A stretch of DNA of 64,000 nucleotides, from contig CAVYKI010000006.1 of assembly GCA_963769025.1 (NCBI GenBank), positions 544,001 through 608,000 on the forward strand, in the 5' to 3' direction. Positions 1 through 64,000 of the stretch are shown piece by piece. The notes beneath the pieces were generated by a model. It was not told the DNA's origin. It made no database searches and saw only the letters and a program-made list of their open reading frames with translations. The DNA comes from an uncultured Verrucomicrobiae bacterium (GTDB lineage: Bacteria > Verrucomicrobiota > Verrucomicrobiia > Chthoniobacterales > Chthoniobacteraceae). The position numbers were made by a program, and so were the translations under genes. Every line of letters starts with the position of its first letter. The first letter of the stretch is position 1.

Positions 1-2
1 GT

Positions 3-644
3 CCGCTCAGCACGATGCGCCGCACGGCGAAGAAGGACGGGCAGGCGCGCGAACTCGCCGCGCGCGTGACGAGCGCGCCGAATGGCGACCGGTTGCTCGA
101 TGGCATGCCCATTTTCACGCAGGGAGACCGCGCGTATTGCGGCGTGGCGACGCTCGCGATGGCGATGCAGTTCCTCGGCCTGCGGCTGGACACGGAGGAT
201 TTCGCCGCGGCCGCCGGCATCAGGTTCGGCAGCACATACCACTCGAGCATCCGGGAGGTGTGCGAGGCCGCGGCGGATGTCGCGAAGCTGAAGCTGCCGC
301 GCACGACGCAGTTCGAGTTCGAGAAAGCGCGCGCGGCGATCGATGCCGGCTACCCGGTGATCGTCTTCCGGCGCTGGAGCCAGGAGCGTGATTTCCTGCA
401 CAGTGCATTCGCGCAGCGTTTCGGAAAAGATCCCGCCGCCACTCTGCCGAAGGCGGACCTGAACGACCGCAGAACATGGCCCGCGCGGGACGACTTCGCG
501 CATTCCTCGCTCGTCACCGGGTACAATCTCGCGCGGCGCGAAGTCATCTTCACCGAGAGCTGGGGCGAGCACACGCGCAACCGCCGGATGCGGATTGAGG
601 AGATGGAAGGCACCGGCTACCTCGCCTATTATCCGCGACTGTGA
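3..644 (+). CDS. C39/papain-like cysteine peptidase family protein, 5' partial
   Basis: QGDRAYCGVATLAMA (Gln...Cys), HSSLVTGY (His) and ESWG motifs. Frame is open to the window edge. Confidence 0.65.
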   Translation, partial: PLSTMRRTAKKDGQARELAARVTSAPNGDRLLDGMPIFTQGDRAYCGVATLAMAMQFLGLRLDTEDFAAAAGIRFGSTYHSSIREVCEAAADVAKLKLPRTTQFEFEKARAAIDAGYPVIVFRRWSQERDFLHSAFAQRFGKDPAATLPKADLNDRRTWPARDDFAHSSLVTGYNLARREVIFTESWGEHTRNRRMRIEEMEGTGYLAYYPRL

Positions 645-1882
645 AGCGCGCGATCCTCAGTCTGCTGGTGTTGCTGTCCGCGGCATGCGTGTTGCGTGCG
701 GAGATGCGCGAATGGACGGGACGGAATGGGCAAAAGTTCACCGCGGAGATCATCGCGAACGACGCATGGCGCGCGACCTTCGCGCTTCCCGATCGCAGCA
801 AAGCCGTGGTGCCGCTTTCGCAATTGAGCGCGGCCGACGTGACTTTCGTGACGCAGTGGCGTGCGGCAAATCCCGGCGCGCCGCTCGTGGATCCGCAGAA
901 GCTCGCGCCGTGGCCCGGCGAGGTGAGCGCGGCGGACATCGAGATCAAGCTGAAGTCCGAAGACCCGAAGGTGCCGTCATTCGTGTACGAAGGCGCGCAC
1001 TTCATCCTACGCTCGGATGTGAAGCTGCCGCTCGGCGTCGTGCGCGACCTGAACGGAGTATTCGAGGCGACGCGCGCGGCGCTGATGGCGCTGCCGTTCG
1101 GGCTTCATTCGGGAGGCGAGCGGGGAAAGTATCCGGTGCTGCTTTTCTCGACTGTCGAGCAGTACGCAGCCGCGGGCGGCGGTTCCGCGAGCGGTGGCTA
1201 TTTTGACGGAACGACCGGGCGCATGCTGATCCTGCTGCCGAATCTCGGCATCCGCACCGACGGCGAGACGAAGACGTTCGACTATCAAAAAAATCTCTTC
1301 GTCCTGAAGCACGAAGTCACGCATCAGATCCTCCGGCATTGGGGTTACGCATTTCCGGTGTGGTTTAACGAAGGGCTCGCGGAAGTCATCGCGGCGGCGC
1401 CGTACACGCGCGGCCGGTACACGTTTACGGCGATGGACACTGCGATCGGGACTTACGTGCAGAAGTGGCGCAGCCCGGGAGACCTCAAGCCGCTGTATCT
1501 CATCCAGCCGGCGCACCTGATGGAATTCAACGACTCGACTTGGGGCGCGCGCGTCGCCGGGCAATCGGCGTACGAACTCTACAATTCCGCGGCGCTCTTC
1601 ATCCATTTCCTGCTCCGTCACGATGGCGCCGGCGATGGCAGTTCGGTCGCGGGCTTTCTCGATGCGCTCCGTCGTGGCCTGGGCCGGGAGCGCGGTGCCT
1701 CCATGCAGTCGCCATACGGCCAGATGCGGGGCGATCCGCTTTTTGCAGTGAGGCAAAAGGCCGTGGCCGATTTCATCCGTCGCGGACGCAGCGATGAAAG
1801 ACTCACGGCGGATTTCGCGGCATTCCTGAAACGCCGCGGGCTGCGCGTTGAGTTCGAGGTGCCGCTGCCTCAGGCGAGATGA
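641..1882 (+). CDS. Secreted SHD1-like domain plus zinc metallopeptidase (gluzincin/DUF1570-like) protein
   Basis: Signal peptide; REWTGRNGQKFTAEI...VPLSQLSAAD is SHD1-like; HEVTH...WFNEGLAE zinc motif; GTGA overlap with the upstream gene. Confidence 0.7.
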   Translation: MKRAILSLLVLLSAACVLRAEMREWTGRNGQKFTAEIIANDAWRATFALPDRSKAVVPLSQLSAADVTFVTQWRAANPGAPLVDPQKLAPWPGEVSAADIEIKLKSEDPKVPSFVYEGAHFILRSDVKLPLGVVRDLNGVFEATRAALMALPFGLHSGGERGKYPVLLFSTVEQYAAAGGGSASGGYFDGTTGRMLILLPNLGIRTDGETKTFDYQKNLFVLKHEVTHQILRHWGYAFPVWFNEGLAEVIAAAPYTRGRYTFTAMDTAIGTYVQKWRSPGDLKPLYLIQPAHLMEFNDSTWGARVAGQSAYELYNSAALFIHFLLRHDGAGDGSSVAGFLDALRRGLGRERGASMQSPYGQMRGDPLFAVRQKAVADFIRRGRSDERLTADFAAFLKRRGLRVEFEVPLPQAR

Positions 1883-1952
1883 GCATGCGAATGCATAAGA
1901 AATCAGCCGCTCCGGGTTGGTATAGTGCAGCACCCGCTTTTGCCCCCGCCCA

Positions 1953-3368
1953 ATGAACCGCTCCCGCTCATCGTCTGCCCGCTGCGCCGGACCTTTGTCG
2001 CGGCGCGGCTTTCTCGAAGTCGGCGGAATGAGCCTGCTCGGCCTCGGGCTGGGCGGCCTGCTCGACGCGCGGGCGGCGAGTGCGCTCGCGGCAGCGAAGG
2101 GCGGCGGCACCTTCGGGAAGGCGAAGTCGTGCATCATTCTCTTCCTGTGTGGCGGGCCGCCGCAGCACGAGACGTTCGACCCCAAGCCGGATGCGCCGCT
2201 GGAGATCCGCGGAACATTCCGCTCCATCCCGACAAAGGTGCCGGGCATCCACCTCAGCGAGACGCTGCCGCACACCGCGCGCGTCACCGACCGGATGGCG
2301 ATCATCCGCTCGATGACCACGGACATCAACGCGCACTCGACGAGCGGCGCGTTCATGCTCACGGGCTACGTTCCGCCAACCAAAGCCGAAAATGTCCCCG
2401 CCGGCCCGCAGGATTGGCCGAGCATCGCGTCGGTCGTCGGCGCGTTGAAACCGAGCGAGCGCTCGCCCCTGTCGTCGGTCGTGTTGCCGGAGAAAATCCA
2501 GAACGACGGCAACATCGTGTGGCCGGGACAGGACGGCGGATTCATGGGCGGCGCGTGGCATCCGATGCTGATGAATTGCGACCCGGCGACGTTGCCGATC
2601 CGCATCGAGGGCATGAGCATGGCCGATGGGATGACACATGCGCGGCTTTCCGAGCGCTTCGATTTGCTCACGCAGATGGACGCGCAATTTCAGGCCGCAG
2701 CGCGCAGCGGTGCAGTCGCGGAACTCGGCCACATGCGACAAAAGGCGTTCGACCTGCTGCACTCGGACGCGAGCCGTGCGGCTTTCGCGCTGGAGCGGGA
2801 GACGCCCTCGCTGCGTGCGGCGTACGGCGAACACAAATTTGGCCAGAGCGTGCTGCTCGCCCGCCGGCTCGTGGAAGCAGGCACGCGGCTGGTGCAGGTG
2901 AACTGGCCGCGCGAAGGAGTGAAGGAAGTCGGCGGCAGCCCGCTGTGGGACACGCACAAGAACAACGCCGGCCGCGTGCGCGACGTGCTTTGCCCGCAAT
3001 TTGACCGGACGTACGCGACGCTCATCGAGGACCTCGCCGCTCGCGGGCTGCTCGACGAAACGCTCGTCGTGGTCATGGGAGAATTCGGACGCTCGCCGAA
3101 AATCAACGGCGCCGGCGGACGCGATCACTGGGGCTCGGTCTTCTCCGTAGCGCTCGCAGGCGCGGGCATCGCCGGAGGACAGATCATCGGTGAAAGTGAT
3201 CGCATCGGCGCGATGCCGGCATCGCGCCCCGTCGTCCCGCCGGATCTCGCGGCTTCGATCTTCCATCTGCTCGGCATTGCTCCTTCGGGTGAATTCATGG
3301 ACCCGCTCGGCCGTCCGCGGAGTGTCACGGATAACGGCCACCCGCTGCGCGAGCTCGTCGGTGCCTGA
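1953..3368 (+). CDS. DUF1501 family protein (Tat signal)
   Basis: SRRGFL twin-arginine leader; LCGGPPQHETFDPKP, WDTH, GEFGRSPKIN and GRDHW motifs. Confidence 0.85.
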   Translation: MNRSRSSSARCAGPLSRRGFLEVGGMSLLGLGLGGLLDARAASALAAAKGGGTFGKAKSCIILFLCGGPPQHETFDPKPDAPLEIRGTFRSIPTKVPGIHLSETLPHTARVTDRMAIIRSMTTDINAHSTSGAFMLTGYVPPTKAENVPAGPQDWPSIASVVGALKPSERSPLSSVVLPEKIQNDGNIVWPGQDGGFMGGAWHPMLMNCDPATLPIRIEGMSMADGMTHARLSERFDLLTQMDAQFQAAARSGAVAELGHMRQKAFDLLHSDASRAAFALERETPSLRAAYGEHKFGQSVLLARRLVEAGTRLVQVNWPREGVKEVGGSPLWDTHKNNAGRVRDVLCPQFDRTYATLIEDLAARGLLDETLVVVMGEFGRSPKINGAGGRDHWGSVFSVALAGAGIAGGQIIGESDRIGAMPASRPVVPPDLAASIFHLLGIAPSGEFMDPLGRPRSVTDNGHPLRELVGA

Positions 3369-3476
3369 GTCTGAGCCTCCTCGGCTGGGCATCGGCTGAC
3401 CGGCGTGCGTGCATGTCGTCCGTTTGTCGAAATTTTGGCGGGCGTCGCCGGAGTGCGCTGTTAGTTTCCCGCGCTG

Positions 3477-4652
3477 ATGTCCTGGTTTCTCGGATTCCTG
3501 CTGCTGGTTGCGATTCTCGTCTGGGCTTGCCGGGAGGTGCGGAGTCGGCGCTGCGAGAAGGCGCATGCGAAGCGCGTGGAGGAACTGCTGCGTGAACACG
3601 AGGTCCTCCGCACTCAGCACGGACTCGCCGAGGCAAATCTCGAGATCATCTTGTCCTCAATGCAGGAGGGTGTGCTGGTGCTCGACAAGCGGCGCACGGT
3701 CCGGCTTGCGAATCCGGCGGCGCAGAAGCTGTTCGATCTCCCCGCGGATTTCGCGACACGGACGCTCATCGAATTGCTCCGGGAACCGGCGGTGGACGAC
3801 ATGGTGGTGGCTGCCGTGGAGCGGTCAGAGGCGGGTGACGCCGAGCTGAATCTCCCGGCCCGCAAGCCGCCGATGGTGCTGGCCGTGCGCGTGGCGCCGA
3901 TGCGCGATGCCTCCGGTGAACCGGCTGCGCTGGCGATGTTCCGTGACGTCGGGCATCTCAAGCGCCTCGAGGAGGTGCGGCGGGAATTTGTGGCAAATGT
4001 GTCGCATGAACTGCGCACGCCGCTCTCGATTTTTCAGGGCTACGTCGAGCACCTGCAGGACACGCCGGATTTGCCACGGAAGGAGCAGGCCGAGGTGTTC
4101 GCTGTTCTGGACCGCCACACGAAGCGGTTGACCGCGCTCGTCGAGGATTTGCTCGTGCTCGCTCGGATGGAGTCTCAGCCGGACGATTTGTCGCGGGAGG
4201 AAATCGACCTGCCGTCTTTCCTCGCCGAGATCGCGCGCGACTTTGAACTCCGCGCCGGAAAGAAGGGCGTGAAGCTCCGCGTGGACGTGGCCGCGGACAC
4301 GGCGCCGCTGAACGCGGACCGTCTCCGCATGGAGCAGGTGTTCGCCAATCTCACGGACAATGCGCTCAAGTTCACGCCCGAGGGCGGCACGGTCACGCTC
4401 GGCGCCGCGACCTCGGGCAGCGACACGCTGCTGTGGGTGAGCGACACGGGGCAGGGGATCCTGTCGAGCTACCTGCCGCACATTTTCGAGCGTTTCTACC
4501 GAGGGGACAAAGGCCGCAGCCGCGACATCGGCGGGACCGGTCTGGGGCTCAGCATCGTGAAACACATCGCCCGCGCGCACGGCGGCGATGCCGAGGCGGA
4601 CAGCACGTTTGGCAAAGGCACGACGATCCGGCTGCGGCTGCCGAATTCATAA
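3477..4652 (+). CDS. PhoR-like sensor histidine kinase (TM-PAS-HisKA-HATPase)
   Basis: RREFVANVSHELRTP H-box, NLTDNALKF N-box, DTGQGI, FERFYRGD and GGTGLGLSIV. Confidence 0.85.
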   Translation: MSWFLGFLLLVAILVWACREVRSRRCEKAHAKRVEELLREHEVLRTQHGLAEANLEIILSSMQEGVLVLDKRRTVRLANPAAQKLFDLPADFATRTLIELLREPAVDDMVVAAVERSEAGDAELNLPARKPPMVLAVRVAPMRDASGEPAALAMFRDVGHLKRLEEVRREFVANVSHELRTPLSIFQGYVEHLQDTPDLPRKEQAEVFAVLDRHTKRLTALVEDLLVLARMESQPDDLSREEIDLPSFLAEIARDFELRAGKKGVKLRVDVAADTAPLNADRLRMEQVFANLTDNALKFTPEGGTVTLGAATSGSDTLLWVSDTGQGILSSYLPHIFERFYRGDKGRSRDIGGTGLGLSIVKHIARAHGGDAEADSTFGKGTTIRLRLPNS

Positions 4653-4672
4653 GCAGGGACGGCGGGCCAGAT

Positions 4673-6481
4673 TTAGCCCGGAATCTCGCGGAGCAGCTGC
4701 CCGTTGGTCGGAAATTTCTTCACGAAGGACAGCAGGCGCTCGATGGCCTCGTAAGGTTTGTGCCCGGCGAGGCCTCGGCGGATGACGCTGATTTTGTGCA
4801 GATCGTCCTGCGGGATGAGCAGTTCATCGCGGCGCGTGCCGCTCTGGAAGATGTCGATCGCGGGATACACGCGCTGGTCGCTGATTTTGCGATCGAGCAC
4901 GATCTCCATGTTTCCGGTGCCCTTGAACTCCTGAAAGATCAGCTCGTCCATGCGGCTGCCCGTATCGATGAGCGCGGTCGCGACGATGGTCAGCGAACCG
5001 GCCTCCTCGGTGTTGCGCGCCGCGGCAAAAATCTTGCGTGGGATTTCCAGCGCGCGGCTATCCACGCCGCCGGACATGGTGCGTCCGCCGCCGGCCATGG
5101 CGTTGTTGAATGCGCGGCCGAGGCGCGTGATGGAATCGAGCAGGATGAACACGTCGCGTCCGCTTTCCACGAGGCGCTTGGCGCGCTCGATGCAGAGTTG
5201 CGCGATGCGGGTGTGGGACTTCACGTCCATGTCGTTCGAGCTGGCCCACAATTCCGCCTCCGGGATGTTGCGCTTGAAGTCCGTGACTTCCTCGGGGCGC
5301 TCGTCCACGAGCAGGATCATCAGCTTCACGTCGGGATGATTTTTCACCACCGCCTGTGCCATGTGATGCAGAAGCGTGGTCTTGCCGGTGCGCGGCGGGG
5401 CGACGATGAGGCCGCGCTGGCCTTTGCCTACGGGCGTGACGAGATCGATGATGCGCGTGGTGAAACGGTCGGGGACCGTCTCGAGCTTCATGCGCTCGAG
5501 CGGGCTGATGGTGGTGAGGTCGTCGAATGCCGGCCACGCTTTTGCCGTGTCGGGTTCCGCGTCGTTGATCGTGAGGATGCGGTGAATCTGCAGTCCGCGG
5601 CTGCTCTTGCGCGCCTCGGCCTTGAGCCATTGTCCGTCGCGGAGGCCGTGCTTTTTCACGGCTTCCGGTGTGACAAACACATCGCTCGGGTGCGGCTGGA
5701 AGAACCGCTTCGGGTCGCGCAGGAAGCCAAAGCCCTTGCCGGAGATTTCGCAGTAGCCTTCGACATCGACGATTTCCTCGAGCTCCGGTTCTGGGCTCGG
5801 GGCTGGTTGGGCGCTCGGCTGCTGTTCGCGGTTGGGATCGCGGTGCTGCTGCTGTTGATGTTGATCGCGGCGGTGCTGGCGATGATCCGGACGATCCGGG
5901 CGTTCATGGCGCTCGTGCCGTTCGCGGCCGCGCTGCTGTGGCTGCTGGGGCGCTTGCTGGGGTGCAGGCGCGGCAGGAGCACTTGTTTCAACTTGAGGCG
6001 CCGCTGTCGTTGGTGTTGCGGCAGCCGGAGCGTTTGTGGCGATTGCCTGCTGGGCCGCCATCTTTGCGCCGAGCATTGCTGACATGATGGCGTCGAGCTG
6101 CGACTTTTCGGTCGGAATCGGAATGTTCGCGGCCCTCAGGAAGGCCTCCACCTCACGGGGAATGTAGAGCGGACGCGGACGCGGACCTTCTTGCATAGGC
6201 GCCGGCGCGGAGGGCTGCGCGACCGGTGCTGGAGCCTCGGCCTTCACCGGTGTTGGAACTGACTCTGGGGCCGGCGCGATTTCCGCGTCCAGCGTGGCGG
6301 GCGCGGCCTCGTCGGGCGCGGCGGCAGCCTTCTTGCGCGTGACGCGTTTCACAGTCTTTGCCGTCGCCGCTTTCGGTGCCGCCTTCTTCCGGGTGGTGCC
6401 GGTGGCCGTTGCAGTCTTGCGGGTCGTCTTCTTTTTCGGAGCTTGCTCGTCGAGCAGTTCCGGGTCGTTTTTTTTACTCAT
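4673..6481 (-). CDS. rho: Transcription termination factor Rho with long low-complexity N-terminal extension
   Basis: GFGFLR RNA-binding motif, GKGQRGLIVAPPRTGKTT P-loop, DERPEEVTD and EFKGTGNMEI. Start placed at MSKKND. Confidence 0.97.
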   Translation of the reverse strand: MSKKNDPELLDEQAPKKKTTRKTATATGTTRKKAAPKAATAKTVKRVTRKKAAAAPDEAAPATLDAEIAPAPESVPTPVKAEAPAPVAQPSAPAPMQEGPRPRPLYIPREVEAFLRAANIPIPTEKSQLDAIMSAMLGAKMAAQQAIATNAPAAATPTTAAPQVETSAPAAPAPQQAPQQPQQRGRERHERHERPDRPDHRQHRRDQHQQQQHRDPNREQQPSAQPAPSPEPELEEIVDVEGYCEISGKGFGFLRDPKRFFQPHPSDVFVTPEAVKKHGLRDGQWLKAEARKSSRGLQIHRILTINDAEPDTAKAWPAFDDLTTISPLERMKLETVPDRFTTRIIDLVTPVGKGQRGLIVAPPRTGKTTLLHHMAQAVVKNHPDVKLMILLVDERPEEVTDFKRNIPEAELWASSNDMDVKSHTRIAQLCIERAKRLVESGRDVFILLDSITRLGRAFNNAMAGGGRTMSGGVDSRALEIPRKIFAAARNTEEAGSLTIVATALIDTGSRMDELIFQEFKGTGNMEIVLDRKISDQRVYPAIDIFQSGTRRDELLIPQDDLHKISVIRRGLAGHKPYEAIERLLSFVKKFPTNGQLLREIPG

Positions 6482-6950
6482 GGAAATGTTTGTCTGTTCG
6501 CACTCAGTCCGGAGTGCCTGCGGGTCATTCGATCTTTTCCTCCCCGATGGATGCCGCATGGACTGCGGGAATGCCTCCGGGCAGACGGGACTGGCGTCGG
6601 GGTTGCCCCCGCCATTCCTCGCCGCAAGGGTGATTGCCTTGGCGAGTGCGCCGAAGTCCTGCTCCTGCTGTCTGCGGGGAGCACGCTTCCGACGCTTCAC
6701 GTTGGATCACTGGTTGTGCCCAGCCATCATGTGGTGTGGAAAAAAGGAAAGATTGCGCCGCGGCCGTGAGGTTTTACTGACGTCGCTTAAGACTGGCCCG
6801 TTCAGTCGGGGAGACCGAAACCGCTGACGCGATCGAACAGGCGCAAGAACGCAGATGGCACGGGGAACGTCAACCTGAATCTTCGCCGCGAGCGGGATTT
6901 GATTGCCCCGGCGCGTTCTTTCCAAAATGGTGCGCACCCTTTTCCACAAA

Positions 6951-9216
6951 ATGTCCGACCCCGTCATCACCAAGGAACTCATCGCAAAGCACGGCCTCAC
7001 CGACGAGGAGTATGCCCGCATCCAGGGCATCCTCGGGCGCGATCCGAACATCACGGAGCTGGGCGTGTTCTCGGTGATGTGGAGCGAGCATTGCAGCTAC
7101 AAGAACACGAAGCGCGAGCTGCGGAAATTCCCGACGACGGGGCCGCTGGTGCTCGTGAAGGCGGGCGAGGAAAATGCGGGCGTGATCGACATCGGCGACG
7201 GGTGGGCGGTGGCGTTCAAGATGGAGTCGCACAATCACCCGAGCGCCATCGAGCCGTTCCAGGGCGCGGCGACGGGCGTGGGCGGAATCATCCGCGACAT
7301 TTTCACGATGGGCGCGCGGCCGGTGTTCTCGCTGGACTCGCTGCGCTTCGGGCCGATCCACGGCGACACGGCGCAGCACAAGTGGAACCGCTCGCGCTTC
7401 GCGGGCGTGGTGAGCGGCATCGCGCACTACGGGAATTGCATCGGCGTGCCGACCATCGGCGGCGAGGTGTTTTTCGACGAGAGCTACAATGGCAATCCGC
7501 TCGTGAATGTGTTCTGCCTCGGCATCCTGCGGCACGAGCAGATCGCGCGCGGCGCGGCGAAGGGCGTGGGCAATCCGGTTTTCTACGTCGGCGCGGAGAC
7601 GGGGCGCGACGGGCTCGCGGGCGCGGCGTTCGCCTCGCGCGATCTCACGGAGGAGAGCAAGCAGGACCGGCCCGCGGTGCAGGTGGGCGATCCGTTCCGC
7701 GAAAAGCTGCTGCTGGAGGCGTGCCTCGAATTGCTCGCGACCGATGCTGTCGCGGGCATCCAGGACATGGGCGCGGCGGGCCTCACGTGCTCGACTTGCG
7801 AGACGGCGAGCCGCGGCGGCACGGGCGTGGAAATCGACCTCGCGAAGGTGCCGCAGCGCGAGACGGGCATGACGCCCTACGAGACGCTGCTGAGCGAATC
7901 GCAGGAGCGCATGCTCATCATCGTGAAGAAGGGCCACGAGCAGACCGTGGTGGACATCTTTGAAAAGTGGGATCTGCCTTACGCCGAGGTCGGCGTGGTG
8001 AAGGACGACGGCATGATGCGCGTGCTCGATCACGGCAAGCTCGCCGTGGAAATTCCGGCCGCGAAACTCGCCGACGACGCGCCGCTTTACTCGCGGGAGT
8101 GGAAGGCGCGCCCGGAGCCCGCGCCGCTCGATTTTTCAAAGCTCGCCGCCGTGGACGAAAAGGCCGCGCTGCTCGCGCTGCTCGCGCATCCGACCATCGC
8201 GAGCAAGCAGTGGGTGTGGCGTCAATACGATCACATGGTGCGCCTCGGCTGCGCGGTGCTGCCGGGCAGCGACGCCGCGGTGTTCATCGTGCGCGAGGCG
8301 AACAAGATTCTCGCCGCGACGAGCGACTGCAATTCGCTCTACGTGCTGCAGGACCCGCGCGAGGGCGCGCGCATCGCCATCGCCGAGGCCGCGCGGAATC
8401 TCACGTGCAGCGGCGCGCGCCTGCTCGCGGTGACGGACAACCTCAACTTTGCCAACCCGCACAATCCCGAGCTGTTCTGGCAGCTCCGCGAGAGCGTCGA
8501 GGGACTCGCCGAGGGCTGCCGCGAATTCGGCACGCCGGTCACGGGCGGCAACGTGTCGCTCTACAACCAGAGCCCCGCGGGCCCCATCGATCCCACGCCG
8601 ACCGTCGGCATGGTCGGCATCATCGACGACGCGAAGCACATCACCACGCAGGCGTTCAAGTCCGCGGGTGACGTCATCATCCTCGCCGGCCCGGTGCTCG
8701 ATCCCGCCGCAGGCGATCTCTCACTCGGCGCGTCGCACTACATGAAAGTCGTCCACGGCCAAAAGGCCGGCCGCACGCCGCGCCTGTCGTTCGATTTGGA
8801 AAAGCGCGTGCAGGCCGCCGTGCTCGGCCTCATCCGCGACGGCCTCGTGAAGAGCGCGCACGATTGCAGCGAAGGCGGCCTCGCCGTCGCGCTCGCGGAA
8901 AGCTGCATCGGCGGAAAACTCGGCGCAACCGTCGAGCTGCCCAGCGGCCCCGCGCTCGACAAATATCCCGCGCACGCCGCCCGCGCCGCGCTGCTCTTCG
9001 GCGAAAGCCAGAGCCGCATCATCCTCGGCAGTCGCCCCCGAAAACGCCGACCGCGTCCTCGCCGCCCTCGCCGCCGCCAAGATCCCGCACAGCCGACTCG
9101 GCACCGTTGGCGGCGACCAACTGAGCATCACCGCCCACGGCGTCACGCTCGCGTCACCGCTCGCGGAAGTGAGCGATCCGTTCGAGCACAGCATCGAGCG
9201 GGCGATGGAGGGGTGA
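6951..9216 (+). CDS. purL: Phosphoribosylformylglycinamidine synthase subunit PurL (frameshift near 9030, probably an indel error)
   Basis: [32 protein letters not shown] and HDCSEGG. C-terminus continues in another frame to TGA 9214-9216. Confidence 0.95.
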
Positions 9217-9343
9217 GGGTTGAGGAAGCGCGTGCATTTTCATCCGTAATGCAGCCAGCGCGGAGACAATCGAGCGCCGGAAAAGAAACGGCCACGGCGT
9301 CTGAGATACCGTGGCCGTTCGTTTGAAATGATGAAAGTGCGCG

Positions 9344-9842
9344 CTACCCGAGCACCTTGTTCCACTTGTCGAGGTTCGCCTTTTGCGCGGCGAAGAGTTC
9401 GTCGGTGGAGTCGAGCACTTCGATGCCGGAGATGGTGTCGCCCTGCGCGATCTTGTTCACGACGTCCTGGCCTTTCGTGACTTCGCCGAAGACGGCGTGC
9501 TTGCCGTCAAGGTGCGGAGTGGGGCCGTGGGTGATGAAAAACTGGCTGCCGTTCGTGCGCGGGGCCGGCGTTGGCCATCGAGAAGATGCCGGGCTTCGAG
9601 TGCTTGAGCGACTTGTCGATCTCGTCGGCGAACTTGTAGCCGGGGCCTCCCGCGCCGGTACCGGTCGGGTCGCCGCCCTGGATCATGAAGTTCGCGATGA
9701 CGCGGTGGAACTTGATGCCGTCGTAGTAACCGCGCTTGGCGAGGTTGAGGAAACTGGCGGAGGTCATGGGCACTTTGCTGGCGAAGATGGTGGCTTCGAT
9801 GTTGCCCTTGCTGGTTTTGAGGATGAGGCGAATGTCGGACAT
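9344..9842 (-). CDS. Cyclophilin-type peptidyl-prolyl isomerase, cytoplasmic (frameshift near 9560)
   Basis: [25 protein letters not shown] and SMANAG, then [10 protein letters not shown]...[10 protein letters not shown] in the shifted frame. Confidence 0.9.
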
Positions 9843-10044
9843 AAGGGCGCGGAAACTGGACGGTGCGCCGAATGCGCGCAAGCGATTTGCGAGGGTGGAC
9901 GCAGACGACTGCGAGCGGAGCTCCACCTTTTCCGCTGCGTTGCCAGCGCCCTCCGGCGCTGACCTTCGGCTGTCTTTCTCACTGCGCGCGAATCCGCTCC
10001 ATTCTCCGCGTGACACGAATCGCGTCGCGTGTATTCCTCGATTC

Positions 10045-10633
10045 ATGAAGATTTTCTCCGCCGCCCTGCTCGCTCTCACACTCGCAGCCACCTTCAGCGT
10101 CCGCTCCTTCGCGGCGGATGAGAAGAAGGCCGCATGACGAAGTCGCCGTGATCAAAACCAACGAAGGCACGATGGTGCTCGAGTTTTGGTCGGACGTCGC
10201 GCCGAAGCATGTCGAGAATTTCAAGACGCTCGCGAAAAAGGGATTCTATGACGGCACCGCTTTTCACCGCGTCATCAAGGGCTTCATGATCCAGGGCGGC
10301 GACCCGCTGACGAAGGACGACGCACAGCAGGCGCGCTGGGGCACGGGCGACCCCGGCTACAAGATCAAGGCGGAGTTCAACGACAAGGCGCACGTGCGTG
10401 GCGTCCTCAGTGCGGCGCGTTCGCAGGATCCGGATTCGGCTGGCAGCCAGTTCTTCATCTGCCACGGCGATCCGCGGTTCCTCGACAAGCAGTACACCGC
10501 CTATGGAAAGCTGATCAAGGGCGACGACGTGCTGGAGAAGATCGCGACGACCGAGACCGCTCCTGGCGACCGACCGGTGAAGAAGATGGTCGTCGAGTCC
10601 ATCACGATCGTCCCGCGCAGCGAGGTGAAGTAG
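10045..10633 (+). CDS. Cyclophilin-type peptidyl-prolyl isomerase, exported (frameshift near 10134)
   Basis: Signal peptide [30 protein letters not shown] and SAGSQFFIC. Confidence 0.9.
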
Positions 10634-10654
10634 CGCGGCGCGCGAAACCAATCA

Positions 10655-10690
10655 GCGCCGGCGCGAGTAAAACCGCCGGCGCGCTTTTTC
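10655..10690 (+). terminator. Intrinsic terminator
   Basis: GCGCCGGCG / CGCCGGCGC stem followed by TTTTT, just after the cyclophilin stop. Confidence 0.65.
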
Positions 10691-10725
10691 ATCCCGTCAA
10701 AAAGTCACCGCGACCCGCAACGACC

Positions 10726-11604
10726 ATGTCGAAAGTCACTCTTGGCCTCGTCCAGACAGCCGTCGGTCCTGATCCGAGGGCGAATCTTGAGAAGGCGATC
10801 GCAAAGACCATCGAGGCCGCGAAGGCTGGCGCGCAGATCGTCTGTTTGCAGGAGCTTTTCCGCAGCCAGTACTTTTGCCAGGTCGAGGATCACAAATACT
10901 TCGCGCTGGCCGAGGCGATTCCCGGGCCGAGCACGGAGGCGTTTTGCAAGGTCGCAAAGGAACACGGTGTCGTGATTGTTGCGTCGCTGTTCGAGAAACG
11001 CGCGGCGGGGCTGTATCACAACACCGCGGCGATCATCGATGCCGACGGGACCTACCTCGGGAAATACCGGAAGATGCACATCCCGGACGATCCGCTCTTT
11101 TACGAGAAGTTCTATTTCACGCCGGGCGATCTCGGCTTCCGCGCGTGGCAGACGAAGTTTGGAAAAATCGGCGTCTGCGTGTGCTGGGACCAGTGGTATC
11201 CCGAGGCCGCGCGGCTCACGGCGATGCAGGGCGCGCAGATCCTTTTTTATCCGACGGCCATCGGCTGGCACCCGTCGGAGAAGGCGCAGCACGGTGTGCG
11301 GCAGCATTCGTCGTGGGAGACAATCCAGCGCGCGCATGCGATCGCGAACGGCTGCTACGTCGCCGCCGTGAACCGCGTGGGCCACGAGGCGCCCGATGGC
11401 GGCCCCGGCTTGGAATTCTGGGGCCAGAGCTTTGTCGCGGATCCCGCCGGGCAGATTTTGCAACGCGCGAGCGTGGACAAGGAGGAGATACTGCTTGTCG
11501 AGGCGGACCTCGACGCCGTGGATACTCAGCGAACGCACTGGCCGTTCCTGCGCGACCGGCGCATTGATGCTTACGACCAAATCACGAAACGCTACCTGGA
11601 CTAA
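10726..11604 (+). CDS. aguB: N-carbamoylputrescine amidase (carbon-nitrogen hydrolase family)
   Basis: LQELF, YRKMHIPDDP and VCWDQWYPE give the Glu-Lys-Cys triad; adjacent to agmatine deiminase. Confidence 0.88.
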   Translation: MSKVTLGLVQTAVGPDPRANLEKAIAKTIEAAKAGAQIVCLQELFRSQYFCQVEDHKYFALAEAIPGPSTEAFCKVAKEHGVVIVASLFEKRAAGLYHNTAAIIDADGTYLGKYRKMHIPDDPLFYEKFYFTPGDLGFRAWQTKFGKIGVCVCWDQWYPEAARLTAMQGAQILFYPTAIGWHPSEKAQHGVRQHSSWETIQRAHAIANGCYVAAVNRVGHEAPDGGPGLEFWGQSFVADPAGQILQRASVDKEEILLVEADLDAVDTQRTHWPFLRDRRIDAYDQITKRYLD

Positions 11605-12750
11605 TGGGAAACGCCAAATCGATGAAGGAGGCGCCGGCCGTTCCGGCAGCGCGCGGCTACCGCATGCCTGCGGAATGGGAGCCGCCATGCCGCGACGTGG
11701 CTCTCGTGGCCGCGTCGCAAGGGGATCAGCTTTCCCGGCAAGGGGGCGTACGACAAGGCGATGCTCGCCATTGCAAAAATGGTCCACGCGCTGGCGGACT
11801 CGGAACCCGTGAATATCAACGTGTGCGATGCCGCGCACGAGGCCGACGTGCTGAAAACGTTGACGAAGGTCGGCGCGAATCACTCGCATGTCACCTTTCA
11901 CCACATTGAGAGCAACGAGCCGTGGTGCCGCGATCACGGGCCGATTTTCGTGACGCGCGACGAGGCGCCGAAATCGCTTGTGCTCGACTGGGGTTACAAC
12001 GCGTGGGGCTTCAAGTATCCGCCGTTTGACGACGACGATTACGTGCCGACGGCGGTGGCGGAAAAACTCGGCCTGCCGGTGGAATATCCCGGCATGGTCT
12101 TGGAAGGTGGTTCGATCGACGTGAATGGCGAAGGCGTGCTGCTCACGACGCGGAGCTGTCTGCTGAATCCGAATCGCAATCCCGACTTGAAACAGGCGCA
12201 GATCGAACAGCGCCTCCGCGATTTTCTCGGCGTGCGCGAGATCCTGTGGCTCGGCGACGGCATCGAGGGCGACGACACCGACGGGCACATCGACGACATC
12301 GCGCGTTTTGTAAGCCCCGACACGATCGTGTGCGCCATCGAGGAGGACGAGGCGGATTCCAATTACGAGGCGCTCAAGGCGAATCACGACTACCTCGCCG
12401 GCCTCACGTGCGAGCCGGAATCCGATCGCGCACGGGATGATGAAGCGGCTGGTGAAGATGAAGCGGCAGGCGAGGACGACGGCATGCCCTCGCGGTTCCA
12501 GGTCGTGAAGCTGCCGATGCCCCGCAAGCTCGTCCGCGACGGCCAGCGGCTCCCGGCGAGCTATGCGAATTTTTACATCGGCAACAAAGTCGTGTTGCTC
12601 CCGACTTTCGCGGACACGAACGACCGGTGGGCCGCCGCGATCCTCGAGAAGGCGTTTCCCGGACGGAAAGTGATCGGGATCGACTGCCGGGAACTCATCT
12701 GGGGCCTCGGCGCGTTCCATTGCCTCACGCAGCAGCAGCCTGCGGTGTAG
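11604..12750 (+). CDS. aguA: Agmatine deiminase family protein (frameshift near 11690)
   Basis: RMPAEWE, WCRDHGP, LEGGSI, DDTDGHID, ASYANFY and GAFHCLTQQQP. Confidence 0.9.
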
Positions 12751-12764
12751 CGCACGGGTTTGCG

Positions 12765-14021
<1,257 letters not shown>

Positions 14022-14038
14022 CGCTACGGTCCCGGCGC

Positions 14039-15199
14039 ATGAAGCTCTCCGCCTGCCTTGCCGGTCTGTTCGTCGTCGCGCTCGCGCACGCGCAGAACCT
14101 GCCGGATCCGGTGCCTGCGAAAGGCGAGGGTGAGCCTGCCTCCGGTGCCCCCGGCAAACCGGCGGATGCTCCCGAACCTGGACCGCGGCAGCTTTCATCC
14201 CGTGAGGCCGCCGACGCCGTCGGAGAGGATGAATTGCGCCAGATCGTGGATATCCTTCGCGACAATTATCTGCATCCGGATGCGCTCACCGACACCGCCC
14301 TTGCGCGTGCCGGACTTCAGGGGCTCCTCGAACGCCTCGGCGCGGGTGCGCGCATCTTTACCGCAGGCAAAAGGATGGAGCACCGCTCAGCGTTGTTTCG
14401 TTCCGAAATCATCACCGGCGACGTCGGCTATGTCCGTCTCGGAGCACTGACGATCGAGAACATCGCGGCGCTCGACGGCGCGCTGGAGGGCTTCGCCGCA
14501 AAGGCGCCGCCCGCGCTGGTATTCGACCTGCGCTCCACGCCGCACAGCACGGACTTTGAACTCGCGGCCGAGTGCTGCCGGCGCTTCGCGCCGAAGGGCC
14601 GGGTGCTCTTTTCAATCAAGCGCCCGAAGGCAAACGACGAGGAAATCCTGACCTCACGCGACGACCCGCGCTGGCGCGGCCTGCTCGTCGTGCTTGTGGA
14701 CGGCGACACCGCGGGATCGGGCGAGGTCGTCGCGGCGGTGCTGCGGACGCACTTGCGGGCCTACGTGATCGGCCAGCAGACGAAGGGCGAAGCTGCGCAA
14801 TTTGAGGAATTGCCACTGGGGGGCGGGCGTGTGTTGCGCGTGGCGATCGGCGAGGTCACGCTGCCGGATGCCACGCCGGTTTTCCCCGGCGGCCTCACAC
14901 CGGATCTCGTCGTAAATGTGTCACAGGAAATGACGGACGAGGTGCTCCAGCTTGCGATGAACGCCGGCGGGGTCGGGCCGCTCGTATCGGAAAAGCCGCG
15001 CGCCCGTATGAACGAGGCCGCCTTGATCGCCGGGACGAATCCCGAACTCGATGAAATGCAGGCATCCCTCAAGCTCCGGGCGCAAGGGCAGGAACCGGTG
15101 AAACTCCCGCGGGACGAGGCTCTGCAGCGTGCGCTCGATTTCATCACCACCATCCGCGTTTACGAGAGCCGCGAGAGCGCCGTTTCGGACAAGCGATAG
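14039..15199 (+). CDS. Exported S41 (tail-specific protease) family protein, catalytic residues apparently lost
   Basis: Signal peptide; GYVRL...VFDLR...LVVLVDGDTAGSGE...IGQQTKG...GLTPD...DEALQRAL layout of the S41 fold. Confidence 0.7.
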   Translation: MKLSACLAGLFVVALAHAQNLPDPVPAKGEGEPASGAPGKPADAPEPGPRQLSSREAADAVGEDELRQIVDILRDNYLHPDALTDTALARAGLQGLLERLGAGARIFTAGKRMEHRSALFRSEIITGDVGYVRLGALTIENIAALDGALEGFAAKAPPALVFDLRSTPHSTDFELAAECCRRFAPKGRVLFSIKRPKANDEEILTSRDDPRWRGLLVVLVDGDTAGSGEVVAAVLRTHLRAYVIGQQTKGEAAQFEELPLGGGRVLRVAIGEVTLPDATPVFPGGLTPDLVVNVSQEMTDEVLQLAMNAGGVGPLVSEKPRARMNEAALIAGTNPELDEMQASLKLRAQGQEPVKLPRDEALQRALDFITTIRVYESRESAVSDKR

Positions 15200-15348
15200 C
15201 ACTCGCCGGAGTTCCGGCGCGCGGTCCCGAACCGGCTCAGGGTGAACGCTGCGCATCCGCCCAAAGCGACTCACGCGAGGAGTGCTTCTCCTGCCCATTC
15301 CCAAAATCCTCCCGTCACCGCTCGGCTGCAGGCAGCCGTGCAGCAGAC

Positions 15349-15432
15349 TACCGACGGAGGGGCTCGAACCCACACATCCTTGCGGATACCAGATTTTGAG
15401 TCTAGCGCGTCTGCCAATTCCGCCACGTCGGC
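15349..15432 (-). tRNA. tRNA-Leu(CAA)
   Basis: Reverse complement reads GCCGACGTGGCGGAATTGGCAGACGCGCTAGACTCAAAATCTGG...GGTTCGAGCCCCTCCGTCGGTA. Anticodon CAA, long variable arm, CCA not encoded. Confidence 0.95.
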
Positions 15433-15687
15433 TTATCTTTTGAGGACGACATCGATTCGTTTCGAGCCACCCGCGAAGCTGTGAAACGTCGCGCCGGCAG
15501 GAAGCTTGTCAGAACGGCATCCGTCAACGCGGGAGACTTGAGGTGGTCTCTGATTCGCGCAAGCGGAAAGTTTCTGCCCTCCGGTTGTGTGGCGCGCAGC
15601 GCTTCATGCGGAGACCGGCGACGTATAGGCTGCTCAGCGGGGCATCTGCTGAGCGAAGGGAAGTGCGGTGCGGAAGCGATCCGAGGC

Positions 15688-16026
15688 CTATTTTTGTTCG
15701 CGGGTTTCTTTCGCTTTCTGTTCGAGTTCCTTCGCCGTCTGTTTTCCCGACTCGCGAACATTTTCAGCCGTCTGCTCGGCAGCTTTTTTGTCCGCTTCCG
15801 CACGGGCGGTGGCGGAATCCTTGGCAGCTTCGGCGTCCTTGGCTGCCTGTTTTTCCAGATTGGCCGCATCGGCCTTTGCATCCTTGCGGACGCTGTCGGC
15901 CTTGTTTTCGAGCGCGTCGGCCTTGCTCTCCAGCGCTTCCTTGCGGCTCGATTCGACTTTGGAATCACAGGCCGTAAGCCCGAGCATGCTGACAGTGATG
16001 GCGGTGAGTGCGATGAGGGTTTTCAT
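15688..16026 (-). CDS. Small Ala/Lys/Glu-rich helical lipoprotein (LEA/stress-like)
   Basis: Lipobox LTAC after a hydrophobic leader; repetitive charged helical composition. Confidence 0.75.
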   Translation of the reverse strand: MKTLIALTAITVSMLGLTACDSKVESSRKEALESKADALENKADSVRKDAKADAANLEKQAAKDAEAAKDSATARAEADKKAAEQTAENVRESGKQTAKELEQKAKETREQK

Positions 16027-16254
16027 GGGGTGCATTTTCGTTGAAATCGTGCTCGGCGGGTGTGGTGGACGTATGGCGCGGCATCCTTCTGCAAATGGGA
16101 GCAGCCGTCGCGTGGGTGCGGCGCGAATCGGAAAGCATGAAAAGGGTATCCAGAATTTGCCGCAGACGCGCCCTCGCCCGTTCGAGCGAAGGTTCGGCCT
16201 GCGGATCGCAATCCACTGCCACCGCTTACCCGAAAAACTGACGCGTCCTCGCCC

Positions 16255-16740
16255 ATGCGCTCACGATCCAAGCTCTCCAAATCAAGGTTCTCTTCGACCT
16301 TCACGCGGATCGCGCAGTGGTGCGCGACGATGGCGGGCCGCCCCGTGGCGTTCGCGATCGCAGCCGGAATGATACTCATCTGGCTGATCGCCGGACCCAT
16401 TTTCGCGTTCAGCGACACGTGGCAGCTCATCATCAACACGAGCACCACCATCATCACGTTCCTGATGGTCTTCCTCATCCAGAACAGCCAGAACCGCGAC
16501 ACCCGGGCGATCCAGATCAAGCTGGACGAGTTGATCCGCGCGACCCAAGGGGCGCATGTCGCGTTGCTGGATCTCGAGGAACTTTCCGAGGAGGACTTGG
16601 CGAAGATTCGGGACGATTATGAGCGCCTTGCGAAACTCGCGCGTGAACAACTCGCGAAAGGCCGGAGCGACACCGATTCTCCCGAGATCGAGCACGGGCG
16701 CGTGAAGGCAACCACTTCACGAAAGCCGCGGGGCAAATAG
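16255..16740 (+). CDS. Low-affinity iron permease (Fet4-like) family protein
   Basis: FSDTWQLIINTSTTIITFLMVFLIQNSQNRDTRAIQIKLDELIRA signature. Confidence 0.9.
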   Translation: MRSRSKLSKSRFSSTFTRIAQWCATMAGRPVAFAIAAGMILIWLIAGPIFAFSDTWQLIINTSTTIITFLMVFLIQNSQNRDTRAIQIKLDELIRATQGAHVALLDLEELSEEDLAKIRDDYERLAKLAREQLAKGRSDTDSPEIEHGRVKATTSRKPRGK

Positions 16741-16845
16741 GCGTTCCGAACCGAGTGACATTCATCGGGTTCCCCCTTACATGGGGTGAGTGTTCCAGCG
16801 GGGCGGTTGCCCCAACGGAAGCACCAATCGCTCAACTCCATCCCC

Positions 16846-18387
16846 ATGAAATACATCGCCCTCCTCCTGTCGCTCTGCATCGCCGCATCCTCATCCGCCG
16901 AGGAGAAGCGCCGTCCGAATATCCTGTTCATCCTCGTGGACGACCAGTCGCCGTTTGATTTCAAATTCTACAACCCCAAATCGCCGCTTCAGTCGCCGAA
17001 CATCGACCGCCTTGCGGCGGAGGGCATGGTGCTCGACAGCGCGTATCACATGGGCTCCTTCAGCGGCGCGGTCTGCACTCCGTCGCGGCACATGATCATG
17101 ACCGGACGCACGGTGTGGCACCTGCCGATCGGACCCGGGGCGAAGGCACATTGCCCGCCCGGCATCGCGCAGAACACGATTCCCGCCGTTTTCAACCGCG
17201 CCGGATACGCCACGATGCGCACGTGCAAGCGAGGCAACAGCTACGAGGATGCGAACAAGCTATTCACCGTGCGGCACGATGCGGAAAAGCGCGGAAGCAC
17301 GGAGGAGTCGGGCAGCGCCTGGCATGCGGATCAGGTCCTGAACTACCTGAACGACCGGGAGACATCCAAGGATGCCAAACCGTTCCTGATCTACTTCGGA
17401 TTTTCGCATCCGCACGACACGCGCGACGGCAAGCCGGAGCTGCTCGCGCGCTACGGCGCCGTCAATCACACCGACAAAAACGCCCTGCCGCCTGCAAATC
17501 CGAAGCTTCCCGCTCTTCCCGCGAACTGGCTGCCCGCGAAGCCGTTTCCCGATGGCCATCCGGGTCTGCGCGATGAGACGACCGTCAGCGGCGTGTGGGA
17601 AAAGCGTGATGAGCGCACCATCCGCAATGAACTCGGCCGCGAATACGCATGCAGCGAGAACATCGACATCCAGCTCGGCCGCGTGCTGGAGAAGCTCAAG
17701 GCGATGGGCGAACTGGACAACACCTACATTTTCTACACTTCCGACCATGGCATCGCGATCGGACGACACGCGTTCCAAGGGAAGCAGAATCTCTACGAGC
17801 ACACATGGCGCGTGCCATTTGTCGTGAAGGGGCCCGGCATCAAGCCGGGATCGCGCGCGGAGGGAAACATCTACCTGCTCGATGTGCTCGCCACGCTGTG
17901 CGACCTCACCGGTGTTCCTGCGCCGGAGAGCAACGAGGGCATCAGCTTCAAGCCGGTGCTGACTGGCCAGAAGCCCGCGGTGCGCGATGTCCTCTACGGC
18001 GTTTACAACGGTGGCACCAAACCCGGAATGCGCAGCGTGAAACAGGGGGACTGGAAATTGATCCAGTACGATGTGATGAACGGCGCCGTGCGCGAAACCC
18101 AGTTGTTCAATCTCAAGGATAACCCGGAGGAATTTCTCGCCGAGCATCACGACCCCAAGGTGACGGCATTGACCGGCGCAAAGCCCACGAGCGGACAGGT
18201 CAATCTCGCCAGCGACCCGCGCCACGCCGTCAAGTTGGCTGAGATGCAGGGGCTCCTGCTCGCCGAAATGCGCCGCCTCAACGACCCGTGGCGATTGTGG
18301 AACCAACCCGCCGACGGGCTCACGCCGCCACCCGAGGGTCCGCTCTCCGGGCAGGGCAGGGGCAAGGGTGCAAAAAAGCAGAAGTGA
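16846..18387 (+). CDS. Sulfatase (Cys-type, exported)
   Basis: RPNILFILVDD, CTPSR, YTSDHG and GKQNLYE. Confidence 0.9.
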   Translation: MKYIALLLSLCIAASSSAEEKRRPNILFILVDDQSPFDFKFYNPKSPLQSPNIDRLAAEGMVLDSAYHMGSFSGAVCTPSRHMIMTGRTVWHLPIGPGAKAHCPPGIAQNTIPAVFNRAGYATMRTCKRGNSYEDANKLFTVRHDAEKRGSTEESGSAWHADQVLNYLNDRETSKDAKPFLIYFGFSHPHDTRDGKPELLARYGAVNHTDKNALPPANPKLPALPANWLPAKPFPDGHPGLRDETTVSGVWEKRDERTIRNELGREYACSENIDIQLGRVLEKLKAMGELDNTYIFYTSDHGIAIGRHAFQGKQNLYEHTWRVPFVVKGPGIKPGSRAEGNIYLLDVLATLCDLTGVPAPESNEGISFKPVLTGQKPAVRDVLYGVYNGGTKPGMRSVKQGDWKLIQYDVMNGAVRETQLFNLKDNPEEFLAEHHDPKVTALTGAKPTSGQVNLASDPRHAVKLAEMQGLLLAEMRRLNDPWRLWNQPADGLTPPPEGPLSGQGRGKGAKKQK

Positions 18388-18472
18388 TGATTTCCGCCGT
18401 GCTGCCGATGATGCGCCGCCCGCGGTTTGCATTCCCTTTGCCCGGACGGAGAGCCCGGTTGCATACTGAGCA

Positions 18473-19366
18473 ATGACGAGTGCCAAATTTGGAATCCCGG
18501 AGCTCCGCGGGCGCCGCTGGCTGCTCTGCCTGCTGATGCTTGCTTCATTCACGATTCCGCGTCCGTCATTCGCCCAGACGGGCGTCCGTCTCCAGCTTGT
18601 CTCCGAACAAACTGCCATCGTTCCGGGAAAACCGTTCACCGTCGGCCTCTGGCTTCAGCATGAGCGCGGATACCACACCTACTGGCGCGTTCCCGGCATT
18701 GTCGGCGTTCCGACACAGTTGAAGTGGAAGCTGCCGCCCGGCTGGCAGGCTGGGGAACTCGTTTACCCCGAGCCGGAGCGAACGCTCATGTTTCAGATCA
18801 AGGCGCAGGGATTCGATCGCGACGTCATGTTGCGCACCGAGATCCTGCCGCCTGCGGACCTGAAGCCGGGCGAACGCATTACGCTTGCTGCCACGGCATC
18901 GTTCATGGCCTGCGGCAGGTCGTGTCACCCTGGAGCGAAGGAAATCAGCCTCACGCTGCCAGTCGCCTCGACGGCCGGGCTGAAAGAGAAATGGCACAAG
19001 CTCCTGAATGAAGAGCGTGCCCGCGCGGAACAGCCGAGCGACGCGTGGGTCTCCACCGCCAGCGAGAATGGCGGCGTCTTCACACTTTCGCTGAAACCCG
19101 TTTCCCGCAACGCACGCCCCAGCAAGGACCAACGCGAGGCCGAGAGCATCGTCTGCTTTACCGAGGACGGCCGTTTCGACACCGACAAACCGCAAACCAT
19201 CAAGCGCCACGATGACGGCAGCCTGACCATCACGCTCATGAAACCGGATGCCGACTCCGCCGGCGTGGCGCCCAAAACTTTGCGCGTCATCGTTCGCAAC
19301 AACAGCGGCTGGCTCCGCGGCGGCCGGCTGCGCTGCCTGCAGATTGCGCCGAAGCTTGCGCGCTGA
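18473..19366 (+). CDS. DsbD N-terminal-like domain protein (exported)
   Basis: GYHTYWRVPGIVGVPT...WKLPPGW and CxxxC (ACGRSCHPG), typical of the nDsbD domain; no TM or thioredoxin domain. Confidence 0.75.
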   Translation: MTSAKFGIPELRGRRWLLCLLMLASFTIPRPSFAQTGVRLQLVSEQTAIVPGKPFTVGLWLQHERGYHTYWRVPGIVGVPTQLKWKLPPGWQAGELVYPEPERTLMFQIKAQGFDRDVMLRTEILPPADLKPGERITLAATASFMACGRSCHPGAKEISLTLPVASTAGLKEKWHKLLNEERARAEQPSDAWVSTASENGGVFTLSLKPVSRNARPSKDQREAESIVCFTEDGRFDTDKPQTIKRHDDGSLTITLMKPDADSAGVAPKTLRVIVRNNSGWLRGGRLRCLQIAPKLAR

Positions 19367-19541
19367 TCGCGGAATCGTGGCGGTGGGTTCGAAAGGCGCC
19401 GCGATTGTTGCAGAGGCGGAGAGGTTGCACGGTATGGCCGATCCGTTCAAAGTTCCGCGCTCCTCCACCATCGCATCCGGGAACACATTGCCGAAAAAGC
19501 GCGGCGACTGGAACCTGCGGGCGTCCAACCTCCAGACCAAC

Positions 19542-20993
19542 ATGAAAGCATTTCTCGCAATCCTCCTTTGCACCCTCTCGGCAGCGCAGCTCCGTGCGGC
19601 CGGAACGAAGCCGAACATCATCTTCGTGATGGCCGACGACATGGGCTGGGGGCAGACCGGCTATCGCGGACATCCCGTGCTGAAGACGCCCAATCTCGAT
19701 GCGATGGCGGCGAACGGACTCCGCCTCGATCGATTTTACGCGGGCGCGCCGGTGTGTTCGCCGACTCGCGCGAGTGTGCTCACGGGCCGCTCGAATGACC
19801 GCGCGGGCGTCCTCACACACGGCTATGCGCTGCGCCTGCAGGAAAAGACGATCGGCCAGGCCTTGCGAGATGCGGGCTACGTGACGGGGCATTTCGGAAA
19901 ATGGCACCTCGATGGGTTCAAGGGCCCGGGCGCGCCGATTTTCGCCAGCGATCCGCGCAGTCCCGGTGCGTTCGGTTTTGACGAATGGGTATCGGTGACG
20001 AACTTTTTCGATCAGAACCCGCTGATGTCGCGAAAGGGGAAGTTCGAGGAGTTCACCGGCGACTCGTCGGACGTTGCGGTCGCGGAGGCGCTCAAGTTCA
20101 TCGAAGGTCATCGTGCGGGGGAAAAGCCGATGTTCGTCGTCATCTGGTACGGCACGCCGCACAGTCCCTTCAGGGCGCTCGAGGCGGACAAGGCTGCGTT
20201 CGGCGCGCTGAACAAGCCCTCGCAGGAGCACTACGGCGAGCTCGTCGCCCTCGACCGCAGTGTGGGCGCGCTGCGGGGAAAACTGCGCGACCTCGGCATC
20301 GCCGACAACACGCTGATCGTCTTCAACAGCGATAACGGCGGGCTGCCGGGCATCACACCGGAAACGGTGGGTGGCTTGCGCGGATTCAAGGCCTCGATCT
20401 ACGAAGGCGGACTGCGGGTGCCGGGAATCATCGAGTGGCCTGCGGTCATCAAGACGCCGCGCGTGACGAATTATCCCGCGAGCACGATGGACCTGTTCCC
20501 CACCGTCGTGGACATTCTCGGCCTGCCGCAAGACGTGATGGTCCAGCCGGTGGACGGCTCCAGCCTGCGCCCGCTTTTCACCGGTGAAATCGGCGAGCGC
20601 CGCAAGCCGATTCCGTTTCGCTTCCACGCGAAGGCCGCCCTCGTGGACAACCGGTACAAATTGCTCACCGACGATTTGAAGAAGGGAAGCTTTGCGCTTT
20701 ATGACCTCGAAGCCGACCCGAAGGAATCGCGCGACGTCACCGCCGAGCAGCCCGGGGTCGCGGCGCGCATGAAGAAGGAATTGCTCGCGTGGAATGAAAG
20801 CGTGGAGGCGAGCTTCGCCGGCAAGGACTATCCCGAGGGCAAAGTCACGCCGCCGGATCCCGCTTCGATCGCGTGGACCACGCATCCCGGCTACCAGCCG
20901 TACCTCGCGGAGTGGGGGAAGCGGTGGGAATACGAGTCGGCCATCAAAGCCGTGAGCAAAGCCTCGAAGGCTGGCGCGAAAAAGGACGACTAG
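19542..20993 (+). CDS. Sulfatase (Cys-type, exported)
   Basis: KPNIIFVMADDMG, CSPTRASVLTGR, GKWHL, SDNGG and YEGGLRVP. Confidence 0.92.
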   Translation: MKAFLAILLCTLSAAQLRAAGTKPNIIFVMADDMGWGQTGYRGHPVLKTPNLDAMAANGLRLDRFYAGAPVCSPTRASVLTGRSNDRAGVLTHGYALRLQEKTIGQALRDAGYVTGHFGKWHLDGFKGPGAPIFASDPRSPGAFGFDEWVSVTNFFDQNPLMSRKGKFEEFTGDSSDVAVAEALKFIEGHRAGEKPMFVVIWYGTPHSPFRALEADKAAFGALNKPSQEHYGELVALDRSVGALRGKLRDLGIADNTLIVFNSDNGGLPGITPETVGGLRGFKASIYEGGLRVPGIIEWPAVIKTPRVTNYPASTMDLFPTVVDILGLPQDVMVQPVDGSSLRPLFTGEIGERRKPIPFRFHAKAALVDNRYKLLTDDLKKGSFALYDLEADPKESRDVTAEQPGVAARMKKELLAWNESVEASFAGKDYPEGKVTPPDPASIAWTTHPGYQPYLAEWGKRWEYESAIKAVSKASKAGAKKDD

Positions 20994-21151
20994 CGCGCGC
21001 ATTGAATGAACGTAATGCTCCGCCTCACCGCCCGAATCTGGGCTGCACGCGATGCCGAAGCAAAGGGCGATGTCATCTCCATGTTCATCCGCTTCAGCCT
21101 CGAAGCCGGCCTCGCTCCTCAAGACTCGAAACCAACCAAACCCCAAATCCC

Positions 21152-22748
21152 ATGAAGCACATCCTCATCCCTCTCGTCCTCGCCCCGCTGGCGGGCCTGC
21201 TCGCCGCGGACACGCCGGCGACCAAGCCCAACATCCTCTTCATCTTTTCCGACGACCACGCGCAGCACGCCATCTCCGCGTACGGATCGAAGGTGAACAA
21301 GACGCCGAACATCGATCGTCTCGCGACGGGCGGCGCGCGGTTCACGAATTCGTTCGTCACCAATTCCATCTGCACGCCGAGCCGCGCGACGCTGCTCACC
21401 GGGCAGTACTCGCATCTCAACGGCGTGCCGGTTTTCAATCGCTTCGACGGCGCGCGCGACAATGTCGCCAAGCAGCTGCAGGCGGGCGGATATCACACCG
21501 GCATGATCGGAAAATGGCACCTCGGCTCCGATCCCACGGGCTTCGATCGCTGGATCATTCTCCCCGGCCAGGGGGCGTATTGGAACCCCGTGTTCCTCGT
21601 CCCCGGTCGCAAGCTCACCATCGAGGGCCACTGCACCGACATCACGACGGACCTCGGCATCGAGTTCCTGAGAACACGTCCGCAGGACAAGCCGTTCTTT
21701 CTCATGCTGCATCAAAAGGCGCCGCACCGCGCGTGGGAGCCCGACGAGCGGAACAAGGCGCTCTTCAAGGACAAGGTCATCCCCGAGCCCGACACGCTGT
21801 GGGACGATTACGCCACGCGCCCCACGGCGTTGCCGACGAATGAACAGACCGTCGCGCGCGACCTCACGCGCCGTGATTTGAAGCTCCAGCCGCCCGCCGA
21901 TTTGAAAGGCCCTGCGCTGCAAAAGTGGATGAATCAAAAGCCCGACGGAACTCACCGTCGACGGCAAGACCCTCACCGGGAAGGAACTCATCAAATGGAA
22001 ATACCAGCGCTACATGCAGGACTATCTCGCCTGCGTGCAGGGCGTGGATGACGGCGTGGGCAAGGTCCTCGACTACCTCGACCAGACCGGCCTCGCGAAA
22101 AACACCATCGTCTTTTACTCCGCCGACAATGGCTGGTATCTCGGCGACCTCGGCCTCTACGACAAGCGCTTCATGTACGAGCCCGGCCTGAAGGTCCCGC
22201 TCCTCGCGCGCGGCCCCGGCATCAAGGCCGGCGGCACGCCCGAGCAATTTGTCGCCAACATCGATCTCGCGCCGACTTTCCTCGATCTCGCCGGGCTGCC
22301 GGTTCCGGATTCCATGCAGGGCCGCTCGCTCGCTCCGTTGCTGCGCGGCGAATCGCCCGCCGACTGGCGCACTTCGGTGTACTACCGCTACTACCACGAC
22401 CCCGGCCACCACAACACCGCCGCGCAGCTCGGCGTCCGCACCGCCACGCACAAGCTGATCTATTATTGGAAAAAGGACGCGTATGAGATGTTCGACCTCA
22501 CCAAGGATCCGACCGAGCAGCACAATCTCCTCTACGACGCGAAGGATGCGAAGCAGCCCGAAGTCGCCGCAAAATTTGCCGAACTGAAGGCTGAAATCAC
22601 ACGCCTGCAGAAAGAGTACAAGGACGACGGCCAATATGCCGATCCGACGACCTGGCCAAAGGGGGGCGCCGACGGTCCTTTTGACGCCTACAAGCCCGGC
22701 GGCACGAAGACTGTCGCCGAGGCCATCGCAGACACGGGTGCAAAATAG
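21152..22748 (+). CDS. Sulfatase (Cys-type, exported; frameshift near 21940)
   Basis: KPNILFIFSDDH, CTPSRATLLTG and GKWHL; second half DYLACVQGVDD...DKRFMYE in the shifted frame. Confidence 0.9.
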
Positions 22749-22882
22749 AGCGCTGCGCCTTCCTGCGTGCCAGGGCGCCATGGACGCGAAGCCGGCGAGA
22801 GTAAGCGCGCGACATTCAGATGCGCGTCGATCGGGAACGTGCGCCTCCGAACCAGCCGCCCCGTTTGCCGGCGGTGGTCGTA

Positions 22883-24286
22883 CTACTGCTTCCTCTTGCC
22901 TTGCTTCACCGGTTGCTGCGGGGTGCCAGCCGGTTCGGGAGTGCGCCCCTGATCGTCCACGTCGATGCTCCATTGGTCGAGCACCGCACGGAGCCGTTTC
23001 AGCTCCCGATGCGCCTCGGGTTTGTCGGACGTGGCGAGGTTGTGGATTTGATGCGGGTCCGCCTCCATGTCGTAGAGTTCCTCTTCCGGCATCGTCGGCT
23101 GGCAGAGGAATTCCTGCGGCGGCGTGAGCTTGCCTTCCGCGTGCAGCTTCTTGAGGAGATTCCAGACGGGATACTGCGTCTCCTTGTAGTTGTTCGCCGC
23201 TAGGAACGGAATTTCCGGGTGGAAATTTCGGATGTAGCGGTAGCGCGCGTCGCGCACGGAACGCAGCCGCATTACAGTCGTGTCGCAGCGGTCGCGCGTG
23301 CCGAAGACGTATTCGCGCGGGGCCTCGGTGAGGTCCCCGAGGAAGATGCGGCCCTGCATTTGCGGCGGCTTTTGCGCACCGGCGATGGCGAGCATCGTCG
23401 GCGCGAGATCGATGCCATCAATGAACCGCCCGTCCACCGAGCCAGGCTTGAAGTTCTTCGGCGCGGGGAAGTTTTTCGGCCAGCGGATGATCATCGGCAC
23501 GATGAATCCCTCCTCGTAGCAGAACTGCTTCGCCCGGGCCATGGACGCACCGTTGTCGCCGAAATAGACGACGACCGTGTTGTCGGCCAGCCCGTCCGCT
23601 TCGAGTTGCGTGAGCAGCAGGCCCATCTTGCGATCGAACTCCGTCGCCGAATCGAGGTACGCGGCCCAGTCCTTCCGCACGATCGGATCGTCCGGGTAGT
23701 ACGGCGGCAGCACCACCTTGGCGGGGTCCGCCTTCGCAGGGGCGTTGTAAATGCGGTGCGTCTCCTTGCAGTTGAGCTGCGCGAAGAACGGCTGATGCGA
23801 TTTCAACTCGTCCCATTTCCCTTTCGGACTATCGAAAGGCACGTCGCCCGGGATGAAGTTCCAGTCCGTCTTGCCCGCGCCTTTGAAACCCCAGCTCTGC
23901 GGCAGCTCGGTGAGATTGGACGTGAAGTATCCCGCGTCGCGCATCCAGCCGGTGAGCAGCCGCACGCCCTCGGGGAGCGGCTTCTTGTTCACCGTGCGGT
24001 GATTGTGCGCGCCGATGCTCACCGCGTACATCCCGGTCATGAAGGAGCTGCGGCTCACCGAGCACACCATGCCCAGATAGGTGTGCGAATAATACACGCC
24101 ATCCTTCGCCAGCTTATCGAGCACCGGCGTCGAGGCCTGCGGCGTGCCCGAGCGGCTCAGCACCTCCGGGCCGGTGTCCTCGGAAATCAGCCAGAGGATG
24201 TTCGGTTTCGCCGGGGTGCCGGATTGTGCGCCGGCGAATGCAGCGGTGAAGATGAGGGCGAGGGTGGCGAAGAGGGGCGTTTTCAT
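22883..24286 (-). CDS. Sulfatase (exported; CSVSR signature)
   Basis: KPNILWLISED, CSVSRSSFMTG, FGDNG, RDRCD and EELYD. Confidence 0.9.
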   Translation of the reverse strand: MKTPLFATLALIFTAAFAGAQSGTPAKPNILWLISEDTGPEVLSRSGTPQASTPVLDKLAKDGVYYSHTYLGMVCSVSRSSFMTGMYAVSIGAHNHRTVNKKPLPEGVRLLTGWMRDAGYFTSNLTELPQSWGFKGAGKTDWNFIPGDVPFDSPKGKWDELKSHQPFFAQLNCKETHRIYNAPAKADPAKVVLPPYYPDDPIVRKDWAAYLDSATEFDRKMGLLLTQLEADGLADNTVVVYFGDNGASMARAKQFCYEEGFIVPMIIRWPKNFPAPKNFKPGSVDGRFIDGIDLAPTMLAIAGAQKPPQMQGRIFLGDLTEAPREYVFGTRDRCDTTVMRLRSVRDARYRYIRNFHPEIPFLAANNYKETQYPVWNLLKKLHAEGKLTPPQEFLCQPTMPEEELYDMEADPHQIHNLATSDKPEAHRELKRLRAVLDQWSIDVDDQGRTPEPAGTPQQPVKQGKRKQ

Positions 24287-24374
24287 GGGTTTTGGGGGAC
24301 AAATGTCCGGCCGGTGGAGTTGGTAAACTGTTGCAATGGAAGAGGCGACAGGACACGGAACTTCCGCATTGGAT

Positions 24375-25978
24375 TCAGATGAGGAGACTGCGTGATGTGT
24401 GGGCGGTTATTCTTTCACCGGCGGAAGTGTGGTCACCATCTTCGCCCCGGTGCGTTTCAGCTCCGCGATCGCTCCGGCGCGGAGTTTTCGCACGATCGCA
24501 TGCGTGTGCGGGATCGGTGGCGAGATTGGTCAGCTCCTCCGGGTCGGCGAGGAGGTCGTAGAGTTCCTCGGGTTCGTTGGGCTCGAGGGTGCGGATGTAT
24601 TTGTGGCGGCCTTCGGCGAGCATCACATACCACGGGATGCCAGTCTTGTGCCGGTTGCCCGGGCGGCGCGGGCACGGCGTCGCAGTCGGCACCAAACTTG
24701 TCGGCCGTGAAGGGAAGCATCGTGGTGTGTGGCCAGACGGCGTCGGGATTCCTTAGTAAAGGCGTGAGGTCGTGACCATGCATCGGCCAGGGCAGATTCG
24801 AGACCTGCGAAGCCGAAGAATGTGGGCGGCAGATCGGCGCCACCGACGGGCGTGCGGCAGACTTTGCCCTCCGGTAGCGTGCCGGGCATGGAGATGATCA
24901 GCGGCGATCGGATATTGGCGTCGTAGGGCGCGAGCTTCGCGCGAAAGCCATGCTGACCCCAAGCGTAGCCTTGGTCGGAGGTGAGGACCACGAGCGTGTT
25001 CGCGAGCTGGCCGCTCTCCTCGAGCGCGGCGAGGACCTTGCCGATGCCTTCGTCCAACGAGCGGACGGCCTGATGATACTGCCGCGACCATGACGACAGC
25101 GAGCGGCCTTGGTCGCGTCCGATGTTGTCCCCGACCTCCTTGCCGAGCGCGTCGGCGCTCAGCACGGGCTCGCCCCCGGGACCGCGGTCCCACGCGGCGA
25201 CCTTCTGCATGTAGCCGGGCTTGCCTGCGCGCGGCGGGTAGATGTCCGCAGGTGTGGAGACGGTGGCGTCGGGGTAGTCGTTGAGATGCCGGTCCGCCGG
25301 CGTGTAGGGCGCGTGGACGCCGCCGAAACAGAGCCACAGGTACCACGGTTTCGCGGCATCGCGGTTCTTGCCTTTGATGTAGTCCACGGCCCAGCCCGTG
25401 TAGTTGTCGGTGGAGTAGCCGGGCACCACCTTTGGCTCCGCGCCGTCGAAGGAAAGGAGCTGGTCGTAATAATAGTTCGGCGAGTTGGCGGGATACTTTG
25501 GCCGGTTCCAGACGATCTGGTGATCCCAGTCGCGGCCGAATCCCGCATCGGTCCCGGAGTGCCACTTGCCGATGTGTGCCGTGTGGTAGCCGTTTTTGCG
25601 GAAAATGGCGGGCCAGAACGGGCACTGCGCGGAATCATATTCGCTTCCGGGATACTCGCCCTCCATGCGCATCGTCCTCGCGCCGTATTGATGCAGCCCG
25701 GTGAGCATCGTCACGCGCGATGGCATGCACCACGTGCCGATGTAAGCGTGGGTAAATCGCACGCCGCGCGAGGCGAGACGGTCCATGTTCGGCGTCTTCG
25801 CCCACGACTCCGCGTGCTCGTAGCAGGAGAGCGTGCGGTAGGAATGGTCGTCGGTGTAGAGGAAAAGGATGTTGGGCCGGGGGCGCGGCGTGTCCCCGGC
25901 TGCCGTGGACGCCACGCCGAGGATGCCCAGCAGCAAGGTGGCGACGAGGGCGAGGGTGGGGGTTCGTTTTGTCGTCAT
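24375..25978 (-). CDS. Sulfatase (exported; several frameshifts in the 3' part)
   Basis: RPNILFLYTDD, CMPSR, GKWH and TSDQG; EELYDLLADPEE in a shifted frame. 3' end approximate. Confidence 0.8.
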
Positions 25979-25984
25979 GAGTTC

Positions 25985-26130
25985 CTATTCTTCGCGGACG
26001 AGCGGGATGGAGATGACCGCCGCGATGGTCTCGACGACGCGGTAGTCGTTCGGGGCGATCTTCGCGAGAATTTTGTTCGCTTCCGATCCCTCATCGACGC
26101 CGGCTTCGAAGCGTTTGCCGGATTTCCTTC
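25985..26130 (-). pseudogene. Probable 3' remnant of a truncated gene upstream of the sulfatase
   Basis: About 45 codons with G/C-ending coding-like usage (...ANKILAKIAPNDYRVVETIAAVISIPLVREE*), stopping 6 nt before the sulfatase ATG; no credible start. Confidence 0.4.
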
Positions 26131-26206
26131 GGCCGTGAAGTTGAGGCGCGCAGCGCATTCCAAAGTACGCCGTTGCAGTGGGAGTGAACGGTGGCGACAT
26201 TTCCAC

Positions 26207-26521
26207 ATGAACACGCAACGCAACATTCGGGTCGCGCTTGGTGCGCTGACCCTTGCCATCACCTGCGTCGCTGCAAGGGCCGACGAAGCCACCGGCGGAT
26301 CGCAATTGGTCCAGCCCGGCTTCGACCGGCTGATACCGACAAGCTACCCGCTGATTCAACCGGACTTCGCGAAGCTCAAGGTTACGACGCGGCCGTCGCA
26401 ATTGATCCAGCCGAGTTTCGAGGAGCTTATACCGACGAGTCATCCGGTTGTCCGGCCGGACCGCTCGAAGTTCCAACCGATCACCTATCCGGTGAATGCT
26501 GCTGCGGTGCCTTTGCCTTAA
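26207..26521 (+). CDS. Small secreted protein with internal 16/32-aa repeats
   Basis: Signal peptide ending AARA; SQLVQPGFDRLIPTSYP and SQLIQPSFEELIPTSHP lie 96 nt apart. Confidence 0.65.
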   Translation: MNTQRNIRVALGALTLAITCVAARADEATGGSQLVQPGFDRLIPTSYPLIQPDFAKLKVTTRPSQLIQPSFEELIPTSHPVVRPDRSKFQPITYPVNAAAVPLP

Positions 26522-26812
26522 CCGCCGATAAATCTCCGAACTCGATCAGGAATCCGCACGTTCAGGCAGTTCGAACGCCGTTGTCCGGCGCTGTGGACGG
26601 TTTCAGTCGCGAGGGAACCGAGGGCTCTCGGAAGCTAAAGCAGACGCCCACAGCAAGGCGGAGGCGACGCGGGCGACATGGGCGAGTTGGGTGACGCGGT
26701 GGTCGGGCAAGTGCGCGTGAAGTTAAAAATTCACGAAACGTTACACCCGCGCGGCAATGCTGACGCGATTCAGGAGGGAAACAGCACCGCAACCTTCCAC
26801 CAAATCAACATC

Positions 26813-26980
26813 ATGCTATCCTGGACCCTCACCTTCCTCGTCATTGCACTCATCGCCGCCATCCTTGGATTTGGCGTGCTCGCCGGGACCGCCGTTTACA
26901 TCGCGAAGGTTATCTTCGTGCTCTTCCTGGTGATGTTCGTCATCTCGCTCATCATGGGGCGCAGAGTGCCTCGCGCCTAG
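26813..26980 (+). CDS. DUF1328 family small membrane protein
   Basis: [35 protein letters not shown]. Confidence 0.9.
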
Positions 26981-27029
26981 GTCGCGGCTGCCACGGAATG
27001 GTCCGGATCCGTTGGCCCGACGCCGCGGA

Positions 27030-27692
27030 TCAGGCGATGGGGAAGACGAGCCTCGTGATCAGTTCCATCGGTTCCGGAGCGAAGCGCCGCTGCACGTCGC
27101 CGTCATCCGCCGCGATGGTGCGTTGTGCCATCCAGAGGCCGATTCCGTAATGTCCGTGGCGCATGGATGCAAAGGGCGCGCGGCCCCACTCGGAGGCGTC
27201 GAGGGGAGCGTCCTTCGGTTCGCGCAGTTCGAAAATGAGCCGTTGATTCTCCACCCGTGCCGCGGCGTGCAACGGCGCGCCGGTGCCGAATGCCTGCGCG
27301 TTGGCGAGCAGCTCGCGGAACACGGTGGCCAGCGCAGTGGCATCCAGATTCACCTGCTCTGTGCCAGGAGGCTCGCTCCACTGCACGGACGGCGCGGGGC
27401 TGAGCGTGGCGAGTTGATCCTGCCAGATGAGGAATAGCTCGCGCGCGGGGTAGGGGGCCCGGGTCGGCTTCGGGTCGGCGAACTTTGTGGCGAGCGCACG
27501 CAGGTCCGCGGCGAGGCGGCGGATCTGCGCTCGGATGCGTGCAACCGCGTCCGTGGCTTCTCCGGGTGGGACGAGTTCGGTGAGCAGCGCGGCTTCCAGA
27601 TCGAGCCCGTTCAGATCATTGCGCACGTCATGGGTATGTTGGCGGATGAACTTCGCGAGGTCCGGCCAATTCAAATCGGGTGGAGCATGCAT
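27030..27692 (-). CDS. Sensor-less histidine kinase-like / phosphotransferase-like protein
   Basis: HDVRNDL H-box, ELLANA N-box and GIGLW G2 box; no DxGxG G1 box and no input domain. Confidence 0.7.
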   Translation of the reverse strand: MHAPPDLNWPDLAKFIRQHTHDVRNDLNGLDLEAALLTELVPPGEATDAVARIRAQIRRLAADLRALATKFADPKPTRAPYPARELFLIWQDQLATLSPAPSVQWSEPPGTEQVNLDATALATVFRELLANAQAFGTGAPLHAAARVENQRLIFELREPKDAPLDASEWGRAPFASMRHGHYGIGLWMAQRTIAADDGDVQRRFAPEPMELITRLVFPIA

Positions 27693-27742
27693 CTCCTCAT
27701 GATACGTGCATCCGCGGTGTTTGGCTGCCCCGATTCCAAGGC

Positions 27743-27907
27743 ATGACAATCACCACCATCCTCCTCGTCATTCTGATCCTCATGCTTATCGGTTCGCTGC
27801 CCACATGGCCGCACAGCGCCAAGTGGGGCTACGGCCCGAGCGGTGGCCTTGGGACGATCCTCCTGATCCTGATCGTCCTCTACTTGTTGGGAGTCATTCC
27901 GAGGTAG
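27743..27907 (+). CDS. DUF3309 family small membrane protein
   Basis: LPTWPHSAKWGYGPSGGLG signature. Confidence 0.9.
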   Translation: MTITTILLVILILMLIGSLPTWPHSAKWGYGPSGGLGTILLILIVLYLLGVIPR

Positions 27908-28019
27908 GCTCCGTCCGGTGTTTGCCGAAACGGAAAGAGTGTCGGACGGCTGACATAAGTGTCGCGAATGACGACATTCCAAACGACCGAGCGCGGCAGC
28001 CAACAGGGTAGAATGCGCG

Positions 28020-28035
28020 TGGCACGCGGAAAGCA
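28020..28035 (+). promoter_or_regulatory. Putative sigma-54 (-24/-12) promoter
   Basis: TGGCACGCGGAAAGCA has GG-N10-GC spacing; directly upstream of the ECF sigma gene. Confidence 0.5.
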
Positions 28036-28047
28036 AAGGAAAGGGCC

Positions 28048-28681
28048 ATGCACTACCCATCCGACACCCAGAGCATCCCAAACCGCCCCGCCTGCGCCGT
28101 GGACGGGCCGACGGACGAAGAACTCATGAAGCGCATCCAAGCTGCGCGACGACAGGGCCATCGCCCTTCTTTATCGCCGGTATACGCCACTTCTAAGGAC
28201 CATCATCGGCCGCATCCTGAACAATGATTGCGATGTGGACGACCAGATCCAGGAGACCTTCCTCGAAGTGTGGCGGCAGGCCGCGCACTACGATGAGGCA
28301 AAAGGCAAAGCTCTCGGCTGGATCGTGACGCTGGCGCGCCGCCGGGCAATCGACAGGTTGCGCAAGAAGCGGACATATTTCCGCGCGCACGAACGGCTCC
28401 GTGAGGAGCCCGAACCGGGGATGCACCCCGGCGCCGACGAGGAAGCGGCTGCCAGCGACACCGCGCACCTCTTTGCAAAGGTGATCGGGACGCTGCCCGC
28501 GGCACAGCGCGATGCGTTGACTTTTACGTTCTACGCCGGGCTCAGCCAGCGCGAGATCGCCGCGCAGACGGGCATCCCGCTCGGCACGATCAAGACGCGG
28601 CTCGAACTCGCCATCCGCAAGATGCGCACCGCGCTTTGCGCCCTCGGTGGCAAGGGCCAGTGGACCTTCTCCCAGTCGTAA
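28048..28681 (+). CDS. ECF RNA polymerase sigma factor (frameshift near 28142)
   Basis: TDEELMKRIQ...LYRRY...QETFLEVW...WIVTLARRRAIDRLRK; region 4 LSQREIA...GIPLGTIKTR. Confidence 0.88.
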
Positions 28682-28684
28682 ACC

Positions 28685-30061
28685 TCAAAGCGCGATCCCG
28701 AACCGCTTGAGCTTTGCGTACAGCGTCGGGCGGTGGATGCCCAGCAGCTCGGCGGCGCGCTTTTTGTTGCCGCCGGCGCGGCGGAGCGCATCGAGCAATG
28801 CCTCGCGCTCCATGCCGCCGAGCGTTTGCGGAGCGCTGCCGTCCGTGAGCGGGGCGGGGGCGAGATCGGGGCGCTGGATTTCGCGAGGGAGACATTGGGG
28901 GATGAGCACCGGGCCGTCGCAGAGCACCAGGGCGTGCTCGATGGCGTTTTGCAGTTCACGCACGTTGCCGGGCCACGGGTAGTCGCGGAGAAGTTCGAGC
29001 ACTTCGGGCGCGAGCTGCGGCATGGGTTTGCCGAGCTGTTCCGCGAAGCGGCGGAGAAAGGTGTCGGTCAGCTTCGGGATGTCCTCGCGGCGCTCGCGCA
29101 GCGGAGGGACTTCAATCTCGAAGGTCTTGAGCCGGAAATAGAGATCCTGCCGCAGGCGCCCTTCTTTCACGGCCTGCGCGGGCGGGCGGTTGCACGCGGC
29201 GATGAGGCGGAAGTCCACCGGCACGTTTTTCACCGAGCCGAGCGGGCGGAATTCGCGGTCCTGGAGCACGCGGAGGAAGCGCGTCTGCAAATCCACCGGC
29301 AGCTCGGTGATCTCGTCGAGAAACAGGGTGCCGCCATTCGCCTCCGACAGCATGCCCGGAAACGCGGCGACCGCGCCGGTGAACGCGCCCTTCACGTAGC
29401 CGAACAGCTCCGACTCGATCATGTTCGCGGGGAATGCGCCGCAATTCAGCTTCACCATTGGCCCGCCGGCGCGTGTGCTCCTGCGATGCACGGATGAGGC
29501 GAAGACCTCCTTGCCCACGCCGCTTTCGCCGGTGAGCAGCACGTTCGCCTCGCTCGGCGCGATGCGCGCGACGAGCTGATCGAGTTCGCGCATCCGCCGG
29601 CTGATTGCCACCGGAGCGAGCTGCTCCTCCGCAGCCGTCAGGCGCTTCTGCAGGGCGTTCTTCTCCTCACGCAGATCCGCGGCCTCCCGCGTGAGGGCCT
29701 GCTGGTCGAGCGCGCGGGTGCAGAGGCTGAGCAGTTCCTCGATGGCGTATGGCTTCGCGAGAAAATGGAAGGCACCCTGCTTGATGGACTCGATCGCGTT
29801 CTCGAGCGAGTCGTTCGCCGTCAGCACGATCACCGGCAGATCGGGATGGTCCGCTTTCAATCCGCGCAGCACTTCCAGGCCGTCGCCATCGGGCAGCCCG
29901 AGATCGAGCAGCACCAGGTCTGGCTTTGCCTCCGCGATTCTTTTCCTTCCTTGCGAGGCATTCGGGCCGATGCGCACCTCGTAGCCATGACGCGGCAGGA
30001 CGGCGCTGAGCGTCGTCTGGATGGTGCGGTCGTCGTCGATGACCACGATGGTCTTCTGCAT
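28685..30061 (-). CDS. Sigma-54-dependent response regulator (REC-AAA+-HTH, NtrC/AtoC-like)
   Basis: LLDLGLPD receiver, GESGVGKE, ESELFG, GAFTGA, WPGNVREL and a Fis-type HTH. Confidence 0.95.
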   Translation of the reverse strand: MQKTIVVIDDDRTIQTTLSAVLPRHGYEVRIGPNASQGRKRIAEAKPDLVLLDLGLPDGDGLEVLRGLKADHPDLPVIVLTANDSLENAIESIKQGAFHFLAKPYAIEELLSLCTRALDQQALTREAADLREEKNALQKRLTAAEEQLAPVAISRRMRELDQLVARIAPSEANVLLTGESGVGKEVFASSVHRRSTRAGGPMVKLNCGAFPANMIESELFGYVKGAFTGAVAAFPGMLSEANGGTLFLDEITELPVDLQTRFLRVLQDREFRPLGSVKNVPVDFRLIAACNRPPAQAVKEGRLRQDLYFRLKTFEIEVPPLRERREDIPKLTDTFLRRFAEQLGKPMPQLAPEVLELLRDYPWPGNVRELQNAIEHALVLCDGPVLIPQCLPREIQRPDLAPAPLTDGSAPQTLGGMEREALLDALRRAGGNKKRAAELLGIHRPTLYAKLKRFGIAL

Positions 30062-30170
30062 AGATCCAGACCCTACACCCCTCGGAGTGAGTCTGGCGAC
30101 CTTTTGAAGGGGCGCGGCTCCGCGATTGGCGTTGCCACGCGTGGAGAGCAGTCTCAGTGTCCCGTTCACC

Positions 30171-31248
30171 GTGGGAACCCCGCTGACCATCCCGACCGAG
30201 CCGATCGGAAGCATTCCGCGGCCGCTGAGCCTCCTCGACGCGATCACCGCCGCCGGGGACGCCCAGGCTCCATCGCTGGATCCGCTCTACGAAGAGGCCG
30301 TGCGCGATACGGTCGAACAGTTTGAAGCCACGGGCTCGCCGGTCATCACCGATGGTGAGCAGAGGAAGTATCACAACTTTTGGACGTACTGCGTGCACGG
30401 ACTGAAGAACACGGCCCCGGATGGATTCAAGATCCCATTTTCCGCTGGCCACACGAGGCGGATGCTGAGGCTTACCTCCGGGCCGTTCCGCTATAAGCGG
30501 TACGCGGACAGCTATCTCGATGTCGCGCTCCGCTACGCGAAGCATCCGGTGAAACAGGCGGTGATTTCGCCCTCGGCGCTGAGCCTCATGTTTCCGGCGG
30601 ACGGGCTGGCGGGGTATTCGCGCGGGGAGTTCATCGACGACCTTCTGCGGGAGCATGAGACGGAGGTCCGGCGCTGTCTGCAGAAGGGAGCCCACAGCGT
30701 GCAGATCGATTTTACCGAGGGCCGGCTGGCGGTGAAAATCGATCCCTCAGGAGACGCTGCTGCACAGCTTCATTGACTTGAACAACCTCGCGCTCGGGCG
30801 CTTTTCGGAAGCGGACCGGATGCGCATCGGCGTGCACACCTGCCCGGGAAGCGACCGCGATTCCACGCACAGCGCGGATGTGGATTACGCGGCCCTGCTG
30901 CCTGCGCTCTTCGAACTGAACGCCGGGAATTTTTTCATCGCACTGGCGACCGAAAAGGATCCCGCCCGCGTTTTAGGAATCATACGGGACTGCATGAAGC
31001 CTCATCACCGCATATTCATCGGCGTCGTAGCGCCCATCGATCCGCGCATCGAGACGCCGGAGGAAATCCGCGACCGCGTCCTGGAAGCGAGCCGCTACAT
31101 TCCAGCGGATCGCCTCGGCACTACGGATGACTGCGGCTTTTCCCCTTTCTGTGACGACCGTTCGACAAGCCGTGAGACGGCCTTTGCAAAAATCCGCGCG
31201 CGGGTTCTCGGGACCGCCCTCGCGGCGCAAGCCATCGGAGGCAGCTAA
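30171..31248 (+). CDS. Cobalamin-independent methionine synthase II family (single-barrel MetE-like) protein (frameshift near 30750)
   Basis: EPIGSIPRP, ITDGEQRK and QIDF; zinc-ligand motifs HTC and DDCGFSP. Start codon uncertain. Confidence 0.85.
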
Positions 31249-34200
31249 GTGCCTGCAGACGACGACCAGGAAGACGTGCAACTGCGGGCGGTTTCGTTAC
31301 AGAACGCAAACGCCATTTTCCTCGCACGCCAGCGTGCGGATCGCGAGCTCCTCGGGGCCAAGGAGGCGCTGCGCAAAAGCGAGGAGCTGCTGCGCTCGAT
31401 CACCGATGCCACGCCGGCGCTGATCGCCTATCTCGATTCTTCCTTCCGCTACCGTTTCGCGAATCTCCAGTACGCGATCTGGTTTGGGCGTCCGCAGGAG
31501 CAGTTGATCGGCCTGCACATGCGCGAAGTGCTCGGCAACGAAGCCTTTGCCCGGCTGGAGCCTCACGTCGTGCGCGCCCTTGCGGGGGAGGATGTTCACT
31601 TCGAGGCGGAAGTGCCCTACCGCGACGCCGGCACGCGTTTTGTGAAGGTCGCATATCACCCGGATCGCGCTGAGGACGGGGCGGTGCGCGGCGTGTACGT
31701 CCTCGTCATCGACATCAGCGATATCAAGCGCACGGAGGATGCGTTGCGCCAGACGGAGAGCCGGCTGCTCATGGCCATGGAGGCCGGGCAGATGGGTGCG
31801 TGGGAGTGGGACGTGGTGACCGGAAAAGTAAGCTGGTCCCCGACACTCGAAGCGATCCACGGGATGGCAACCGGCACGTTTGGCGGGAGCTTCGAGGACT
31901 TTCAGCGCGACATGCATCCGGAGGATCGCGGCCGGGTGCTCGCGACGATCCGGGAGAGCGTGGAAAAGCGCACGGACTACCGCATCGAATACCGGATCGT
32001 GAAGCCGGATGGTACGGTGACCTGGATCGAGGCGCGCGGAAAACTGTTCCTCGATGCGCAGCGGCAATCCGGAGCGGATGGCCGGACTTTGCATGGACGT
32101 GGCGGGACGCAAACACGCCGAGGAGGCGCTGCTACAGAGCGAACGCTTCAATCGCACCATCATCGAGAGCAGCCGCGACTGGATGACCACGCTCTCCCCC
32201 GATGGTGTGCTCCTGTGGATCAATACTGCGGGGATGGAAGCCGTGTGCGCAACCGACTCCGCGCAGGTCGTCGGCAGGTCGTGGTTTGACTTTTGGGAGG
32301 GCAAAAATCGCAGGCTGGCCGAGGCCGCCGTCCACGCCGCCGTCGCGGGCGGGAAGGGCACCTTCGTGGGCTACATCATCCTCGAGGGCCGGACCACCTG
32401 GTGGGATGTGGCGGTCACGCCCATCGTCGATGCCGCAGGCAAACCGGAGAGGCTTCTCGCCGTATCGCGCGATGCCACCGAGCGCCGGAAGCTGGAGGAA
32501 GTCCATGCGCGGCTCGCGGCGGTGGTCGAGTTTTCCGATGACGCGATTGTCAGCAAGTCGCTCGATGGCATCATCGCCACATGGAACCGGGGCGCGGAGC
32601 GGATGTTCGGCTACACGGCGTCCGAGATGATCGGGAAGCCGGTCACCATCCTGATTCCGCCCGACTGCGTTTCTGAGGAGCCGGAAATCCTCAGGCGCGT
32701 GAAAAGCGGGCGAAGTCGTGGAGCCTTACGAGTCGGTGCGGATGCGGAAGGATGGCACATTGCTCGATGTGTCGCTCACCGTTTCACCGATCAAGGACGC
32801 GAGCGGGAAAATCATCGGCGCCTCGAAAATCGCGCGCGACATCACGCAGCGCAAGCAGGCCGAGGCCGAGCGGGCACGGCTCGCGGCCGTGCTCGAAAAG
32901 AGCCTGAACGAGATTTACATCTTCGATACGACGCAGCTCCGCTTCCAATACGTGAACGAAGGCGCGCTGCGGAATCTCGGCTACTCGATGGAGGCGATGC
33001 GCGAGATGACTCCGCTCTCGATCTCAAGCCGGAATTCACCGAGGAGAGATTCCGCGCGATGGTCGCGCCGCTGCTCGGCAGGGAAAAGGAGAAGCTCATT
33101 TTCCACACCGTGCACCGCCGCGCCGACGGCAGCCTTTATCCCGGTGGAAGTCCATCTCCAGTGCGTCGCGCACGCCGGCGAGGATGTCTTCATGGCCGTC
33201 ATCCTCGACATCACCGAACGGCGCAAGGGCGAGGAGGAGCGCGAACGCCTGCTCGCCAGCGCAGCAGCGCGCCCGGGCCGAGGCCGAAGAGGCGGGAAGC
33301 CGCGCGCGTTTCCTCGCCGAGGCAAGCGCGAGCCTGGCCTCCACGCTCGATTACGAGGTCACGCTCGGCAATGTCGCGCGGGCCGCCGTGCCGGGCATCG
33401 CGGACTGGTGCGCCGTGCACATGCGGAGGCGGATGGCACGGTGCGCGTCGTCGCCACCGCGCATGCGGATCCCGCGAAGCTGGCCATCGCGAAGGAACTC
33501 CAGGAGCGTTATCCCGAGGACACCGGTTCGCCCTTCGGCACGCCGTCCGTGCTCCGCACCGGCCAGTCGCTGCTCCACACGCAAATCCCGGACGACGCTG
33601 CTCGTGGCCAGCTGCGCGCGATGCCGAACATCTCGCGCTGATTCGCAGCCTCGGCCTGAAGTCCGCTGTTGATCGTCCCGCTCGTCGCGAACGGCCAGAC
33701 GCTCGGCGCGATCACGCTCGTCGCGCGCCGAGTCCGGCCGCCACTTCAGCGAAGCGGACCTCCCGTTCGCCGAGGATCTCGCCGCACGCGCCGCCGCGGC
33801 CGCGGAAAATGCGCGCCTTTACCGCGAAGTCCGCCACGCCAACGCCGCGAAGGATCACTTCATGGCCGTGCTCAGCCACGAACTGCGCACGCCGCTCAAT
33901 CCCGTGCTCATGACGGTCGCCGACCTCGAGCGCGATGCCACCGTGCCCGCGCAGGTCCGCAAGCAGATGACCCTCGTGCGCCGCAACGTCGAACTCGAGG
34001 CGCGGCTCATCGATGACCTCCTCGACTCCACGCGCATCGCGAACGGAAAGCTGCAACTCCAGCGCACGGTGGTGGACGCCCGCGAACTGCTCCGCCGCGC
34101 CACCGCCATCGTGGAAAGCGAAGCCAGCAGCAAGGATGTGCAGCCTCTCGGTGACCACTTGCGCCGCAGCCGTGCCCGGTGCTTGGCGACCCGGCACGCC

Positions 34201-34953
34201 TCCAGCAGGTCTTTTGGAACGTGGTGAAGAACGCCGTGAAATTCACCCCGGAGGGCGGCTCCGTCCGCATCGCGGTGCGACGTCTCCGCGAGGCACACCG
34301 TCCGCATCACCGTGCAGGACACCGGCGTGGGCATCGCGCCCGAGGATGCCGCGAAAATCTTCAACGCCTTCGAGCAGGGCGACGCCGCCATCACTCACCG
34401 CTTTGGCGGCCTCGGTCTCGGCCTTGCGATTTCAAAGGCGCTTGTCGCCATGCACGAAGGCACGCTCACCGCACACAGCGAAGGCATCGGCCGCGGTGCC
34501 ACCTTCACCGTCGAACTCCCGCTCACGCGCGCGGCCCGCACTGGCACTGCTGACATCGCCGAACCGTCCGCGCCGCGCCGTGCCGTGCGCCTCCTCGTCG
34601 TCGAAGATCATGAAGCCACCTCGCAGGTCATGGAGCGCCTGCTCAAGCGACGCGGCTACAGCGTCGCCGTCGCAGCGGGAATGAAGGCCGCATTGAAGGT
34701 TCTCGAGGACGCGCCGATCGACATCCTCATCAGCGACCTCGGCCTGCCGGACGGCACCGGTCGCGAGCTCATGGAAAAGGTCCGCGAAACGAGAAAGCTT
34801 CCCGGCATCGCCCTGAGCGGCTTCGGTACCGACAACGACATCAACAGCAGCCGCGAAGCCGGCTTCGCCGCGCACCTGACCAAGCCCATCGACATCGAAC
34901 AGCTCGACCGCGAAATCCAGCTCCTCGCAAGCGCGCCCGATTTCCAAGCGTGA
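31249..34953 (+). CDS. Cytoplasmic multi-PAS/GAF hybrid histidine kinase with C-terminal receiver (many frameshifts)
   Basis: About five PAS/PAC modules, a GAF (ADWCAV), [23 protein letters not shown] and receiver ISDLGLPD, reassembled across frames. Confidence 0.85.
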
Positions 34954-35026
34954 GCATGGCCGGGATTCCTCGCGCTGGCGCGTGTGGTTTCCGATTGGAC
35001 CGTGTCACGCTCTGCAAGCGCCGATG

Positions 35027-35371
35027 TCAGCGGAAGAGCTTTGTGAACCGCCGCGAAAGCTTTTGCAGTCCGCTCCCGAGTTCCAGATCCTTCAAGTGCG
35101 CGACACCATTGCTGACTGCGTTGGAGCCGCTCTCAAAAAGGTGCCCCGCATGCCGCTGGACGGGCGCCGCGATGGTCTGCAGTCGGTCGCGGATGTCCGT
35201 GAGCAGGCGCGCGGCGCGGCTTTCCGGAGTGTGCGGCCGCAGCGTGCGGACGAGGAGGCCGGCAGCGAGCCCCACGCCGATCGCGATGAGCAGCGAGCGC
35301 GTCGGATTTTCGCGGGCGAGCCGGTTGAATTTGGTCGTGCACTCGGTGACTGGGTTGGATGGTTTGTTCAT
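35027..35371 (-). CDS. Small membrane-associated hypothetical protein
   Basis: ARENPTRSLLIAIGVGLAAGLLV, an ElaB/YqjD-like anchor motif. Confidence 0.65.
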   Translation of the reverse strand: MNKPSNPVTECTTKFNRLARENPTRSLLIAIGVGLAAGLLVRTLRPHTPESRAARLLTDIRDRLQTIAAPVQRHAGHLFESGSNAVSNGVAHLKDLELGSGLQKLSRRFTKLFR

Positions 35372-35374
35372 GGA

Positions 35375-35671
35375 TTAGGCTTTGGATTTCGGGTTGCAGG
35401 AGCAGAGTTCCCAGGCCTTCAGCATGCCGAGGCAGAGCAGCACCGGCCGCGCGAGCGTGAAGACGACGGCGGTGGTTGCGCGGGTCGGGAGAAGGTTCAG
35501 GAGAAGTCCCGTGCCGAATGCGAATGCGACGGCCTTGGCGGGTTCGCGATGGGCGAATGACTCGGCCTGGTCGAGCCACGAATGAGGTGCGGCGCTGCGT
35601 GTGCTTCCGGGCCGCGCGCCGGTCTCCGTTGCGCCATCGGGTGTCGCGATCTTATTTTTTTTGGTGCTCAT
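35375..35671 (-). CDS. Small membrane hypothetical protein
   Basis: AHREPAKAVAFAFGTGLLLNLLP hydrophobic segments; coupled to the downstream ORF. Confidence 0.6.
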   Translation of the reverse strand: MSTKKNKIATPDGATETGARPGSTRSAAPHSWLDQAESFAHREPAKAVAFAFGTGLLLNLLPTRATTAVVFTLARPVLLCLGMLKAWELCSCNPKSKA

Positions 35672-35760
35672 ATCACCTTGGGATTCGTGGTCCGGGTGCG
35701 GTTTGCGTGTGTCGTTGGATACAAACTTCGCATTTGTCGAATCCGTCGCAGGCAGGCCGA

Positions 35761-36438
35761 TCATTTGCCCTCCGCTCCGGTGTCCCGCGCCTTCCCCAAT
35801 TCCTCGCGCCTTACCCTGTCCATACATGTGGGGCAGACGCCGTGGGTAAAGTCAGTGCCGGTGTGCTTGTGGATGTATTCCTCGATCTCCTGCCAGTAGT
35901 CCGAGTCATCGCGGATGCTCTTGCAGTAGCAACAGATCGGCAGAAGGCGCTTGAGTTGCCGGCCCGTTTCCAGCGCGTGTTCGAGTTCCGTCACCCGATT
36001 GGCGAGGCTGCGCTCGAGTTTCAGCGTGCGTTGTCCGTTCCGGATCCGCGCCACCACCTCCGGCACCCCAAAGGGCTTGCGGATGAAATCATCGGCGCCT
36101 GCCGCCATGGCTTCGGCGATGCCTTCTTCGCCTTCCCGCGCAGTAATCACGATCAGGTAGAAGTAGCGCCCGGCGGAATCGCTTCGCAGCGCGCGGCAAA
36201 TCTCGGGACCGCTCCTGCCGGGCATCTCCCAATCCAGCAGTGCGATCGAGGGAGCGTCCTCGGATGTCAGCACTTCAAGGGCGTCATCACCATTCTCAGT
36301 GGTGGTGACCGCGAAACCTTTCCACTCCAGCAGATTCTTCAGCGCTTCCCGTGCGATGGCGTGATCTTCGGCGATCAGGATCCGATCGGACGTTTCGACG
36401 GAAGGGGCGGTGATTATCGATTCGGCGATGGCATCCAT
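35761..36438 (-). CDS. Response regulator with C-terminal Cys-rich domain
   Basis: Receiver LLDWEMP...GADDFIRKP; tail LPICCYCKSIRD...THGVCPTC. Confidence 0.88.
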   Translation of the reverse strand: MDAIAESIITAPSVETSDRILIAEDHAIAREALKNLLEWKGFAVTTTENGDDALEVLTSEDAPSIALLDWEMPGRSGPEICRALRSDSAGRYFYLIVITAREGEEGIAEAMAAGADDFIRKPFGVPEVVARIRNGQRTLKLERSLANRVTELEHALETGRQLKRLLPICCYCKSIRDDSDYWQEIEEYIHKHTGTDFTHGVCPTCMDRVRREELGKARDTGAEGK

Positions 36439-36592
36439 GACTCAAGGGGGAAATCGCACGGCGTCATGCGGATGGTGGTAAAAAGAATCACGGTTCGTTG
36501 CCGAAGAGCCTGCACGCAGGAGAGGTGGAGCAGCAAAACCGGAAATCCAAACCGGACACAACCAACCGCCCGCCGCGGCGCGATTACCAAGC

Positions 36593-37027
36593 ATGAATAC
36601 ATTCACATTCGATGGCTCATGGGATCTGATCAAAGGCAAGCTGAAGCAGAAGTATGCCGACCTCACCGATGATGATCTGACCTTCGTGGAAGGCAAAGGG
36701 GATGAACTGCTCGGCCGCCTGAAGACGAAGCTGGGGATGTCCAAGGATGCGGTGATCGCGATGTTGCATGAACTCGAAGACAGCGGGTCGAGCCTCAGGC
36801 ACGGAGTTCGCGAAAAGGTTTCCGAAGCCACCGCGCGGGTGGGCGAAATGGTGGACGATGTGCGGGAGCGAGTCACCGAGGCCGCTGGCGAGGCTTACGA
36901 ATACACCCGCGATGGCGCCCGCACGCTGCAGGTGAAGGCGGAAGACTACGTCACCCGGCAGCCGGTCACCGCGCTCCTGACGGCCCTCGCCGTCGGTTTC
37001 GTCGCAGGCATTTTGATCCGGCGGTAG
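36593..37027 (+). CDS. CsbD-family protein fused to an ElaB/DUF883-like C-terminus
   Basis: GSWDLIKGKLKQKYADLTDDDL...G.LK; tail YVTRQPVTALLTALAVGFVAGILIRR. Confidence 0.85.
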   Translation: MNTFTFDGSWDLIKGKLKQKYADLTDDDLTFVEGKGDELLGRLKTKLGMSKDAVIAMLHELEDSGSSLRHGVREKVSEATARVGEMVDDVRERVTEAAGEAYEYTRDGARTLQVKAEDYVTRQPVTALLTALAVGFVAGILIRR

Positions 37028-37219
37028 TTCGACATGATGCGATTTCATGACGCGGCTGTAAGAGATCGCAAAGTCAGCGAAGTCGGTGGCGACACTGAAC
37101 TTGGAAAACCGGTCCCTGCAGGCAGCGCCTTTCTCGGGCGGACGGGATCGCAAGGAACCGCTCGCACCTCGTCTCGCGGGATTGATGCTGGAATCCATCG
37201 TCCGGTGGAAGAAGCCGCG

Positions 37220-38506
37220 ATGAGGCATAAGCCAGGCATGCGTGCCATGCGGTGGGCGTCGCTGGTTCTGGCGGCGAGTCTTTTCACCGGCTGCTCCCTT
37301 TTCCAAAAGCGCGCGCCAGCCGGGTCCCCCGATCGCGCCTACATCGCATACTGGCCGCCCTCCGAAGGCGATCACCGGCTGCGGCTTGCGGTAAAGGACC
37401 TCATCGACATGGAGGGCGTCGTGACGACCGGAGGATCCAAACATCTCGCGAAGAACAATCCGCCGGCTGCCCGCGATGCCAAGTGCCTGACCATCGCACG
37501 GGAGAGAAACGTGCAGATCGTGGGAAAGACAAATCTCGCGGAACTCGCGCTCGGGGTCACTGGCATCAATAGCTACTTCGGAACTCCGAGGAACCGCCTG
37601 GCGGGAAAGCAGCGGATCATCCCTGGCGGGTCGTCCAGTGGTTCAGCCGTCGCGGTCGCGAACGGATCGGCGGACATCGCATTCGGCACGGATACCGGCG
37701 GCTCGATCCGCGTTCCGGCGGCATGCTGCGGCATCGCGGGTCTAAAGACGACGTTCGGACTCATCTCGCTCGATGGCGTGCATCCGGTCTCGCCAAAGTA
37801 TCTGGACACCGTCGGCCCGATGGCGAAGGACGTTGCGCATCTCGTGCAAGGCATGGATTTGCTGCAGCGGGGATTTGCCGGACGGTACGCGAGCGCAGTG
37901 GCAGCAAGGCCGTCGGCCCGCAGCATCCGTATCGGGCGGCTCTACGTGGATGGCACGGACCCGAGAATCGACCGAGCGGTGGATGCCATCCTCGCTGCGA
38001 GGGGATTCAAAGTGGTGGTGCTGGACAAGAACTTCAAAGCACAGTGGGAGCAGGCGGAGAAGGATGGGGACACAGTCGCCACGGCGAGCGCCTGGCAGAG
38101 CGATGGGCATTTCATGGGCAAACCGGGAATCGGCGCGCTGCCCAATGCCGTTCTTGCGCTCGGATCCATCGAGTTTAACAACAGCTATCCCGAAGCGGTG
38201 AAACGGCGGGCTGAGTGGCAACGCACGTTGCGCAGAGTTTTTCGCAAGGTGGACTTCATCGCGCTGCCGACGCTCAAGAACCTCCCGCCAAAGGTCCCGT
38301 TCTTCGGCGGCTCTCCCGCCTTCGAGGTGCTCGTCCGCGCCAAGCAAGCCACGGTCGCCGTGAATTTTGCGGGCAACCCGGCCCTCGCGCTGCCGATCCC
38401 GGTGGAGGACAAAAAGATTCCTGTCACCAGCCTGCAGCTCATCGGACCGCGCCTGAGCGAGGCGCAGCTTCTCAATGCGGGCAGGCTCATCGAGGCGAAG
38501 CGGTGA
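37220..38506 (+). CDS. Amidase signature family lipoprotein
   Basis: Lipobox FTGC; AVKD, GGSSSGSA and GTDTGGSIRVPAA (Ser-Ser-Lys triad). Start may be 37238 or 37247. Confidence 0.88.
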   Translation: MRHKPGMRAMRWASLVLAASLFTGCSLFQKRAPAGSPDRAYIAYWPPSEGDHRLRLAVKDLIDMEGVVTTGGSKHLAKNNPPAARDAKCLTIARERNVQIVGKTNLAELALGVTGINSYFGTPRNRLAGKQRIIPGGSSSGSAVAVANGSADIAFGTDTGGSIRVPAACCGIAGLKTTFGLISLDGVHPVSPKYLDTVGPMAKDVAHLVQGMDLLQRGFAGRYASAVAARPSARSIRIGRLYVDGTDPRIDRAVDAILAARGFKVVVLDKNFKAQWEQAEKDGDTVATASAWQSDGHFMGKPGIGALPNAVLALGSIEFNNSYPEAVKRRAEWQRTLRRVFRKVDFIALPTLKNLPPKVPFFGGSPAFEVLVRAKQATVAVNFAGNPALALPIPVEDKKIPVTSLQLIGPRLSEAQLLNAGRLIEAKR

Positions 38507-38678
38507 GGTGCCCGAAAGGTCGCAGATCAAGATCCCGAGCGCCGTTCCCGATCATGGGGGACGACCCTATCCGCTCCGCGGTTTCCGGAACTCAAACACG
38601 GTCACTTTCCCCCGCGGCGCGGCCCGGTGCCATTACACGCCCAATGCACTCACGCCCTCGTGAAACCCAGGTGCCGTC

Positions 38679-39344
38679 CTACTGCGCCGGCGCGAACTGC
38701 TCGCGCGACGGTTCCCGCTGGAGCAGGTTTTCCTTGCAGGCCGGGCAAACCCCGCTGGCGAGATTGGCGGCGGACGGGTCACGTCGGTATGCCTCGATTT
38801 CTTCCCAGTAGTCCGCGTCGTCGCGCACCTTCTTGCATTCGGTACAAATCGGCAGGAGTCGCTTCAGACTGCGCAGCTCCTCGCGGCTCATCTCCAGGTC
38901 GTCTGAGCGCTCCGAGTACCGCTTTTCCAGGCTGAGCACGCGCAACCCGCAGCGCAGCCGGGCGAGGAGCTGCGAACTGTCCAGCGGCTTGCTCAGAAAA
39001 TCGTCCACACCCGCTGCGAACGCCGCGAGCGCATCGGTGGCCTCGTCGCGCCCGGATACCATGACGATGTAGGTGTAGGGGTTGGATGGAATCGAGCGCA
39101 CGGCCAGGCACACGTGGATGCCGTCCAGGCGCGGCATCGTCCAATCGAGCAGCGCGATGTGCGGCGGGTCCGGCGCGAGGAGGATGTGGATCGCATCCTG
39201 CCCGTCATTTACCACGGTCACGTCGTAGCCTTCGCGCTGCAGCAGACGGACGAGCGCATTCCGTGAGGTCTCGTCATCTTCCGCCACGAGGACACGCGTC
39301 CGCGGCTGGTCGGAAATAGCGGAAGTGGGCGCTGTGCGATTCAT
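38679..39344 (-). CDS. Response regulator with C-terminal Cys-rich domain (paralog of 35761-36438)
   Basis: LLDWTMP...GVDDFLSKP; tail LPICTECKKVRD...GVCPAC. Confidence 0.88.
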   Translation of the reverse strand: MNRTAPTSAISDQPRTRVLVAEDDETSRNALVRLLQREGYDVTVVNDGQDAIHILLAPDPPHIALLDWTMPRLDGIHVCLAVRSIPSNPYTYIVMVSGRDEATDALAAFAAGVDDFLSKPLDSSQLLARLRCGLRVLSLEKRYSERSDDLEMSREELRSLKRLLPICTECKKVRDDADYWEEIEAYRRDPSAANLASGVCPACKENLLQREPSREQFAPAQ

Positions 39345-39497
39345 CGTACCAGATTCGTAGCCGCGGTCAGATTGCGTGCGTGAAATTGGCAGGAGCGCGA
39401 TAATTCCTGCACGGTATGTTGGGGTCTCGGCAAAATTTTCACAACCGCGAGCGCGCATGGGGACGATGCAAGGGCGTATCCATCTCACAACGTGCTT

Positions 39498-39710
39498 ATG
39501 AAAATGTTCAGCCAAACTCTCCGGTCCGCGCTGGTTGCCGTGCTCTCCATGGCGACCGTCGGCTTGGCGCAGCCCCCGTCGGGTGGTCCGCCACCGCCAC
39601 CGCCACCTCCGGGTGAGCCAACTCCTCCTCCGCCACCGCCGAAACGGCCGAAGCGTCCCAAGCCGCCGATTCCCCTGCCTCCACCGCTCCCGCCGGTTCC
39701 GCCTCCGTAG
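39498..39710 (+). CDS. Small secreted polyproline protein
   Basis: Signal-like leader ending VGLA, followed by a 46-aa mature region with 30 Pro. Confidence 0.6.
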   Translation: MKMFSQTLRSALVAVLSMATVGLAQPPSGGPPPPPPPPGEPTPPPPPPKRPKRPKPPIPLPPPLPPVPPP

Positions 39711-39810
39711 AAGCTCGTTGATTCGAACGGCCAGGGCTGGCGTGCCAGAGTCCGCGTGCGCTGAGGCCGCTTGTGTTTCAGAACGTCGCAGGAGGAGATG
39801 CGTCTCTCGC

Positions 39811-41628
39811 TCAGCTCTCCCGCAGCGCTTCCGGCGTTTCGTTGCGGGGGGGCAGCGTGCAGGCGGCATAGGCGGCCACGCCGGCGGCGGCGCGTCGCAG
39901 ATCGGGATACGTTTCGTCCGCCCCCGCCTTGCCCAGTCGCTCGTGACGCGCGGAAAATTCTTCATCGTCGGGCCGCCAGAGTCCGACCACGATCCGTGTC
40001 GAGGGCAGCCGGGCGCGCAGCCTTTTGCACAGCGCGCGGGCGGCGATGGCCGAGACCGGCGGCAGCGCCGAAATGCACACGATGGACGGCGCGAGGGCCA
40101 CGGCCTGCTCGACGGATTCGCTCGCGAGCAATTCCGAGGAAAGCACGGTGGTCGCGACGTTCGATTCCGCGAGCACATGGGCGAGCATGAGCGCGGCGAG
40201 TTCGTCCCCTTCGTGGCTGGCCGGGATGCAGAGGATGGTCGCAGTTGCCGGCGGCTTTGCATCGGAGCCGGGGCGCGGCTCCGGGAGGTCCGTGATGATC
40301 TGGCGCAAAGTCTGAAAGGCATCGGTGCGTGCGGCATCGGAGAGCACTCCCGATCGGAAATCGGTCTCGATGCTGCGCAGCGCCGGGATCACGGCCTCGT
40401 CGAACGAAGCGAGCGCACCCTGTTCGCGGATGCGCCGTTCGACGATGTCGGTGGCCTCCTCTTCATTCAGCGCGAGCAGTCGTTGGTAAAGCCGGTCGCC
40501 GGGAGCGATGGACGGCTTTGCGCCCATGAGGAGGTCGAGGAAGGCAAGATCGGGCAGATATTTTCCCGCCACGGCGAGGCAGACGGTCAGCGGTGTGGCG
40601 AGCAAGAGTCCCACGCCGCCCCACAGCCATGTCCAGAAAAGCGCGGATACGATCACGGCCAGCGGGGAAATCTCCGTGCTCGCGCCATAGAGCCACGGTT
40701 CGACCACGTGCGCCACGAACAGATCGACCACCAGGAACAGTCCGATGATGAGCAGCGGCTGTGTCCACGATGGCGAGATCGCGAGGGACAAGGCGAGCGG
40801 AAGCGCGGTGGCGATCCATGCGCCGATGTACGGCAGGAATCGCAGCGCCATCGCCAGCAGTCCCCAGAGAAGCGCGTTGGGAATCCCGATGAAATACAGG
40901 CCGACTCCGATCGTCACGCCGAAGCTGGCGTTGACCATCACCTGGGCGCGGAGGTAGCGGCCGATCCGCTGACCCACTTCGTCGAGGGCCTGGGTGGTCA
41001 CGCGCAGCCGGCCGCGGCCCATGAGGTGGATCAGGCGGTCGCGCAGATCGGTGCCGGCCATCAGCATGAAAATCACGATCACGATCACCACGAGTGTCTT
41101 TCCGAGCGGGCCGACGATCGGCCACAGCACGCCCATGAGTTTTTGAATCGAGCCGTCCGGGCTGGGAACCACTTCCACGCGCACGGGACGGGGCTTTTCC
41201 ATCACCGTCACCATCGGCGCCGGCGCCTTGGTGTCCTCCTTGTTGACGGCTTCGGTCACCTCGGTGATCGTCCGAGCGCCGAGGCGCAACGGGTTGTTCG
41301 GGTTTTTCAACGCCTCGACCCGTGCGATCAGGTTATTGCGGTACTTCGGCAGCAGACCCGCCAGATCGAGAAACTGCGTGGTGACGAGGTACGCCAGCCC
41401 ACCGATGAGCACGAACGCCAGTGCGGCCGTGACGAGGACCGCTCCCGCACGTCGCAGCCCCCACCGCTCCAATCGCCGGACGAGCGGTGAGAGCAGGAAG
41501 CTCAGCAGCCCCGCGAGCACCAGCGGCAGGAAGAACTCCTGGGCAATGTGCAGCATCGCCGCCACGCCAACGAACAGCGCGAGGACGAGAAGCGGTCCCA
41601 CATATCTCTTTCGGTCGGGGATGGTCAT
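39811..41628 (-). CDS. AI-2E family transporter with soluble C-terminal extension
   Basis: Multiple TM helices; LRFLPYIG, VVEPWLYG and WGGVGLLLATPLT. Confidence 0.88.
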   Translation of the reverse strand: MTIPDRKRYVGPLLVLALFVGVAAMLHIAQEFFLPLVLAGLLSFLLSPLVRRLERWGLRRAGAVLVTAALAFVLIGGLAYLVTTQFLDLAGLLPKYRNNLIARVEALKNPNNPLRLGARTITEVTEAVNKEDTKAPAPMVTVMEKPRPVRVEVVPSPDGSIQKLMGVLWPIVGPLGKTLVVIVIVIFMLMAGTDLRDRLIHLMGRGRLRVTTQALDEVGQRIGRYLRAQVMVNASFGVTIGVGLYFIGIPNALLWGLLAMALRFLPYIGAWIATALPLALSLAISPSWTQPLLIIGLFLVVDLFVAHVVEPWLYGASTEISPLAVIVSALFWTWLWGGVGLLLATPLTVCLAVAGKYLPDLAFLDLLMGAKPSIAPGDRLYQRLLALNEEEATDIVERRIREQGALASFDEAVIPALRSIETDFRSGVLSDAARTDAFQTLRQIITDLPEPRPGSDAKPPATATILCIPASHEGDELAALMLAHVLAESNVATTVLSSELLASESVEQAVALAPSIVCISALPPVSAIAARALCKRLRARLPSTRIVVGLWRPDDEEFSARHERLGKAGADETYPDLRRAAAGVAAYAACTLPPRNETPEALRES

Positions 41629-41661
41629 AGGCAGGCGTGCAGCGTGTCTTTCACCCAGCGC

Positions 41662-41886
41662 CTACGCTTTCGCCCGGCCTGAGAAAGCGAGCGCGATGGC
41701 GCCGCCGGCAATCGCCGCCCAGCCGAGGATCGGCGGGATCGGGACATGGTGCGTTTTTTCTGCCGTGGCCTTGATGGGCCCGATCTCGAGCACCGTCTCG
41801 CGGGACTGATAGCTGAAATGCCCGTAGGCGAGAATGGCCGCGCCGATGAGGATGAGGATGATGCCGATGATGGATTGGCTTTTCAT
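41662..41886 (-). CDS. DUF3185-like small membrane protein
   Basis: Two TM segments around ETVLEIGPIKATAE...IPPILG. Confidence 0.75.
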   Translation of the reverse strand: MKSQSIIGIILILIGAAILAYGHFSYQSRETVLEIGPIKATAEKTHHVPIPPILGWAAIAGGAIALAFSGRAKA

Positions 41887-41912
41887 GGTTGGTTTGGATG
41901 GAAGGTTTCGGG

Positions 41913-42686
41913 TCAGTCGCGGAGGCCTGGGATCCGGGCGTAGCCGATGAAAGTGGTGCGCTGTTCATTCGCGATCGGCGAACGGGGCATCGTGAAGTCG
42001 AACACGCTGACGCCATTCCGTTTTGCGCCGTGATAGGTGCGTCCGTCGCTTGATCCGATCATCACCTTCGCGCCGGTGGATTTTTCCGTGCCCAGGTAAA
42101 TCATCGTGTGGGTCACCGGCGGATCATGGTCGGTCGCGTAGGTGCCGATCCAAAACAGGAGGTCACCCGGGAGAAGTTCGTCCATCTCGGCGCTGTCAGG
42201 CTTGCGGCTGATGACCGCGCGGAAACCGCGCGCCTTGCGCACCCACATATAGAGGCCGCTGGAATCGCGTGGCACTTGGGTCAGTCCATGCTGGCGGAGG
42301 ACATAGTGGACGAAGCCCGAGCAATCGAATCCGCCGTTCGCAGGATCCGCGGAGCCGAAAACGTACGGAAGGTTTTGCCGGGCGAGATCGAGGCTGGACT
42401 CGATGAGCTTCCGAACACCCGCAGGCTGCGCGCGGAATTCCAAAAGTTCTTCAGGCGCTATGGCGACGTTGGGCTCGGTTGGTCGTTTCGCCGAAGGCGC
42501 GGTTTCCAGTTTCGGGTCCACCGTTTTGCGTTCCGCGGGCGGGGTGGTCGGTTGCGGCTTGTTTTTGGGCTTCACAGCCTCGACGGCAGCCGGCTTTTTC
42601 CTGGCCTGCGTTTTGCCAGCGGCAGATGAGACGGCCAGTGCGAGCAACATCGCGACTACGGAAACAAATGGACGTTTCGGGCTCAT
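41913..42686 (-). CDS. NlpC/P60 (C40) family peptidase, exported
   Basis: PYVFG...GFDCSGFVHYV, PGDLLFW and THTMIYLG. Confidence 0.88.
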   Translation of the reverse strand: MSPKRPFVSVVAMLLALAVSSAAGKTQARKKPAAVEAVKPKNKPQPTTPPAERKTVDPKLETAPSAKRPTEPNVAIAPEELLEFRAQPAGVRKLIESSLDLARQNLPYVFGSADPANGGFDCSGFVHYVLRQHGLTQVPRDSSGLYMWVRKARGFRAVISRKPDSAEMDELLPGDLLFWIGTYATDHDPPVTHTMIYLGTEKSTGAKVMIGSSDGRTYHGAKRNGVSVFDFTMPRSPIANEQRTTFIGYARIPGLRD

Positions 42687-43057
42687 GATGACCGCGTCCT
42701 GCGCGAGGTGCATAACATCGCCACCTTTACGGGACGCTCGCTGACGCAGCGTCGCCGAACTGTCGTTCTGTTGCTTGGAAAGGCTTCTGCTCCGTTCTGC
42801 CGCGCCTCCTCAGTGCATTTTGGGTGCGGAACAGACGGGCGGATGTTTTTCACGACACTGAATCGTGACTCGCCTTCTGCACGGCTGGATTTTTTCGCCG
42901 CCCATCCAGTGCATCGGTGCGTCCGCGCTCGCGGGGATTTGACGAAACCTTGCGTCAAGTCCGAAACCGACGGCGCGCTGAACCGCCGGGGAGCACGGAG
43001 ATGTGCCGCCGCTGCCGTCGCGTCGGCTTTTCGGAGCGGGAAACTACGGACGGCGCT

Positions 43058-43747
43058 TCATTTTTGCAGGCCCCGGGGCGGGCCGAGCAATTCTGCGGCG
43101 AGAATTGCCGAGCGGATGTCCGTGGGGTTTGTAAGCGTACGGCGGAGCGATGCGACGAGGGGGTTGCCCTCGCGCTCAAGAACGCTGGTGGTTCCTGCGT
43201 TTTGGGGCTCGCGTGGCGCGGGTCCTTCGCCGTGGTGAACCGCCGGCACGGCCACGCGGGCATTCATCGCCCGGAACTCCCCGGAAATCCGCTCGATGGC
43301 GGAGGCCGGTTCCTCCAGACGGCCCGCCTCGGCAAATTCCTCGGGATACTGGATGACGGGTCGCTTCGCGGGGAGATCGACCCGGGTCACGGGCTTCGCC
43401 ACAGGCTTCGGGGTCTGCATCCGCCGTTCGCGTGGCTGCGGGACCGGGCGCGGACGCGGAGGCTGAACGGGCTGCGGCCGGGGTGTCTGGGGCTTGGGCT
43501 GCGGTGGCGGAGGCTGCTGCTGGCCTTGGGGGACGCCGAGCGCTTCGAGGAAACGGCGGAGGCGTTCCTGTTCCTCGGATCCGCGTGCCGCGTCGGGAGT
43601 GGCGGAGTCGGTCGGCTCGGGAGGCGGCTCCGGAGTAGCTGACTTGGATTCCTTCTTCTTCTTCTCCAGCCACCAATTGATCACCCCCGCCGCGGCGGCG
43701 ACGATCAGGAAGATCAGATTCCCTTCGATGGCTGCGAGCATGATCAT
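43058..43747 (-). CDS. Pro-rich membrane-anchored hypothetical protein downstream of floA (YqfB-like position)
   Basis: N-terminal TM; C-terminal [21 protein letters not shown] overlap with the floA stop. Confidence 0.7.
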
Positions 43748-44799
43748 TTTCCGCCCTCGGGTCCGCGCGGCGTGCCTGCGATGGTCTCACGCATCGAGGT
43801 GTCGGCCTGCACGTTTTTCATCTTCATGTAGTCCATGATGCCCATGTTCCCGCTGCGGAACGCATCCGCCATCGCAAGCGGGATCTGCGCCTCGGCCTCG
43901 ACGACCTTGGCGCGCATTTCCTGCGTGCGCGCGTGCATCTCCTGCTCGGTGGCGACGGCCTGTGCGCGCTGTGCCTCGGCGCGGGCCTGTGCGGTGCGCT
44001 TGTCGGCCTCGGCCTGCTCGGCCTGCAGTTTCGCGCCCACGTTTTCGCCCACGTCCACGTCGGCGATGTCGATGGAGAGGATTTCAAACTGCGTGCCGCT
44101 GTCGAGGCCCTTGGCGAGCACGGTCTTGGAAATGCGGTCGGGGTTTTCGAGCACGTCCTTGTAGGTGGAGGATGAGCCGATGCTGGTGACGATGCCCTCG
44201 CCGACGCGCGCGATGATGGTCTCCTCGGTCGCGCCTCCGACGAAGCGGTCGAGGTTCGTGCGCACGGTCACGCGGGCCTTCACCTTCACGCCGATGCCGT
44301 CTTTCGCGACGGCGTCGATCGTCGTGCGCCCCGCAGCGGGATTCGGGCAGTCGATGACCTTCGGGTTGATGCTCGTGCGGACGGCTTCGAGCACGGTCTT
44401 GCCGGTGCCCTTGGTCGCGAGGTCGATGGCGCAGGCGCGGTTCCAGTCGAGCGTGATGCCGGCCTTGTGCGCGGCGATTAGCGAGAGGATGCAGTTGGTC
44501 ACGTCGCCGCCCGAAAGGTAGTGCGCCTCGATGGGATCCGTTTCGAGGTTTAGGCCGGCCTTGGTCGCCGTGATGCGCGCATCCACGATCTGCGCGACCG
44601 GAACGCCGCGGAGGCGCATGGCGATCATCGTGATCATGCTCACCGGTGCATCGGCGACCTTGGCGCGAATCCAGATGCCGAGGAAATTGAAGAGGATCAG
44701 CGCCACGCCGAGGATGACGACGATGATGATGCCGATGGTGATCGGGTGGGTGAGGAGGCTGCCTGCCTGCGCGAGGATGGGATTGAGCGGGATGTTCAT
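43744..44799 (-). CDS. floA: Flotillin-like protein FloA (UPF0365/YqfA)
   Basis: [44 protein letters not shown] and [10 protein letters not shown]. Confidence 0.92.
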
Positions 44800-45033
44800 A
44801 AAATAGTTTTTATTGTAAGAGGGTGTGATGCGTTTCAGCTGAAAGAACAGGCTGCACTTTGCAGATTCAGCCATGCATTGCGCATGGCGATGGCATAAAA
44901 AGCCCGGGGGCCAAAGTCAATTCGCCGGGGAATGTGCGGTCCGCGCTGGAAGTCGATGGGCGAGAAGCCCCCGCAACGAATCGGAAACTCGCGGGTGTTT
45001 TCCATTTTTGGGAAAAGAGTGCAAAGGCATCGC

Positions 45034-45062
45034 TTGACGCATCGGGGTTCCCTCCCTATCGT
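45034..45062 (+). promoter_or_regulatory. Putative sigma-70 promoter of the nusA operon
   Basis: TTGACG - 17 nt - TATCGT. Confidence 0.55.
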
Positions 45063-45092
45063 TCGCCAGTAACAAAGCAGAGCCGGACACCG

Positions 45093-45122
45093 AAAGTGGG
45101 TTCACAGCCCACTTTTTTTGTT
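45093..45122 (+). promoter_or_regulatory. Leader hairpin / attenuator resembling the rimP-nusA leader
   Basis: AAAGTGGG-TTCACAG-CCCACTTTTTTT in the 5' UTR of nusA. Confidence 0.65.
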
Positions 45123-45148
45123 CCCGGCATGACATTTTTAGCCAAGCC

Positions 45149-46402
45149 ATGAACGCCGAATTTATCGCGATGATCGAGTACCTCGAGAAGGAGAAGGGCA
45201 TCAAAAGGGATGTCCTGATCGAGGCTGTACAGAGTGCCCTTTTGAGCGCTGCAAAGAAGTCAGTCGAGGCTGGCCGGGATCTCGAAGTCGTGATGGATCC
45301 GAAGAGCGGCGAAATTCGCGCCCGCGCGCACCTCATCGTGGTGGACAAGGTGAACAACAAGCACGATGAGATCGCGCTGAACAAGGCGAAGGTCGCCAAG
45401 CCCGACGTGAAGATCGGTGAGGAAGTGTGGGTGGATGTGACGCCGAGGGATCTCGGGCGCATCGGTGCGCAGACGGCGCGGCAGGCCATCATGCAGCGCA
45501 TCCGGCAGGCGGAGAAGCAGATGATTTATGATGAGTTCCGCGACCGCGCGGGGGAGATCGTGTCGGGCATCGTGCGGCGTTTCGAACGGCAGGACGTGAT
45601 GATCGATCTCGGGAAATTCGAGGCCGTGATGCCGAACCGCGAGCGCGTGCAGACGGAGGATTACGCCATCGGTGATCGCGTCCGTGCATATGTCGTGGCG
45701 GTGGAGAATACCGCGCGCGGACCGGAGATCGTGCTCTCGCGCAGCCACCCGAATTTCGTCCGGCGCCTTTTTGAAACCGAAGTCGCGGAGATTGCGGACC
45801 GCACGGTGGAGATCAAGGCCATCGCCCGCGAGGCCGGCTACCGCACGAAGGTCGCCGTTTTCAGCGCGAACGAGAAGGTGGACCCGGTCGGTGCCTGCGT
45901 TGGCATGAAGGGTGCCCGCGTGAAGAACATCGTCCGCGAACTGAACAACGAGAAGGTGGACATCATCCGCTGGTCGTCCGACGTGAGGGAACTTGTGATG
46001 GAGGCGCTCAAGCCTGCGCGGCTCAAGCACGTCACGCTCAACGAGGCGAAGAAGACCGTCGAAGTCCGCGTGGACAACGATCAGCTTTCGCTCGCCATCG
46101 GCAAACGTGGCCAGAATGCGCGTCTGACCGCGCGGCTCACCGGGTGGGAAATCAACATCGAGGAGGACACCTCCGCGAAGGAGGCGTTCAACGCCAGTCT
46201 CTCCGGTGCCGCGAAGCAACTCATCGACTCCCTCGGCATCACCGAGGAGGTCGCGCAGAAGCTCGTCGCCGTCGGCATGAATGCAGTCGAAGTCATCGCG
46301 GATGTCTCGGCGCAGGATGTCGTGGACGCGACCGGGCTTGACCTCGCGATTGCCGAGGAAATTGTAAACAAGGCCAAGAGCGCCGCTGTGGCTTCACAAT
46401 AG
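45149..46402 (+). CDS. nusA: Transcription termination/antitermination factor NusA
   Basis: LGRIGAQTARQ, AREAGYRTK, DPVGACVG and LAIGKRGQNARL. Confidence 0.97.
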   Translation: MNAEFIAMIEYLEKEKGIKRDVLIEAVQSALLSAAKKSVEAGRDLEVVMDPKSGEIRARAHLIVVDKVNNKHDEIALNKAKVAKPDVKIGEEVWVDVTPRDLGRIGAQTARQAIMQRIRQAEKQMIYDEFRDRAGEIVSGIVRRFERQDVMIDLGKFEAVMPNRERVQTEDYAIGDRVRAYVVAVENTARGPEIVLSRSHPNFVRRLFETEVAEIADRTVEIKAIAREAGYRTKVAVFSANEKVDPVGACVGMKGARVKNIVRELNNEKVDIIRWSSDVRELVMEALKPARLKHVTLNEAKKTVEVRVDNDQLSLAIGKRGQNARLTARLTGWEINIEEDTSAKEAFNASLSGAAKQLIDSLGITEEVAQKLVAVGMNAVEVIADVSAQDVVDATGLDLAIAEEIVNKAKSAAVASQ

Positions 46403-46438
46403 GTGAAGCCATGAATACCCAGGAAAACATTTCGATTC

Positions 46439-48676
46439 ATGCCCACGAAGAGCAAGTCCACCGGATCCGCCGCAGGCGACAAGCCAGTCAAGTCGCTTCT
46501 CAAACCCATCACGGGTAGGAAGCCTGCTGCGCCTGCCGAGGCGGAGGATAAGAAAACGGCAGCGGCAAAAAAAGCGGCCGGGGAAAAGGCCGACAAACCA
46601 GTCTCAAAGCGGGGGCCCAAGGCGGGCGAGGAACCGGTGCCGGAGAAACCGAAGGAGGTTCTCTCCTTGATCGACCAGGCTGAAAAGCCCGCGCCGCGCA
46701 CCCGCAAGCCGTCCTCGCTCACCAATCCGGTCCTGCCGAGCATCTCGAAGCTCAAGGATGCGGAAACCGCGGAGACCGCGGCTGCAGCCGAGCCCGTCGC
46801 GCCCGGCGCGCCAGCTTCCGCAGCTCCCTCTGAATCGGCCGCCGCCGAGGTATCGCCGACCGGGGAAAAGCTCATCCATCTCAAGCCACCGTTCACCGTG
46901 AAGGACCTCGCGGCAGCCATCAACTTGAAGCCGTTCGTGCTCATCAAGAACCTGATGGACATCGGGGTGTTCGCGAACCAGAACCAGAACCTCGAGGCGG
47001 ACGTGGCGTCCAAGATTTGCGAACTGCACGGCTTCAAGTTCGAGAAGGAGCGCCGGGAAAAGGGCGGCGGCGTCCACAAGCAGGAGCAGAAAATCGAGCC
47101 GCCCCCGGCGCCGAAGCCGGAGGAAGTCGCGGAGGATGACGAGCCCGAGGTTCTCAAGGTCCGTCCGCCGGTGGTCACTTTCATGGGCCACGTCGATCAC
47201 GGCAAGACGACGCTGATGGACACCATCCGGCGCACGCGCGTCGCTGCTGGCGAGGCCGGTGGTATCACGCAGCACATCGGCGCCTACGCCGTGAAGCACA
47301 AGGACAAGGCTGGCGTGGAGCACTCGATCACTTTTCTCGACACGCCGGGCCATGCGGCCTTCACCGCCATGCGCTCCCGCGGCGCGACGGTGACGGACAT
47401 CGTCATCCTCGTCGTGGATGCCAGCGACGGCATCATGCCGCAGACGCTCGAGGCGATCAGTCATGCACGTGCCGCCAAGGTGAAAATCATGGTGGCCATC
47501 ACGAAAATCGATCTGCCAGGAGCGAACATCGATCGCGTGAAGGGCCAGCTTCAGGAGAAGGGCCTCGTGCCCGAGGACTGGGGCGGCGATGTGATCGTGT
47601 GCCCGGTGTCCGCGCTGAAAGGGCAGGGGATGGACCACTTGCTGGAGATGATTTTGCTCGAGGCGGAAATCCTCGACCTGAAGGCGAACGCGAAGGTTCC
47701 CGCCCGCGCGTCCGTCATCGAGGCGCAGGTCGAGCAGGGCCGCGGCCCGACCGCCACGGTCATCGTCAAGATGGGCACACTCAGGATTGGGCAGCCGTTC
47801 ATCTGCGGCGACTACTCGGGCAAGGTGAAGGGCCTCGTCAGCGAGACCGGCGCGAACATGAAGGAAGCCGGGCCTGCGACTCCGGCGAAAGTCATCGGCT
47901 TCTCCGGGATGCCGAATGCCGGCGACGAACTGATCGTGATGGACAGCGAGCGCGACACGCAGCGCCTGAGCCAGGAGCGGCTCGACAGCAAGCGCCTCGG
48001 CAAGCTCACCGCGCCACGCCGCGCCACGCTGGAGAACATTTTCGAGACCATCAAGCAGGGTCAGAAGCCCGTGCTGAATCTCATCCTGAAGGGCGACGTC
48101 CAGGGCTCCCTCGAGGCGCTCTCCACCGCCCTCAACCAGATCGACAGCAAGAAGGTGGACTTGAACATCGTCCACTCCGCCGTCGGTCCCATCTCCGAGA
48201 ACGACGTATTGCTCGCAGCGGCGAGCAGCGCCGTTGTCGTCGGGTTCAACGTGAAGACCGAGAACAATGCCGCGAACGCCGCGAGGAGCGAAGGCATCCA
48301 GATCAAGCTCTTCTCCATCATCTACGAACTGATCGATCAGGCGAAGGAAGCCATGGCCGGACTGCTCGAACCGGAGAACCGCGAACAGGTCATCGGCCAC
48401 GCGCAGGTGAAGCAGGTCTTCGAACTCACCAAGGGCATCGTCGCCGGCTGCTACGTCAGCGACGGCCGCATCCAGCGCACGGGCCGCGCCCGCGTGCTGC
48501 GGAACCGCCAGCCGATTTACGACGGCGGCATCGCCACGCTGAAGCGCTTCCAGGACGACGTGAAGGAAGTGCGCAGCGGTGTCGAATGCGGCATCAAGCT
48601 CGGCGACTACACCGAGTACGAAGTCGGCGACATCATCGAGTGCTACCTGCTCGAAAAAGTTCCGCAGACGCTCTGA
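46439..48676 (+). CDS. infB: Translation initiation factor IF-2
   Basis: [30 protein letters not shown] and GDVQGS. Confidence 0.98.
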
Positions 48677-48680
48677 AGCT

Positions 48681-48754
48681 GTTGAGAGTCGAAAGTTGAG
48701 GGTTGAGAGGCGCACTGCCTTTTCCCTCTCAACCGTCAACTCTCAACCCTCAAC
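48681..48754. repeat. Heptamer-built inverted repeat, (GTTGAGR)x4 ... (YCTCAAC)x4
   Basis: Four 7-nt units on each arm around a 14-nt loop, between infB and rbfA. Confidence 0.8.
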
Positions 48755-48759
48755 TCCGC

Positions 48760-49137
48760 ATGAAGAACCGTCTCGATCGAGTCAACGAATCCATCAAGCG
48801 CGAGCTTGGCGGGCTCATCCGCCGCGAGTTCACCTTTCAGGCGAAACTCGTGACCGTGCAGGAAGTGGACATCTCGCCGGACCTGAAGACCGCGCATGTT
48901 TACATCGGCGTCCTCGGCACGCCCGAGGAGCAGCACGCCGCGCTGGCGCAGCTCCACGAGGCGCGCCCGCGGCTCCAGCGCGATCTCAGCCGCCGCGTCA
49001 TCATGAAGTTCACGCCGCATCTGCACTTCAAACTCGATCAGGCCGGAGAGCGCGGCGATCGCATCCTGCAGATCATCGAGGAACTCCACCTCCCGCCCGA
49101 GTCCGCCACGCCACCCACTGAAGACGATGCCCGCTGA
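48760..49137 (+). CDS. rbfA: 30S ribosome-binding factor A
   Basis: RLDRVNESIKREL, DISPDLKTAHVY and FTPHLHFKLD; position after infB. Confidence 0.95.
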   Translation: MKNRLDRVNESIKRELGGLIRREFTFQAKLVTVQEVDISPDLKTAHVYIGVLGTPEEQHAALAQLHEARPRLQRDLSRRVIMKFTPHLHFKLDQAGERGDRILQIIEELHLPPESATPPTEDDAR

Positions 49138-50107
49138 TTCCACGCTCGAGGAAATCGCCGACGTCATCCGCGCGAACCAGCGCTTCGTCGTCATCTCCCA
49201 CATCCGCCCGGACGGCGACGCCCTCGGCTGCACGCTGGCGATGGGGCTCTGCCTGCGGCAGCTCGGCAAGGACGTGCAAATGTGGAACGACGACGGTTGC
49301 ATCGAGCGCTTCCACTTTCTGCCGGGCTCGAAATTCGTGCAGCAGCCGCCCGGCGAGCCGCAGGAGTTCGACGTCGCCATCATGCTCGACACCGCGGTGA
49401 AGGATCGCGGCGGACGCAGCATGCGCGCGGTGAAGAAGGCCGGTGCGTGGATCAACATCGATCACCACGTCTCGAATCCGCGCTACGGCGACCTGAACTT
49501 CATCGACGCCACGTCGCCGGCCACGGGCCAGATCCTGTTCGAGCTGTTCCGCACGGGAGAAATGCCCATCACCTACGAGATGGCCGACAATCTTTACGTC
49601 GCGATCAGCACCGATACCGGCAGCTTTCAGTATCCCAACACCACGGCGCGCACGTACGAGATCGGCGCGGAGCTTGTCCGCATCGGCGTGAAGGTCGGCG
49701 CACTTTCCCAGCAGCTCTACGAGAGCCATCCGCGGCGTCGCATCGAGCTGCTGAAGGCGATGCTCAACGTCATGCGCTTTTCGAGCGAGGGACGCGTCGC
49801 GAGCTTCGCGCTCTCGCTCGCCACTGCGCGCGAGGTCGGCTCGAACCCCGACGACACCGAGGGGCTCATCGATCACATCCGCTCGATCGAGGGCGTCATC
49901 GTCGCGGCGTTCTTCGAGGAATTGGAGGACGGGCTGGTCCGCGTGTCGTTGCGGTCGAAGGATCCGCGCGCCGATGTCTGCCAGATCGCCGTGGCATTTG
50001 GCGGCGGCGGACACACGCTCGCGGCCGGGCTGCGCATGCGCGGCACGCTCGCCGAGGTGCAGGAAAAATTACTCCAGGCCATTCATGACAAACTCCCGCG
50101 AAATTGA
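49127..50107 (+). CDS. nrnA: DHH/DHHA1 phosphoesterase (NrnA-like)
   Basis: HIRPDGDALG, NIDHH, TDTGSF and GGGGHTLAAG. Confidence 0.88.
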   Translation: MPADSTLEEIADVIRANQRFVVISHIRPDGDALGCTLAMGLCLRQLGKDVQMWNDDGCIERFHFLPGSKFVQQPPGEPQEFDVAIMLDTAVKDRGGRSMRAVKKAGAWINIDHHVSNPRYGDLNFIDATSPATGQILFELFRTGEMPITYEMADNLYVAISTDTGSFQYPNTTARTYEIGAELVRIGVKVGALSQQLYESHPRRRIELLKAMLNVMRFSSEGRVASFALSLATAREVGSNPDDTEGLIDHIRSIEGVIVAAFFEELEDGLVRVSLRSKDPRADVCQIAVAFGGGGHTLAAGLRMRGTLAEVQEKLLQAIHDKLPRN

Positions 50108-50808
50108 CGGTGTGCTGCTGGTGGACAAAGCCGGCGGGATGACTTCCCACGACATCGTCGCCATTGCCCGCCGCACGCTCGGCACGAAAAAGATCGGCCA
50201 TTGCGGCACGCTCGATCCGCTCGCCACCGGCCTGCTCATCCTCACGCTCGGGCGCGGGACGAAAATCCAGGACCTGCTCATGGCCGAGGACAAGGAATAC
50301 GTCGGCACGCTGAAGCTCGGCGAGAACACCGACAGCCAGGATGCCGACGGCCAGATCACCGAGACGCGCCCGGTGCCGGAGCTTTCCCGCGAGCAGATCG
50401 ATGCCGCGTTCGCGAAGTTCAAGGGCGACTTTTACCAGATGCCGCCGATGGTCTCCGCGATCAAAAAGGACGGCGTGCCGCTCTACAAACTCGCGCGCCA
50501 GGGCAAGACCGTCGAACGCGAGCCGCGCTTCGTCCACGTCTATGCGCAGGAGCTGCTCGATGTGCGCCTGCCCGGAGATCGACTTCCGCGTCGTGTGCAG
50601 CAAGGGCTTCTACGTCCGCACCTACGCCTTCGACATCGGCCAGGACCTCGGCTGCGGCGCGCATCTGAAAGCGCTCCGCCGCACCAAGAGCGGCAAGTTT
50701 TCCGTGGACAACTCCGTCTCCGCCGACGTGCTCAAGAACGGCCCGCTGGATGCGGTGCTCGCGAAGGTGATGACGCTCCCGCAGGTCTCCATCCTCCGCG
50801 GGGCATAA
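50085..50808 (+). CDS. truB: tRNA pseudouridine(55) synthase (frameshift near 50573)
   Basis: [12 protein letters not shown] and [17 protein letters not shown] in the shifted frame. Confidence 0.93.
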
Positions 50809-50823
50809 CGCCCGGCGCGCCGC

Positions 50824-51755
50824 GTGACCGTGAACGTCCTCCGCTCGATTCCCGATCTCGCGACGGTGCGCGGGCCGGTCGTCCTCGCGGCGGGCGTCTT
50901 CGACGGCTTCCACCTCGGCCATCGCGCCGTCATCGAGCGCGCCATCGCCGATGCCACCGCGGCGGGCGGCACCCCCGTCGTGCTCACCTTCGATCCGCAT
51001 CCCGCGACCATCCTCCGCCCGGGGAATGCGCCGCCGCTGCTCACCTCCACGCGGCACAAGGTGCGGCTCATCGGCGAGGCCGGCGTGCGGCACATGCTCG
51101 TGCTGCCATTCACGCCCGACTTCGCAGCCAAGGCGCCGGAGGCCTTCATCGCGGAACTCGCCGCAGCCTGTTCGCCGCTGCGCGAGATCTGTGTCGGCGA
51201 GGACTGGGCATTTGGAAAGGAACGCGCGGGGAATCTCGCGCTGCTCGCATCGCTCGGCGCGAGCCTCGGCTTCACCGCCACCGGCATCCCGGCGGTGACG
51301 GTCGATGGCCGCGCCGTCAGCAGCACCGTCATCCGCGCCGCCGTGGAGAGCGGCGCGCTCGACGTCGCCGCGCGGTTGCTCGGCCGCGACTTCAGCGTGT
51401 TCGGCACCGTCATCGAGGGACGCAAGCTCGGCCGCACGCTCGGCTTTCCCACCGCGAACGTCCGCCCCGAGAGCGAGCAGCTCCCGCCGAACGGCGTCTA
51501 TGCCGTCCGCGTCGCGCTTGACGGGAGCCGGCGCGAGGGCATCGCGAATGTCGGCGTGCGCCCCACGGTCGCCGGGGAAAATGCACAACGCCTCGTGGAG
51601 GTGCACCTCTTCGACTTCGCCGGCGAACTCTACGGCCGCGACCTCGACGTCTCCTTCCTCCGCTTCATCCGCCCCGAACAAAAGTTCCCGGCCTCGAAGC
51701 CCTGCGCGCCCAGATCGCCAGCGACGTCGCTGCCGTGCGGGGCGACCGCGGGTGA
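50824..51755 (+). CDS. ribF: Bifunctional riboflavin kinase / FAD synthetase (frameshift near 51690)
   Basis: FDGFHLGH, TFDPHP, VSSTVIR, GFPTAN and EVHLFDF; tail LEALRAQIASD in the shifted frame. Confidence 0.93.
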
Positions 51756-51859
51756 GGAAGCGGCGTACATTTCAGGTTGACGATCATTCGATCCGGAGTC
51801 TTCCTCCCCGCGCGATGAATGTGGCCCCCCTAATGATGCCTTCTGCTGCGGTCGGACGC

Positions 51860-51914
51860 GAGCGTCGGAGCGTCGGAGCGTCGGAGCGTCGGAGCGTCGG
51901 AGCGTCGGAGCGTC
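51860..51914. repeat. 8-bp tandem repeat (GAGCGTCG) x about 7
   Basis: Six perfect copies plus a 7/8 copy. Confidence 0.9.
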
Positions 51915-51988
51915 TAGTACAGGCGGGGTCTGGCGTTTCGGCAAATGCGAGGCTGAAAACTTTGCCCGGTCGGCGTGTGCGGGCGCAT

Positions 51989-52324
51989 CCGTGCAAGGTG
52001 CAGGGGGCGGGTGCCAGTGTGGCAGGCGGCTTTTGCACGGTGCAAATGAAGGGTGCCAGTGGCAGTCGGGCCATGCAGCCATGCACAGTGATGTCTGCCT
52101 GCCTGTCCGCGGTTTCGTGCAGGCTGCACGGGGCGCGGCGGAGTGTCCCACGGGGTGCGTTCGCGGTGCATGGGGCAGGCCGGAGTCTGGCAAGGGCTTC
52201 GAGCATGATGCACGGGGCGGCTGCCACACGCCGGGCCGGTTCGTGCGCGGTGCAAATGCGGACTGCCAGCGTGGCAGACGGCCCGTGCACGGTGCAGGAG
52301 GCGTGTGCCAGCAGGGAAACCGGC
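51989..52324. repeat. Degenerate tandem array of 8 x 42-nt units containing phased inverted repeats
   Basis: Units start at 51989, 52031, 52073, 52115, 52157, 52199, 52241 and 52283. TGCA sits at unit positions 11-14 in 7 of 8 units. Confidence 0.85.
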
Positions 52325-52352
52325 TCATTTTCAGCCCTTTACACATCCGAGC

Positions 52353-53358
52353 ATGAAAACCGCCTATTGGGATTCCGGCCTCAAATGGGATGACCCGAAC
52401 CTCCGCTGGGGCGACCCCGCGTACCTGCTCGAGCCGGGCGATCCCGGCTTCGTGAATGACCCGAATTCCGCTTCCTACGAACCACCAAAGACCAAGACCA
52501 AAAAACGCAAGTATATGGCATCCAACCCCACTCCAGACGCCATCGGCGAACTCATCGCTTCCGGCGAAGACCTCTGCGACGGCCTGAACCAGCGGCATCT
52601 CGCGGAAAATTGCCCCGTTTTCGCCTCCGCGCCTCGGGCCGCGCCTGAAATGCCTCAGCAATGCGAAGGGCTTCATCGCCCGCGCCATCAAGGTGCTCTC
52701 CATCGCGCTCGGCAATGCATGGAGCGACGCGTGGAGCGCGACCGGCCTGCCGGACAATACCGTGGGCGTCCCGCGCACGCAGGACGTGCGCTTTGCCGCC
52801 CTAGGCGGGCTGAACGCATATTTCACTGCGAACCCGGCAAAGGAAAACGCCCCGCTGAACGTCACCGCCGCCATCGTCGGGACGCTCTATCAGGCGCTCT
52901 CCGACGCCCGCACCGCCGTGGGCAATGCGCTCACGCTCACCAAGAACAAGGTCATGGCCCGCGACGCTGCGAAAGTCACCTTCCGCGACCGCTATCGCGC
53001 CACCATCGGCGAACTCGAACAGCTCCTCTCCGACGACGACGCGAAGTGGTATGACTTCGGCCTGAGCCGCCCGAGCGACCCCGCGCAGCCCGGCCAGCCC
53101 TCCAATGTCCACGCCACCCCGCTCGGCGCAGGCCGCGTGCTCGTGCAGATCGACGGCGCACGGCGGGCGAATTCATTCAACTACTACAAAAAGGTCACCG
53201 GCACCGACGCGAAGCCCGTGAAGGTGATCAATACCGAAGGCACGCAGCACACCATCGAGGGCCTGCCCGCCGGCGCGACGGTGGAAATCACCGTCACCGG
53301 CGTGAACGACGCCGGCGAAGGGCAGGCGAGCGACCCGGTGAGCGTGGTGGTGACATAA
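52353..53358 (+). CDS. Helical-domain plus C-terminal fibronectin type III-like protein, interrupted by a frame change at about 52590-52657
   Basis: N part MKTAYWDSG.../MASNPTPD...DGLNQ; C part SNAKGFIARAIK...WYDFGL...PGQPSNV...TIEGLPAGATVEITVTGVNDAGEGQASDPVSV (FN3-like). Confidence 0.7.
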
Positions 53359-53413
53359 GAGTGAAAGTTCCCGCGCACCGCCCGTCATTCATTCAACCCA
53401 TCCCATCCAAACC

Positions 53414-54547
53414 ATGAACACTCCGCGCACACTCATTCTCGCGCTCTTCGCCACCTGCATCGCGGGCGCGCAGGAGAATCCCGCCCCAGCTCCCCCAGCT
53501 ACGGATGCGCCGGCGACACCGGCGCAGACGGAAATCCAAAAGTGGATCGCCACGACGGATGCGCAGTGGCAGGCGGCATATAAGCGAGAGGTCAGCGACG
53601 TGCATGAGGCGGACGTCAGAAAGTTGATGCTCCAGTTTCTTACCTCGATCGAGGCGGCCATTACCAAAGCGAGCGGTGCCGGGGATCTGGATGGCTCGGT
53701 GGCGCTTCGCAACGAGCAGAAGCGCTTTGGCGACACGAACGTATTCCTTGAACAGGACGATCCCGGCGATCATGCCTCCGTGAAGCAACTCCGGGCGGCG
53801 GCTCGCATACAAAAGGCGAAGCTTGAAAAGGACAGCACCGCCCGCACCAAGACGCTGCACGCCAAATACGATCAGCTCCTCGCGCAGGCGCAGGCACAGC
53901 TCACGCAGCGCCAGCGCTTCGACGAAGCGCTGCTGGTGAAAGCCAAGCGGGATGAAGTCGCAGCGACCTGGCTGCCGTCCGTGCCTGCCGCTGCGCCTGC
54001 TGAAGGTCCTGAAAAGCCGGCGGCTCCCATCGCGACCCCAAACTCACCGGCGGCGCCTGCCGCCGCAGGGACGGGCACGAATCTTTTCACTAACGGCAAC
54101 TTTGAGCAAGGCACTGACGGCTGGACCTTGAGTGCTCACCGAAAGAAAGGACAGATGGCTGTGGACGCGAAGGAACTCCATAAAGGGAAGCCAAGTCTGC
54201 GAGTGGAAAATGTCGAAGCCGACGACACGCAGGTGACACAGAAGGTGAGCGTCAAACCGAACACACGTTACCGGCTTGCCGGCTACATTAAGACAAAAGA
54301 CGTGGAGACGGAGAAGCGCGGCGGCAAGGATGGAGCAACGCTGGCGGTCACCGGCGGATTCGCCAAGACACCACCGGTGTTCAAAACCAAGACATGGACC
54401 CGAGTCGACATGACCTATGTCACTGGAGCCAAACAAACCGAGATCGCTGTGGGACCGCGTCTCGGCCATCATAGCGCGGTGGTTTTGGGAACGGCGTGGT
54501 TTGCAGAATTGACGCTCACGGAACTTGGCCGCAACGCCAAACAATAG
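53414..54547 (+). CDS. Secreted coiled-coil protein with a C-terminal carbohydrate-binding (CBM4/9-like) domain
   Basis: Signal peptide; helical region; NLFTNGNFEQG...QKVSVKPNTRYRLAGYIKT...GTAWFAEL. Confidence 0.75.
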   Translation: MNTPRTLILALFATCIAGAQENPAPAPPATDAPATPAQTEIQKWIATTDAQWQAAYKREVSDVHEADVRKLMLQFLTSIEAAITKASGAGDLDGSVALRNEQKRFGDTNVFLEQDDPGDHASVKQLRAAARIQKAKLEKDSTARTKTLHAKYDQLLAQAQAQLTQRQRFDEALLVKAKRDEVAATWLPSVPAAAPAEGPEKPAAPIATPNSPAAPAAAGTGTNLFTNGNFEQGTDGWTLSAHRKKGQMAVDAKELHKGKPSLRVENVEADDTQVTQKVSVKPNTRYRLAGYIKTKDVETEKRGGKDGATLAVTGGFAKTPPVFKTKTWTRVDMTYVTGAKQTEIAVGPRLGHHSAVVLGTAWFAELTLTELGRNAKQ

Positions 54548-54563
54548 CCCGGTAAGCGTGCGG

Positions 54564-54647
54564 TCAGTGGATGGCTGGGTCGCGGCGCATTTGTTCAAGC
54601 AGGATGGCTACGACATCATCGGAGTGACGACGAAGGTGTGGCCTGAG
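54564..54647 (+). pseudogene. Degenerate 5' fragment resembling mnmA (tRNA 2-thiouridylase)
   Basis: SVDGWVAAHLFKQDGYDIIGVTTKVW resembles the MnmA N-terminus GVDSSVAA.LLK.QGY.VIGVTM. Confidence 0.55.
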
Positions 54648-54692
54648 TCTCGGGCGCTTGCGGAGGGCGGGAGTTCTGGCATCTTCGCGGGC

Positions 54693-54922
54693 ATGAGCAT
54701 CACCGTCATCGTCGAGAACGACACCATCAAGCTGCCCGTGCATGTGCCGGACGGGACGCGGCTGGAGATTACGTTGCCCGGCGAAGGCGAAGCTGGAGCC
54801 ACGGGCAAGGCCGAAGAAGTCACGGCTGCACTGCTGGCAATGCAGCGCGCGGGTAAAGGGGCTGCCGTCGGACCTTGCGAGCGGAGCATGATCATTACCT
54901 GCACGGGCAGGCCAGGCGGTGA
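54693..54922 (+). CDS. Putative antitoxin (frameshifted)
   Basis: MSITVIVENDTIKLPVHVPDGTRLEI...LPSDL..EHDHYLHG; directly upstream of a PIN toxin. Confidence 0.65.
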
Positions 54923-54925
54923 GCA

Positions 54926-55335
54926 ATGGCCGTTTTTGCGGATACGTTCTTCTTCCTCGCAGCGCTCGAATCCGGGCGACGCCGCCCACGGGACGGCGAT
55001 CCGTTGGAGCCGGGAGCATGATCGCCATCCGGGTCGGACCGACGGCATGGGTGCTCACGGAAGTCGGAGACGCGGCTTGCCCGGCGACAATCGCGAGGCG
55101 CTTTCTGAGCCTGCTCGGCCTTGTCCGGAGTTCGACCGCTCTTCCGGTTTATCGGCGCGACACCGCAGGCGTTTTCGAGCGTGGCGTGGAGCTTTACCGA
55201 CGACGTCGCGACGACAAGGCGTGGTCGTTGACGGACTGCATTTCATTCGTCGTCATGGGCGATGAAGGGGCTGACCGAGGCGCTGACTGGCGACCGGCAC
55301 TTTGAGCAGGCGGCTTCAAGGCGCTGCTGATTTAG
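54926..55335 (+). pseudogene. PIN-domain (VapC-like) toxin, multiply frameshifted
   Basis: VFADTFFFLA, WVLTEVGD, WSLTDCISFVVM and ALTGDRHFEQA are spread over several frames. Confidence 0.75.
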
Positions 55336-55350
55336 CGCGGCCTGTGCCGC

Positions 55351-56261
55351 TCAGCGGGGGGCGAGCAGGGCGGCGCGCATGAGTTCGATGTCGGGCGTCG
55401 CGCTGGAACCAGATTTTGAAACTGAGCGCGCCCTGGTGCAGGAGCATCGAGAGGCCGTTTGCGCCGCGGGCGCCGGCGGTGTCGGCGGCGGCGAGGAGCG
55501 GGCGTGCGGTGGCCGACGTAGATGGTGTCGTAGATGAGGTGGTGGCTGGCGAGCAGCTTGGCGGGGACGGGGGAGGGGTCGCCGGGCTTCATGCCGAGGG
55601 AGGTGCAGTTGACGACGAGGTCGCTGCTGGCAAGGCCGGCGCGGAGGAAGATGTCGGACATGTCGCCGGATGCGACGCGGTCGAAGGGGTAGATTTCCGC
55701 GATGTCGTCGAGGATGGGCTCGAGCTTTTCGAGGCTGCGGTTGAGGAGCGTGAGGGCGGGGCAGTTTTCCTTTGCGCATTGCATCGCGATCGCGCGGCCC
55801 GCGCCGCCGCCTGCGCCGAGGATGAGGACGCGCATTTTCCCGAGCTCGACGCCGAGGGTCTCGCGCACGGCGAGCGAGAAGCCGGGGCCGTCGGTGCTGT
55901 GGCCGGTGAGGCGGCCATCCTTGCCGACGACGACGGTGTTCACTCCGCCCGCGCGGCGCGCGCCTTCGTCGGACTCGTCCACGGCGGCGAGGACGGCGGC
56001 CTTGTGCGGGATGGTGCAGTTGATGCCGATGAAGCCGGAGCGGTGAAGGAGCGAGAGCGCCCTTTTCAATTCCGGCGGGCGGACGTGCAGGCGCGTGTAA
56101 CGGGCGGGGATGCCGAGCGCGGCGAGCGCGGCATTGTGCATCTGCGGCGAGGCGGAATGCGAAACGGGATCGCCGATGACCGCGAGGCGCAGCGGCGGGT
56201 CGCACGCGGCGGTGGCCGTCTGCCAGTGCGCGAGGTCTTCGAGCGTGTAGAGCTGCTTCAC
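55351..56261 (-). CDS. aroE: Shikimate dehydrogenase (frameshift near 55500)
   Basis: GDPVSHSASP, NCTIPHK, VNTV and LGAGGGAGRA; NGLSMLLHQG in the shifted frame. Confidence 0.92.
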
Positions 56262-57592
56262 TGCGGGGCGGAAAGTTTCGCCAGCGCGCGGTCGAAACGC
56301 GCGAGCACGCGGTCGCGGCCCAGCACCTCCAGCGTGTGATAGAGGCTCGCGCCGACGCTGCGGCCGGTCGCGCCGATGCGCGCGGGATGCACGAACTCGC
56401 CGACCTTCACGCCCGCCGCGGTGGCCTGCGCCTTGAGCGTCGTTTCGAGCGCGGTCGCGGTCCATTCGCCGAGCGTCGCGTATGCAGCGGCGAGCGCGCG
56501 GAGATGATCCAGCGCGCCGGGCTTGGCGAGCACTTTCGCCACGGCCTCCGCATCGAATGGGAAATCCTCGGTGAAGAAATAGTCCATCCACGCGGGAGCG
56601 TCGCTGAGCTTCTTCAGCCGCTCACGCACAAGCGCGAGCACGGGGAGCATGTCGGCGTGCGTGCCGAATTGGATCCCCGCCTTCACCAGCCACGGCTCGA
56701 CTTGCGCGGCGAGCGCTTCGAGCGGCATTTGCAAAATGTATTGCTGGTTGATCCAGTCGCATTTCTCCAAGTCGAAGTGTGCGGCCTTGCGGTTGATGTT
56801 CGCGGGATCGAAGCGCTCGATGACTTCGCTGATGGGCATGATCTCGCGGTCGTCCTTCGGCGACCAGCCGAGCAGGCAGAGGAAATTGCGCACGGCCTCG
56901 GGCACGTAGCCGCCCTCGATGTAGCCGCCGACGGCCGCGCCCGTGTCGCGCTTGCTCATCTTGCTGCCATCCTTGTTCATGATGAGCGGGATGTGCGCGT
57001 AGCGCGGCGGCGTCGCGCCGAGCGCCTCGAAAAGCTCGAGATGCTTCGGCGTGTTCGAGAGGTGATCCTCGCCGCGGATGACGTGCGTGATCTTCATCTC
57101 GATGTCGTCCACCACATTCACGAAATGGAAAATCCACGAGCCGTCGGGGCGGCGGATCGTCATGTCGGGATGCGTCTCGGCATTCGAGAGATCGAACGGA
57201 ATCTTGCCGCACACCATGTCGTCCACCGTCTGCACTTTCCGCAGCGAGCGGAAGCGCAGCGCGCCGCCGTCCTCGTAAAGGTGGCCGCCGTCGCGCAGCT
57301 TCGCGATGTAGCTTTCGTAGATCGCATTGCGCTGACTTTGAAAATACGGGCCGTAGTCGCCGCCCACGAGCGGGCCCTCGTCCCAGTCGAGCCCGAGCCA
57401 GCGCATCCCGTCGTAGATCGCCTGCATCGCGGCCTCGGTGTTGCGCGCGGCGTCGGTGTCCTCGATGCGCAGGATGAATTTCCCGCCGGTGTGCCGCGCG
57501 TAGAGCCAGTTGAAGAGCGCCGTGCGCGCGCCGCCGACGTGAAGGTAGCCGGTGGGCGATGGTGCGAAGCGGACGCGGACTTGTTCAGACAT
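56258..57592 (-). CDS. gltX: Glutamate--tRNA ligase
   Basis: RFAPSPTGYLHVG, LRIEDTD, HVIRGEDH and KMSKR. Confidence 0.96.
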   Translation of the reverse strand: MSEQVRVRFAPSPTGYLHVGGARTALFNWLYARHTGGKFILRIEDTDAARNTEAAMQAIYDGMRWLGLDWDEGPLVGGDYGPYFQSQRNAIYESYIAKLRDGGHLYEDGGALRFRSLRKVQTVDDMVCGKIPFDLSNAETHPDMTIRRPDGSWIFHFVNVVDDIEMKITHVIRGEDHLSNTPKHLELFEALGATPPRYAHIPLIMNKDGSKMSKRDTGAAVGGYIEGGYVPEAVRNFLCLLGWSPKDDREIMPISEVIERFDPANINRKAAHFDLEKCDWINQQYILQMPLEALAAQVEPWLVKAGIQFGTHADMLPVLALVRERLKKLSDAPAWMDYFFTEDFPFDAEAVAKVLAKPGALDHLRALAAAYATLGEWTATALETTLKAQATAAGVKVGEFVHPARIGATGRSVGASLYHTLEVLGRDRVLARFDRALAKLSAPQ

Positions 57593-57640
57593 AGGGCGGC
57601 GGAGGGTGGAGAAGGTCGTCGCGTGTGGCAAGCGGAGCGC

Positions 57641-57994
57641 TCACTCAAAGTAGGTGTCTTCGTGGCTGTACGGCGGCGCGCAGCAGCAGAGGAAACGGAG
57701 CGTTTCGCCCGCGGTGATGGTGTGCCAGGCGCCGGGCGGGATGAGGATGGCGTCGCCGGGGGTGACTTCGCGGCGCTCACCGTCGATCTCCATGGTGCCG
57801 CGGCCTTCGAGGATGAAGTAAAACTCCTCGCTCACGCGGTGGTGGTGCCGCTGCGTGGCGGTGGCGGCGGGGACGGTGGCCTCGGCGAGGGATTGGTTTT
57901 GCACGGGGGCATTCGCGCGGTCGAGGATGCTGCGGATGGTGGAGCCGTCCTTGGTGGTGAAGGGGAGCTGGGTGGCGATGTGGAGGATGGTCAT
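57641..57994 (-). CDS. Cupin domain protein
   Basis: HHHRVSEEFYFILEGRG...PGDAILIPPGAWH. Confidence 0.88.
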   Translation of the reverse strand: MTILHIATQLPFTTKDGSTIRSILDRANAPVQNQSLAEATVPAATATQRHHHRVSEEFYFILEGRGTMEIDGERREVTPGDAILIPPGAWHTITAGETLRFLCCCAPPYSHEDTYFE

Positions 57995-58005
57995 GGGGCG
58001 GAGCC

Positions 58006-58047
58006 TCGAACGTCCGGCGTTGAACGTCCAACTTTCAACGTTCAACG
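58006..58047. repeat. Heptamer tandem repeat (TTSAACG-like) x6
   Basis: tcgaacg tccggcg ttgaacg tccaact ttcaacg ttcaacg, in a divergent intergenic region. Confidence 0.65.
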
Positions 58048-58105
58048 CGCCTGCCGCACTCGTCACTCGACACGCCGGAAGTGGTGCGGAATAAAACGGG
58101 CACAC

Positions 58106-58912
58106 ATGACTTCACTGCACGGATGCACTGCATTGATCACCGGGGCCTCGGCCGGGATCGGTGCCGAAATGGCGAGGCAACTCGCGCCGCACGCGCGTGC
58201 GCTCGTGCTGGTGGCAAGGCGGCGTGACCGGCTCGATGCGCTGAAGGCGGAACTGGAGCGGAGCGGGATGGAGATTCAGTGCCATGCGGTGGATCTCGCG
58301 GACGGAGAGGACGTGGATGCGCTGCTCGCTGCGTTGGCGGCGAGCGGGACGAAGGTGGATTTTCTCATCAACAACGCGGGCGTGGGGGACCATGGGAGTT
58401 TCGAGGACAGCGAGTGGGCGCGTGTGCAGGCGATGCTGGATGTGAACATCGCGGCGCTGACGCGGCTGACGCACGCGCTGCTGCCGGGGATCCTCCGGTC
58501 GGGGCGCGGGGCGATTCTGAATGTGAGTTCCATCGCGGCTTATTTTCCGATGCCCGGGATGGCGGTCTATGCGGCGAGCAAGGCGTATGTGAACAGCTTC
58601 ACCGAGGCGCTGCGTGCGGAGCTGCGGGGGACGGGCGTCGCGGTCTGCGCGTTGTGTCCGGGGCCGGTGGATACGGAGTTCGGCGGGCGTGCGATGCGGC
58701 CCGGCGAGGCGGACTCGAATCCGGCGCCGGATTTCCTGAAGCTGCCCGTGGAGCGGATTGCGCGGGAGGGATTGCGCGCGGTGGACAGGAATCGCGCGCG
58801 GGTCGTTCCGGGCGTCCTGCTTGCGGCGTCGATGTTTCTCGCGGCGATGGTGCCGATTGTCTTGTTGCGTCCGTTCCTCGGCGGACGCTCCCGCGATGGA
58901 AGTGCGAACTGA
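58106..58912 (+). CDS. Short-chain dehydrogenase/reductase
   Basis: TGASAGIG, NNAG, NVSS and YAASK. Confidence 0.92.
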   Translation: MTSLHGCTALITGASAGIGAEMARQLAPHARALVLVARRRDRLDALKAELERSGMEIQCHAVDLADGEDVDALLAALAASGTKVDFLINNAGVGDHGSFEDSEWARVQAMLDVNIAALTRLTHALLPGILRSGRGAILNVSSIAAYFPMPGMAVYAASKAYVNSFTEALRAELRGTGVAVCALCPGPVDTEFGGRAMRPGEADSNPAPDFLKLPVERIAREGLRAVDRNRARVVPGVLLAASMFLAAMVPIVLLRPFLGGRSRDGSAN

Positions 58913-58922
58913 CTTCACCACC

Positions 58923-60303
58923 ATGATGCGAAACGTTTTTTCCAATGCCCGGCGTTGTGCGCTCGCGGCGAGTCTTGCGGTGCTGGGTTTCCAAGGCTGC
59001 GAACGGAAGCCGCAGCCGGACACGACAACAGCGCGACGCCGCGGCCAAGCCCAAGCGTCCGACGCCCGCCATCACTCCTGCACCGCCGACGCCGGTGCCG
59101 CTGCCGACTCCGGAGCCGACGCCATACGTCCCGCAGAAGACTCTGAACGTGGGCAGCATTTTCAACGGGATCCATTTCAAAGACGAAGCTCGAGACCGTG
59201 ACCGGCGGAACTGCGGCCGTGGATCGGAGCAAGCCCGGAGAGCTACACGGTGGAGGTGAGCGTGAAGGTTTCCGTGCCGAAGCCGCATCGAAGCATCGAG
59301 GACCTGGCGAAGCTGAACGGGCAGATCGGCACGGTGCTGCCGGAGCTCGCGGGGATGCTTGGCACGGCGAAGGTCTCGCATGAGTTCGACGATCTGTACC
59401 GGCGGAAGGTGACCTCCATCCGGACGAATCTCGACCGGCTCGATCAGCTCGATTTCGCGGCACAATTTTTTCGACTGCGAGACGATCCTCGAACTTCAGA
59501 ATCCCAAGACGAAGCGGAAGGCCCTGCTGATCCAGGCGGACATGGATGTGGACACGGATGGGACGGACGGGGATCGCTGCCGTCGTTCGAGCCGGGTCGC
59601 GCACGTTTCAGCCGTTCACGAGCTACCGGTGGAAGAAGCGGACACCGATTCCGAGCCCGTGCATGCCGCACTGGGAAAAGCGGATCGCGGACAACGAGGT
59701 GAAAATCAAGGATCCGAAAACGTCGGCCGCAGAGCTCCAGAAGCTGAAATCCGACAACGCGCGGCTGCGGATGGAAGTGCGGGACCTGCAGGCTCACAGC
59801 TTTCTGATCGCCGCGCTGGATCCGTTCATCGTGCTGCCGACGCAGATGTTCGGCGGAACAAGAGCGGCTGTACACGCCGCGGATGGGAGATTACTGCGTG
59901 GTGCTTTTCGAGGATGTGTTTTACCCGGCGATCGTCGGCGATGCCGGGCCGACGACGAAGATGGGCGAGGCGTCGTTGCGGCTTTGCCGGAGATCAATGC
60001 GAAGGCCGACGGGAGAGTTCCGGCCGGTGAACGATTTGAAGGTCACGTATCTCGTGTTCCCGAGTTCCGTGGATAAGGACTGGGGGCCGCCGAATTTGCT
60101 GACGTGGCAGACGCGCTGCGAGGAGCTGCTCAAGGAACTCGGGGATTACAAAGGGAAGTTTTTCCTGTGGGAGCAACCGCCGCCGCCCACGCCGCCAGTC
60201 GTGCCGACCCCGGAGCCGCGCGGAGTCTGCTCCCGCATGCGACTCGGCGGACGGGGACTCCGCAGCCGGTCACGCCTCCAGCCGCGGCACCGCCAAGCCG
60301 TGA
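58923..60303 (+). CDS. Lipoprotein with a glycoside hydrolase family 75 (chitosanase-like) domain (many frameshifts; end approximate)
   Basis: Lipobox FQGC; ADMDVDTDG, PFIVLP, GDYCVV...YPAIVGDAGP..KMGEAS and VTYLVFP across frames. Confidence 0.65.
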
Positions 60304-60318
60304 TGGCGCGGTGGCGCG

Positions 60319-61712
60319 TCACTTTGCGCCCCAGCCGAAAAGCACGACCGGGATGGTCTTGATGCAGGATCCGGAGGTCGAGGAGCGGAGACCAGTTGTC
60401 GATGTATTCGAGGTCGAGCGCGACCCAGCGGTCGAAGCTGGTGACGTTGTTGCGCCCGCTGATCTGCCAGAGGCAGGTGATGCCCGGCTTCATGCTGAGC
60501 CGGCGGCGGTGGGCGGTGGCTTCGATGCGCTCGACTTCGTACATCGGGAGCGGACGCGGGCCGACGAGGCTCATGTCGCCTTTGAGGACGTTCCAGAGCT
60601 GCGGAAGCTCGTCGAGGGAGGTCTTGCGCAGGAAGCGCCCGACGGCCGTGACGCGCGGATCGTTGTCCACCTTGAAAACCGGGCCGGACATCACGTTGAA
60701 GCGCTGCAGTTCGTGGTGCTGCATCTCGGCGTCGCTGGTCATCGTGCGGAATTTGAACATCGCGAACGGACGCCCGTTTTTTCCGCCGCGATTCTGACGG
60801 AAAATCACCGGCCCGGGGGTGGTGAGCTTGATGGCGATGGCGATGAGGGCGAACAGCCACGAAAGGGCGAGCAGCAGGGCAAGCGCGACGATGCGGTCAA
60901 CGAGATGCTTGAGGAACAGGGCCCACGACACGCTGGGCGCAGTCCGGAAGACGAGCATGGGGCGGCTCCCGAAATGATCGAAGTCGGGGCGCGCGATGGC
61001 CATCTGCATGAAGTCTGCGCACAGCCAGGCTTCGACCCCCTCGGTTTCGCATGCGCTGATGTATTCCTGGAGACGGCCGAGCTCGCTGTGGTTCCCGACA
61101 AAGAGAACGCGCTCGGGAGTGTGCTTGTGGAGCGATTCGACGAAGTCGCCGGCGGTCCGTGTTGTCACGTCGAGATCGTCGGCTATCTCGATTTCCATGA
61201 CTTCCGCGGGAGTCAGCGTTTTGCGAAAAGCGAAGATGTCGCCCAAGGTGCCGACGAGGATGACACGTTCGCGGATTTCGCCGCTGATGACGCGCCGCCG
61301 GTAGCGGACGATCGTGAAGCGCTCCCGGAGCAGCAGAAAGAACGTGGCGAGGACCGCAAAGATCGGCATGACGGCGCGGCTGTCCACGGTGCGTCTCAAA
61401 AAGTACGCGCAGAGGGCGATGATGAGGCCGAGAACGATCGGCCGCGCGGCCCAGCTGGCTCAGGCTTCTGCCGACCGTCTTGCGCTCCGGATGTTCGTAA
61501 AAGCCTTGCGCGTGGAGGCATATCGGTCCGAGGGGGATGAGGACGAACAGGAGCCACTGAAACTCGGTGAACGGGGCAATGTGGACTTCAAACACGCCGA
61601 ATTCGGGCCCCATATATCGCAACCAATGGGCGGTCCAAAACGTGGCGACCAACAGAAACGCGTCAACGATCTGGAGGAATTGCAAATTGAGTTTTTGACG
61701 GCGACCAAGCAT
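60319..61712 (-). CDS. Undecaprenyl-phosphate sugar phosphotransferase (WcaJ/WbaP-like; frameshifts)
   Basis: N-terminal TMs; KFRTM, DPRVT.VGRFLRKTSLDELPQLWNVLKGDMSLVGPRP and KPGIT. Confidence 0.92.
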
Positions 61713-61767
61713 TGTCGTGACGCAGGGGGGATTTTTTATCACTATATCCATCTTTCGGGCAAACCGA

Positions 61768-62460
61768 GTGAAAAAGCTTAAAGACTTAAATTTGACCGGT
61801 CCGGTGGTCGTTGCGACGGCGCATTCGGTGTCCGGGATGAGGCTGGCGGAGAAGCTAGGAACGCGGGATGTGGACTTGCTGGAGCTTCGCGCGGATGCCC
61901 TTGAGGCGAAGATGGGAGCGGTCCGGAGATTTCTGGCAACGGTCCGGCTGCCGATCCTGCTGACGGTGCGGCATCCAGCTGAGGGCGGGATCGGGAATCT
62001 TTCGGTCGAGCGTCGGAGGGAAATCTTCCGTGAATTGCTGCCGTATGCGGCGCTGGTGGACGTGGAACTCCGTTCGGTCGCATCGATGCGGGAGGTGATT
62101 TCCGCGGCCAAAGGGCAGGGGATCGGCCTTGTCGTTTCGAGTCACGATTTTCATAGAACTCCGTCGCTGGCCGAGATGGGGAACCGGCGGGACCGGGCGT
62201 TTGCGGCGGGCGCGGACATATTCAAGGTCGCGGCGCGCGCGGATGACGCTGGTTCGGCAGCCCGGCTGCTTGATTTCGTTTCCACGGCCAAGGCGCGCCG
62301 GCTCGCTGTGATGGGAATGGGGAAACTCGGACAGGCTTCGCGGCTCGTCCTGGCCTGCGCCGGTTCGACCTTGAACTACGGCTACCTCGACAAACCGAAC
62401 GCGCCCGGGCAGTGGGAGGCGAAGGAACTGAAGACCCTGCTTTTCCGGCTCCGCCGGTGA
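61768..62460 (+). CDS. aroD: Type I 3-dehydroquinate dehydratase
   Basis: LELRAD, TVRHPAEGG, SSHDFHRTP, MGMG..G..SR and APGQ. Confidence 0.92.
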   Translation: MKKLKDLNLTGPVVVATAHSVSGMRLAEKLGTRDVDLLELRADALEAKMGAVRRFLATVRLPILLTVRHPAEGGIGNLSVERRREIFRELLPYAALVDVELRSVASMREVISAAKGQGIGLVVSSHDFHRTPSLAEMGNRRDRAFAAGADIFKVAARADDAGSAARLLDFVSTAKARRLAVMGMGKLGQASRLVLACAGSTLNYGYLDKPNAPGQWEAKELKTLLFRLRR

Positions 62461-62519
62461 AAGGTGTGGAGAGGGAAGCAGGCTCGGAAGCCTGCCGGCG
62501 GCACGGAACTTGGTGCCGG

Positions 62520-62906
62520 CTACGCGGCTTGGCCGGCCGGCACCGCGGTCTGGCTGAGGACCCTCATCAGAGCCGAGTAAATTTCCGATGGTCCAAGGCC
62601 CTTGCTGACGTAGCCGTTGGCGCCGGCCTTGCGGGCAGCCTGCATGGCCTCCTCGTCGTAACCCAGGCCGGTGAACATCACGATTGGAAGCGCCGCATGC
62701 TTCTCGCGAATCAATGCGGTGAGGGCGATGCCGTCGATTTTCGGCATGCCGATGTCGAGGATGATCGCGTCGCAGGGGTTGAGGTCGAGCCAACTGACCA
62801 CTTTGGAGCTGTCCGAGAGCGAGGAACAGGTGTGACCCTTTCCGCGAAGGAAAGTGGTCAGGAAGCGATTGAGGAGGCGATTGTCGTCAACAACGAGGAA
62901 GTTCAT
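62520..62906 (-). CDS. Single-domain response regulator
   Basis: LVVDD, ILDIGMPKIDG and AGANGYVSK. Confidence 0.9.
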   Translation of the reverse strand: MNFLVVDDNRLLNRFLTTFLRGKGHTCSSLSDSSKVVSWLDLNPCDAIILDIGMPKIDGIALTALIREKHAALPIVMFTGLGYDEEAMQAARKAGANGYVSKGLGPSEIYSALMRVLSQTAVPAGQAA

Positions 62907-62936
62907 TCGGATGGGCCTTTGTGTGGGCTTTGAATT

Positions 62937-62952
62937 AGCAGTGACTATGCCA
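62937..62952 (-). promoter_or_regulatory. Putative sigma-54 promoter
   Basis: Minus strand TGGCATAGTCACTGCT (GG-N10-GC), 30 nt upstream of the response regulator ATG. Confidence 0.55.
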
Positions 62953-63160
62953 GCGAAGGCGCGGGTTGGAGAATTTGTGCCGCTGTCCGGCCCTCAGAGG
63001 GAAATTGTCGATTTGCGGGGCTCGCTGACCGGTCTGGGGCAACAAGTCCGGAAGTGAACGCCCGCTCGGTGCGGGGTCCTACCTTTTCGAGCGCAGAGCG
63101 TTTGGAAAATGGGTGCACTCAGGAGGCTCGCCCGCTCCCCGGCGAAGGGCTCTTTGCCGC

Positions 63161-63201
63161 AAAAGAAAACTCCCCCGGGACGTTGCCGCCCCGGGGGAGT
63201 T
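63161..63201 (-). terminator. Intrinsic terminator
   Basis: Minus strand AACTCCCCCGGG...CCCGGGGGAGTT followed by TTCTTTT. Confidence 0.85.
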
Positions 63202-63228
63202 GAATTCAGAACAGATGGTCTGTGTTAC

Positions 63229-63999
63229 TTAGAACGCGACCTTGAGGCCGCCCGAGAACACGAGCTCGTTCTTGTCCGTGACGCCCGGGAACGGTGCGCC
63301 ACCGCCCTGGCCGGACGAACCAGCCCGCTGGCCGAGGAGACCCGTGTTCCTGCCGCCGAGACGGTAGTAGTTGAAGCCGGTGTAGACCGACCACTTGCCG
63401 AGGCAGGCGGGGACCATGTCCAGCGCGTAGGTGGCCTTGATGCCGACGCCGATGAAGCCGAAGCCGCGGTTGTGGAGGTAGAGACCACCGGAACCGAAGC
63501 CGGCGTTAACCGGGAGCGACAGCGTGAGGTTGCCGTAGCTGTGCGAAGGGGCGATACCCACTTCGTAGTACTGGCCACGGCTGCCGTTGATGTTGTTGCC
63601 GGTCGTGCCCTGAACGTTGAGTTCAACGACAGCGTACGGGTGCAGCGCGAACGCGCCGAGGAGGTCGGAGTCATCATACGCGAGGCTGAAGCCGATCGCG
63701 TAGGCGTTGGCGAACCGGTCGGACGGGCTGGAATAGTCCTTCCAGTAGGTGCCGATCGCCAGCTTGTCGAAGTTCCACGTCAGGCCAGCCTGGAAGTCGA
63801 ACTCATACCAGTTGCGGGTCGTGCCGCCGACGCCCTGACGATGGCCATGAAACGAGTTCCAGATGCCGAGGTCGACGGTGACGGAGGTCAGTGCGCCCGC
63901 GCCCTTGTAGATGCGGAAGTGCAGGTTGGCGTAGGGCTGGATGATGAAGCCCTGGTTCTCCTGGACGACGCCCTTGGTGATGTAGTTGCTGACGATGTC
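63229..63999 (-). CDS. Outer-membrane beta-barrel protein, 5' partial
   Basis: Open frame from the window edge (DIVSNYITKGVVQENQGFIIQPY...WYEFDF...); alternating hydrophobic strands; C-terminal Phe (GGLKVAF). Confidence 0.75.
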   Translation of the reverse strand, partial: DIVSNYITKGVVQENQGFIIQPYANLHFRIYKGAGALTSVTVDLGIWNSFHGHRQGVGGTTRNWYEFDFQAGLTWNFDKLAIGTYWKDYSSPSDRFANAYAIGFSLAYDDSDLLGAFALHPYAVVELNVQGTTGNNINGSRGQYYEVGIAPSHSYGNLTLSLPVNAGFGSGGLYLHNRGFGFIGVGIKATYALDMVPACLGKWSVYTGFNYYRLGGRNTGLLGQRAGSSGQGGGAPFPGVTDKNELVFSGGLKVAF

Positions 64000-64000
64000 G

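Follow-up and report, generated by a model that had tools for sequence, protein, structure and literature searches.

A 41–42-nt period-locked, non-coding palindromic repeat array flanks a gene family encoding FN3-domain proteins in Verrucomicrobiota, with some occurrences in bins of other phyla

The REP/BIME, BOX and MIRU elements are palindromic, hairpin-capable intergenic repeats that sometimes form tandem clusters and occur as many dispersed copies of one sequence. The sopC site of the F plasmid consists of 43-bp repeats with inverted repeats, and arrays such as sopC and parC (type II partition) may also serve the neighbouring operon as its operator, bound by the product of that operon. BrickBuilt, from Porphyromonas gingivalis, is an intergenic 23-nt minisatellite/MITE with a leader, a tail and promoter activity; it makes up one sequence family over 19 loci, with leader and tail ending in inverted repeats (Klein et al. 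2015, PMC4596501). Type III toxin-antitoxin systems carry tandem RNA repeats ahead of the toxin gene, as set out in two accounts (PMC12283969; PMC8860590), the first of which includes a Rho-independent terminator between repeats and gene among the criteria (PMC12283969). Here we show that a period-locked, non-coding palindromic minisatellite of 41–42 nt borders, on the 5′ side, a small cassette led by a gene that we call F0, and that the array travels with this gene; the array examined below is the copy of one Verrucomicrobiae genome. Our literature search returned nothing pertinent on such 41–42-nt arrays, which upholds part of the claim, made in an earlier note on this DNA, that the system is undescribed; the claim goes too far in that BrickBuilt, a related minisatellite, had already been published (PMC4596501).

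The locus lies in a window of 64,000 nt (the whole stretch of DNA that was analysed) from an uncultured Verrucomicrobiae bacterium, and its features are collected in Table 1. The eight 42-nt repeats hold up as genuine, and they are non-coding. The units adjoin one another, all in register, and array self-identity reaches 0.475 at lag 42, 0.451 at lag 84 and 0.467 at lag 126, against a lag-42 mean of 0.291 (sd 0.023) over 300 mononucleotide shuffles, none of which exceeded 0.394 at any lag. Autocorrelation, the check that the earlier note had itself proposed, thus bears out its description of eight 42-nt units ending 28 nt before the gene (array end 52324, ATG 52353). Each unit holds a TGCAC-G-GTGCA dyad and a TGCCA-N3-TGGCA dyad about 21 nt apart, and because these two palindromes differ in sequence, lag 21 is not elevated (self-identity 0.314). 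Aligning the units confirms the note's reading that the second TGCA is in register in seven of eight, with unit 3 off by 1 nt; the TGCCA-N3-TGGCA dyad that it placed in the consensus is exact in units 1 and 7 only, and degenerate in the others. Compared with its reverse complement, the consensus unit has 67% identity, a level attained by 2 of 1000 shuffles. With units only ~47% alike, the array escaped detection by Tandem Repeats Finder (TRF), even at score 30. Searched against Rfam with E up to 5, it had no match; a ctRNA_p42d hit at 52837–52888 on the minus strand, with 23.7 bits where the gathering score is 50, was taken as chance.

Table 1 Features of the array locus, in coordinates of the window
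Feature	Coordinates	Strand	Description
ribF	50824-51780	+	Pfam FAD_syn and Flavokinase; housekeeping gene, upstream boundary of the cassette
Microsatellite	51860-51914	.	8-nt unit x 6.9 (TRF); directly 5′ of the array leader
Pre-array leader	51915-51988	+	~74 nt, conserved relative to G012
42-nt array	51989-52324	.	8 contiguous units, each with two dyads
Spacer, last unit to start codon	52325-52352	+	28 nt
F0 gene	52353-53358	+	W-rich N-terminal extension, long helical bundle, C-terminal FN3; broken in the window
Gene with signal peptide, coiled coil and CBM_4_9	53414-54547	+	Pfam; downstream of F0

Across genomes, we counted F0 homolog loci with at least 700 nt of upstream sequence (n = 64) and called an array where a 252-nt segment had a self-identity of at least 0.45, the best lag being scanned from 15 to 63. 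An upstream array was present in 54 of these 64 loci, with a best lag of 42 in 45 of them and 41 in the remaining nine, whereas only 6 of 74 downstream control regions reached 0.45, none of them at lag 41 or 42. Periods of 40, 43 or 44 were found neither among the own-genome arrays nor at the F0 homolog loci. Periodic arrays beside homologs of the gene, which the note had suggested looking for, therefore do recur, all of them at period 41 or 42. All four F0 genes of the own genome have such an array, and the loci lie on large contigs. Taxonomically, F0 loci with arrays are found in Verrucomicrobiota plus a few bins of other phyla, among them bins that carry the labels Planctomycetota, Armatimonadota, Abditibacteriaceae and Methylococcaceae. 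From one F0 paralog to another the array sequences show no relationship, while the period and an odd-centred palindrome persist. Copy number runs from 1 to ~10 units across loci, and differs between close relatives: locus L016 has a single unit and its ortholog L015 has six, and another pair has 3.5 and 9.6. This co-occurrence argues that array and gene make up one conserved unit, and to that extent lends support to the note's suggestion that the repeats act with the adjacent gene. In one gene family, throughout a whole phylum, a non-coding tandem array has been kept with its sequence free and its period fixed; therefore something would seem to read the spacing, be it the geometry of the DNA or the length of an RNA made from one unit, and the dozens of independent sequences at one period amount to a natural experiment on how repeat geometry controls bacterial genes.

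A 42-nt unit equals 14 codons, and the note had named variation by codon position as a check on a simple 14-aa repeat protein. Such 14-residue repeats could form an N-terminal extension of F0 or an upstream ORF: most frames of the arrays are open, the frame is continuous with F0 in L010, L018, L020 and two own-genome loci, and a conserved ATG stands ahead of the array in some loci. Against this, a 41-nt period, which nine of the 54 arrays show, cannot encode a repeat peptide, stops interrupt the gene's frame in 22 of 31 arrays, and neither of the window-array translations has a Pfam match. Variability is even over the codon phases (43.1 / 46.8 / 47.9), and the synonymous share in open sense frames (509/1670, expected 459) and in open antisense frames (471/1479, expected 393) compares alike with expectation, leaving no sense-specific synonymous excess. 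With neither codon bias nor such an excess, a coding repeat is extremely improbable, and the note's reading has withstood both of the refutations that it had itself proposed.

Within the cassette, a collagen-like, tail-fibre-like protein, F1, often comes after F0, and in some loci a small HTH gene of the XRE type stands ahead of F0. Such an XRE/Cro-type HTH gene is found immediately upstream, in the same orientation, at 15 loci (F3 at nine, F10 at three and F11 at three); most loci, the window included, lack one. The CBM_4_9 gene of the window, which has orthologous neighbours in L011, L012, L023 and L024, occupies the slot that in 28 other loci is taken by the collagen-like fibre gene; ribF, which has a frameshift close to its 3′ end, is outside the element. 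What recurs across phyla is thus, at its smallest, the array plus F0, with HTH and F1 optional. A genome may have as many as a dozen copies of the cassette products (the FN3 protein and, elsewhere, the collagen-like tail-fibre-like protein), which suggests variable surface or phage-like fibres. We also considered the array palindromes as HTH operators repeated elsewhere, and discarded this because 21 loci tested held no copies outside the array, for example before the HTH gene.

Recurrent neighbours within 3 kb of F0 loci are the HTH gene, Cas9, F1, a four-helix-bundle protein and a methyltransferase. The presence of Cas9 beside the cassette in eight loci, with a Cas9 fragment in a ninth, and of dyads in tandem units invites comparison with a CRISPR-like array or a plasmid centromere or iteron cluster. 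Like F-plasmid sopC, the array consists of direct repeats in tandem, each about four helical turns long and containing an inverted repeat, in helical phase as in centromeres and iterons. Here, however, the entire 42-nt unit recurs and unique spacers are absent, and loci with cas9-cas1-cas2 own a separate, genuine CRISPR with 36-nt repeats and a 66-nt period, so that the earlier note was right to set CRISPR aside. A Cas9 profile built from the neighbours at other loci had no match in the own genome, and the window array sits between ribF and the CBM protein. Unlike sopC and parC, the present loci are chromosomal and several per genome, the adjacent F0 lacks a known DNA-binding fold, and the genes that recur beside F0 loci include no partition ATPase, no ParB/ParR-like gene and no other gene for partition or replication. 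We therefore consider a CRISPR or a centromere scarcely credible.

Evolutionarily, the window array is orthologous unit by unit to the array of G012, and its motif positions are under purifying selection in this ortholog group: between G000 and its congener G012, motif phases are 88% identical and non-motif array phases 64%, against 75% at fourfold-degenerate sites. Over all consensus units, there are 53 perfect palindromes with arms of at least 5, compared with 19 per shuffled set. As 22 of them have a gap of 1 nt at the centre and 13 a gap of 3 nt, complementarity often runs to a single central base, and pairing right up to one central base is unusable by a hairpin. The spacing of ~21 nt between two palindromes, which the note had read from the window and which holds there, is not a general rule, as centres are 21 nt apart in only 4 of the 15 arrays with two perfect palindromes; likewise, whole-unit self-complementarity (z >= 2) is found in only 22 of 52 consensus units. 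The motif GANTC stands at or beside the axis in 23 of 54 dyads and reaches a density of 0.56 per 42 nt in arrays as against 0.16 in the loci; it is missing from 17 of 52 arrays, and we dropped it as a defining feature. An alternative to selection as the source of perfect dyads is template-switch correction, which could create them when it acts on quasi-palindromes.

From a mechanistic perspective, we tentatively prefer, at somewhat less than an even chance, a reading in which the array acts as double-stranded DNA, that is, as a platform on which dyad sites stand in helical phase at the cassette's promoter/leader. Dyad-symmetric candidate binding sites would recur every four helical turns (42/4 = 10.5 bp) within or against the promoter/leader, where a cassette-specific dimeric or oligomeric factor would fill them cooperatively and, so placed, would set transcription of the fibre-like genes. 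Gain or loss of whole units would then alter the dose of sites and leave helical phase unaltered. In favour of this reading are the linkage of array and gene, the conserved motif positions, the absence of periods of 40, 43 and 44, the dyads with a single central base, the GANTC at dyad axes, folding without strand asymmetry once base composition is controlled, and the HTH gene at 15 loci. Against it are an F0 with no recognisable nucleic-acid-binding domain, the lack of the HTH gene at most loci, array palindromes that are not repeated elsewhere, the short gaps to the ATG, the lower sense-strand MFE, the irregular spacing of palindromes, promoter scans that located no promoter, and the broken F0 copy of the window.

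The array is probably transcribed, because the gaps between array and ATG are only 23–28 nt (23–24 nt in other loci), and the 28-nt spacer of the window is not enough room for a promoter plus leader. Promoter and terminator scans of 51600–52600 gave no sigma-70-like promoter site and no terminator-like site, and over 52 loci promoter-like pairs were found neither upstream of nor inside the arrays, with three in the gaps. A sigma-54 promoter was rejected, its by-eye GG-to-GC spacing being 12–13 nt against the required 10. Transcription would also suit an RNA partner, to which we grant an appreciable minority chance: the array would be transcribed with or ahead of F0 and perhaps cut to unit-length RNAs that bind the cognate F0, unit length would be set by how RNA and protein fit together in the assembly, and co-evolution per paralog would yield private sequences, following the logic of type III toxin-antitoxin systems without membership of that class. 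If a promoter lies upstream, the short gaps place the array inside the transcript; array plus F0 is the minimal recurring unit across phyla, and a single unit suffices in L016. The private sequence per paralog at a fixed period is also seen in published type III systems, and the array further resembles toxIN, cptIN and tenpIN in being a short direct-repeat array immediately upstream of a protein gene, with a repeat sequence specific to the cognate protein and a unit length roughly fixed per family.

Folding also has a point in favour of an RNA partner, in that the MFE is lower on the sense than on the antisense strand in 35 of 52 arrays (Wilcoxon p 0.002). After base-composition control, however, folding has no strand asymmetry (mean z −3.9 sense and −3.3 antisense, p 0.07; −2.2 and −2.3 on the two strands of the window array). 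Single stem mismatches comprise 38 events of the G.U type and 31 of the A.C type, so that an excess of G.U seen in a first count (22 vs 10) was not upheld in this broader second one, and double changes within arrays include five compensatory (Watson-Crick) and four non-pairing cases. Besides this want of a strand-specific pairing signal, the dyads that run to a 1-nt centre and the lack of an Rfam family match speak against an RNA partner. While tandem repeats do stand upstream of the gene, the array falls outside the definition of type III toxin-antitoxin systems: the window has no Rho-independent terminator between repeats and gene, with one present in only 7 of 51 loci; F0, a helical bundle plus FN3 rather than a ToxN-type endoribonuclease, matches no ToxN/CptN/TenpN or other PADLOC model; and the repeats here come as 5–10 dyad-built units of 41–42 nt.

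The same features bear on a promoter-bearing or contingency minisatellite of the BrickBuilt/MIRU kind, which also holds a real, if lesser than even, portion of the probability, at about one part for every three against. A fast-evolving hairpin repeat would have settled in 5′ intergenic DNA, where it supplies or modulates a promoter, varies in copy number (VNTR) and needs no dedicated binding partner, its 41–42-nt period being inherited and kept by concerted evolution, or else reflecting that units are tolerated between cis elements only if they span whole helical turns. The own genome favours 21- and 42-nt periods in other intergenic arrays too: among its TRF arrays of at least 2.5 copies, period 42 accounts for 14 rows, 21 for 24 and 41 for one, several arrays precede unrelated genes (mfd, prepilin peptidase, oxidoreductase), and one 21-nt unit occurs at three loci. 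Hence the F0 cassette may be the best handle on a wider, largely undescribed class of period-locked palindromic minisatellites. The copy-number differences among close relatives fit such an origin, as does the identity of the whole array to G012 (76%), which equals that of fourfold-degenerate sites, and BrickBuilt offers a precedent with promoter activity. BrickBuilt (PMC4596501) and the present arrays are both intergenic tandem repeats near gene starts, with no spacers, variable copy number, a conserved leader ahead of the repeats, dyad symmetry that permits long stem-loops, and no match in Rfam; BrickBuilt differs in its 23-nt unit and dispersed family, whereas the present arrays have units of 41–42 nt, are private per locus and accompany one gene family across phyla. 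REP/BIME, BOX and MIRU are likewise palindromic and intergenic, and the present arrays differ from them in their private sequence and linkage to a gene. Opportunistic insertion can hardly explain arrays of unrelated sequence at 54 of 64 loci of one gene family across phyla, nor does it sit well with motif positions conserved above the neutral level. The window array is moreover no dispersed family: blastn of array and flanks against the own 5.3-Mb genome returned only the self match, and the array is neither a BrickBuilt nor a REP element as these are defined. Terminal inverted repeats flanking the window array were not found, the inverted repeats in 51780–52420 all lying inside the array or reaching into the gene.

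The start of F0 at ATG 52353 is supported by N-terminal residues kept in orthologs and by similarity in the contigs of relatives that drops exactly upstream of 52352. In the window, tblastn places 52353–52592 in one frame and 52657–53358 in another, the gene being short of ~77 nt relative to its G012 ortholog, and because this F0 copy is broken, the window array may no longer be in use. The AlphaFold2 model of F0 (pLDDT 89.8) predicts an FN3 beta-sandwich fold for the C-terminal domain, which aligns with an integrin beta4 FN3 over 88 residues (VIA Z 14.6, rmsd 1.3; Foldseek E 7e-6); the Pfam fn3 match is weak and under the cut-off (23.2 bits vs 25). Searches of Pfam, PHROGs, PADLOC and NCBIfam gave nothing except FN3, and profile and structure searches recognised no nucleic-acid-binding domain. 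Modelled alone, the helical domain (pLDDT 96.9) scored at most Z 8.8 in VIA, a value that helical bundles commonly reach, and Foldseek returned nothing for it at E <= 0.001. A protein atlas search with F0 led only to unnamed clusters and to DUF6261 (0.80); we rejected this lead, DUF6261 being absent among the 25 most-matched Pfam families listed (46 matched; 58 helical domains), and it has no match in the own genome either. Rather unlikely in our view is that array and F0 form a self-contained two-part nucleic-acid/protein module, with unit-length repeats, as RNA or phased DNA, bound one-to-one by the cognate F0; the geometry of the complex would then lock the unit at 41–42 nt while each paralog evolves a private sequence. 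Such a module would be a new repeat-plus-protein class reaching across Verrucomicrobiota into other phyla, resembling type III toxin-antitoxin or ParR-parC pairs in logic and unrelated to both.

Upstream of the repeats, the leader is more alike between the window and G012 (84% identity) than are the array (76%) and fourfold-degenerate sites (75%), and contains a small inverted repeat (51940–51945 / 51962–51967) that encloses a conserved loop-like motif. The leader motif GCGAGNCTGAA was kept only among close orthologs (L009–L012, L021, L023 and L024), and was therefore dismissed as a general feature of arrays. Contigs from four public runs hold only fragments of relatives, which leave the array past its first ~100 nt uncovered, bar traces in one run. 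G012 shares the microsatellite of the window, which genomes of the genus also have at the ends of several contigs. In other loci, short microsatellites of 4–8 nt are seen at the corresponding place 5′ of the array, with CAGA, GCAG and 7-nt units among them, and in L046 and L076 inverted microsatellites stand on both flanks of the array.

The 42-nt array and the gene that follows it, which encodes a helical bundle with a C-terminal FN3 domain (F0), form a conserved unit. A protein search of 40 relatives detected F0 in 13 of 24 congeneric genomes, frequently as multiple copies, and of the 12 loci fetched first, 10 had an array with a period of 41 or 42 nt ahead of it; no array was seen at one truncated locus, and L016 held one unit where its ortholog L015 held six. 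Scanning a single genome from each species yielded 80 further F0 loci, mostly from Verrucomicrobiota, with a few in bins labelled Planctomycetota, Armatimonadota, Abditibacteriaceae, Methylococcaceae or Klebsiella that may be binning errors. The names attached to the protein's relatives place the window's own organism in Verrucomicrobiota too. Periodic arrays recur next to these homologs, a check that the earlier note had proposed: in an autocorrelation census (lags 15-63, at least 700 nt upstream, 252-nt window, self-identity of at least 0.45), 54 of 64 loci passed the threshold upstream, every one with a best lag of 42 (45 loci) or 41 (9 loci), and three more had a sub-threshold peak at lag 42. 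Among downstream control regions, 6 of 74 passed, none at lag 41 or 42. All four F0 genes of the window's own genome are preceded by an array, and neither this genome nor the 80 loci contained arrays of period 40, 43 or 44. The consensus units of paralogs are unrelated in sequence.

In the window, the eight contiguous, in-register units first read by eye at 51989-52324 are reproduced by autocorrelation, with self-identities of 0.475 (lag 42), 0.451 (lag 84) and 0.467 (lag 126), against a lag-42 mean of 0.291 (sd 0.023) and a maximum over all lags of 0.394 in 300 shuffles. The two palindromes described for each unit, TGCAC-G-GTGCA and TGCCA-N3-TGGCA, do lie about 21 nt apart, but the second is exact in units 1 and 7 only; since these two dyads (inverted repeats within the unit) are unlike in sequence, self-identity is not raised at lag 21 (0.314). 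Compared with its own reverse complement, the consensus unit shows 67% identity, a level that 2 of 1000 shuffles reached. Tandem Repeats Finder, run on the window, left the array undetected, and an Rfam search gave it no family match; a ctRNA_p42d match inside the F0 coding region (52837-52888, minus strand; 23.7 bits, where the gathering score is 50; E 0.041) was taken as chance. The array does end 28 nt before an ATG, and two findings support this codon as the true F0 start: orthologs keep the N-terminal residues, and relatives' contigs lose similarity just upstream of 52352. The 8-nt microsatellite between ribF and the array's conserved leader is shared by other genomes of the genus, where it frequently sits at contig ends, and in one run of a sediment metagenome its contig depth summed to 616; at the matching position before their arrays, other loci carry microsatellites of 4-8 nt.

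Features flanking the window array, and CRISPR-Cas loci adjoining related cassettes (G012 is a congener genome; L106-L108 are loci of relatives)
Feature	Position	Remarks
ribF	50824-51780	upstream of cassette
microsatellite	51860-51914	8-nt unit, 6.9 copies; between ribF and leader
leader	51915-51988	74 nt; 84% identity to G012, vs 76% for array
spacer	between array and F0 ATG (52353)	28 nt
type II-C-like CRISPR-Cas loci (cas9, cas1, cas2)	L106 1-4861; L107 8852-15163; L108 12862-18225	up to 20.6 units; divergent, adjoining HTH-array-F0-F1

That the array might instead be a simple 14-aa repeat protein is highly improbable. No synonymous excess was specific to the sense frame, with synonymous changes making up 509 of 1670 unit differences in open sense frames (expected 459) and 471 of 1479 in open antisense frames (expected 393); variability was even across codon phases (43.1, 46.8, 47.9), 22 of 31 arrays are interrupted by stops upstream of the gene when read in its frame, and nine arrays had a 41-nt period. 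We give equally little credence to a CRISPR or a centromere. What repeats is the entire unit, with no spacers, in agreement with the earlier note. A Cas9 homolog, matching type II-C Cas9 structures (E 1e-8), does lie divergently upstream of the cassette in eight loci, with a fragment in a ninth, and wider fetches at three of the Cas9 loci recovered cas9-cas1-cas2 with a CRISPR of their own (36-nt repeats, 66-nt period), so the 42-nt array is distinct from a CRISPR. The position of cas9 beside the cassette, if it means anything, may reflect either shared ancestry of position or a functional link. Centromeres of the sopC type also combine a unit of about four helical turns with an inner dyad, but no partition genes are linked to the arrays here.

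Across loci, the consensus units contained 53 perfect palindromes with arms of at least five, compared with 19 per shuffled set, and odd-centred dyads dominated (of the 53, 22 have a 1-nt centre gap and 13 a 3-nt gap). The 21-nt spacing was found in 4 of the 15 arrays with two perfect palindromes, and whole-unit self-complementarity reached z of at least 2 in 22 of 52 consensus units. GANTC lay at or beside the axis in 23 of 54 dyads; its density per 42 nt was 0.56 within arrays versus 0.16 for loci overall, and it was absent from 17 of 52 arrays. Evolutionarily, the window and G012 arrays are orthologous unit by unit, with 88% identity at unit-shared positions, 64% at other array positions and 75% at fourfold-degenerate sites of the adjacent gene, so the motif is under purifying selection while the rest of the array drifts.

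Functionally, we lean, tentatively, towards the array acting at the DNA level as a platform of phased dyads that proteins would bind, because the strand and pairing tests oppose a selected RNA structure, the period is locked at 41-42 nt, and 42 nt equals four turns of B-DNA. Weighing against this reading, the HTH gene (small, XRE/Cro-type) is absent from most loci, and no extra copies of the array's palindrome were found outside the array in 21 loci tested. The array-to-ATG gap, as short as 23-24 nt in L081 and L084 and 28 nt in the window, puts the promoter in or before the array. This gap is consistent with the array being transcribed as an RNA partner of F0, a less probable reading. Also in its favour, 35 of the 52 arrays fold with greater stability in the sense strand than in the antisense (Wilcoxon p 0.002). 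However, with composition controlled, the strands did not differ (mean z -3.9 for sense vs -3.3 for antisense, p 0.07; window array -2.2 vs -2.3), single stem mismatches were G.U in 38 and A.C in 31 distinct events, and, among double changes, 5 events were compensatory and 4 left the positions unpaired. The palindrome survey also showed complementarity often reaching a single central base, which speaks against RNA structure because a hairpin cannot use such pairing. We hold a promoter-bearing contingency minisatellite to be as likely as the RNA partner, and leave a small remainder of the probability unassigned. Scanning placed no promoter at the window or other loci, and in the window no terminator either.

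Compared with known systems, the array fails the definitions of type III toxin-antitoxin loci, BrickBuilt/REP elements and plasmid centromeres. It resembles type III toxin-antitoxin loci in having tandem repeats of cognate-specific sequence directly before a gene; in those, as the cited text has it, a terminator must separate the repeats from the gene (PMC12283969), and such a terminator is absent from the window and present at only 7 of 51 loci. Their toxin must also be of the ToxN type, unlike F0. Of published elements, BrickBuilt comes nearest: it is a 23-nt minisatellite of intergenic DNA that has dyad symmetry, a leader, a tail, variable copy number and promoter activity, forms one sequence family dispersed over 19 loci and ends in inverted repeats (PMC4596501). 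Unlike it, the window array is single-copy in its genome, and no terminal inverted repeats were found flanking it. We rate the arrays as a variant form of bacterial intergenic palindromic minisatellites, distinguished by a locked period and by gene linkage across a phylum.

The F0 protein begins with a tryptophan-rich extension, continues as a long helical bundle and ends in an FN3 domain; its AlphaFold2 model (pLDDT 89.8) upholds the FN3-like assignment (VIA Z 14.6, rmsd 1.3, 88 residues aligned; Foldseek E 7e-6). Structure comparison gave no informative match for the helical part, and no nucleic-acid-binding fold was seen. F0 could not be tied to DUF6261, a lead with a feature score of 0.80: this family is not among the 25 Pfam families listed for 58 helical domains, and has no match in the window's genome. 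The window's F0 reading frame is broken, with residues 1-81 of the G012 ortholog at 52353-52592 and residues 129-370 in a different frame at 52657-53352; the intervening 64 nt (52593-52656) correspond to 141 nt in G012, about 77 nt short with a frameshift. Near its 3' end, ribF also changes frame, in a C/G run at about 51690-51700 beyond which the shifted frame reads as a typical RibF C-terminus, suggesting homopolymer indel errors in the assembly; since ribF is likewise frameshifted, the F0 interruption comes either from decay into a pseudogene or from a mistake in the assembly. The extension (three tryptophans at 5-7-residue spacing, then a basic KTK..R..M stretch) also heads several otherwise different post-array proteins (own genome C2:176596-178161, C13:20945-21871 and C10:392919-393524; L017, L020), and short F0 forms begin just past it.

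Clustering the neighbours of the 80 loci gave a recurrent order of HTH gene (15 loci), array, F0 and F1 (28 loci), a collagen-like protein with PHROG tail-fibre matches; the minimal unit common to all is array plus F0. PADLOC and NCBIfam models of known systems matched none of the F0, F1 and HTH proteins. Three loci carried a four-helix-bundle (23S-rRNA-IVP/Avd-like) gene in or beside the cassette (L046 3989-4447, L049 1697-2071, L077 3328-3813; also C13:20167-20877 in the own genome), and likewise three an N6/N4 methyltransferase. Purine-rich 8-nt microsatellites flank the four-helix-bundle genes and, in inverted orientation, bracket some arrays. Each of the seven F1 homologs in the own genome follows an F0-like gene or another gene with the tryptophan-rich N-terminus, most of which have a 21- or 42-nt array upstream.

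Across the window's own genome, Tandem Repeats Finder arrays of at least 2.5 copies had period 42 in 14 rows, 21 in 24 and 41 in one, and some precede unrelated genes (mfd, prepilin peptidase, oxidoreductase). The array region before one F0 paralog (C6:653922-654040), which has an IS5-like transposase gene beside it, is DNA-homologous to that before mfd (C9:1222853-1223053), so arrays may be moved or copied without the gene. One 21-nt unit makes up three arrays of 17-19 copies at unrelated loci (C9:210326-210705, C10:337034-337400, C13:22037-22428) and, in contrast to the private 42-nt arrays, constitutes a dispersed family of minisatellites.
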